This document shows, piece after piece, positions 1 through 7,560 of a stretch of DNA of 7,560 bases; positions within the stretch are counted from its first letter, which is position 1; each line of letters starts with the position of its first letter. The notes under the pieces are model-generated. The model made no database searches and was not told the DNA's origin. It saw nothing but the letters and a program-made list of their open reading frames with translations. This DNA is from a virus (lineage: Duplodnaviria > Heunggongvirae > Uroviricota > Caudoviricetes), in IMG/VR virus record IMGVR_UViG_2541047943_000002, positions 1-7,560 of that record. The stretch is one strand, 5' to 3'. The position numbers and the translations under genes are program-made.

Positions 1-24
1 ATCGTTAAGCCGGGCCGTGAATCC

Positions 25-1011
25 ATGCCGGTATTCCACAATACCCGGGTACTGGTGGAGCCGGAACCGAAAAGCATGCGTAATCTGCCGTCCGGAGTCG
101 TTCCTGCCGTTCGACAGCCGCTGGCAGAGGATAAAATATTACTGCCATTTTTCAGCAACGAACGGGTGATTCGTGCTGCGGGTGGCGCTGGTGCACTGTC
201 TGACTGGTTATTACGTCACGTGAAATCCTGCCAGTGGCCACACGGTGATTATCATCACAGCGAAACCGTCATTCACCGTTACAGTACCGGCGCGATGGTG
301 TTGTGCTGGCACTGTGACAACCAGCTGCGCGACCAGACATCAGAATCACTCGATCAACTTGCTCAGCAGAATCTGGTTGCCTGGATGATTGACGTCATCC
401 GTCACGCAATAAGCGGTACGCAGGAGAGGGAGTTATCGCTGGCCGAATTATCCTGGTGGGCGGCCTGCAATCAGGTGGTGGATGCACTACCTGAGGCAGT
501 AGCGCGTCGTTCGCTGGGATTACCGGTGGAAAAAATCCGCTCCGTATACCGTGAGAGTGACATCGTACCGGGAGAACAGACAGCCATCAGCATACTGAAG
601 CAGCGCACAAAAAATATTGCGCTGCCACTTCACGTCCACCAGCAACAGCCCCCACCCCAGGAAAAGACGTTAGTAAGCATCGCCGTTGATCCGGAGTCTC
701 CGGCTCAGTACCTCCAGCGCCAGAAACCACAACGGGAAGAGATGCCTGTATACACGCGCTGGGTAAAAACGCAGAAATGCATGACGTGTGGCAATCAGGC
801 AGATGATCCGCATCACATCATTGGTCATGGACTGGGAGGGATGGGAACAAAGGCTGACGATTTGTTTGTTATTCCGCTGTGTCGTAAATGCCATAACGAA
901 CTACACGCCGGGGTAAAAGATTTTGAAGAAAAACACGGTAGTCAGTTGTTGTTGCTGATTCGTTTTTTAATGCACGCGAGAAATTCGGGTGTTCTGAAGT
1001 GGAAAGCATAA
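25..1011 (+). CDS. DUF968-family prophage protein (YdfU-like) with C-terminal Cys/His HNH-like zinc motif; probably 5'-truncated by the window edge
   Basis: 328-aa ORF; the frame is open upstream of the first ATG back to position 1 and there is no Shine-Dalgarno before 25, so the real start is probably upstream of the window. C-terminus carries CMTCGN...DPHHIIGHG...CRKCHNELH (CxxC...HH...CxxC-H...H). Immediately followed by rusA (TAA-ATG junction at 1009-1014). Family assignment is from memory. Confidence 0.7.
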   Translation: MPVFHNTRVLVEPEPKSMRNLPSGVVPAVRQPLAEDKILLPFFSNERVIRAAGGAGALSDWLLRHVKSCQWPHGDYHHSETVIHRYSTGAMVLCWHCDNQLRDQTSESLDQLAQQNLVAWMIDVIRHAISGTQERELSLAELSWWAACNQVVDALPEAVARRSLGLPVEKIRSVYRESDIVPGEQTAISILKQRTKNIALPLHVHQQQPPPQEKTLVSIAVDPESPAQYLQRQKPQREEMPVYTRWVKTQKCMTCGNQADDPHHIIGHGLGGMGTKADDLFVIPLCRKCHNELHAGVKDFEEKHGSQLLLLIRFLMHARNSGVLKWKA

Positions 1012-1392
1012 ATGACCGAACGCATAGAATTTGTTTTGCCTTACCCGCCGACGGTGAACACTTACTGGCGACGCCGTGGCAGCACATATTTTGTATCAAA
1101 AGCCGGGGAGCGTTATCGCCGGGCAGTGGCGCTTATTGTTCGCCAGCAGCGCTTGAAATTAAGCCTGTCCGGACGGTTGGCAATAAAAATTATTGCAGAA
1201 CCACCGGATAAGCGCCGCCGTGACCTGGACAATATTCTGAAAGCACCGCTGGATGCGCTGACGCATGCGGGGTTGCTAATGGACGATGAGCAGTTTGATG
1301 AAATCAATATCGTTCGTGTTCAGCCAGTATCTGGTGGACGTCTGGGGGTGAAGATTTACCCCATAATGCTTGAAGGGCAGGTCAAAAAATGA
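1012..1392 (+). CDS. rusA: Crossover-junction endodeoxyribonuclease RusA (Holliday junction resolvase)
   Basis: 126-aa translation has the RusA hallmarks: N-terminal LPYPPTVNTYWRRRG and the catalytic-region motif DKRRRDLDNILKAPLDALTHAGL. GGAAAG Shine-Dalgarno 6 nt upstream of the ATG; stop overlaps the next start (ATGA at 1389-1392). Confidence 0.88.
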   Translation: MTERIEFVLPYPPTVNTYWRRRGSTYFVSKAGERYRRAVALIVRQQRLKLSLSGRLAIKIIAEPPDKRRRDLDNILKAPLDALTHAGLLMDDEQFDEINIVRVQPVSGGRLGVKIYPIMLEGQVKK

Positions 1393-2210
1393 AACTGGAA
1401 GATTTACCGAAATACTACTCCCCAAAATCCCCCGGCCTGACTGATGCATCGGCCTCAACGTCGAAAGATGCGCTGAGTATCACTGATGTGATGGCCGCGC
1501 AGGGCATGACACAGAATCGGGCTGAGATGGGGTTTTCTGCGTTCCTTGGGAAAATGGGCATTAGTATGAATGACAGAGAGCGGGCAACAGAATTGCTGAC
1601 AGAATATGCACTCAGTCGGTGTGATCGCATGGCGGCGTTAAGAAAACTCCCGGCAGAAATAAAACCGGCAGTGATGCGTATTATGGCTTCGTATGCGTTT
1701 GAAGATTATGCCCGTAGCGCGGCGAGCAAAAAACAGTGCCCCTGCTGTCACGGAAAAAAATTTATTGAAAGCGAGGTTTTTACAAACAAGATCCAGTATC
1801 CGGATGGTAAGCCGCCAGTGTGGGCAAAGTGCACAAAAGGCGTGTATCCGTCTTACTGGGAGGAATGGAAAAAAGTCAGGGAGGTGGTCAAAGTTGCCTG
1901 TCCGGACTGTGGAGGGAAGGGAGAGGTATCCACTGCCTGTAAAGATTGTCGTGGGCGCGGTGTTGCCATTCATCGTGAAGAGTCTGAAAAACAGGGTGTG
2001 CCGGTTTTCAGAAACTGTCAGCGTTGTGGTGGGCGTGGCTATGAAAGATTACCTTCAACGGAGGCATTTAATGCCATATGTAATGTAACCGATGCCATAT
2101 CTCTTGATACATGGAAAAAAACAGTTAAACGTTTTTACGATACGCTGGTGGTGCAGTTTGATATTGAAGAAGCATGGGCAGAACAACAACTGAAAAAGGT
2201 GACCAGATAG
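1389..2210 (+). CDS. Q-like late-gene antitermination protein with four CxxCxGxG (DnaJ-type) zinc-finger repeats
   Basis: 273-aa ORF translationally coupled to rusA. Position (after rusA, immediately before a promoter plus intrinsic terminator) matches Q of lambdoid phages. Repeats CPCCHGKK, CPDCGGKG, CKDCRGRG, CQRCGGRG are visible in the translation. Q-family membership is inferred from context and recollection, not from a search. Confidence 0.6.
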   Translation: MKLEDLPKYYSPKSPGLTDASASTSKDALSITDVMAAQGMTQNRAEMGFSAFLGKMGISMNDRERATELLTEYALSRCDRMAALRKLPAEIKPAVMRIMASYAFEDYARSAASKKQCPCCHGKKFIESEVFTNKIQYPDGKPPVWAKCTKGVYPSYWEEWKKVREVVKVACPDCGGKGEVSTACKDCRGRGVAIHREESEKQGVPVFRNCQRCGGRGYERLPSTEAFNAICNVTDAISLDTWKKTVKRFYDTLVVQFDIEEAWAEQQLKKVTR

Positions 2211-2212
2211 CT

Positions 2213-2243
2213 TTGTTGATTTTTCCCGAATCTGTGGTAAATT
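2213..2243 (+). promoter_or_regulatory. pR'-like late promoter (-35 TTGATT 2216-2221, 16-bp spacer, extended -10 TGgTAAATT 2235-2243)
   Basis: Sigma70-like hexamers with correct spacing and a TG at -15/-14, lying directly after the Q-like gene and about 50 nt before an intrinsic terminator. This is the geometry expected for a Q-modified late promoter and its tR'. Confidence 0.5.
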
Positions 2244-2292
2244 TGCCCTAACGATGGGCGTTTTATGCCTGACGTTAGAAGATTTTTTACAC

Positions 2293-2315
2293 CCCGCCGC
2301 CTGGCGGGTTTTTTA
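2293..2315 (+). terminator. tR'-like intrinsic terminator (CCCGCC-gcct-GGCGGG + TTTTTTA)
   Basis: Perfect 6-bp GC stem with a 4-nt loop followed by a 6-T run. A 17-codon mini-ORF (2265-2318) with tandem AGA-AGA codons runs through it. Confidence 0.75.
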
Positions 2316-2436
2316 TGACTGAAATCGCGTCAGTACAGTAAACGCGCTGGTGGTTGCGAATACGGGTCTTTCAGCTTGCTGGCTTTTTCGACAAGAGTTA
2401 TTGGTATGTCACGTTAACCGGAAAAGGGAAAAAGAC

Positions 2437-2634
2437 ATGCTAAAACAGCAGGATATGACAGAAACCGCCAGAGTGGTGTTTAATGAATTAAGCGTTACCG
2501 ACCCGGCGACAGTCGGGGAGATTGCGCAGAATACTTACCTTTCACGTGAACGCTGCCAGTTAATACTGACCCAGCTTGTTATGGCGGGGCTGGCAGACTA
2601 TCAGTTCGGTTGTTACAGACGCCTTCAGTCCTGA
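2437..2634 (+). CDS. Small (65 aa) putative winged-helix DNA-binding protein
   Basis: ATG at 2437 is preceded by AAGGGA 8-9 nt upstream. The motif TVGEIAQNTYLSRERCQLILTQLVMAGL looks like an HTH recognition helix. The stop codon lies inside a strong intrinsic terminator. The longer track ORF from 2350 has no ribosome-binding site and is rejected. Confidence 0.5.
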   Translation: MLKQQDMTETARVVFNELSVTDPATVGEIAQNTYLSRERCQLILTQLVMAGLADYQFGCYRRLQS

Positions 2635-2648
2635 AGGCTTTTTTATTT
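2621..2648 (+). terminator. Intrinsic terminator (GCCTTCA-gtcc-TGAAGGC + TTTTTTATTT)
   Basis: 7-bp stem, 4-nt loop and T-run directly after the small ORF. Confidence 0.75.
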
Positions 2649-2658
2649 GTGGTAAATG
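2648..2658 (+). promoter_or_regulatory. Second copy of the TGTGGTAAAT extended -10-like element, upstream of the methyltransferase gene
   Basis: The 10-mer TGTGGTAAAT at 2648-2657 is identical to the pR'-like -10 region at 2233-2242. No good -35 is present, but extended -10 promoters can work without one. Confidence 0.3.
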
Positions 2659-2784
2659 GGCGGCTGGTGGGTGTTAGGGGCACTCACCAGCCATCTGCTC
2701 ATGCGTCCGGATCACAAGCAAACCTCAGGCCCACTGCTTTGCGCAAAAGCAGAATGAGCCTATCAGAGACAGGCTTAATGATCC

Positions 2785-3843
2785 ATGCTTAGTACTGTAA
2801 AAATATCCAGTTGTGAGTTAATCAACGCCGACTGCCTGGAATTTATCCGGTCGTTACCCGAAAATTCTGTTGACCTGATAGTCACGGACCCGCCGTACTT
2901 TAAAGTGAAGCCTGAGGGCTGGGATAACCAGTGGAAGGGCGACGATGATTACCTGAAGTGGCTGGACCAGTGTCTGGCGCAGTTCTGGCGGGTGCTGAAA
3001 CCTGCCGGAAGTCTTTACCTGTTCTGTGGCCATCGCCTGGCGTCTGATATCGAAATCATGATGCGTGAACGCTTCAGTGTGCTGAACCATATTATCTGGG
3101 CGAAGCCGTCCGGACGCTGGAACGGATGCAACAAGGAAAGCCTGCGGGCGTATTTCCCCGCCACAGAGCGCATTCTGTTCGCGGAACATTATCAGGGGCC
3201 GTATCGTCCGAAAGATGCCGGGTATGCGGCGAAGGGCAGTGCACTGAAACAGCATGTGATGGCCCCGCTGATTTCTTACTTTCGTGATGCGCGTGCTGCC
3301 CTGGGGATAACGGCAAAACAGATTGCTGATGCCACAGGAAAGAAAAACATGGTGTCGCACTGGTTCAGTGCCAGCCAGTGGCAGCTACCGGACGAAAGCG
3401 ATTATCTGAAATTACAGGCGCTGTTTGCCCGGGTGGCAGAAGATAAGCATCAGCGCGGAGAACTGGAAAAGCCACATCACCAACTGGTCAGCACATACAG
3501 TGAACTGAACCGGCAGTATACGGAACTGCAGAGTGAATATAAGCATCTGCGGCGGTATTTTGGTGTGACGGTGCAGGTGCCGTACACCGATGTGTGGACG
3601 CATAAACCGGTGCAGTACTATCCCGGGAAACATCCGTGCGAAAAACCGGCAGAAATGCTGCAGCAGATAATCAGCGCTAGCAGTCGTCCGGGTGACCTGA
3701 TTGCAGATTTTTTCATGGGGTCGGGTTCGACAGTGAAAGCGGCACTGGCGCTCGGGCGTCGTGCAACTGGCGTTGAGCTGGAGACTGAACGTTTTGAGCA
3801 GACGGTTCGGGAAGTACAGGATTTAGTCAGCCAGAACGGATGA
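2785..3843 (+). CDS. Beta-class DNA amino-methyltransferase (N6-adenine or N4-cytosine); apparently orphan
   Basis: 352-aa ORF with catalytic motif IV DPPY (VTDPPYF) near the N-terminus and the AdoMet-binding motif I FxGxG (DFFMGSGST) near the C-terminus, which is the beta-class order. No restriction endonuclease partner is in the window. Confidence 0.85.
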   Translation: MLSTVKISSCELINADCLEFIRSLPENSVDLIVTDPPYFKVKPEGWDNQWKGDDDYLKWLDQCLAQFWRVLKPAGSLYLFCGHRLASDIEIMMRERFSVLNHIIWAKPSGRWNGCNKESLRAYFPATERILFAEHYQGPYRPKDAGYAAKGSALKQHVMAPLISYFRDARAALGITAKQIADATGKKNMVSHWFSASQWQLPDESDYLKLQALFARVAEDKHQRGELEKPHHQLVSTYSELNRQYTELQSEYKHLRRYFGVTVQVPYTDVWTHKPVQYYPGKHPCEKPAEMLQQIISASSRPGDLIADFFMGSGSTVKAALALGRRATGVELETERFEQTVREVQDLVSQNG

Positions 3844-3883
3844 TATTGAAGAATTAATTACGCGTCGTTATTATGCGGCTCCC

Positions 3884-3959
3884 GGCCCTTTAGCTCAGTG
3901 GTGAGAGCGAGCGACTCATAATCGCCAGGTCGCTGGTTCAAATCCAGCAAGGGCCACCA
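3884..3959 (+). tRNA. ileZ: tRNA-Ile2 (anticodon CAU, ileX/ileZ-like; Met cannot be excluded from sequence alone)
   Basis: 76-nt cloverleaf: acceptor GGCCCTT/AAGGGCC, D-arm GCTC-AGTGGTGA-GAGC, anticodon loop CTCATAA, T-arm GCTGG-TTCAAAT-CCAGC, encoded CCA. Very close to E. coli ileX as I remember it. Gene symbol follows Stx-phage convention. Confidence 0.85.
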
Positions 3960-3968
3960 TATCACATA

Positions 3969-4045
3969 CCGCCATTAGCTCATCAGGATAGAGCGCCAGC
4001 TTTCGAAGCTGGTTGCGCGGAGTTCGGGTCCCCGAAGGCGGTCCA
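3969..4045 (+). tRNA. argN: tRNA-Arg (anticodon UCG), non-canonical features
   Basis: 77-nt cloverleaf with D-arm GCTC-ATCAGGATA-GAGC, anticodon stem CCAGC/GCTGG, loop TTTCGAA, T-loop TTCGGGT and encoded CCA. It has C1-G72, an A6/A67 mismatch, an A52/C62 mismatch and U73. Symbol assumed from the ileZ-argN-argO convention. Confidence 0.65.
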
Positions 4046-4058
4046 TTATCTGTATCCT

Positions 4059-4135
4059 GCGTTGTTAGCTCAGCCGGACAGAGCAATTGCCTTCTAAGCA
4101 ATCGGTCACTGGTTCGAATCCAGTACAACGCGCCA
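4059..4135 (+). tRNA. argO: tRNA-Arg (anticodon UCU, argU-like)
   Basis: 77-nt cloverleaf: perfect acceptor stem GCGTTGT/ACAACGC, anticodon loop CTTCTAA, T-arm ACTGG-TTCGAAT-CCAGT, G73, encoded CCA. Confidence 0.88.
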
Positions 4136-4179
4136 CACTTATTTTCCCTGGCTCGCTTTTGCGGGCTTTTTTTAAATGT

Positions 4180-4395
4180 CTCACAATTCAGGCGGTTGAC
4201 TGTTGTCTGGTTTGCGGGGAGTTTGTTAAAAGAAACTGGCATGGTGAATCCCCCTGTGCGGAGGGGCAATCAGCGAGTAGGTATATGGGATAATCGCGGA
4301 TTCAGGTGCTGGTACTGAATTCACCGGGAGGCACCCGGCACCATGCAATGGCACATAGCGCCACTCTCCAGCCCCTCTCCGGAGGGGCTTTTCTG
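4180..4395 (+). repeat. Tandem structured non-coding module, copy A (candidate sRNA / attenuator unit)
   Basis: Shares four conserved blocks with copy B: CTCACAATTCAG, GCATGGTGAATCCCCCTG(t/a)GCGGAGGGGC, CTGAA(t/c)TCACCGGGAGGCACCCGGCACCATG and AGCCCCTCTCCGGAGGGGCTTT. These are separated by non-homologous spacers. Ends in an intrinsic terminator. Confidence 0.6.
4372..4395 (+). terminator. Intrinsic terminator of module A (GCCCCTC-tccg-GAGGGGC + TTTTCT)
   Basis: 7-bp GC-rich stem, tetraloop and T-rich tail. Confidence 0.7.
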
Positions 4396-4583
4396 TGCCG
4401 GATACATCACAGTTTCTGGAACCTTAGGTACTACAGTATCAGTCAGGGTGCTATATTTTCAGATGTGATGAAAGCCTGTCAGCAGGCAGGGCGTATCGGA
4501 AATGACCCAGTAGAGAAAACGTTGACTCAGATACCGGTGCTGAGTTACCGGGAAACCGGCATCACATGACCGCTATCCTTCCA

Positions 4584-4610
4584 GGCCCATCCGCTCCGGT
4601 GGGCCTTTTT
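4584..4610 (+). terminator. Intrinsic terminator in the inter-module spacer (GGCCCATC ... GGTGGGCC + TTTTTA)
   Basis: 8-bp stem (one G-U pair), 6-nt loop and 5-T run. Sits 17 nt after the stop of a 33-codon ORF (4466-4567). Confidence 0.65.
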
Positions 4611-4646
4611 ACTGCAGAAAACAGGTTCCCCGTTAAATGCTATGTT

Positions 4647-4880
4647 GCTCACAATTCAGTAAGTTGACAGTTGCCTGTCAGACTGGGCATTTGTTAAAAA
4701 AATTTCGCATGGTGAATCCCCCTGAGCGGAGGGGCGACTGGTGACGGTATAATCTCTGATTATCAAAACGAGAATGACGCGGGTTTAGTGGCACCGGGCT
4801 GAACTCACCGGGAGGCACCCGGCACCATGTGCATGATGATACAGATACGCGGCTTTAGCCCCTCTCCGGAGGGGCTTTCT
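4647..4880 (+). repeat. Tandem structured non-coding module, copy B (candidate sRNA / attenuator unit)
   Basis: Same four conserved blocks as copy A; contains a perfect TATAAT at 4748-4753 in its variable centre; ends in an identical terminator. Confidence 0.6.
4858..4880 (+). terminator. Intrinsic terminator of module B (GCCCCTC-tccg-GAGGGGC + TTTCTTAT)
   Basis: Identical stem-loop to the module A terminator, followed by a T-rich tail. Confidence 0.7.
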
Positions 4881-5109
4881 TATGGACAAAAAAAGCCCGC
4901 GCTGGGAGACGCGGGCGGCAAGGAATAAACAATAAAACGTGAAGTAATATTTCAGCTGGCGAATAATACCCTATAGTAATCACTCTGCGCAACTGCGCGG
5001 TCTTTTTCGAATTGCGGGCTGTAGTCTCCCTTCTGCCATTGTCCTGTAACTTCCGGACTTCAGCCTGCTCCTTATCTGACTCACAACATTATCCCGCCCG
5101 GGAGGATTC

Positions 5110-6963
5110 ATGGCATTTAAACACTATGACGTGGTCAGGGCGGCATCGCCGTCAGACCTTGCGAAACGACTGACACAAAAACTGAAGGAGGGCTGGCAGC
5201 CGTTTGGTAGTCCGGTGGCCATAACCCCTTATACCCTGATGCAGGCGATTGCAGCAGAAGGTGATGTGGTCGTCAGTGGTGCAACTGAGCCGGAGTGGTA
5301 CTACGTCATCGTACTGGCCGGGCAATCCAATGCCATGGCTTACGGTGAAGGGCTTCCGCTTCCGGATTCATACGATGCGCCCCATCCGCGCATTAAGCAA
5401 CTGGCCCGTCGTAACACAGTGACTCCCGGTGGTGAAGTATGCGTATTTAACGACATCATTCCTGCTGACCATTGTCTGCATGATGTTCAGGATATGAGTA
5501 CGATTAACCATCCCCGGGCTGACCTGAGCAAAGGGCAGTACGGCTGTGTCGGACAGGGCTTACATATTGCCAAAAAACTGCTTCCGTATATCCCTAATAA
5601 TGCGGGGATCCTGCTGGTACCATGCTGTCGTGGTGGTTCGGCATTCACCCAGGGCACGGAGGGGACATTCAGCGAGTCCACGGGAGCCAGTCAGGATTCG
5701 GCTCGCTGGGGAGTGGGTAAGCCGTTATATCAGGATCTGCTTTTCCGCACGAAGGCAGCATTGCAGAAAAACCCGAAAAACGTTTTGCTGGCGATATGCT
5801 GGATGCAGGGGGAATTCGATATGACGAATGCCAGTTACGCCCAGCAGCCAGCAGCATTTCTTGCAATGGTACAGCAGTTCCGTGCTGACCTTGCCGGGCT
5901 GGCAGCGCAGTGTCACGGTGGAAGTCCGGCATCAGTCCCCTGGATTTGTGGCGACACGACATACGCGTGGAAACAAGAACACGGTACGCAATATGAAGTG
6001 GTATATGGTGCATATAAAGGTAAAGAATCCCAGCAGATTTATTTTGTTCCCTTTATGACCGATGGTAGCGGAGTTAATACACCGACAAACAACCCGTCAG
6101 AAGATCCTGATATTGCCGGGTCTGGTTATTACGGTTCGGCATCCCGAACGAACAAAAACTGGGTATCATCAAATCGCCCGACGCATTTCAGCTCATGGGC
6201 GCGTCGTGGCATTATTCCCGATCGTATGGCAACTGCTATTCTGAACGTAGCCGGTCGCACCTTAGCCTTCATTAGTGGTAAGGCACCGGAAATCAAACCC
6301 TCGCCCGGCGGCGACACGCCATCGGGGCCGTCTGAAGATGCATCCATACGCACAATCTCCCTGTTGCCGACAGCCGGAGACGCTGCTGCGCAGGGCTGGA
6401 GCATTAAGAATGGCGGAATTCAGTTGTCAGATGGTGTATTTAAGATCACCAAGCAGAGCAATAAAGCCTGGTCCCTGACGCGCCCGGTGGATGACGCAGT
6501 CTCCCTGCTGACACGGGGTGGCAGACTGAGCTGTAAGTTTCGACTGTCAGGCGCACTGACCAACAACCAGTTCGGTCTGGGAATTTATCTGTATACCGAT
6601 GTAGCGTTACCTGACGTCGTGGCGATGACCGGGACTGGTAACCCGTTCCTGATGTCGTTCTTCACCCAGACCACAGACGGCAAACTGAATCTGATGCATC
6701 ACAAGAAAGCAGGAAACACAAAGTTGGGCGAGTTCGGGAATTACAGTAACGACTGGCAGACGCTGGAGCTGGTGTTCACCGCCGGCAGTGCCACGGTTAC
6801 TCCGAAACTGAATGGAGTGGCTGGCCCGGCATTCCAGGTCATAAAAGACAGTCTGACACTGGGGCTGAATGCGCTGACGCTGACGGATATTACCAAAAAT
6901 GCAGCGTATGGCGTTGAGATAGAAAGTCTGGTGCTGGAGATAAATGCACCGGCATCATCATAA
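5110..6963 (+). CDS. nanS-p: Prophage-encoded sialate O-acetylesterase (NanS-p type: N-terminal DUF1737-like region, SGNH/SASA esterase core, roughly 250-aa C-terminal domain of unknown function)
   Basis: 617-aa ORF with GGAGG Shine-Dalgarno 5 nt upstream. The N-terminus MAFKHYDVV...GWQPFGSP matches the NanS-p/YjhS prophage family as I remember it. A GQSN catalytic block (VLAGQSNAMAYGEG) is present. The position, directly before the holin, is typical of Stx-phage-like prophages. Confidence 0.8.
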   Translation: MAFKHYDVVRAASPSDLAKRLTQKLKEGWQPFGSPVAITPYTLMQAIAAEGDVVVSGATEPEWYYVIVLAGQSNAMAYGEGLPLPDSYDAPHPRIKQLARRNTVTPGGEVCVFNDIIPADHCLHDVQDMSTINHPRADLSKGQYGCVGQGLHIAKKLLPYIPNNAGILLVPCCRGGSAFTQGTEGTFSESTGASQDSARWGVGKPLYQDLLFRTKAALQKNPKNVLLAICWMQGEFDMTNASYAQQPAAFLAMVQQFRADLAGLAAQCHGGSPASVPWICGDTTYAWKQEHGTQYEVVYGAYKGKESQQIYFVPFMTDGSGVNTPTNNPSEDPDIAGSGYYGSASRTNKNWVSSNRPTHFSSWARRGIIPDRMATAILNVAGRTLAFISGKAPEIKPSPGGDTPSGPSEDASIRTISLLPTAGDAAAQGWSIKNGGIQLSDGVFKITKQSNKAWSLTRPVDDAVSLLTRGGRLSCKFRLSGALTNNQFGLGIYLYTDVALPDVVAMTGTGNPFLMSFFTQTTDGKLNLMHHKKAGNTKLGEFGNYSNDWQTLELVFTAGSATVTPKLNGVAGPAFQVIKDSLTLGLNALTLTDITKNAAYGVEIESLVLEINAPASS

Positions 6964-7046
6964 AAAGTGAGCCAGTCAAATGGAAGGTATCGTTAAACTC
7001 ACCGGTAGTGTCAGTGGGTCGTCTGAGATGCCTGCATGAGTTATCA

Positions 7047-7078
7047 GAGCCATCAGTACTTAACTGGTGGCTTTTTTT
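7047..7078 (+). terminator. Intrinsic terminator between esterase and holin genes
   Basis: Stem AGAGCCATCAG / CTGGTGGCT (with a G-U pair), 7-nt loop, then TTTTTTT. Confidence 0.6.
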
Positions 7079-7113
7079 ATTGTTGTCAGCTTCCGGATAA
7101 CGGGAGACGGGGT

Positions 7114-7329
7114 ATGGACCAGATGGAAAAAATCACAACAGGTGTGTCATACACCACGTCAGCGGTGGGAACGGGCTACTGGTTCCTGCAGTTGCTGGAC
7201 AGGGTTTCCCCGTCTCAGTGGGCGGCAATAGGCGTGCTGGGGAGTCTGCTGTTTGGGCTGCTGACATATCTGACTAACCTGTATTTCAAAATCAGAGAGG
7301 ACCGTCGTAAGGCTGCACGGGGAGAGTAA
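7114..7329 (+). CDS. S: S21-type pinholin (class II holin) with dual-start motif M-D-Q-M
   Basis: 71-aa product [71 protein letters not shown] closely resembles the phage 21 S pinholin as I remember it (two transmembrane segments, charged C-terminus). GGAG is 8 nt upstream. The 97-aa track ORF from 7036 starts before the terminator and is rejected. Confidence 0.85.
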
Positions 7330-7333
7330 TTCA

Positions 7334-7560
7334 ATGACTCAAAACTATAAACTGATTGTGAAAGGGATCCGCAATTTTGAGAATAAAGTTACGGTAACTT
7401 TAGCGTTACGGGACAAAAAACGCTTTGACGGTGAAATTTTTGACCTGGACATCTCGCTGGACCGTGTTGAAGGTGCCGCGCTGGAGTTTTATGAGGCAGC
7501 AGCCAGAAGGAGCATCAGACAGGTCTTCCTGGATGTTGCTGCCGGGTTATGTGAAGGGGA
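7334..7560 (+). CDS. 5' part of a late-region gene of unknown function (YdfR/DUF1327-like), truncated by the window end
   Basis: ATG at 7334 with GGAGAG 6 nt upstream. The frame stays open for 75 codons to the window end (MTQNYKLIVKGIRNFENKVTVTLALRDKKRFDGEIFDLD...). Position between holin and the expected endolysin matches ydfR-like genes. Contains AGA, AGG and AGA codons within a few residues. Family recalled, not verified. Confidence 0.55.
   Translation, partial: MTQNYKLIVKGIRNFENKVTVTLALRDKKRFDGEIFDLDISLDRVEGAALEFYEAAARRSIRQVFLDVAAGLCEG

Follow-up and report, generated by a model that had tools for sequence, protein, structure and literature searches.

A widespread long form of the lambda Q antiterminator with four CxxCxGxG motifs, predicted to fold as two tandem zinc ribbons

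Results

The open reading frame at 1389–2210 of the window (the whole 7,560-nt stretch of DNA analysed here) is, as judged by homology, a known and widespread Q gene of the lambda family in the four-motif form that is usual for this family, and its product is predicted to be active in antitermination. Very probably it encodes the late-gene antiterminator of a lambdoid prophage, a common long form of lambda Q that acts like Q-lambda and folds its four cysteine motifs into tandem zinc ribbons. The prophage itself may be defective. The features of the gene, the protein and the rest of the window are collected in Table 1.

Table 1. Positions of the Q gene, its protein segments and motifs, the late promoter region and the neighbouring features in the window
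Feature	Nucleotides	Residues	Strand	Basis or remark
DUF968 protein with HNH-like C-terminus	25–1011		+	79% identical over 322 residues to K-12 YdfU
Q antiterminator gene, lambda Q family, long four-motif form	1389–2210	1–273	+	273-aa open reading frame
N-terminal segment	1389–1568	1–60	+	aligned with lambda Q 1–60, many identical columns
Helical body, first half	1569–1727	61–113	+	lambda alignment, AF2 model
Extra zinc-ribbon module (predicted), without counterpart in lambda Q	1728–1931	114–181	+	alignment gap, AF2 secondary structure, invariant Cys
Motif 1, CPCCHGKK	1737–1760	117–124	+	sequence, homologue alignment
Motif 2, CPDCGGKG	1899–1922	171–178	+	sequence, homologue alignment
Lambda-type zinc-ribbon arm (motifs 3 and 4), Q-lambda residues 116–152	1932–2048	182–220	+	alignment
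Motif 3, CKDCRGRG	1938–1961	184–191	+	sequence, homologue alignment
Motif 4, CQRCGGRG	2016–2039	210–217	+	sequence, homologue alignment
Helical body, second half, with C-terminal helix	2049–2207	221–273	+	lambda alignment, AF2 model
PR′-like late promoter	2216–2243		+	−35 TTGATT 2216–2221; spacer 2222–2237; −10 TAAATT 2238–2243
16-nt spacer TTTCCCGAATCTGTGG	2222–2237		+	candidate Q-binding element
−10-like sigma-dependent pause element AACGAT, ~+1 to +6	2250–2255		+	as in lambda PR′
Intrinsic terminator, CCCGCC-GCCT-GGCGGG then T6	2293–2314		+	presumed Q target
Small ORF between terminator and methylase gene	2350–2634		+	weak winged-helix matches (TrmB, DprA_WH)
Second terminator-like hairpin	2621–2638			overlaps the end of the small ORF
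Three tRNA genes: Met (cat), Arg (tcg), Arg (tct)	3884–4135		+	
STnc100 sRNA copies (RF02076)	4210–4400 and 4678–4887		+	Rfam, 136 and 165 bits
NanS-p-like sialate O-acetylesterase (DUF1737 + SASA + DUF6645)	5110–6963		+	profile matches
Phage 21-type holin	7036–7329			after the esterase gene; profile match

Placement in the lambda Q family

Profile searches placed the protein in Pfam PF03589 'Antitermination protein Q' (E = 2.5e-52; 175.4 bits vs. a cut-off of 26.7) and in PHROG 127 'anti-termination protein Q-like' (E = 6e-113), and not in an unrelated non-Q family. PF03589 is the family of Q-lambda, while Q21 and Q82 belong to PF06530 and PF06323, respectively (Yin et al., PMC9388147; preprint 10.1101/2022.03.25.485794). 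A phmmer search of PDB sequences led to Q-lambda as well (7ubm_Q, E = 1.2e-41). Direct alignment with lambda Q (J02459) showed the two to be 41% identical, with one gap of 66 residues on the lambda side that faces residues 115–180 of the query; residues 1–113 are collinear with lambda 1–113 and residues 182–273 with lambda 116–207.

An AlphaFold2 (AF2) model built on 62 homologues (mean pLDDT 80, with low pLDDT in residues 1–30) was compared with PDB folds by Foldseek. The eight best matches were all Q-lambda structures (7ubn_Q, E = 3.6e-14, probability 1.0), and the next one was a DnaJA2 fragment at E = 0.32. The first-pass annotation, which had called the protein a Q-like antiterminator and proposed this structural comparison as a check, was thus right about its identity, as the Pfam score, the identity to lambda Q and the fold match all indicate.

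The same annotation had taken the motif architecture to be foreign to lambda Q and a possible mark of a distinct Q family or of a fusion, and here it was mistaken. The zinc ribbon of lambda Q itself consists of two CxxCxGxG motifs and the two proteins align end to end; the collinearity at 41% identity, and a four-motif form shared by the majority of PF03589, speak against a distinct family. In its strongest version, the idea would make the protein the founder of a fourth Q antiterminator family, separate from the others and engaging RNA polymerase (RNAP) in a manner of its own. The protein exceeds lambda Q by 66 residues and differs from it in the number of zinc motifs, but the collinearity takes in nozzle segment, body and arm alike, the score lies well above the PF03589 threshold, and Q-lambda structures are the top fold matches. 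A fourth family is practically excluded, and we rejected it on the Pfam score, the PDB sequence match, the lambda alignment and the Foldseek result.

The four motifs

The Q gene starts with an ATG that shares bases with the stop codon of rusA, the gene upstream (ATGA). Four CxxCxGxG-type repeats start at residues 117, 171, 184 and 210 of the protein, within the range originally given for them (about 117 to 215), but they are not "evenly arranged" as had been described: successive starts are 54, 13 and 26 residues apart. The final residue of motif 1 is K, not G. From the Cys and Gly content of the protein itself, 0.03 CxxCxG motifs are expected vs. the four seen. Across 62 aligned homologues of 56–96% identity, neither the eight Cys nor the motif Gly varies, and all four motifs are found in most close homologues (112 of 120). 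Among family representatives they persist down to ~30% identity, where motif 3 often reads CxCxGxG. Because so few motifs are expected by chance and because they are conserved in homologues, the alignments indicate that the array is real and under selection, not accidental.

The only cysteines of lambda Q lie in CRDCHGTG (C118) and CGRCKGVG (C144), both of the CxxCxGxG type. C184, C187, C210 and C213 of the query align with lambda C118, C121, C144 and C147; they are invariant and predicted to bind zinc. The 26-residue spacing of motifs 3 and 4 equals that from lambda C118 to C144, and E200 corresponds to the conserved lambda contact residue E134. The lambda arm (residues 114–152) is a zinc ribbon, and the N-terminal segment of Q-lambda, disordered when free, refolds into a nozzle of the RNA-exit channel (PMC9388147). 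S110-A111-A112 at the end of the first half of the body is identical to lambda residues 110–112, which contact the β′ zinc-binding domain of RNAP, and L268 and T272 correspond to lambda L202 and T206, two residues in contact with the flap-tip helix of RNAP (PMC9388147).

Resemblance to DnaJ

The CxxCxGxG knuckle, of which the query has four, is also that of the DnaJ/Hsp40 cysteine-rich (CR) domain (PDB 1EXK, 2CTT), anti-TRAP and BSD2, and sequence and fold matches to these proteins are weak. A fusion of Q with a DnaJ-type cysteine-rich domain would contain two nested zinc centres and have a chaperone-like or protein-binding role. The Pfam model of the DnaJ CR domain (PF00684) reached 29.7 bits, below its cut-off of 32.7, with its best stretch limited to residues 171–218, and NCBIfam DnaJ_bact scored 23.8 vs. 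377.2 (also below). No J domain, G/F region or DnaJ C-terminal domains appeared in the Pfam and NCBIfam scans of the protein. On the sub-threshold PF00684 score, the lack of a J or C-terminal domain and the collinearity with lambda Q we rejected the fusion, which we consider highly improbable. The zinc pairing of DnaJ is nested (1+4 and 2+3), within a V-shaped hairpin fold, and differs from the tandem pairing (1+2, 3+4) that we propose for the query; the query motifs, moreover, sit within a DNA- and RNAP-binding factor without a client-binding domain.

PF00684 is already assigned to these Q proteins in publicly available precomputed annotation. In public records, one long-form homologue (P0032) is named 'chaperone protein DnaJ', and the long-form Q of Klebsiella phage ST13-OXA48phi12.4 (H30) 'molecular chaperone'. 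These names look like misannotations, apparently derived from the CxxCxGxG motifs, and it is through matches of DnaJ zinc-finger models that Q proteins come to be misnamed. In the literature searched, CxxCxGxG or DnaJ was brought together with antitermination in one passing remark, on an Acinetobacter phage protein that contains two CXXCXGXG motifs and matches lambda Q in HHsearch (PMC5313236).

Predicted structure of the extra module and proposed zinc pairing

The AF2 model runs in the order strand 114–116, knuckle 1, a hairpin with helical tip, knuckle 2, strand 179–181, knuckle 3, strand-helix-strand and knuckle 4. In the extra module the hairpin (strands 125–136 and 159–170, tip 137–158) has 12 + 12 residues in its strands and is placed directly between knuckle 1 (residues 117–124) and knuckle 2 (residues 171–178). 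Full-length and arm-only models predicted the same layout. Motifs 1 and 2 are jointly missing in lambda and in the short form P0187, which keep motifs 3 and 4. Because the modelled hairpin abuts knuckles 1 and 2, motifs 3 and 4 correspond to the lambda ribbon, and motifs 1 and 2 are lost together, we infer two tandem zinc ribbons in which the motifs would pair 1+2 and 3+4. In its spacing, the motif 2–3 pair (C-x2-C-x9-C-x2-C) is similar to anti-TRAP with its single zinc site, and given this likeness a nested pairing in place of the tandem one is formally still conceivable.

One family representative (P0190, 223 aa) apparently keeps only motifs 2 and 4. A comparison of the inserted module with the lambda-type arm for internal duplication (hhalign of two sub-alignments) aligned only a 9-residue knuckle, with a probability of 14%. 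Another family member (P0001, 337 aa) has six motifs, seemingly with an additional copy of the motif 1–2 module at its N-terminus.

Late promoter region and proposed mechanism

By sequence evidence, a late promoter, a pause element and a terminator adjoin the Q gene ahead of the lysis genes. The gene order is a ydfU-like DUF968 gene, rusA, Q, PR′, the terminator and, farther downstream, the holin gene. In the alignment with lambda PR′, GGTAAATTTG is identical in both, and AACGATGGG is identical to the region of the lambda pause element. A generic sigma70 promoter scan of 2150–2800 called no promoter; we set this result aside in view of the alignment with lambda PR′, in which the −10 and the pause element are identical. 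Long-form Q genes of phi80, HK225, PHB10, mEp460, ES18 and ST104 are likewise followed by this PR′ layout, with a spacer of 16–17 bp in all of them; for phi80, HK225 and ES18, a terminator is annotated at the corresponding position. The promoter spacer of the window is also that of HK225, PHB10 and phiEt88, whose Q proteins are 52–62% identical to the query. In phi80 (L002), a stretch at ~1515–1531, TTTTCCCTAATGTTG, resembles the window spacer TTTTCCCGAATCTGTG; it lies ~40 nt upstream of the −35 of the annotated phi80 PR′.

Since the protein is homologous to lambda Q and is followed by a lambda-like PR′ layout, it should work as Q-lambda does. Using the helix-turn-helix of the body and the arm, it would bind the Q-binding element within the PR′ spacer a short way behind its own gene, and would capture RNAP paused by sigma70 at AACGAT. 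The arm tip would touch the repositioned sigma region 4, the base of the arm the β′ zinc-binding domain, and the Q termini the β flap-tip helix; the N-terminal segment would refold into a nozzle on the RNA-exit channel. All of these contacts are modelled on Q-lambda (PMC9388147). RNAP would then read through the terminator into the methylase, tRNA, esterase and lysis genes.

Without Q, a short PR′ transcript of ~65 nt that stops at the terminator would be expected. This transcript (2250–2314, + strand) is much shorter than lambda 6S RNA and could represent an independent small RNA. A small RNA of such origin has been described for Stx phages. For 2250–2314, no Rfam family was found at the gathering threshold.

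Other features of the window

The ydfU gene adjoins Q in the Qin prophage too. At the place equivalent to the small ORF behind the terminator, a hypothetical protein is annotated in phage Stx2_EH1910, and the tRNA genes of the window have the same arrangement upstream of stx2 in that phage. The window itself lacks an stx gene. The stretch from the tRNA cluster to the esterase gene, occupied by stx2AB in related phages, contains the two STnc100 copies. STnc100 has been connected with the PasD1/PasD2 sRNAs, and these in turn with PF03589 Q genes, in a 2026 preprint.

Spread and origin of the four-motif form

Among 1.84 billion cluster representatives searched, 238 clusters belonged to the family. 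Some 57 representatives reach 180 aa or more: four CxxC occur in 12 of them, three CxxC together with a CxC at motif 3 in 24, and two in ~13. The alignment identifies the CxC form at motif 3 (CRCxGxG) as the same fourth knuckle, and four motifs are present in ~36 of the ~57 full-length family representatives. By full-length alignment, 131 of 249 matching phage records contain the long form; short forms occur in lambda, P22, HK97 and HK620. Within PF03589, most members have four motifs. The whole window was matched over at least 80% of its length in 605 of 5,426 complete E. coli genomes, in which the RefSeq name of the Q gene is 'antitermination protein'.

A neighbour-joining tree with midpoint root was calculated from the 207 columns common to long and short forms. 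On these columns the nearest relatives of lambda Q are long forms (50% and 48% identity, vs. 40% for the short form P0187), and the three short forms were monophyletic in 1 of 100 bootstraps. With a four-motif majority, a lambda Q nearest to long forms and short forms that do not group, this rough midpoint-rooted tree suggests an ancestral second ribbon that lambda-type Q proteins lost by deletion, possibly more than once.

Discussion

The extra ribbon follows immediately on S110-A111-A112, and the equivalents of lambda residues 117 and 122–126 come directly behind it. Because it is bounded by equivalents of lambda contact residues, it is predicted to emerge where body and arm meet, at the contact surface with the β′ zinc-binding domain. 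The suggestion of the first-pass annotation that the motifs have consequences for the engagement of RNAP therefore keeps some ground, in that an extra module next to the residues that contact the β′ zinc-binding domain could bear on RNAP contact.

One possible function is that of a second DNA-reading arm, which would extend or alter the Q-binding element, so that long-form Q proteins would read a larger site than lambda Q does. The homologous lambda arm contacts positions 11–13 of the Q-binding element (PMC9388147), the knuckles are rich in Lys and Arg, and Q proteins are promoter-specific. However, the −35 to −10 spacer is 16–17 bp for both long and short forms, and similarity of the hairpin does not track similarity of the spacer. 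The hairpin is 57–63% identical to those of phi80 Q and of another homologue (P0123), vs. 42–48% overall, and the phi80 promoter spacer differs. To the hairpins of HK225, PHB10 and phiEt88 it is 28–48% identical, vs. 52–62% overall, and the spacer TTTCCCGAAnCTG is common to them. As hairpin identity does not follow spacer identity, hairpin type and DNA-site type appear, from these few cases, to be uncoupled, and the hairpin is probably not a reader of the phage-specific DNA site. It is also aromatic-rich and only weakly basic (net charge ~+2), and some long forms are nearly without a hairpin. We regard a second DNA-reading arm as quite unlikely.

Our best guess, made with low confidence, is that the extra ribbon serves as a brace or makes an extra contact with a host component by the β′ zinc-binding-domain interface. 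It is with the same low confidence that we favour this over DNA reading, because of the uncoupling from the DNA site and the aromatic-rich, weakly basic nature of the hairpin. Since hairpin length within the family varies from ~6 to ~60 residues and lambda Q functions in the absence of the module, the extra ribbon is not essential to the core mechanism, so that its role would be dispensable or lineage-specific. A more far-reaching proposal is that lambda Q is a reduced family member and that the second ribbon of most relatives contacts RNAP, sigma or NusA and alters the loading requirements. We think this unlikely; if true, the lambda structures miss a contact, and long forms might, for example, depend differently on NusA or form a loaded complex of different stability. 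The literature searched yielded no description of the function of the second zinc ribbon.

For the window itself the finding matters little, and the gene is routinely annotated, as 'antitermination protein' or quuQ. All structural work on the family has used lambda Q, which is without the ribbon module that most members keep. The module is kept also by Q proteins upstream of Shiga toxin genes.

Comparison with known systems

Lambda Q (PDB 4MO1, 7UBJ–7UBN) has the N-terminal nozzle segment, the helical body, the two-knuckle arm and the C-terminal helix in common with the query; the genomic position of the gene is also alike, and the PR′ −10 and the AACGAT pause element are identical. It differs in the absence of residues 115–180 of the query (motifs 1 and 2 and the long hairpin), in having one zinc site vs. 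the two predicted here, and in a promoter spacer (Q-binding element) unlike that of the window. The terminator of lambda 6S RNA is 194 nt from the start, whereas the one in the window is ~65 nt from it.

The Q protein of phi80 (gp17; JX871397, 269 aa) shares the four motifs and the same inserted module, and its hairpin is 57% identical vs. 42% overall; a PR′, a Q site and a terminator are annotated just downstream of the gene. Its motif 3 is CxC and not CxxC, and its promoter spacer differs. Phi80 Q was reportedly studied experimentally by Guo and Roberts in 2004, a work that PMC9388147 cites.

QuuQ/YdfT of the K-12 Qin prophage (b1559, 250 aa) is 44% identical over 248 aligned residues, with four motifs (C113, C148, C161 and C187) and the same ydfU-Q neighbourhood, but its hairpin is shorter, with 35 residues between motifs 1 and 2. 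The quuQ product of phage Stx2_EH1910 is 97% identical to the query, and the layout of rusA, Q, methylase, tRNA and nanS is the same, upstream of stx2AB. This phage carries stx2AB where the window has the two STnc100 sRNA copies.

Follow-up and report, generated by a model that had tools for sequence, protein, structure and literature searches.

The Q-lambda family of antiterminators (PF03589) is associated with a late-control cassette that runs, in order, from the Q gene through the PR′ promoter, a sigma-dependent pause element and a terminator to the late genes (PMC9388147). In phage lambda, the sequence AACGAT at +1 to +6 of the transcript is a −10-like sequence re-bound by sigma70, the GGG that follows it is discriminator-like, the pause falls at +16, and the 20 bp past the pause site (+17 to +36) modulate Q-dependent arrest and escape (PMC4005639). 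Short RNAs are known from such units as well. StxS, the tR′-terminated PR′ transcript of Stx1 and Stx2a phages, regulates rpoS and stx1; it belongs to a clade with a 144-aa Q, and processing shortens its 258-nt primary transcript to 74 nt (Sy, Lan and Tree, 2020; PMC7547250). The lambda 6S RNA, similarly, is Hfq-bound and present in lysogens (bioRxiv 10.1101/2024.10.31.621285).

The stretch of DNA analysed here (7,560 nucleotides, hereafter the window) comes from a lambdoid Escherichia coli prophage, of which it forms the late-control region, and many E. coli chromosomes match it from end to end at 96% identity. Positions 2213–2318 are, in our judgement, very probably a late-gene control cassette working with an antiterminator of the Q-lambda family, in which a short reading frame with two consecutive AGA codons (the mini-ORF) is a by-product. 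The genes and RNAs around this cassette are the following:

25–1011: gene for a DUF968 protein
1012–1392: RusA
[quoted passage not shown]
2437–2634: 65-aa open reading frame (orf65)
2785–3843: DNA methylase
3884–4135: three tRNAs, with anticodons CAU (tRNA-Ile in RefSeq), Arg-UCG and Arg-UCU
4059–4135, + strand: tRNA-Arg(UCU), inside the late transcription unit and 1.7 kb downstream of the leader, listed for context
4210–4887: small RNA STnc100, two full copies and one weak copy
5110–6963: sialate-esterase-like gene
7114–7329: holin, a lysis gene downstream of the cassette
from 7334: DUF1327/YdfR gene

The Q gene and conservation of the layout behind it

A Q gene of the PF03589 family lies immediately upstream of the cassette: its stop codon occupies 2208–2210, and the −35 hexamer begins 5 nt further on. 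The predicted protein matches the solved Q-lambda structure PDB 7ubm (1.2e-41) over residues 1–113 and 182–273, and the Q-lambda structures 7ubm, 4mo1 and 7ubj together match it at 1e-41 to 5e-21. It is 41% identical to lambda Q and carries an extra insert of ~66 aa with two more CxxC motifs, a long form that is also found in HK225, SfV, phi80, ES18 and Fels-1 in an alignment that included the Q proteins of lambda and P22. Assignment to the Q-lambda type lets the lambda mechanism be transferred directly to this locus.

The region behind Q was compared across 25 phages picked solely by similarity of the Q protein (32–97% identity). Near-identical Q proteins came from Q-based scans of viral contigs, and diversity was obtained by tblastn spread over named phages together with a pattern scan. 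The layout of promoter, −10-like hexamer and intrinsic terminator just downstream of Q is present in 22 of the 25, with AACGAT, AACGCT, AACAGT, AACACT, AATCAT, AATCGT, AAGGAT or AAGCAT as the pause hexamer. The three exceptions are mEp554 and MagusPhagus, where open reading frames follow directly after Q, and lambda, where promoter and pause element are present and tR′, which ends the 194-nt 6S RNA, stands ~190 nt downstream. The records of P22, epsilon34 and phi80 annotate a promoter, a qut site or Q-binding site and a terminator at homologous positions.

The pR′/tR′ unit is conserved in hundreds of related loci, which, together with the near identity to lambda and P22 pR′ described below, puts promoter and terminator beyond chance. 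The window's own leader type occurs in 1,682 of 5,426 complete E. coli genomes (~31%), and in at least one Stx2a phage the stx2AB genes come directly after this combination of Q, leader, methylase and tRNAs. This unit would set the timing of late-gene expression in a very common group of E. coli prophages.

Promoter, pause element, leader and terminator

Within the cassette we distinguish the following features, all on the + strand:

2216–2221, +: −35 hexamer of pR′, TTGATT, aligning with TTGACT in lambda and P22 and with TTGCAT in SfV and phi80
2222–2237, +: promoter spacer, 16 nt, TTTCCCGAATCTGTGG, candidate Q binding element
2235–2243, +: extended −10, TGgTAAATT, with TGg at 2235–2237 and the hexamer TAAATT at 2238–2243
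2250–2258, +: probable transcription start A2250 and putative sigma70-dependent pause element AACGAT followed by GGG, identical to lambda pR′ +1 to +9
2250–2276, +: predicted 5′ hairpin (AACG/CGUU and GGGCGU/AUGCCU; −9.3 kcal/mol), which would sequester the AUG of the mini-ORF
2250–2315, +: predicted terminated leader RNA of ~65 nt made without Q, from the positions of start and terminator
2265–2318, +: mini-ORF of 17 codons, ATG at 2265 to TGA at 2316–2318, predicted product MPDVRRFFTPRRLAGFL, with AGA AGA at 2277–2282
2277–2282, +: AGAAGA hexamer (+28 to +33), mostly single-stranded in the predicted fold (unpaired probability 0.64–0.79)
2293–2314, +: tR′ intrinsic terminator, stem CCCGCC/GGCGGG at 2293–2308 (6-bp G+C stem, 4-nt loop) and T6 at 2309–2314

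The −10 hexamer TAAATT is identical in the window, in lambda pR′ and in P22 pR′, and together with the next 15 nt it is nearly identical to both (GGTAAATTTGCCCTAACGATGGG in the window aligned to GGTAAATTTGACTCAACGATGGG in lambda). A generic sigma70 consensus scan left pR′ uncalled (8 of 12 matches, threshold 9), so the call of a sigma70 promoter directly after Q is made by homology. Consistent with this call, the −35, TGn and −10 elements are kept across more than 100 related loci while positions −6 to −1 are variable.

The promoter spacer appears to follow the type of Q protein. The spacer TTTCCCGAATCTG accompanies Q proteins 56–89% identical to that of the window, and the spacer is common to phages with a related Q (640R1, HK225, PHB10, phiEt88 and EhrS_49), the form in phiEt88 (Q 52% identical) being TTTCCCGAAACTG; the SfV group has TTTTCAAAAAATATGGA, and the lambda/P22 type is represented by TATTGAATAAAATTGGG in lambda. 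Such co-variation with the Q clade is as expected of a Q binding element, from which we infer that TTTCCCGAA is a candidate for that role. The phi80 record annotates a gp17(Q) binding site, TCGCGGA, at the matching place, and TCCCGAA in the window resembles it. A scan of genome contigs with GGTAAATTNNNNNNAACGATGGG returned mostly lambda DNA contaminating unrelated assemblies, plus chance matches; the informative matches were confined to Escherichia albertii, a lambda variant and one contig from an uncultured bacterium.

Six bases past the −10 stands AACGATGGG, as it does in lambda and P22. This is a sigma-dependent pause element of the initial transcribed region by comparison with those phages, and across the family the pause hexamer is either conserved or swapped for other AANNAT or AANNCT hexamers. 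In the P22 record, the late RNA begins with the first A of AACGAT, and tR′ follows 30–58 nt downstream. By homology, transcription in the window would start at A2250, pause at about +16/+17 (2265–2266) and depend on Q, and the promoter would probably be constitutively active.

An intrinsic terminator lies between this promoter and the late genes, with the lysis genes downstream of it. The tR′ hairpin (−12.6 kcal/mol) begins ~44 nt past the probable start, and by homology the 3′ end of the terminated RNA would fall at ~2313–2317. Loop, stem sequence and T-run length differ among relatives, and the stem variants remain pairable (for example CCCGTC/GGCGGG with a G–U pair). The fold predicted for the whole leader has −21.9 kcal/mol (z = −2.45). 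A conserved 5′ stem that pairs the pause element with its downstream complement is only suggestive: other clades show matching stem pairs (AACA/TGTT, AATCA/TGATT), per-sequence shuffles of this stem gave no significant result (p 0.006–0.76), and RNAalifold predicted no structure on a MAFFT alignment of the leaders because the 3′ arms are out of register.

An earlier note on this DNA had proposed a Q-utilisation late promoter with a short terminated leader, for which homology to lambda and P22 pR′ and the family of Q give strong support; the promoter, terminator, reading frame and AGA pair that it listed all lie where it had placed them, and the tRNA-Arg(UCU) gene that it named is present. By analogy with lambda, the cassette could work as follows. 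Sigma70 RNA polymerase would start at about A2250 from TTGATT, a 16-nt spacer and TGgTAAATT, after which sigma70 region 2 would re-bind AACGAT at +1 to +6, aided by GGG, and hold the polymerase at about +16/+17. When Q is absent, polymerase would escape the pause, terminate at the tR′ hairpin and T6 tract and release a leader RNA of ~65 nt in which a single-stranded stretch rich in A and U links the 5′ hairpin to the terminator hairpin. When Q is present, it would bind the spacer during the pause and load onto the polymerase, which in this modified form would pass tR′ and the further terminator-like hairpins downstream (19 terminator-like sites in the window against 7.8 expected), so that orf65, the methylase, the three tRNAs, the STnc100 RNAs, the esterase and the lysis genes would be expressed.

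The predicted leader RNA and the AGA-AGA reading frame

Within the class of leaders that share the window's promoter, +1 to +33, including AGAAG(A/G), is better conserved than −6 to −1 and +34 to +45, so some constraint acts on this block. Several sources of constraint may be considered. For AACGAT and GGG, the pause element is an available explanation. ATGCC and GACGTT would pair with GGGCG and AACG as the 3′ side of the 5′ hairpin, an assignment that, like the hairpin itself, is only suggestive. The AGAAGA hexamer falls within the interval that corresponds to the escape-modulating +17 to +36 of lambda, which by analogy offers an explanation at the level of DNA. By analogy again, the single-stranded AGAAGA-U6, which stands ahead of the terminator and its terminal U6, may be a region where a small RNA binds Hfq or pairs with targets. 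A clade-specific coding role for +1 to +33 keeps a small residual probability.

The possibility of Hfq binding leads to the alternative that best survives, namely that the ~65-nt leader, besides its role in cis, acts in trans as a small RNA that binds Hfq and is produced constitutively in lysogens, with AGAAGA-UUUUUU as its Hfq or target-pairing region. We consider this possible, if somewhat unlikely. The predicted architecture is of the Hfq type (a 5′ hairpin, an A/U-rich region with unpaired probability 0.64–0.99, and a terminator with U6), the conserved block outlasts its flanks, one variant of the window type that has lost the ATG (ATA) has kept AGAAGA, the unit is carried by nearly a third of complete E. 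coli genomes, and StxS and the lambda 6S RNA are precedents. Against this, expression, Hfq binding and targets of the leader would all be argued from analogy, similarity to the lambda 6S RNA stops at +9, and an Rfam search found no family that matches the leader (2250–2316). Moreover, the sequence of the single-stranded spacer is unconserved across leaders of the Q-lambda family, in which A-richness alone is kept, and conservation within one clade may reflect recent ancestry or DNA-level needs of pause escape such as those at +17 to +36 in lambda. A short and probably constitutive leader RNA is, all the same, a candidate prophage small RNA comparable to StxS.

Far less probable are the explanations in which the mini-ORF is translated. 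The earlier note had raised a regulatory link next to coincidence; worked out as a model, a leader peptide with an AGA pair would make read-through of tR′ depend, alongside Q, on how much tRNA-Arg(UCU) is available, which we think very improbable; just as doubtful are its variants, in which a ribosome trails the polymerase and blocks the hairpin in the manner of pyrBI, or stalls at AGA-AGA just upstream of it. If such a model were true, it would mean a new layer of late regulation, and the phage tRNA encoded 1.7 kb downstream would give a tRNA-sensing positive feedback on late expression. The position of the frame favours the idea: it runs through the terminator, and the AGA pair ends 10 nt ahead of the terminator stem. 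An open frame across the terminator is nevertheless expected once an ATG stands at +16, because G+C stems and T-runs seldom hold stop codons, and lambda also has an annotated frame, orf-64, that starts in the leader and crosses tR′.

The signals needed for translation are predicted to be poor. The anti-Shine-Dalgarno duplex of the mini-ORF (−2.6 kcal/mol, over the 20 nt upstream) ranks last among 11 starts of the window that were tested, the AUG has an unpaired probability of 0.0–0.2 in the −9.3 kcal/mol hairpin, and the only upstream G-rich stretch is also paired in that hairpin, so that a usable translation start, with a Shine-Dalgarno sequence and an accessible AUG, does not appear to be present. 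When the RNA is cut short of the terminator's 3′ arm, its predicted folds contain the 5′ hairpin alone, with the 5′ arm of the terminator lacking any other partner, and yield no alternative antiterminator structure. The sole expected pause, at +16, would precede the exit of the AUG from the polymerase if the lambda data apply here (PMC4005639), and the AUG stands only ~50 nt ahead of the terminator's end; with so short a distance and a pause that comes before the AUG emerges, polymerase would probably reach tR′ before a ribosome had initiated, and a ribosome would hardly be in time to affect termination. The stop codon of the mini-ORF (2316–2318) begins two bases past the T6 tract. Intrinsic terminators release RNA around this point, and because the stop codon lies at or beyond it, the terminated leader would be a non-stop message.

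Comparison of homologous leaders is similarly unfavourable to a peptide. Leaders were gathered from the Q-based scans, from a pattern scan that left both the ORF start and the hexamer free, and from named phages. Among 38 unique cores of the form AACGATGGG...CGTT, the ATG position is occupied by ATG in 19, GTG in three, ATA in nine, GTA in five, GCG in one and ACT in one, which leaves 16 of the 38 with no start codon. SfV-type leaders predict products such as MSTVDKI*, MSAVNEIITNLASAGF..., MSTVGKCQKPAAERVF..., MTRV* and others, ranging from 4 to more than 30 residues and unrelated past the first four residues, which are those encoded by the hairpin. The AGA pair is lacking in SfV-type, HK225, P22, lambda, phi80, ES18 and other leaders and is confined to a single clade, the closest to the window.

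Inside that clade the frame is better kept. Among 35 unique 100-nt leaders of the window's promoter class, 31 have the start, 30 have AGAAG(A/G) and 27 are open through the terminator, and 26 combine all three features, which counts in favour of a leader peptide. Yet these 35 variants predict 24 different peptides, with changes that hit first and second codon positions (TTT to ATT, GTT or CTT; CCC to ACC or GCC); T-runs longer or shorter by one base throw the frame out of register, and three variants stop inside the terminator loop. Start, frame and regulatory codons are thus not conserved across homologous leaders, and the pattern of variation, as far as these alignments tell, is that of non-coding sequence under constraint as an RNA or DNA signal and not as a peptide.

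The association with the tRNA gene can be read in the same manner. Among leaders for which 3.5 kb or more could be examined downstream, tRNA-Arg(UCU) was seen only behind the window-type class, within 5 kb of 9 of 19 window-type leaders with the AGA pair as compared with none of 44 SfV-type leaders, a difference that favours a link at the level of the class. The other 10 of the 19 have no such gene within 5 kb, so the pair persists without the phage tRNA. The association at the level of the class is confounded by module linkage, and its simplest explanation is that the Q and leader module is linked to an Stx-type late region.

Nor does codon usage point to a special role for AGA. The three copies of AGAAGA in the window are what chance would give (2.81 expected from shuffles), and Q itself, encoded upstream of the tRNA genes, has five AGA among its 18 Arg codons. 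The comparison of late with early genes that the earlier note had suggested gives 5.1 and 8.2 AGA per 1000 codons, respectively, so that AGA is not enriched in late genes. That note had further pointed to rare codons in a late gene and in 'module leaders': the gene at 7334 does contain AGA AGG and another AGA, although the late genes as a group are unenriched, and the module leaders are non-coding copies of STnc100, in which the notion of a rare codon is meaningless. With a weak Shine-Dalgarno sequence, a paired AUG, an unconserved frame and a hexamer at chance rate, the suggested link between mini-ORF and tRNA-Arg(UCU) finds no support, and the comparative data favour coincidence.

The mini-ORF with its AGA pair is thus most likely a coincidence of overlapping non-coding signals in a late-control cassette: ATGCC and GACGTT would stem from the 3′ half of the 5′ hairpin, and AGAAGA from the single-stranded spacer. 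That 2293–2314 is instead the terminator of the early rightward Q transcript, with fortuitous promoter-like hexamers, is hardly credible, for although the generic scan is silent at 2213–2243, the −10 and the 15 nt behind it barely differ from lambda and P22 pR′ (the functionally defined AACGAT and GGG included), three phage records annotate the same elements at homologous positions, and the promoter elements hold across more than 100 loci whose −6 to −1 varies.

Comparison with known systems

In pyrBI-type attenuators of E. coli, a leader ORF overlaps the terminator and control is ribosome-mediated. The window resembles these in having a short frame that runs through an intrinsic terminator near the promoter; it differs in lacking a usable ribosome binding site, a peptide or regulatory codons conserved across homologues, and a pause placed for ribosome catch-up, and in having its stop codon past the release point.

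The window stands much closer to the lambda PR′–qut–tR′ unit, with which it shares the Q family, TAAATT, AACGAT and GGG, a promoter after Q and a terminator before the late genes. It departs from lambda in its leader (~65 nt as compared with 194 nt), in its promoter, where the spacer (the candidate Q binding element) has another sequence, the −10 is a true TGn extended element and the −35 is weaker, in the CxxC-rich insert of Q, and in a late region that places the methylase, three tRNAs, STnc100 RNAs and the esterase ahead of the lysis genes. Short leaders are likewise found in P22 (AF527608) and phi80 (JX871397), where the terminator lies 30–60 nt and ~50–80 nt past the start, respectively, and where the transcript begins with a pause element (AACGAT in P22, AACGCT in phi80). 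The Q of phi80 is also of the long form, whereas that of P22 is short, of lambda length, and comes with a lambda-type spacer; past +9 both leaders are unrelated to that of the window, and neither has the AGA pair.

Finally, StxS offers a parallel in logic. Neither an StxS annotation nor an Rfam match was found at the window leader, and StxS, as described, has its own 144-aa Q clade and a 258-nt primary transcript. In both, nonetheless, a PR′ transcript that is constitutive (probably so in the window) would be ended at tR′ in lysogens to give a short RNA, Hfq-bound in the case of StxS, and StxS lies upstream of tRNA, stx or late genes, as does the leader of the window.

[quoted passage not shown]

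In most leaders of the Q-lambda family, the late transcript opens with 4-5 nt (the 5′ part of the pause element) whose complement occurs at about +19 to +27. The comparison covered 2250-2276 of the window and the homologous +1 to +30 of L001, L003, L218-L232 and L352-L357 (loci collected for comparison), and across it the partner stretch varies with the pause element: AACG pairs with CGTT, AACA with TGTT, AATCA with TGATT and AAGGA with TTCTT. Judged from sequence, this could be a conserved 5′-terminal stem of Q-lambda-family late leaders; shuffle tests of the complementarity, run sequence by sequence, were not significant, and RNAalifold gave no structure for the stem.

Further downstream, immediately past the 65-aa ORF and its terminator, TGTGGTAAAT at 2648-2660 repeats 10 nt of the pR′ extended -10 region (2233-2242), with TAAATG as its hexamer. 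The site lacks both a good -35 and an AACGAT element, and the repeat may be due to chance or be a promoter remnant. Over the whole window, 19 terminator-like hairpins were observed where 7.8 were expected from shuffles, most of them on the + strand within the late transcription unit, an excess that is compatible with a unit transcribed solely by Q-modified polymerase.

Examples of terminator-like hairpins in the window
2621-2638; 4150-4167; 4370-4389; 4583-4606; 4857-4876; 4985-5000; 7046-7074

The tRNA cluster, STnc100 copies and codon use of Q

RNA genes of the late region
3884-3959, tRNA with anticodon CAU (tRNA-Met by ARAGORN; homologue annotated as tRNA-Ile in RefSeq)
4210-4400, full STnc100 copy (Rfam RF02076), 136 bits
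4439-4612, weak, degenerate STnc100 copy, 30 bits, below threshold
4678-4887, full STnc100 copy (Rfam RF02076), 165 bits

The RefSeq annotation of its homologue as tRNA-Ile suggests that the CAU tRNA is a lysidine-modified reader of AUA, in which case the cluster would serve AUA, CGA/CGG and AGA/AGG, codons that are all rare in E. coli. Between this cluster and the esterase gene lie the two full copies of STnc100, a prophage small RNA, and the degenerate one, each ending in a terminator-like hairpin; these copies are what the earlier note had called module leaders. STnc100 is linked to the PasD small RNAs in a 2026 preprint, which also notes that it is associated with esterase genes.

In the Q protein (gene at 1389-2210), the lambda-type zinc ribbon is preceded by an insert of some 66 aa (residues ~114-181), which bears two extra CxxC motifs and weakly matches the DnaJ central domain; the same long form of Q occurs in HK225, SfV, phi80, ES18 and Fels-1. 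AGA use in the window peaks in the Q gene (5 of 18 Arg codons). Q is an early gene upstream of tR′, and the phage tRNA-Arg(UCU) gene (4059-4135) lies downstream of tR′; if any step depends on host tRNA-Arg(UCU), it is the synthesis of Q itself.

Related loci and a Shiga toxin phage

Among loci L085-L136 of the genome-contig scan, 21 contigs assigned to unrelated taxa hold exact copies of the lambda pR′ region, including Pseudoxanthomonas, Psychrobacter, Bradyrhizobium, Enterococcus and Nonomuraea; many of these contigs are short and of low coverage, and lambda DNA contamination of the assemblies is almost certainly the source.

A unit in an uncultured bacterium
CBCTJT010000023.1, 6229-6251, - strand: promoter with TGTGGTAAATT and AACGATGGG as in the window

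This promoter is likewise followed by a short terminated leader, but its spacer differs (TTTTCCAGTTTC) and there is no ATG at +16; its kinship to the window-type unit is more distant.

In the Stx2a phage Stx2_EH1910, the region 2210-6261 has a Q of 97% identity to that of the window, the same leader, the 65-aa ORF, the methylase and the three tRNAs, and directly behind this shared module stand stx2A and stx2B. This gene order suggests that the window-type leader controls the expression of Shiga toxin 2a in at least some Stx phages.

Follow-up and report, generated by a model that had tools for sequence, protein, structure and literature searches.

M.EcoGII is a commercial enzyme for chromatin footprinting, e.g. 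in MadID and in other long-read m6A mapping. M.EcoGII and M.EcoGI are non-specific adenine methyltransferases from prophages of E. coli O104:H4 C227-11 (PMC5778455); members of this family methylate adenine non-specifically, are toxic under constitutive expression and are unexpressed in the native lysogen (PMC5778455; PMC4659465). Their published proposed role is anti-restriction self-methylation of phage DNA (PMC5778455), and in the literature examined the native expression of M.EcoGII is called "tightly controlled" or "silent", with the mechanism not given. In Mu-like prophages mom can be replaced by a gene for a non-specific adenine methyltransferase, with a Com homologue encoded upstream (PMC3299994).

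Here we describe a methyltransferase locus in a 7,560-nt stretch of viral DNA (IMG/VR record IMGVR_UViG_2541047943_000002, positions 1 to 7,560; hereafter the window). The best overall explanation, which we regard as reasonably likely, is that of a Q-antiterminated late-operon methyltransferase equipped with a leader RNA and a winged-helix cassette. The features on which it rests are collected in Table 1.

Table 1. Coordinates of the features of the methyltransferase locus, numbered from the first nucleotide of the window
Feature	Position	Strand	Evidence or remark
Late-gene antiterminator Q, 273 aa	1389..2210	+	PF03589 (2.5e-52), phrog_127; relatives annotate quuQ/antitermination protein
Candidate late promoter PR' (TTGATT, 16 nt, TGgTAAATT)	2213..2243	+	read from sequence
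tR'-type intrinsic terminator, CCCGCC-GCCT-GGCGGG + T7	2293..2316	+	terminator scan
Conserved 38-nt element, CTTGCTG-N13/14-(C/A)AGAGTTAY-NTGTRTG	2375..2412	+	ahead of winged-helix ORF, conserved across genera
65-aa winged-helix protein gene, phrog_331, NCBI name 'TrmB family'	2437..2634	+	ORF; predicted fold; conservation
P0 hairpin + T-run, second terminator	2621..2645	+	terminator scan; hairpin 2621-2638
Structured 5' leader RNA of the methyltransferase (putative)	2652..2787	+	covariation, conservation
Leader helix P1	2657-2661/2729-2733	+	
Leader helix P2	2662-2673/2681-2692	+	
Chi octamer GCTGGTGG	2663..2670	+	within 5' arm of P2
Leader helix P3	2696-2703/2713-2720	+	
Leader helix P4	2734-2752	+	
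Leader helix P5	2754-2759/2773-2778	+	
M.EcoGII-family non-specific N6-adenine methyltransferase, 352 aa	2785..3843	+	PF01555; 94% identity to M.EcoGII
Three phage tRNA genes (CAT anticodon, i.e. ileZ-type; Arg-TCG; Arg-TCT)	3884..4135	+	same operon, downstream of methyltransferase

The methyltransferase and its late-operon setting

The Pfam search identified PF01555 in the methyltransferase (4.6e-43, covering residues 29–340). The DPPY motif (residues 35–38, nt 2887–2898) is N-terminal to FMGSG (residues 310–314; FxGxG, nt 3712–3726) with the target-recognition domain between them, which is the motif order of the beta class, as the original prediction had read it. The protein is identical to M.EcoGII at 327 of 349 residues, the reference being taken from a machine-read supplement of PMC11551740 that contains a few reading errors, so that the true identity is perhaps slightly higher. 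The region is also 94.8% identical at the nucleotide level to phage 1720a-02, which Murray et al. 2018 named as carrying a very similar methyltransferase (PMC5778455). A 150-residue insert between the two motifs had been noted in the original prediction; residues ~115–280 indeed find no alignment to solved beta-class methyltransferases, while both conserved halves do align, but the segment is an ordinary target-recognition domain (~nt 3262–3495) followed by a linker (~nt 3496–3561; map taken from PMC11551740) and not an added module, since the middle region of M.EcoGII itself consists of a four-helix HTH bundle (160–237) and a charged two-helix linker (PMC11551740). Judged by these comparisons the protein (dN/dS ~0.06) is a member of a known enzyme family, with no novelty in the enzyme itself, and it would be expected to modify adenine in any sequence context; for its non-specificity and its silence in lysogens the source is the literature on enzymes of 94–99% identity. 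An AF2 model has been published for a protein 94% identical to it.

No endonuclease adjoins the methyltransferase on either strand or occurs elsewhere in the window (ORF and Pfam search), and none was seen between or beside the small ORF and the methyltransferase in 19 related loci, so the enzyme is an orphan as originally proposed. The defence-family search of the window returned only generic methyltransferase models and, for the small ORF, nothing beyond noise.

The locus belongs to a stx-less, Stx-type lambdoid prophage and lies at the promoter-proximal end of the late operon, in the order Q, candidate PR', tR', small ORF, methyltransferase, ileZ/argN/argO tRNAs, sRNAs, nanS-p and holin. 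Stx phages annotate the same order (Q, hypothetical protein, DNA methylase, tRNAs, stx2AB, nanS), with the tRNA trio annotated as ileZ/argN/argO. The candidate hexamers between Q and the first terminator scored under the promoter-scan threshold, and their assignment as the late promoter PR' is inferred. At the tR' position a hairpin with a T-run is kept in most relatives despite differing sequence, and most phage matches have their mosaic boundary there (query position 94–95); terminator-like sites in the window number 14, against 3.5 expected. Both tR' and the second terminator P0 consist of a GC-rich hairpin followed by a T-run at a conserved position, as rho-independent terminators do, and P0 is retained with different sequences in relatives, its U-tract being weak in many of them (UUUCUGCUG). 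Taken together, the identity of the enzyme as an M.EcoGII-family member and its setting in a Q-dependent late operon are highly probable, and the position behind Q and tR' is consistent with the reported silence of the enzyme in lysogens.

Dam and CcrM are orphan methyltransferases with gene-regulatory roles, and a similar role as an epigenetic regulator active in the lysogen had been suggested for the present enzyme. This is hardly credible for a gene that a Q-dependent operon places beyond two terminators, the more so as its homologues give neither a methylation signal nor a transcript in lysogens (PMC5778455; PMC4659465), lack sequence specificity and are toxic when expressed (PMC5778455); for the homologues the idea is already largely refuted. 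The other suggestion made for the enzyme, anti-restriction self-methylation of phage DNA, is the one that agrees with the literature proposal for the family (PMC5778455).

The upstream winged-helix gene

The original prediction described the 65-aa ORF as a putative winged-helix protein with its own ribosome-binding site and terminator, and all three elements can be recognized: an AAGGG Shine-Dalgarno sequence stands 9 nt ahead of the ATG, the stop codon sits inside the P0 hairpin, which is followed by a T-run, and the predicted fold is H1-b-H2-H3-wing, i.e. a minimal winged helix (pLDDT 85.8). Searches against Pfam gave TrmB, MarR_2, HTH_24 and DprA_WH, all below the curated cut-offs (TrmB 17.4 bits against 25.6, MarR_2 14.3 against 27), and NCBIfam gave no match, so that the ORF shares with TrmB/MarR-type regulators only the fold class; the profile search of solved structures with the winged-helix protein likewise gave no significant relative. 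With 7 acidic against 6 basic residues the protein is weakly acidic, an uncommon property among nucleic-acid binders. A dN/dS of ~0.09 indicates purifying selection, and by this measure and its conservation the ORF is a real gene.

The predicted pairing with the methyltransferase holds as well: in 17/17 species genomes the ORF is found 147–153 nt ahead of the methyltransferase, and it lies upstream in 77 of 78 close viral loci and in 192 of 205 leader-containing instances. Such an association far exceeds chance. Five loci have the methyltransferase without the small ORF and four show the converse, and several whole clades keep the leader and the methyltransferase but lack the winged-helix ORF, which is therefore not required. 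Where the winged-helix protein has diverged (40–55% identity), the versions occupy the identical position.

The 38-nt element ahead of the ORF follows the gene closely, being present in 8/8 winged-helix loci checked, the 40–55% identical versions included, and in 0/10 ORF-less loci checked. It shows no clear dyad symmetry and matches the sigma-70 hexamers at only 6 of 12 positions, so that Q-independent expression of the gene is hypothetical. A promoter was considered both in this element and in the spacer downstream of the ORF and rejected, since neither passes the promoter scan and manual matches reach only ~6/12.

The winged-helix gene is seen only beside the M.EcoGII-type methyltransferase, from which we infer that its product modulates, as an accessory, either the expression of the enzyme or its action; that the protein regulates the methyltransferase is a tentative suggestion. 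Alternatively, the cassette could be an independent moron that travels with the methyltransferase and, for example, counters m6A-dependent (type IV) restriction, reads methylated DNA or regulates host or other phage genes. This we consider unlikely: the gene was not found away from the methyltransferase (17/17 genomes; 192 of 205 leader-containing instances), diverged versions hold the same place, and known defence families gave no match beyond noise. The exclusive linkage and the position kept by diverged versions suggest a functional tie over hitch-hiking.

The conserved leader

No part of the locus is better conserved than the 150-nt spacer between the small ORF and the methyltransferase. 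In the original prediction the segment 2640–2790 had been named solely as a protein-binding target; what was overlooked is that it contains a covarying structured RNA of ~135 nt, in which P1, P2 and P3 form a three-way junction followed by the hairpins P4 and P5, and that this RNA is the obligate companion of the methyltransferase. The leader end is 9 nt ahead of the methyltransferase ATG, which has no Shine-Dalgarno sequence, and a GATC occurs at 2780–2783. Invariant blocks and a constant length are maintained across genera, and 67 of 136 alignment columns are invariant while synonymous sites are saturated. The model built for the leader (R1) found a single match per locus in 48 of 49 loci, nearly all matches ending at position +2 of the methyltransferase ATG, and a stable hairpin directly 5' of the leader was present in 270/280 instances, ORF-less loci included.

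Compensatory changes affect 21 of the 31 leader pairs, a count inflated by the fitting of the alignment (A3) to the model structure, the covariation of P2 and P3 being visible in raw sequences too, and none of 500 shuffles attained the score. Pairing reaches 91.8%, against 29–56% in slid controls, and the helices are kept with wholly different sequences in methyltransferase clades only 61–65% identical to the window. One G-U pair, almost invariant in alignment A2, and additional variable G-U pairs can form in RNA of the + strand alone. Rfam 15 contains no match to 2640–2790 at E<=10, nor to the leaders of four diverse relatives at E<=1. On this evidence the leader is very probably a functional RNA structure, and the chances that it controls translation of the methyltransferase appear about even. 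A possible alternative long-range helix, GGUCAcAAGC/GCUUacUGAUC, which could sequester the pre-AUG region, appears in the single-sequence fold; it is supported in clades L200, L217 and L254 and broken in L227, L229, L240 and L143.

Coding explanations of the spacer were rejected. A 60-aa ORF at 2610–2792 has no family matches, and no frame stays open across relatives; a mini-ORF from the conserved AUG at 2656 (MGGWWVL* in many relatives) is unconserved in divergent clades.

Constraint on the DNA itself, as expected if the spacer were a Chi hotspot of recombination, a promoter or an operator, would have several points in its favor: the invariant 21-mer includes Chi, a cluster of three Chi sites in the same orientation occupies 2144–2670 (window total 4, against 0.34 expected), the P4 palindrome has a typical operator shape, and both strands of the spacer fold about equally well (z-scores -4.55 and -4.30). 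It is nevertheless improbable. Chi is invariant in a large subclade, but in divergent clades the arm that contains it is wholly replaced and the hairpin is kept by compensatory changes, for which reason Chi was also discarded as the main constraint on the 21-mer; in addition, the covariation and the strand-specific G-U pairs described above speak for RNA, and the promoter scan found no promoter-like site in the spacer.

The palindrome in P4, CTGCTTT(A)GCGC(A/T)AAAGCAG, also bears on the resemblance to controller proteins put forward in the original prediction. The C proteins of restriction-modification systems form dimers with an Xre-type HTH; binding to C-boxes ahead of the C-R operon, they control the endonuclease. 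As in the systems of C.PvuII, C.AhdI and C.Esp1396I, a small regulator-type gene stands here beside a methyltransferase that needs timed expression, and the small protein might itself be of this kind or function much like one, as a dimeric factor that would set the timing of methyltransferase transcription from operators close to its own promoter, the endonuclease having been lost. A DNA-binding-type fold encoded directly upstream of the methyltransferase and a palindrome ~40 nt ahead of its ATG, with a central hexamer that remains palindromic in three variants, would fit such a function. We find it very improbable, however, as the fold is a winged helix and not an Xre-type HTH (Pfam HTH_3 was unmatched), the endonuclease is absent from the window and from the 19 relatives, no sigma-70-like promoter was found in 2640–2784 by the promoter scan, and no convincing symmetric operator or palindromic C-box was found upstream of the small gene. 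The palindrome is equally present in clades without the small gene and behaves as an RNA hairpin. Membership among the C proteins is thus not upheld.

The leader precedes the methyltransferase always, while the winged-helix ORF is dispensable in several clades, and the leader sequence does not co-vary with the presence or absence of the ORF, which argues against the leader as a dedicated target of the winged-helix protein.

Proposed mechanism and comparison with known systems

For the Q-antiterminated late operon favored here, the following course of events can be proposed. Transcripts from the candidate PR' would end at tR' and P0, leaving the methyltransferase off in the lysogen; upon induction, Q-modified polymerase would pass both terminators and the methyltransferase would be made late, so that progeny DNA would be hypermethylated and, in the next host, shielded against restriction. 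Of this scheme the analysis shows the gene order and the family assignment, while its timing and its anti-restriction purpose are conjectural. The leader may act in cis, limiting or gating translation of the methyltransferase, whose overproduction is toxic. The winged-helix cassette, i.e. the 38-nt element, the Shine-Dalgarno sequence and the 65-aa ORF, is inserted between tR' and P0 in many phages, and its product could modulate the methyltransferase in a manner functionally comparable to Com. Going further, the leader could represent a new class of cis-regulatory RNA, a ligand-sensing or protein-binding three-way junction that gates methyltransferase translation with the winged-helix protein as its optional trans-acting partner, which would make the locus a lambdoid counterpart of the Mu Com/mom switch, invented anew from structures unrelated to it; as a whole this is a doubtful proposition.

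The small ORF and the leader are mentioned nowhere in the literature examined on the methyltransferase and on Stx and lambdoid phages, and the methyltransferase is unmentioned in a comparative paper on pR' (PMC6266700) and in one on Stx-phage architecture (PMC8136144). Relative to that literature and to Rfam 15, the covarying leader and the methyltransferase-specific winged-helix gene are two new conserved candidates for control of the enzyme, and the methyltransferase gene is now placed behind Q and tR' in the late operon. In many Shiga-toxin phages the module lies directly upstream of stx, so that any effects on read-through or RNA stability would lie on the path of toxin transcription.

The closest relatives of the enzyme, M.EcoGII and M.EcoGI, share with it the length class, the motif order, the HTH target-recognition domain with a charged linker and the kind of prophage, and nothing substantive distinguishes the enzymes; the position behind Q and tR', the upstream winged-helix gene and the conserved leader are not described in the M.EcoGII/M.EcoGI literature examined. 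The arrangement of Q, PR' and tR' is like that of lambda, 82 and 933W (and of the StxS sRNA, PMC7547250), in that transcription would start at a candidate constitutive late promoter, terminate at once and, with Q, continue into stx or lysis genes, with many internal terminators. Here, in contrast, PR' is a candidate only, and the first cargo of read-through is the winged-helix cassette, the structured leader and the methyltransferase.

The best functional analogy is provided by com-mom of phage Mu and the com-hin1523 and hia5 operons of Mu-like prophages (Hattman 1999; Drozdz et al. 2012, PMC3299994). The translational activator Com, which binds the leader of its target mRNA, is a Cys4 zinc finger of ~62 aa. 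The present protein has a predicted winged-helix fold and conserves just two Cys residues (C40 and C59), and the two are unrelated in sequence and fold. The com and mom genes are adjacent, whereas here a terminator hairpin and 150 nt intervene; the Mu leader is a single inhibitory stem-loop, whereas the present one is a multi-helix RNA; and several clades do without the small gene, its regulatory action being putative. The likeness lies in the logic: a late, host-toxic, promiscuous adenine-modifying anti-restriction enzyme that is silent in lysogens (toxicity according to PMC5778455) is preceded directly upstream by a gene for a small protein of a nucleic-acid-binding type, and in its mRNA a structured leader adjoins the start of translation. 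If the leader is truly a regulatory RNA, it adds a widespread phage RNA family and offers a second, independent case of the com-mom logic by which a promiscuous DNA-modifying enzyme is tamed.

Late-operon setting of the window

The gene order of the window, taken from an ORF listing and from family, tRNA and RNA scans, is collected in the table below. In two annotated relatives, Stx2_EH1910 (an Stx2a phage) and phiP27, the genes likewise run from Q or another antiterminator through a hypothetical protein and a DNA methylase to tRNAs; where the window has its sRNAs, these phages have stx2AB. Judged by the gene order and these relatives, the window is the start of the late operon of a stx-less Stx-type lambdoid prophage. 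A 2-kb query finds at least a partial match in 3339 of 5426 complete E. coli genomes, and a match covering 80% or more of its length in 1754. A plausible candidate for the late promoter PR' (TTGATT, 16 nt, TGgTAAATT) lies between Q and the first hairpin, the candidate terminator tR'. Terminator-like sites are in excess between 2100 and 5200 (14 vs 3.5 expected), as would be expected for an operon transcribed by antiterminated polymerase.

Features of the window
Feature	Position	Strand	Basis
DUF968/HNH nin-region gene	25-1011	+	ORF listing, family scans
Chi octamer	636-643	-	
rusA	1012-1392	+	ORF listing, family scans
Q antiterminator, 273 aa	1389-2210	+	PF03589, 2.5e-52
Chi octamer	2144-2151	+	
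PR' candidate	2216-2243		
tR' candidate, GC hairpin + T7	2293-2316	+	
Chi octamer	2346-2353	+	
38-nt conserved element	2375-2412		
Small (winged-helix) ORF, 65 aa	2437-2634	+	ORF listing
P0, second hairpin + T-run	2621-2645	+	
Spacer, 150 nt	between second hairpin and methyltransferase	+	
Mini-ORF of leader	2656-2679		
Chi octamer	2663-2670	+	
Methyltransferase, 352 aa	2785-3843	+	PF01555, 4.6e-43
Three tRNAs	3884-4135	+	tRNA scan
First tRNA, anticodon CAT	3884-3959		ARAGORN
STnc100 sRNA copies, two strong and one weak	4210-4887	+	RNA scan
Strong STnc100 copy	4210-4400	+	RF02076, 136 bits
Weak STnc100 copy	4439-4612		
Strong STnc100 copy	4678-4887	+	RF02076, 165 bits
nanS-p	5110-6963	+	
P21-type holin	7036-7329	+	

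Several further features of this region deserve mention. The tandem STnc100 copies, related to PasD sRNAs (2026 preprint), fill the interval between the tRNAs and nanS-p; each closes with a terminator. Two of the 14 terminator-like sites, at 4370 and 4857 where sRNA copies end, are hairpins of almost the same sequence (AGCCCCTCTCCGGAGGGGCT). The C-terminal half of Q contains a DnaJ-type CXXCXGXG zinc-finger repeat (PF00684, 8.1e-07, slightly under the cut-off). The first tRNA is called Met by ARAGORN and ileZ (Ile, via modified C34) in Stx-phage records. In phiP27 a 409-aa gene of the GIY-YIG nuclease family (2200-3429 of that locus) stands directly upstream of the winged-helix/methyltransferase module, in place of Q. 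The 7.56 kb hold four Chi octamers (GCTGGTGG), where shuffles lead one to expect 0.34; three of them, all in one orientation, lie inside a 530-bp stretch where the late operon begins. By analogy with lambda, this orientation would be active for RecBCD arriving from the downstream cos side. Other genera partly conserve the copy at 2346.

The methyltransferase and its winged-helix cassette

The original prediction of a small ORF paired with a methyltransferase that lacks an endonuclease is borne out: the enzyme exhibits DPPY at residues 35-38 and FMGSG at 310-314 in addition to its PF01555 match, and no endonuclease was found near it among the window ORFs or in family scans. It is identical to M.EcoGII at 327 of 349 residues (94%), the comparison being with a machine-read text from the SUPREM paper supplement, in which a few of the mismatches are artefacts. 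Phage 1720a-02, named as a carrier of a very similar enzyme (Murray et al., PMC5778455), is 94.8% identical in nucleotides across the whole region (our match H2). By sequence, then, the methyltransferase is a member of the already well-known M.EcoGII family, and its dN/dS is ~0.06. Published work on M.EcoGII and M.EcoGI (95% identical to each other) shows that both methylate adenines of DNA and RNA whatever the context, that their constitutive expression slows growth, and that the native lysogen bears no methylation signal from them (PMC5778455); for a 99% identical homologue from ST131, RT-PCR detected no transcript (PMC4659465). The suggestion of anti-restriction self-methylation thus coincides with the published view of the family, while that of an epigenetic regulator in the lysogen is contradicted by the gene position and the reported silence. 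The supposed 150-residue insert, the stretch for which solved beta-class enzymes offer no alignment, is not an addition; it is the ordinary target-recognition domain of the family, described in M.EcoGII as a bundle of four helices of HTH type with a charged linker (PMC11551740), and a weak Pfam HTH_3 match at residues 167-195 agrees with that description.

Comparative evidence marks the small ORF as a real gene: it falls in phrog_331 (1.9e-37), its 333 homologue clusters come from Escherichia, Shigella, Salmonella, Klebsiella, Citrobacter, Buttiauxella and others, and between genera its dN/dS is ~0.09 with dS saturated. The conserved start is the ATG at 2437; longer annotated N-termini do not align. 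Wherever a one-genome-per-species collection encodes the small protein (17 loci), the methyltransferase lies downstream, across a spacer of 147-153 nt; of the viral contigs that carry a closely related methyltransferase, 78 were informative and 77 of these contain the small ORF. Stx2c phages first seemed to lack it, but they have a version at the same place (~50% identity by tblastn, measured on L245, a locus with an identical leader), and two other clades have further versions of 40-55% identity. Several clades without the ORF retain spacer and methyltransferase (one locus, L240, reads Q, tR', hairpin, leader, methyltransferase), and among 205 instances of an invariant 20-mer, in the viral contigs searched and the other loci compared, the methyltransferase occurs alone in 5 and the small ORF alone in 4. 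From its distribution, the ORF is dispensable. The 38-nt element accompanies every version of the ORF checked and is absent wherever the ORF is absent; element, Shine-Dalgarno and ORF therefore behave as a single cassette that has been inserted after tR' and ahead of the second hairpin.

Variant arrangements were also observed. In four IMG/VR recombinants (L117, L153, L177, L196) the winged-helix ORF, P0, P1 and most of P2 are followed by unrelated AT-rich sequence replacing the methyltransferase, the breakpoint lying in the P2 3' arm, inside the leader, in 4 of 4. One clade (L200, L254, L256, L263, L264, L268, L271, L290, L293) has a longer winged-helix ORF that reaches the leader, P0 being absent and the stop codon lying in CUGUGA right before AAAUGGGCG.

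A structured leader RNA

The spacer is constant in length across genera, with 67 of 136 columns invariant, while the methyltransferase protein is only 70-78% identical and synonymous sites are saturated; no reading frame in it is conserved across the relatives compared. In the RNAalifold prediction a three-way junction leads on to two hairpins: P1 (UGGGC/GCCCA), P2 (a hairpin of 12 bp), P3 (closed by C-G in 15, U-A in 7 and A-U in 4 sequences), the hairpin P4, and P5, which ends 9 nt before the methyltransferase ATG. A search with the published SUPREM ancestral sequence recovered a distant methyltransferase clade (61-65% identical to the window), where every helix is kept with different sequences, P2 being GGCGUACAUGAUG...CAUCGUGCACGCC or GGCAGAAGAGUG...CACUACUUCUGCC vs GGCUGGUGGGUG...CACUCACCAGCC in the window type. 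A covariance model built from the first alignment has a single match in 48 of 49 loci, ending at ATG+2 of the methyltransferase in nearly all. On the alignment of these matches, compensatory changes were counted at 21 of 31 pairs (111 cells), scores that 0 of 500 shuffles reached, and sliding of the partners lowered pairing from 91.8% to 29-56%; this alignment was fitted to the model, so the figures lean towards structure, and the P2 and P3 substitutions are also plain in unaligned sequences. One G-U pair is nearly invariant in the first alignment and further, variable G-U pairs occur; the fold is therefore specific to the transcribed strand. The comparative evidence strongly supports the spacer as a structured RNA, a constant companion of the methyltransferase. 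P0 precedes it in 270 of 280 instances, among them loci that lack the winged-helix ORF. In none of the clades compared does the methyltransferase ATG have a Shine-Dalgarno, and GATC stands just ahead of it in nearly all clades. Rfam 15 has no match to the leader in the window or in four diverse relatives, and a leader RNA tied to M.EcoGII-type genes is apparently new and undescribed.

At the start of the leader stands a conserved AUG, which in most relatives begins a 7-codon mini-ORF (MGGWWVL-stop); read in that frame, the Chi octamer supplies its two adjacent Trp codons. Since divergent clades do not keep the peptide and the mini-ORF has no clear Shine-Dalgarno, it is probably just a side effect of the P1/P2 sequence. 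In another clade (L228, L230, L236, L242), with a 40%-identical winged-helix ORF, the leader is shortened: P2 with Chi is kept, the remainder is reduced, and the covariance model scores 22-23 bits in the first three loci and finds no match in L242.

Possible mechanism and known systems

The analysis itself establishes the gene order, the family of the enzyme, purifying selection on each gene of the pair, the linkage statistics and an RNA structure with covariation right against the start codon; non-specific m6A activity, toxicity and silence in lysogens come from the literature on close homologues (PMC5778455, PMC4659465). We envisage that in the lysogen PR' transcripts would halt at tR' and P0, and that upon induction read-through by Q would lead to late methyltransferase synthesis and hypermethylation of progeny DNA before packaging. 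The leader may limit or gate translation of the Shine-Dalgarno-less message for this dangerous enzyme. The winged-helix protein could be an accessory modulator of methyltransferase expression or of the enzyme itself; this is the weakest step, since the protein is dispensable and slightly acidic, the leader does not change with its presence, and its sole private conserved DNA is the 38-nt element before its own gene. Its stop codon lies inside P0, so a terminating ribosome would melt P0; speculatively, this could couple small-ORF translation to read-through by non-antiterminated polymerase.

The pairing is real and its headline gene well known; new is the regulatory company tied to M.EcoGII-type genes, namely the leader RNA and the methyltransferase-specific winged-helix cassette. 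The controller (C) proteins of restriction-modification systems, to which the layout had been likened, are not the nearest precedent: the fold is wrong, the endonuclease is absent and no convincing C-box was found upstream of the gene. A nearer regulatory precedent is com-mom of Mu. Its adenine-modifying enzyme is made late and is toxic; the gene just before it encodes Com, a small protein that binds nucleic acid and activates translation of the enzyme by reshaping an mRNA structure that inhibits it. Mu-like prophages of Haemophilus and Neisseria also have com homologues, followed there by non-specific adenine methyltransferases in place of mom (PMC3299994; PMC6483171). The small protein of the window, with two conserved Cys and a predicted winged-helix fold, is not a Com, and the likeness to com-mom, drawn by analogy, is one of logic and not of family.

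What the first reader, a model, noticed from the sequence alone, without database searches (positions are those of the whole stretch)
4136..5109. Stx-phage-like late-region architecture without stxAB
The gene order Q-like, methyltransferase, ileZ/argN/argO-like tRNAs, [cargo], NanS-p-type esterase, pinholin is the layout in which Shiga-toxin phages carry stxA-stxB between the tRNAs and the esterase. Here that ~975-bp slot has only short, non-conserved ORFs and three terminator-capped non-coding units. This prophage therefore looks like a stx-negative relative or derivative, with the cargo slot holding RNA elements that would be expressed by Q-dependent late transcription.
Basis: partly seen in the sequence, partly recalled or inferred. 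Interest (0 to 1): 0.6.

Follow-up and report, generated by a model that had tools for sequence, protein, structure and literature searches.

The report
Toxin-free prophage slot holding small RNAs
This lambda-like E. coli prophage has the same late-gene layout as Shiga-toxin phages but no toxin genes. The gap between its tRNAs and its esterase gene is filled by four small-RNA genes of kinds already described in such prophages, so the arrangement is real but largely ordinary.

Summary
The window reads DUF968, RusA, Q, DNA methylase, tRNA-Ile2(CAT)/Arg(TCG)/Arg(TCT), a 974-bp slot, a NanS-p-type esterase and a P21-type holin. It is collinear (92.9% identity) with an Stx2a phage that carries stx2AB right after the tRNAs. 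No stx remnant is detectable.

The slot is not an empty cargo bay refilled with RNA. It holds four RNA genes:
- two strong Rfam STnc100 copies (136 and 165 bits);
- a diverged third paralogue between them (30 bits, below the Rfam cut-off, but all helices are kept through compensatory changes);
- a convergent minus-strand sRNA, 92.9% identical to an Hfq-bound EPEC sRNA (EcOnc08/21/42 type).

The same STnc100 unit lies just 3' of stx2B in Stx2 phages. So stx is an extra insert between the argO terminator and a resident sRNA array.

Each plus-strand unit has its own promoter-like site and terminator, and relatives are abundant in uninduced lysogens. Q-dependent expression is therefore at most a secondary route.

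The whole slot occurs in 353 of 5426 complete E. coli genomes. The site's sRNA content was described by Tree et al. 2014 and Zhu et al. 2026.

Two modest new points emerged: the conserved three-unit tandem array, and a covarying pseudoknot in the shared 5' domain.

The parts
1389..2210 (+). Antiterminator Q gene (273 aa), same allele type as in Stx2a phage Stx2_EH1910
   Evidence: Pfam PF03589, 175 bits. Collinear with quuQ of L001.
2216..2316 (+). Predicted late promoter PR' (TTGATT 2216-2221, 16-nt spacer, TGgTAAATT with -10 at 2238-2243, then AACGAT pause-like element) and terminator tR' (stem 2293-2308 plus T-run). This would give a short (~65-nt) constitutive transcript.
   Evidence: Read from the sequence. 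The terminator is listed. The PR' part is identical in the Stx2a phage L001, which differs at three positions in and next to the tR' hairpin. Resemblance to lambda PR' is from my own knowledge. The PR'/tR' principle is from PMC7547250.
2785..3843 (+). DNA methyltransferase
   Evidence: Pfam PF01555, 148 bits.
3846..3874 (+). Promoter-like site just upstream of the tRNA cluster (TTGAAG-17-TATTAT)
   Evidence: A tRNA promoter between tR' and stx2AB was mapped in Sakai (PMC7547250).
3884..4135 (+). Three tRNA genes: CAT (Ile2 type, ileZ-like) 3884-3959, Arg-TCG 3969-4045, Arg-TCT 4059-4135
   Evidence: ARAGORN, Rfam tRNA. RefSeq calls the first one tRNA-Ile in relatives.
4150..4177 (+). Intrinsic terminator after argO. 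Position 4177/4178 is the point where the stx2 cassette is inserted in the Stx2a relative.
   Evidence: Homology to L001 ends at 4177 and resumes at TCACAATTCAG.
4180..4238 (+). Upstream block of unit 1: conserved CTCACAATTCAG..GTTGAC, then -35 TTGTCT 4203-4208, 17-nt spacer, -10 TTAAAA 4226-4231
   Evidence: Direct repeat with 4648-4735. Promoter geometry is conserved in 86 of 94 distinct units with 25 different spacers. Coordinates.
4239..4394 (+). STnc100-family sRNA, unit 1 (short form; a long form could start near 4181). P1 4239-4246/4339-4346, P2 4251-4255/4262-4266, P3 4301-4305/4315-4319, P4 4324-4328/4334-4338, pseudoknot 4269-4274 x 4308-4313, terminator 4370-4389.
   Evidence: Rfam RF02076, 136.3 bits, E 8e-31. 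Pair counts, coordinates.
4449..4457 (+). Extended -10 promoter-like element (TGcTATATT) of the middle unit
   Evidence: Invariant between the two alleles that are 84.5% identical overall. Coordinates.
4463..4612 (+). Diverged STnc100-like sRNA (middle unit). P1 4463-4470/4560-4567, P2 4475-4480/4485-4490, P3 4526-4530/4540-4544, P4 4548-4551/4556-4559, pseudoknot 4494-4499 x 4534-4539, terminator 4583-4606.
   Evidence: Rfam RF02076, 30.1 bits, E 4e-5 on the 255-nt stretch, below the gathering score of 47. All helices are kept by compensatory changes. Present in 673 of 5426 E. coli genomes.
4648..4706 (+). Upstream block of unit 3: CTCACAATTCAG..GTTGAC, -35 TTGCCT 4671-4676, 17-nt spacer, -10 TTAAAA 4694-4699
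4707..4881 (+). STnc100-family sRNA, unit 3 (short form; a long form could start near 4650). It is the closest homologue (87%) of the unit that follows stx2B in the Stx2a phage. Pseudoknot 4738-4743 x 4792-4797, terminator 4857-4876.
   Evidence: Rfam RF02076, 165.4 bits, E 3e-38. BLAST to L001 5993-6231. Coordinates.
4888..5080 (-). Convergent minus-strand sRNA of the EcOnc08/21/42 type. Promoter-like ATGCCA-17-GATAAT lies at 5116-5088, overlapping the nanS-p start codon. Terminator 4916-4895 plus U-run 4894-4888.
   Evidence: 92.9% identity over all 182 nt of the EPEC RIL-seq sRNA E2348C_1409.E2348C_1408.IGR, E 7e-76 (Table S6 of PMC8550237). Promoter and terminator.
5110..6963 (+). NanS-p-type sialate O-acetylesterase (617 aa)
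   Evidence: Pfam DUF1737 + SASA + DUF6645. Annotated SASA family esterase / yjhS in relatives.
7114..7329 (+). Class II (P21 S-type) holin
   Evidence: Pfam PF04971, 112.5 bits.

Best explanation
The window is the late-regulatory region of an stx-negative lambdoid E. coli prophage that shares its backbone with Stx2a phages. The 974-bp slot between argO and nanS-p is a compact array of four independently transcribed small-RNA genes. Three are tandem plus-strand members of the STnc100/EcOnc27/PasD superfamily (4239-4394, 4463-4612, 4707-4881). The fourth is a convergent minus-strand sRNA of the EcOnc08/21/42 type (about 5080-4888).

Shown:
- family membership of units 1 and 3;
- homology of the minus-strand RNA;
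- collinearity with an Stx2a phage;
- absence of stx;
- the exact position at which the stx2 cassette is inserted in that relative.

Inferred:
- In the lysogen, each plus-strand unit is transcribed from its own sigma-70 promoter (TTGNNN-17-TTAAAA, or TGcTATATT for the middle unit) and ends at its own intrinsic terminator.
- The RNA starts directly with a closed, pseudoknotted 5' domain that leaves no free 5' end. That domain probably stabilises the RNA or binds a partner.
- The variable 3' tail plus terminator U-run carries the Hfq site and seed for base pairing with host or prophage mRNAs, as shown for PasD and EcOnc27.
- After induction, Q-loaded polymerase starting at PR' (about 2250) reads through tR', the tRNA terminator and all the sRNA terminators to reach nanS-p and the lysis genes. 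The array then also serves as a stack of Q-suppressible terminators that keeps lysis genes silent in the lysogen.
For: - Rfam STnc100 hits of 136 and 165 bits against a gathering score of 47, plus a third hit with E 4e-5.
- On a 25-sequence structural alignment, all five helices are kept in 99.4% of cells. 20 of 28 pairs change on both sides, against 3-7 when partners are slid.
- The middle unit carries compensatory versions of P1, P2, P3, P4 and the pseudoknot.
- The promoter geometry TTGNNN-(17)-TTAAAA-(6-8)-GCATGG occurs in 86 of 94 distinct units, with 25 different spacers, in two unrelated upstream contexts.
- The RNA-seq 5' end of PasD2 is the G of GCATGG.
- Relatives are expressed without induction. 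All 11 STnc100 copies of EDL933 have RNA-seq reads and one has a Northern blot. EcOnc27 and EcOnc08/21/42 are Hfq-bound with Northern sizes. PasD1/2 are among the most abundant EPEC sRNAs.
- The minus-strand RNA is 92.9% identical to the EPEC sRNA.
- Tree et al. describe convergent sRNA pairs 3' of the moron site in Sp3, 4, 5, 9, 10, 11, 15 and 17.
- An STnc100 unit lies directly after stx2B in L001 and 75 nt after stx2 in other STEC.
- The slot is conserved: at least 80% coverage in 353 of 5426 genomes. The middle unit is flanked by STnc100 cores on both sides at 85 of 104 viral-contig sites.
Against: - No expression data exist for this window itself; promoters and 5' ends are predictions.
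- Northern sizes of EcOnc27 (about 235/247 nt) are longer than the 175-190 nt expected from a start at GCATGG. They fit a start near the TCACAATTCAG block, so a second upstream start, or processing from a longer transcript, is likely. The role of that conserved block is unexplained.
- The middle unit scores below the Rfam gathering threshold, and only two alleles of it were found, so its covariation rests mainly on comparison with its paralogues.
- The function of the 5' domain is inferred, not shown.
- No target is known for units 1 and 3 or for the middle unit.
Confidence: 0.8

Rival explanations
1. The slot is what is left after an Stx phage lost stxAB. The RNA-like units would then be decaying remnants or filler rather than functional genes.
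For: The backbone is shared with an Stx2a phage at 92.9% identity. With word size 2, tblastn gives one weak StxA hit in the slot on the minus strand: 26.9 bits, 35.8% identity over 53 columns.
Against: - That hit contains a stop codon and 7 gap positions, lies on the wrong strand inside STnc100 unit 3, and vanishes with default settings. One of 200 shuffled slots reached the same score, although the shuffles were searched at default word size.
- The units are intact Rfam-scoring genes, and the homologous unit sits next to intact stx2 in Stx phages.
- The homology break is clean, at the argO terminator and at the unit start.
- The same slot is 99.9% identical in a prophage with a different Q allele, and occurs in 353 genomes.
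Confidence: 0.05
2. The units are not independent genes. They would be cis elements of the Q-dependent late transcript: terminator stacks and processing sites, whose RNA products appear only as by-products of late transcription.
For: They lie downstream of PR' and upstream of the lysis genes. Three plus-strand terminators in 750 bp would insulate the lysis genes from the constitutive tRNA promoter. The EcOnc27 Northern sizes suggest a 5' end upstream of the predicted promoter, which could arise by processing.
Against: Promoter geometry is conserved with variable spacers. Relatives are abundant in uninduced cultures and bound by Hfq. The 5' domains are conserved and covary far beyond what a terminator needs. 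The fourth gene is on the opposite strand and cannot be made from PR'.
Confidence: 0.1
3. The conservation of the middle unit reflects a small protein (for example the 33-codon ORF 4468-4569, or the longer 4306-4569 frame) rather than an RNA.
For: Frame 0 stays open to the same stop codon in both alleles. Phage PhiR5_2 annotates a hypothetical CDS there.
Against: - The 28 differences between the alleles fall 9/10/9 on codon positions 1/2/3, so there is no third-position excess.
- Within the 33-codon ORF, seven of the eight nucleotide differences lie in or next to hairpin P2 (4475-4491), whose stem stays paired in both alleles; the eighth (4537) is in the pseudoknot. They change five residues.
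- No Shine-Dalgarno sequence is visible before 4468.
- Rfam aligns the unit to STnc100 helix by helix.
Confidence: 0.05

Closest known systems
STnc100 (Rfam RF02076) / EcOnc27 (= sRNA103), the Hfq-bound sRNA immediately 3' of stx2B in Stx2 phages
   Same: Units 1 and 3 score 136 and 165 bits over the full model. Unit 3 is 87% identical to the copy that follows stx2B in Stx2_EH1910. They share the position relative to nanS-p and the convergent partner.
   Different: Here there is no stx upstream and the gene is present three times in tandem. The pseudoknot seen here is not in the Rfam consensus structure line.
PasD1/PasD2 (EPEC E2348/69; EcOnc13 in EHEC)
   Same: Same 5' start GCAUGGUGAAUCC, same closing helix, P3 and linker x loop pairing. 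Same -10 position. It also lies directly upstream of a sialate esterase gene.
   Different: BLAST similarity is limited to the first ~40 nt. The PasD 3' tail with the UGUGAG seed is absent from all three units of the window. PasD copies are reported as dispersed, not tandem.
EcOnc08/21/42 (EHEC Sakai Sp4, and 3' of stx1AB) = E2348C_1409.E2348C_1408.IGR sRNA (EPEC PP6)
   Same: The minus-strand RNA at 5069-4888 is 92.9% identical over all 182 nt. It has the same terminator and the same CUUGCC stretch before it. It has the same convergent position between STnc100 and the esterase gene. EcOnc42 lies 3' of stx1AB, one of the two sRNAs that bookend it.
   Different: Nothing of note. Expression in this host was not tested.
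AsxR / AgvB anti-sRNAs (Rfam RF02703, RF02702)
   Same: They occupy the same convergent position opposite STnc100-type RNAs in other prophages. This is visible in the viral contigs as ...GCCCGAGTGGGTTCGGGC... downstream of many units.
   Different: Not homologous to the window's minus-strand RNA. There is no Rfam hit even at E<=10 on the slot alone, and the terminator and body differ.
Late region of Stx2a-converting phages (Stx2_EH1910; Sp5/933W type)
   Same: Same RusA, Q, PR'/tR', small ORF, methylase, three tRNAs, STnc100, nanS-p and holin, in the same order.
   Different: No stx2AB cassette (1.33 kb) and no iraM. There are two extra STnc100-family units.
Lambda 6S RNA / StxS (the short PR'-tR' transcript)
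   Same: A PR'-like promoter with an AACGAT pause-like element is followed by a strong terminator right after Q. The principle is described in PMC7547250.
   Different: The predicted RNA is only ~65 nt, against 258 nt processed to 74 nt for StxS. No sequence relation to StxS was tested.

Membership tests
STnc100 (RF02076): units 1 and 3 | Covariance-model score at or above the Rfam gathering score (47 bits), full-length match | tested here: met
   136.3 and 165.4 bits, model positions 1-206 of 206.
STnc100 (RF02076): middle unit 4439-4612 | Covariance-model score at or above the Rfam gathering score (47 bits) | tested here: not met
   30.1 bits. E is 0.0013 on the whole window and 4e-5 on the 255-nt stretch. 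It is a significant relative, but not a member by Rfam's own threshold.
STnc100/PasD superfamily: middle unit | Conserved helices P1-P4, linker x P3-loop pairing and an intrinsic terminator | tested here: met
   All helices form with compensatory changes: P1 AUGUGAUG/CAUCACAU against GCAUGGUG/CACCAUGC, P3 CUCAG/CUGAG, pseudoknot UAUCGG x CCGGUG. The alignment was fitted to the structure, so the counts lean towards it.
STnc100/EcOnc27 | Hfq binding and expression as a discrete sRNA | not testable with these tools
   Known only for relatives.
EcOnc08/21/42-type sRNA | Sequence homology over the whole RNA, and a convergent position upstream of the esterase gene | tested here: met
   92.9% over 182 nt, E 7e-76. 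Same context in E2348/69 PP6.
AsxR/AgvB anti-sRNA | Conserved ~42-nt 3' region or an Rfam RF02702/RF02703 match | tested here: not met
   No hit at E<=10 on the slot. The terminator sequence differs from the GCCCGAACCCACUCGGGC of AsxR.
PasD | 3' tail with the UGUGAG seed and the GGCUGCGCAU(G/U)GCGC(G/A)GCC terminator | tested here: not met
   BLAST with PasD2 matches only nt 1-39. The tails of the three units differ.
Stx-converting phage | stxA and stxB genes between the tRNAs and nanS-p | tested here: not met
   tblastn with Stx2A/Stx2B gives nothing credible. Stx1 proteins were not used as queries.
Stx-phage-type late region | Order Q, PR'/tR', (methylase), ileZ-argN-argO-type tRNAs, moron site, nanS-p, holin | tested here: met
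   Collinearity with L001.
NanS-p esterase | DUF1737 + SASA esterase domain + C-terminal DUF6645 | tested here: met
   Pfam, all three above their cut-offs. Catalytic residues and activity were not tested.
P21-type (pin)holin | Membership of the Phage_holin_2_1 family. A SAR-endolysin partner would be needed to call it a pinholin. | tested here: inconclusive
   PF04971, 112.5 bits. The endolysin lies outside the window. Relatives carry rrrQ lysozyme downstream, but its SAR domain was not examined.

The most novel reading that the evidence does not exclude
STnc100, PasD and the unnamed middle unit may form one superfamily built from two modules.

The first module is a conserved 5' domain of about 100-130 nt. 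It is closed by a helix that starts at the first transcribed base and is locked by a pseudoknot between the linker after P2 and the loop of P3.

The second module is a freely exchanged 3' tail that carries the seed and terminator.

The pseudoknot is kept through at least seven different sequence pairs. It is absent from the Rfam consensus line, and the word 'pseudoknot' does not occur in the 2026 Pas paper.

If real, the 5' domain has a function of its own, such as nuclease protection or binding of a host or phage factor. Prophages would then carry conserved tandem arrays (unit, diverged unit, unit) of such RNAs next to the moron site.
Probability: 0.5. Interest if true: 0.45.

Novelty: new member of a known kind. 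Interest (0 to 1): 0.3.

Why it matters
For the finding as stated, it matters little. Stx-less lambdoid prophages with this layout are common, and the sRNA content of the moron site is published.

It does correct a tempting misreading: the RNAs are not a substitute cargo. They are the standing neighbours of the site where stx, iraM and other morons are dropped. This is useful when annotating STEC, EPEC and ExPEC prophages and when reasoning about how stx cassettes move.

The side results give concrete, testable handles on a family of abundant, Hfq-bound, virulence-linked sRNAs whose function is still unknown. These results are:
- a third, unannotated paralogue present in about 12% of complete E. 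coli genomes;
- a conserved three-gene array;
- a covarying pseudoknot in the shared 5' domain.

Tried and rejected
1. stx remnants. tblastn with Stx2A/B found one weak minus-strand hit, and only at word size 2. It has a stop codon and gaps and lies inside STnc100 unit 3. I rejected it as chance.

2. PasA/PasC between nanS-p and the holin. BLAST with PasA found nothing.

3. The minus-strand RNA as AsxR, AgvB or Esr41. There are no Rfam hits at E<=10. The weak OmrA-B hit (22 bits against a gathering score of 40) was dismissed.

4. The middle unit as PasD. BLAST gives no match to the middle unit (4463-4612).

5. A scan of genome contigs with the 15-nt core GCATGGTGAATCCNCC, meant to show the taxonomic spread. 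The host range beyond Escherichia was therefore not established here.

6. A plain MAFFT alignment of the 5' domains put the linkers out of register. I replaced it with an N-padded, structure-guided alignment, which biases the pair counts towards the structure.

7. The contiguous-complementarity test for the pseudoknot is weak for single classes because G-U pairs are allowed: P ranges from below 0.0005 (0 of 2000 shuffles) to 0.9. Only the combined result is convincing: Fisher P 1e-7 for 10 classes and 6e-6 for 8.

8. The TTGACA/TTGACT hexamer at 4196 and 4664 as a -35. No usable -10 lies at 16-18 nt, so I rejected it in favour of TTGTCT/TTGCCT-17-TTAAAA.

9. The minimum-free-energy fold of the middle unit alone is not exceptional (z -1.6), and neither is that of the minus-strand RNA (z -1.5). 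Thermodynamic stability is therefore not evidence here.
Full report
**Observation.** The window is a lambdoid late-regulatory region. Pfam assigns the ORFs as follows:
- 25-1011: DUF968
- 1012-1392: RusA
- 1389-2210: antitermination protein Q
- 2785-3843: N6/N4 DNA methylase
- 5110-6963: DUF1737 + SASA esterase + DUF6645, the NanS-p architecture
- 7114-7329: phage P21 holin S family

ARAGORN and Rfam find three tRNAs at 3884-3959 (anticodon CAT), 3969-4045 (TCG) and 4059-4135 (TCT). RefSeq annotates the first as tRNA-Ile in near-identical prophages. That matches the ileZ/argN/argO set known from Stx phages (my own knowledge). The 974-bp slot at 4136-5109 holds only short ORFs. The scan of 2100-7560 found 17 terminator-like sites, against 5.4 +/- 2.4 in shuffles.

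**Comparison with Stx phages.**
- Among 50,697 phage records, the best-covered match is Stx2a-converting phage Stx2_EH1910. Its annotation reads ydfU, rusA, quuQ, a small ORF, DNA methylase, three tRNAs, stx2A, stx2B, iraM (minus strand), yjhS (nanS-p) and a holin.
- Window 751-4177 aligns to it at 92.9%. The alignment stops just after the T-run of the argO terminator. It resumes, after the 1.33-kb stx2 cassette, at TCACAATTCAG, which is the first conserved bases of an STnc100 unit.
- Rfam places an STnc100 gene at 6022-6237 of that locus, directly after stx2B. This agrees with a report that STnc100 lies 75 nt downstream of the stx2 operon (PMC12370729). It also agrees with EcOnc27 in Sakai Sp5 (PMC4104026; PMC12711010).
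- tblastn with the Stx2A and Stx2B proteins of that phage finds nothing credible in the window. Default settings give no StxA hit at E<=1, and StxB gives E=0.61.
- One 26.9-bit hit appears only at word size 2. It is on the minus strand, contains a stop codon and 7 gap positions, and lies inside STnc100 unit 3.

The window is therefore an stx-negative relative. Nothing shows that it ever carried stx.

**What the slot contains.**
- Rfam finds two full-length STnc100 copies at 4210-4400 (136 bits) and 4678-4887 (165 bits). A third, weak match to the same model lies at 4439-4612 (30.1 bits; E 0.0013 on the window, 4e-5 on the 255-nt stretch; gathering score 47).
- The two strong copies sit in a direct repeat with a 468-nt period. 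The repeat begins about 60 nt upstream of the conserved GCATGGTG.
- On the minus strand, 5069-4888 is 92.9% identical over all 182 nt to the EPEC E2348/69 RIL-seq sRNA E2348C_1409.E2348C_1408.IGR. Its authors equate that RNA with EcOnc08/21/42 of EHEC (Table S6). It has a strong terminator (4916-4895 plus seven U). A promoter-like site, ATGCCA-17-GATAAT at 5116-5088, overlaps the nanS-p start codon.
- This is the 'convergent sRNA pair 3' of the moron site' that Tree et al. described for Sp3, 4, 5, 9, 10, 11, 15 and 17. In many other loci the convergent partner is instead of the AsxR/AgvB type. That type is absent here.

**The middle unit.**
- It aligns helix by helix with STnc100, with these compensatory versions:
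  - closing helix AUGUGAUG/CAUCACAU, against GCAUGGUG/CACCAUGC
  - P2 CCUGUC/GGCAGG
  - P3 CUCAG/CUGAG, against UUCAG/CUGAA
  - P4 CCGG/CCGG
  - a different terminator
- It has an extended -10 element, TGcTATATT (4449-4457), placed 5 nt before the closing helix.
- It occurs in 673 of 5426 complete E. coli genomes, as two alleles (99% or more, and 84.5%).
- The alleles keep the promoter element and most of the RNA. They differ in P2 by changes that keep the stem paired (one pair changed on both sides, two on one side) and in the terminator by an indel that preserves a stem.
- An open frame persists in both alleles, but the 28 differences fall 9/10/9 on codon positions. I read it as an RNA gene.
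- In viral contigs it is flanked by STnc100 cores on both sides at 85 of 104 sites. The order unit, middle, unit is also found in a lineage only 71-76% identical overall.
- It is a significant relative of STnc100, but not a member by Rfam's threshold. I found no name for it in the papers read.

**Promoters and expression.**
- In 86 of 94 distinct STnc100/PasD units collected from viral contigs and reference loci, the sequence upstream of GCATGG reads TTGNNN, 16-18 nt (17 in 82), TTAAAA, 6-8 nt. There are 25 different spacers and two unrelated upstream contexts.
- In the window these elements are TTGTCT 4203-4208 with TTAAAA 4226-4231, and TTGCCT 4671-4676 with TTAAAA 4694-4699.
- The RNA-seq 5' end of PasD2 is the G of GCATGG.
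- Relatives are expressed without prophage induction. All 11 STnc100 copies of EDL933 have RNA-seq reads, and one was confirmed by Northern blot. EcOnc27, EcOnc13 and EcOnc08/21/42 are Hfq-crosslinked with Northern sizes. PasD1/2 are highly abundant in EPEC. RpoD binding at STnc100 promoters is reported in Salmonella.
- One discrepancy remains. EcOnc27 runs at about 235/247 nt. That fits a 5' end near the TCACAATTCAG block rather than at GCATGG. A second upstream start, or processing, is therefore likely, and the function of that block is open.

**Q-dependent transcription.**
- Directly after Q lies a lambda-PR'-like promoter: TTGATT, 16 nt, TGgTAAATT, then TAACGATGGG. A strong terminator follows at 2293-2308.
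- The PR' part is identical in the Stx2a phage, which differs at three positions in and next to the terminator hairpin.
- By analogy with lambda and Stx phages, PR' is constitutive and terminated at tR' in lysogens, and Q allows read-through (PMC7547250).
- Q-modified polymerase would then cross tR', the terminator of the small ORF, the argO terminator and the three sRNA terminators before reaching nanS-p and the holin.
- The sRNA sequences are thus part of the late transcript after induction. Their discrete forms are better explained by their own promoters and terminators, and the minus-strand RNA cannot come from PR'.

**Structure of the family.**
- The 36 representative sequences show a conserved 5' domain followed by interchangeable 3' tails and terminators. 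The same 5' domain occurs with unit-1-type, unit-3-type or PasD-type tails.
- Within the 5' domain, the stretch after P2 is complementary to the loop of P3 in nearly every sequence, through different sequence pairs:
  - AUCAGC x GCUGAU/GCUGGU
  - CUGGUG x CACCGG/CACCAG
  - AAUGAUC x GAUCAUU (PasD)
  - UAAUGAC x GUCAUUG
  - CUGGCU x AGCCAG
  - UAUCAGUAC x GUACUGAUA
  - UAUCGG x CCGGUG (middle unit)
- Because P3 itself covaries (UUCAG/CUGAA, UUCGG/CCGAA, UUCUG/CAGAA, CUCAG/CUGAG), this pairing is a pseudoknot.
- Loop-shuffle tests are individually weak, but they combine to Fisher P about 1e-7.
- On an N-padded structural alignment, 99.4% of cells pair and 20 of 28 pairs change on both sides. With slid partners the figures are 32-44% and 3-7 pairs.
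- Caveat: the pseudoknot register was chosen per sequence, so these counts lean towards the structure.
- Two members (L011_9188 and L022; a third, L078, clusters with L022) appear to form the same helix as a nested hairpin instead, and were left out.
- The Rfam consensus line has no pseudoknot, and the 2026 Pas preprint does not mention one.

**Distribution and novelty.**
- The whole slot is present at 80% coverage or more in 353 of 5426 complete E. coli genomes. The best match is 99.9%, in a prophage with a different Q allele. Some part of the slot is present in 2870 genomes.
- The full window matches at best at 96.4%, as expected for a mosaic prophage.
- In EPEC E2348/69 PP6, the single STnc100 unit at this position is split by ISEc13.
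- The layout, the sRNAs at the moron site and their link to Stx phages are published. The finding is therefore ordinary in kind.
- What I could not find described are three things: the conserved three-gene tandem array (the Pas paper states that PasA and PasD copies are dispersed), the middle paralogue, and the pseudoknot.

Noticed in passing
window 2216-2316: A lambda-PR'-like late promoter (TTGATT-16-TGgTAAATT, then TAACGATGGG) is followed by a strong terminator. Together they predict a ~65-nt constitutive RNA analogous to lambda 6S RNA or StxS. The PR' part is identical in Stx2a phage Stx2_EH1910, which differs at three positions in and next to the terminator hairpin.
   Followed up: partly
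window 1389-2210 (Q protein, residues ~171-218): The Q antiterminator carries repeated CxxCxGxG motifs. They give a sub-threshold Pfam match to the DnaJ central zinc-finger domain (29.7 bits against a cut-off of 32.7).
   Followed up: no
window 4180-4191, 4648-4659, 5081-5088; also 4407-4416: A CTCACAA(TTCAG) motif recurs on the plus strand at the start of unit 1, at the start of unit 3 and just before nanS-p. A degenerate ATCACAGTTT sits before the middle unit. CUCACA is the motif reported in PasD targets. Its complement, UGUGAG, is the PasD seed and also lies near the 5' end of the minus-strand RNA (about 5086-5081). It could be a module-boundary sequence, or a site of RNA-RNA pairing.
   Followed up: no
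L004 (E. coli E2348/69 PP6, NC_011601:1441500-1448500) 1578-3288: In EPEC E2348/69, the STnc100 unit at this position is interrupted by ISEc13, inserted within the P2 hairpin. The 3' part after the IS is 100% identical to window 4254-4391.
   Followed up: partly
L126 (E. coli AR_0013) 2400-3089, against window 1389-2210: The same slot (99.9% identical) is combined with a different, shorter Q allele (229 aa). The sRNA array therefore travels independently of the antiterminator type.
   Followed up: no
window 2437-2634: A 65-aa ORF with no Pfam match and its own terminator (2621-2638) lies between tR' and the methylase. A 198-bp hypothetical ORF is annotated at the same position in all relatives looked at, including the Stx2a phage.
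   Followed up: no
window 6964-7113: The nanS-p to holin spacer has a strong plus-strand terminator hairpin (7046-7074). It has no homologue of PasA/PasC, which occupy this spacer on the minus strand in EPEC.
   Followed up: partly
L011 (minus strand, about 9188) and L022 (with L078 clustering with L022): In a divergent subfamily of STnc100-like RNAs, the linker x loop helix (UGAUACC x GGUAUCA) appears to be an ordinary nested hairpin. P3 is replaced by a small hairpin further downstream. This may show how the pseudoknot arose.
   Followed up: no
L101 and L117 (viral contigs): These are chimeric RNAs with an STnc100-type 5' domain joined to a PasD-like 3' tail and the PasD-type terminator, though without the UGUGAG seed. 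They are direct evidence for exchange of 3' tails between family members.
   Followed up: no
L001 6245-6568 and L006 3993-4328: In some relatives, iraM (an anti-adaptor that stabilises RpoS) sits on the minus strand between the STnc100 array and nanS-p. It takes the place of the convergent sRNA of this window.
   Followed up: no

Follow-up and report, generated by a model that had tools for sequence, protein, structure and literature searches.

Between the tRNA cluster and the esterase gene of a tailed phage (IMG/VR record IMGVR_UViG_2541047943_000002, positions 1 to 7,560, hereafter the window) lies a stretch, 4180-4880, that carries repeated and apparently structured modules, and the question is what these modules are and whether they work as RNA, as protein-coding sequence or as DNA. 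Both repeated modules belong to the prophage small-RNA family STnc100, which is already in Rfam (RF02076) and which the original prediction had left unrecognised. The family itself is known and the window contributes no new kind of element; the minor additions are an array of three units, here called A, B and C, and the diverged paralogue in its middle, where only two copies had previously been counted.

The surroundings follow the lambdoid late-region order, with the Q antiterminator gene (1389-2210), a DNA methylase gene and the tRNAs upstream of the units and the esterase and holin genes downstream, a layout that corresponds to prophages Sp4 and Sp5 of Escherichia coli O157 Sakai. The phage tRNA cluster (3884-4135, plus strand; a CAT-anticodon tRNA annotated ileZ, then argN and argO) was located with ARAGORN, the Rfam tRNA model and the RefSeq annotation of near-identical loci, and a terminator hairpin follows it on the same strand (4150-4174, terminator scan). 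The units run in the sense direction of the late operon, in the lambdoid prophage 'moron' site where stx sits in Stx phages, which bears out the proposal of an stx-equivalent locus; the position between the late promoter and tRNAs on one side and the lysis genes on the other is common to STnc100 genes.

In the Rfam covariance-model search units A and C gave full-length matches to RF02076 (model positions 1-206), with 136.3 bits over 4210-4400 and 165.4 bits over 4678-4887, respectively, the gathering score being 47 bits. The EcOnc05 locus of Sakai Sp4 is 98.8% identical to window positions 4136-4392, EcOnc05 has a core and a tail near-identical to those of unit A, and its Northern probe, once reverse-complemented, is the variable segment of unit A (4268-4296). 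Units A and C belong to the same family as the O157 members EcOnc05, EcOnc06 and EcOnc27 (= sRNA103). Sp4 holds one STnc100 unit, and the copies described in the literature are dispersed, whereas the window has three units head to tail within 700 bp. With respect to Sp4, the extra sequence begins after the unit A terminator and comprises a junction, unit B and unit C, and the sequence shared with Sp4 resumes past the identical 22-nt terminator block of unit C.

The repeat search recovered a direct repeat of 88 nt (4180-4267 and 4648-4735, 80% identity), one of 31 nt (4315-4345 and 4799-4829, 97% identity) and the identical terminator block of 22 nt (4370-4391 and 4857-4878); all the blocks listed in the original prediction were found where it had placed them. 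The CA-rich box CTCACAATTCAG occurs exactly twice in the window (4180 and 4648) against 0.04 occurrences expected, and two were reached in 0 of 200 shuffles. Compared segment by segment, units A and C are identical at 28/29 positions of the P1-P2 block, 23/24 of the block from P4 to the second strand of P1 and 22/24 of the terminator, as against 17/47 in the variable region and 12/27 in the tail. Of the earlier idea that conserved stems carry free loops, the part on the hairpin loops did not hold, these being conserved, while variation does occur in an internal segment, in the covarying P3 hairpin and in the 3' tail.

Each unit consists of an upstream CA-rich box, an extended -10-like motif, a core of four helices (P1-P4), a variable 3' tail and an intrinsic terminator, all on the plus strand. 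In unit A the CA-rich box (4180-4191) is followed by the extended -10-like motif TGTTAAAAG (4224-4232), with TTGTCT 18 nt upstream (4203-4208) and a predicted start at G4239. The structured core (4239-4346), defined by RF02076, by a covariance model of our own (111 bits), by folding and by covariation, is made of P1 (4239-4246 with 4339-4346), P2 (4251-4255 with 4262-4266), the variable segment, P3 (4298-4305 with 4315-4322) and P4 (4324-4328 with 4334-4338), all reproduced in the minimum-free-energy fold. The 3' tail (AAUGGCACAUAGCGCCACUCUCC), of a type common to many phage loci, and the intrinsic terminator (stem 4370-4389 plus U run, terminator scan) occupy 4347-4392. Unit C has the same parts: the CA-rich box (4648-4659), a candidate extended -10-like motif TGTTAAAAA (4692-4700) with TTGCCT 18 nt upstream (4671-4676) and a predicted start at G4707, the P1-P4 core (4707-4830; RF02076, 109.7 bits with our own model, folding), in which the variable segment is longer than that of unit A, and the 3' tail (GCAUGAUGAUACAGAUACGCGGCUUU) with its intrinsic terminator (4831-4879, stem 4857-4876; terminator scan and fold).

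The minimum-free-energy folds of all three units contain P1-P4 and the terminator, in agreement with the known STnc100 structure, a long-range helix that encloses hairpins and is followed by a terminator hairpin. Within the core GCAUGGUG pairs with CACCAUGC, and GCATGGTG and CACCATGC, which had been listed around hairpin 1, are the two strands of the long-range helix P1, which encloses both hairpins. In an alignment of 48 distinct homologues fitted to the covariance model, 98.2% of cells are paired, compared with at most 54% when the partners are slid, and changes on both sides are seen in 16 of 26 pairs; RNAalifold run on an unfitted MAFFT alignment returned the same helices. P1, the GAAU junction, P2 and P4 are 87-96% identical among the 48 distinct sequences and the variable segment 36%, figures that are inflated by the retrieval of the loci through an exact match to the P1-P2 block, so that P1 and P2 look invariant in part because of how the loci were chosen. 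Together, covariation and folds support the selection on RNA structure that had been proposed. The family is also built as a mosaic, with 39 distinct cores and 30 distinct tails, and some STnc100 cores carry a PasD-type tail. Kissing of the P2 loop with the P4 loop, considered from the sequence, was dropped, since unit B and variant loops do not keep the pairing.

The stretch between the two modules had been taken as non-homologous spacer, and it holds unit B, a third and diverged unit. Its putative extended -10 motif TGCTATATT (4449-4457) ends 5 nt before the base of P1, a position relative to P1 that agrees with the motifs of units A and C and of PasD2. The core (4463-4567) scores 60.2 bits (E 1.7e-10) with our own model and folds at minimum free energy into the same four helices: P1 AUGUGAUG / CAUCACAU, P2 GCCUG / CAGGC, P3 GACUCAG / CUGAGU and P4 CCGG-GAAA-CCGG. 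In the aligned rows every helix is kept in unit B by compensatory changes. The 3' tail (GACCGCUAUCCUUCC) and the intrinsic terminator (stem 4583-4606 plus U run; terminator scan, fold) follow at 4568-4611. The full-length alignment to RF02076 (4439-4612) reaches 30.1 bits, under the gathering score, and unit B is best called a diverged relative. Such a paralogue escapes Rfam-based annotation, and unit B is present yet unannotated in 673 of 5426 complete E. coli genomes; strains with the three-unit array include CE10, ATCC 11775 and NMBU_W05E18.

Directly after unit C the minus strand carries a convergent antisense RNA gene (4888-5053; terminator stem 4916-4895, U run 4894-4888), a homologue of EcOnc08/EcOnc21, and a convergent antisense partner is likewise part of the STnc100 arrangement elsewhere. 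Window positions 4880-5109 share 92.6% identity with the part of Sp4 where the minus-strand Hfq-CRAC peaks EcOnc08 and EcOnc21 lie, for which a Northern signal of ~271 nt has been reported, and the 3' part of the gene matches the EPEC RIL-seq RNA 'E2348C_1409.E2348C_1408.IGR'. This gene bears on the suggestion that the modules might themselves be the anti-small RNAs AgvB or AsxR. The models RF02702 (AgvB) and RF02703 (AsxR) gave no match at E<=1 in the whole window or at E<=10 in 4400-5110, while they do detect AgvB and AsxR adjoining STnc100 in related loci, where these genes lie immediately 3' of the STnc100 gene and converge on it (L143, L153, L170 and L235). AgvB and AsxR are RNAs of 51-60 nt on the opposite strand, antisense to the late operon, variable towards the 5' end and conserved over ~42 nt in the 3' region, a design that the modules do not have; the modules are on the sense strand and unrelated in sequence. 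Since AgvB and AsxR occupy the antisense position in related prophages, they are neighbours of the modules and not the modules, and in the window their slot (4888-5053) is filled by the EcOnc08/21-type RNA.

A closer comparison is offered by PasD1 and PasD2 of EPEC E2348/69, which have in common with the units the P1-P2 block (GCAUGGUGAAUCC...GGAGGGGC), the P3 hairpin and the promoter motif, and which lie directly upstream of a sialate-esterase or a holin gene, as the window units do. PasD2 aligns with P1, P2, P3 and the TATTAAAA motif and has no counterpart to the P4 3' arm; with the RF02076 model PasD reaches 38-41 bits. A common ancestry of PasD and STnc100 was proposed in a 2026 preprint; PasD is described as STnc100-related by structure and Hfq-dependent, with RIL-seq partners, and has its seed UGUGAG just 5' of the terminator. 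The long U-rich tail with this seed distinguishes PasD from all three window units, which lack it, and TTGTGAG was not found on the plus strand in 4180-4880. A PasA/PasC gene was sought in the esterase-holin spacer (6964-7113) and is absent from it, only the flanks aligning with E2348/69, and the PasA seed GCCAGCACC was not found in the window.

A consensus promoter scan returned no two-hexamer promoter for the units, and for this reason the promoter assignments rest on the conserved extended -10-like motifs and on homology with PasD2. A TGTTA(A/G)AA-type motif is found in 50 of the 55 distinct upstream regions, and the CA-rich box precedes the family member in 34 of them. In PasD2 the equivalent motif precedes the 5'-most position of the RNA in the RIL-seq chimera table, the G of GCAUGG, and these data and the conserved TGTTAAAA motif argue for GCAUGG as the start. 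The Northern sizes in EHEC, ~222 nt for EcOnc05 and 235/247 nt for EcOnc27, are compatible with a 5' end near the CA box and point to a start ~55-70 nt upstream. The predicted transcription start sites of the units are either ~4184 / 4646, with the CA box inside the RNA, or 4239 / 4463 / 4707. The CA-rich box may begin a long RNA form or else be a conserved element upstream of the promoter.

Expression of the units may be judged by analogy with near-identical or related copies in the literature, from which transcription, Hfq binding, Hfq-dependent stability and a tail seed would be expected. EcOnc05, EcOnc06 and EcOnc27 have Hfq-CRAC peaks and Northern bands, the EcOnc05 peak in Sakai Sp4 covering the equivalent of ~4271-4379. 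EcOnc27 (sRNA103) is located downstream of stx2B, and its 247-nt form is destabilised without hfq; the reported effects of sRNA103 on fimZ and espA come from overexpression. Eleven STnc100 copies are transcribed in EDL933, one of them confirmed by Northern blot, and the RNAs are abundant and Hfq-bound in both EHEC and EPEC. Sequence variants of the member directly downstream of stx2 have recently been linked to the risk of HUS.

On these grounds the locus probably comprises three tandem, independently terminated STnc100-family genes that act as Hfq-dependent trans base-pairing RNAs, together with the convergent antisense gene. Each unit would give an RNA of ~150-235 nt with a four-helix 5' domain, a short variable single-stranded tail and a Rho-independent terminator. 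Base pairing in trans with Hfq is the likeliest way for them to act. Hfq would contact the U-tail of the terminator and the tail next to it, pairing with mRNAs or with further small RNAs would fall to the variable tail and perhaps, in the longer form, to the CA-rich 5' box, and the conserved core may serve as a stabilising or docking scaffold. Because each unit has its own apparent promoter and its own terminator, expression in the lysogen as 'moron' genes would be expected; in the lytic cycle, transcription by Q-modified RNA polymerase would run past the unit terminators on to the esterase gene and the lysis genes.

Sibling small RNAs duplicated in tandem are familiar from OmrA/OmrB, PrrF1/PrrF2 and Qrr1-5. 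Like the array, these are adjacent paralogues, partly conserved and partly differing, each with its own promoter and terminator; unlike it, they are core-genome genes, their conserved part is the seed or the Hfq-binding end, and they are without a large conserved structured domain. Plain Hfq small RNAs do not usually carry a conserved structured domain of this size, 105-125 nt, and the base-pairing model leaves it unexplained.

Other readings of the same blocks have to be weighed against this one. It was earlier suggested that the 3' arm of hairpin 1 could pair with the 5' arm of the terminator, and the modules would then be cis-acting attenuators gating entry into the esterase and lysis genes. 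On paper the cross-pairing is possible, the 3' arm of hairpin 1 (GGAGGGGC) being the same as the 3' arm of the terminator, and in unit C the forced fold lies only 2.1 kcal/mol above the minimum-free-energy fold; in unit A it costs 8.1 kcal/mol, and hairpin 1, made ~100 nt ahead of the terminator, is locked within the P1 domain. Comparison of tails also speaks against it, as the terminators of 8 of the 30 distinct family tails are unrelated and lack the CCCCTC arm, and in unit B, where hairpin 1 and terminator are both different, the complementarity is absent. The units do stand upstream of the esterase gene in the late operon, but each lies between a promoter-like motif and a terminator of its own, an antisense gene and 230 nt come between the last terminator and the start codon of the esterase gene, and late-gene readthrough in lambdoid phages is provided by Q, whose gene the window carries. 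With constrained folding and tail comparison both against it, attenuation is very improbable. More improbable still is a coding role, either as a small protein, such as a near-leaderless ORF MVNPP(V/E)RRG... from ATG 4241 or 4709, or as remnants of a degraded gene. The ATG is 2 nt past the predicted proximal start and opens ORFs of 11-12 codons in units A and C, ribosome footprints have been reported on some EDL933 copies, and PGAP puts pseudo or hypothetical CDSs on these loci; yet the putative peptides diverge and stop at different places right after the P2-constrained region, unit B has no equivalent ATG-initiated ORF, and the changes are compensatory for base pairs and not synonymous. Pfam matches at or near the curated cut-off were absent from all ORFs between the tRNAs and the esterase gene, and at most 22 of the 48 distinct homologous cores keep any one reading frame open, on which the coding readings were rejected and the earlier view of the modules as non-coding upheld. 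The spurious CDSs that genome annotation sets on STnc100-family genes call for caution.

The remaining readings accept the RNAs or the mosaic and interpret them otherwise. As decoys or scaffolds, the RNAs would mainly dock a specific protein or RNA through the core, or would sponge, through the 5' CUCACAA box, small RNAs with a UUGUGAG seed, for which PasD, the antisense EcOnc21-like RNA and the GU-rich R1 region of GcvB are candidates. The strong conservation of P1, junction, P2 and P4 next to the variable segment is in line with this, although it is overstated by the way the loci were retrieved; CUCACAA complements the PasD seed region UUGUGAG exactly, a third CTCACAA is found in the esterase 5' UTR (5080-5086) with its complement in the antisense RNA, and sponging is proven for AgvB and AsxR of the same loci, which the units would then resemble. 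Four CTCACAA matches were counted against 1.03 expected, but the match is just 7 nt long and 4 of 200 shuffles attain the observed count, and this reading is considered unlikely. Also unlikely, if slightly less so, is that the array is a modular cassette system and not a set of three redundant copies; the core would dock a non-Hfq partner, recombination would shuffle the tails and the CUCACAA decoy box onto it, and the units would form an RNA-sponge network with the antisense RNA and the PasD-type relatives; if so, unit B would found a third, unnamed subfamily in ~12% of complete E. coli genomes. Lastly, the conserved blocks could act as DNA, as boundaries of lambdoid recombination and mosaicism or as protein-binding sites, with the RNAs as by-products. 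Tails, cores and upstream regions are indeed reshuffled among phages, arrays of 2-4 units exist, and the extra sequence relative to Sp4 lies between shared sequences. Recombination would account for how the parts spread; it leaves unexplained the compensatory base-pair changes of P1 and P3 and the promoter-terminator framing, and the RNAs of EHEC and EPEC are found in abundance and bound to Hfq. A DNA-level role is hardly credible, ranking between attenuation and the coding readings.

The locus sequence, tRNA cluster plus small-RNA units, matches 3338 of the 5426 complete genomes, with as many as 17 places in a single genome, and few accessory small RNAs of pathogenic E. coli are as widespread as those of the STnc100 family. 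When the GTDB genome collection was scanned for the 16-base pattern GCATGGTGAATCCNCCT, nearly all matches were due to chance, in unrelated phyla, the sole genuine family member being L075 (Superficieibacter); claims on taxonomic breadth are limited to this locus and to the Rfam family name. The window, with its homologous loci, shows that family units occur in tandem arrays of 2-4 and that a fixed core goes with swappable tails, and the array, the diverged paralogue and the core/tail build are a useful start for assigning function.

The intergenic region between the tRNA cluster and the esterase gene holds three tandem units of the STnc100 small RNA family, termed here units A, B and C (cores at 4239-4346, 4463-4567 and 4707-4830, plus strand). 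Units A (4180-4395) and C (4647-4880) are the two modules of the original prediction, whose reading of them as structured non-coding RNA was right; the feature is real and was correctly seen. A repeat search of the window returned the blocks where they had been placed, as an 88-nt direct repeat (4180-4267 and 4648-4735, 80% identical), a 31-nt repeat (4315-4345 and 4799-4829, 97% identical) and a terminator block identical in both modules (4370-4391 and 4857-4878), and the CA-rich box CTCACAATTCAG, 5' of units A (4180) and C (4648), occurs exactly twice in the window against 0.04 expected. The segments between the blocks are non-homologous, as had been proposed, the two units being essentially unrelated there (17/47 identical positions in the variable segment, 12/27 in the tail that precedes the terminator). 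In the Rfam scan of the window both modules gave full-length matches to STnc100 (RF02076, gathering score 47 bits), the stronger one at 4678-4887 (165.4 bits) and the other at 4210-4400 (136.3 bits).

Given these matches and the earlier papers on STnc100, the family is already known. In the Sakai prophage Sp4 of E. coli O157, the stretch that starts where argO ends and takes in one STnc100 gene is 98.8% identical to window 4136-4392; the Hfq-CRAC peak EcOnc05, with a Northern signal of ~222 nt, has been placed in this stretch (Tree et al., 2014, Table S2; PMC4104026), and the variable segment of unit A is the reverse complement of the EcOnc05 Northern probe. By their probe sequences, EcOnc06 and EcOnc27 can be assigned to the family too; the former lies in Sp17 (Northern ~177 nt), the latter in Sp5 downstream of stx2B (Northern ~235/247 nt), its 247-nt form being destabilised without hfq (PMC4104026). 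Eleven transcribed STnc100 copies are reported in EDL933, one of them with a Northern blot (PMC5331693), STnc100 overlaps EcOnc27/sRNA103 beside stx2, where variants predict HUS (PMC12711010), outer-membrane vesicles contain STnc100 (PMC12370729), and PasD, an EPEC small RNA, is structurally related to it (bioRxiv 10.64898/2026.05.13.724894). The modules are thus members of a catalogued family, one unit being near-identical to an experimentally detected EHEC small RNA; what is added here is that three units form an array whose middle paralogue is diverged and unannotated, that the family combines a fixed core with swappable tails, and that AgvB and AsxR are neighbours encoded on the opposite strand.

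The core was compared across 119 IMG/VR loci, gathered by exact match to the P1-P2 block; among these, 39 cores and 30 3' tails are distinct. It is a four-helix domain in which P1 (GCAUGGUG / CACCAUGC) encloses all else: P2 (hairpin 1 of the prediction, CCCCU / AGGGG), 28-50 nt of variable sequence, the 8-bp hairpin P3, and P4 (hairpin 2, CCGGG-AGGCA-CCCGG), which abuts the 3' strand of P1. Each window unit folded alone with RNAfold recovered P1-P4 and the terminator (z-scores -2.3, -2.3 and -1.4), and RNAalifold, given 16 diverse cores aligned by MAFFT in the ordinary way, returned P1, P2, P3 and a 3-bp P4. A covariance model built from that alignment found 124 matches in 100 sources; in the resulting alignment of 48 distinct sequences, which is fitted to its own model, standard pairs fill 98.2% of cells, a share that falls to 37-54% on sliding the 3' partners by 1-3 columns, and changes on both sides occur in 16 of 26 pairs (P3 8/8, P1 5/8). 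None of 500 shuffles reached any of these measures. Examples in P1 are AUAUGGCG / CGCCAUAU, GCGUGGUG / CACCACGC and AUGUGAUG / CAUCACAU in place of the usual pair, and the high identity of P1 and P2 is partly by construction, because the retrieval pattern fixes both in most sequences. Selection on RNA structure, as originally proposed, is therefore supported by the folds and by compensatory pairs across related prophage loci.

Two module copies are indeed present, but the 250 bp between them is a third, diverged STnc100/PasD-like unit rather than a spacer. Rfam aligns 4439-4612 (+) to the entire STnc100 model at 30.1 bits, under the gathering score, and our own model matches 4463-4567 at 60.2 bits (E 1.7e-10). 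Unit B keeps all the helices with other letters (P1 AUGUGAUG / CAUCACAU, P2 GCCUG / CAGGC, P3 GACUCAG / CUGAGU, P4 CCGG-GAAA-CCGG), has its own terminator (4583-4606) and carries a perfect extended -10 (TGCUAUAUU; TGCTATATT at 4449-4457, plus strand) that ends 5 nt 5' of P1. It is found, as two sequence variants, in 673 of 5426 complete E. coli genomes, the match region being without annotation in 11 of the 12 records listed; window 3860-5110, with the tRNA cluster at one end and the start of the esterase gene at the other, is present whole in 318 genomes, ExPEC, APEC and O121 strains among them. Arrays of 2-4 family units occur in 11 of the 119 phage loci, mostly with a unit-B type between two canonical units, and reach four units in contig L127 (2326-3350, minus strand). 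The cores within arrays of related contigs (L127, L178, L219, L173, L145) are mutually diverged, and in L177 a tRNA gene lies immediately 3' of the STnc100 gene. Compared with Sp4, the window has an extra junction, unit B and unit C after the unit A terminator, and the shared sequence picks up again after the identical 22-nt terminator block of unit C; unequal recombination could plausibly have acted on this block.

Across the family the short tail and terminator that follow the core are mosaic: one and the same core is followed by eight or more types of tail, STnc100 cores with a tail of PasD type among them, and 8 of the 30 distinct tails have a terminator other than GCCCCUCUCCGGAGGGGC. The tails of unit A (CACUCUCC) and unit B (UAUCCUUCC) are pyrimidine-rich and, as a guess, could pair with Shine-Dalgarno regions.

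For the RNA 5' ends two positions can be proposed. Starts at the base of P1 (about 4239, 4463 and 4707) are suggested by an extended -10-like motif of the type TGTTA(A/G)AA, 6-7 nt 5' of GCAUGG in 50 of 55 distinct upstream regions, by the -10 of unit B at the equivalent position, and by PasD2 of EPEC E2348/69 (172 nt, NC_011601 741157-741328), whose 5'-most position in the RIL-seq chimera table is the G of GCAUGG. An alternative start 55-70 nt farther upstream, near the CA-rich box, is suggested by the Northern sizes of box-bearing EHEC copies (~222 nt for EcOnc05, 235/247 nt for EcOnc27, against 153 and 171 nt predicted from GCAUGG) and by a conserved TTAAAT-like hexamer that precedes the box in diverse contexts. 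Short and long forms may both exist; if the long form does, the box would be the RNA 5' end.

Directly 3' of unit C lies a minus-strand terminator (4916-4895) belonging to a convergent antisense RNA gene (4888-5053, minus strand), a homologue of Sakai EcOnc08/EcOnc21: window 4880-5109 and the part of Sp4 with these minus-strand Hfq-CRAC peaks share 92.6% identity, and the 3' part matches the EPEC Hfq RIL-seq RNA 'E2348C_1409.E2348C_1408.IGR'. The reported Northern band is ~271 nt (PMC4104026), and an RNA of this length would overlap the esterase gene in antisense, reaching its 5' UTR and its start codon. The antisense slot belongs to AgvB or AsxR at the loci of related phages, with STnc100 at 7075-7265 (+) and AgvB at 7266-7327 (-) in L143, and STnc100 on the minus and AsxR on the plus strand in L170; such an STnc100/antisense RNA 'dyad' has been described for at least eight Sakai prophages. 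That the modules themselves might be AgvB or AsxR was ruled out, RF02702 and RF02703 giving no match at E<=1 in the window, nor at E<=10 in 4400-5110; since these RNAs fill the antisense slot in related phages, their mention in the original prediction was right as to the locus and wrong as to strand and gene.

Most likely, the locus comprises three genes in tandem, each for a small RNA that acts in trans and depends on Hfq. [quoted passage not shown] The units would be expressed from the lysogen, with pairing specificity in the variable tail beside the terminator, where PasD has its seed UGUGAG; the 5' box of a long form may add to pairing, and the conserved core would act as scaffold or stabiliser. 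Terminator readthrough by Q-modified polymerase is established lambdoid biology, and during lytic growth such polymerase would read through the three terminators.

The attenuator-like pairing of hairpin 1 with the terminator, offered in the original prediction, is a weak competitor and was not borne out: constrained folds with the cross-pairing imposed lie 8.1 kcal/mol (unit A) and 2.1 kcal/mol (unit C) above the minimum-free-energy fold, P1 encloses hairpin 1, and the complementarity is missing in many family members. It is unlikely that the blocks encode a small protein, as the ORFs of 4087-5111 gave no credible Pfam match; the sole PGAP annotation there in a 99.7% identical genome is a minus-strand pseudo-fragment. 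A role purely at the DNA level would leave the compensatory pairs unexplained. The sole alternative worth keeping is a decoy or scaffold role, for which speaks a core conservation far above the needs of an Hfq small RNA. Moreover, CUCACAA complements the PasD seed region and a UUGUGAG predicted to lie in the antisense RNA, and CTCACAA occurs at 4180-4186, 4648-4654 and a third time at 5080-5086 (+), in the esterase leader 24 nt before the start codon; the four CTCACAA/complement matches, against 1.03 expected by chance, are a weak signal because 4 of 200 shuffles attain that count.

The flanking genes are, in order, DUF968, RusA, antiterminator Q, a DNA methylase and three tRNAs, then the SASA esterase, holin and DUF1327, which makes the locus the late-region 'moron' site, home of stx in Stx phages. 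In RefSeq, minus-strand hypothetical or pseudogene CDSs, probably spurious, cover STnc100 and PasD genes, with the ncRNA not annotated there (L001 4368-4493, L002 1698-1939, L003 1801-2199). The tRNA at 3884-3959 (+) is tRNA-Met (CAT) by ARAGORN, and the identical gene is tRNA-Ile (ileZ) in RefSeq, the usual reading of a lysidine-modified CAT anticodon. Downstream of Q, ATYTGTGGTAAAT is repeated 415 bp apart (2230-2242 and 2645-2657, plus strand), near terminators at 2293-2308 and 2621-2638; the copies look like two PR'-type extended -10 promoters, and StxS-like short late transcripts from this region are possible. A short repeat, GCTGGTGG(T/G)TG, lies at 2346 and 2663, with an inverted repeat at 2662-2692. 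A 65-aa ORF without a Pfam match (2437-2634, plus strand) lies between tR' and the methylase gene and is followed by the strong terminator 2621-2638. The short esterase-holin spacer (6964-7113, plus strand) holds a terminator-like hairpin, AGCCATCAGTACTTAACTGGTGGC, plus a T run, the two together at about 7047-7077; PP2 of E2348/69 carries the PasA gene at the equivalent position, the spacer lacks it, and the sequence that precedes the holin gene in PP4 of E2348/69 matches the 3' part of the spacer at 93% identity.
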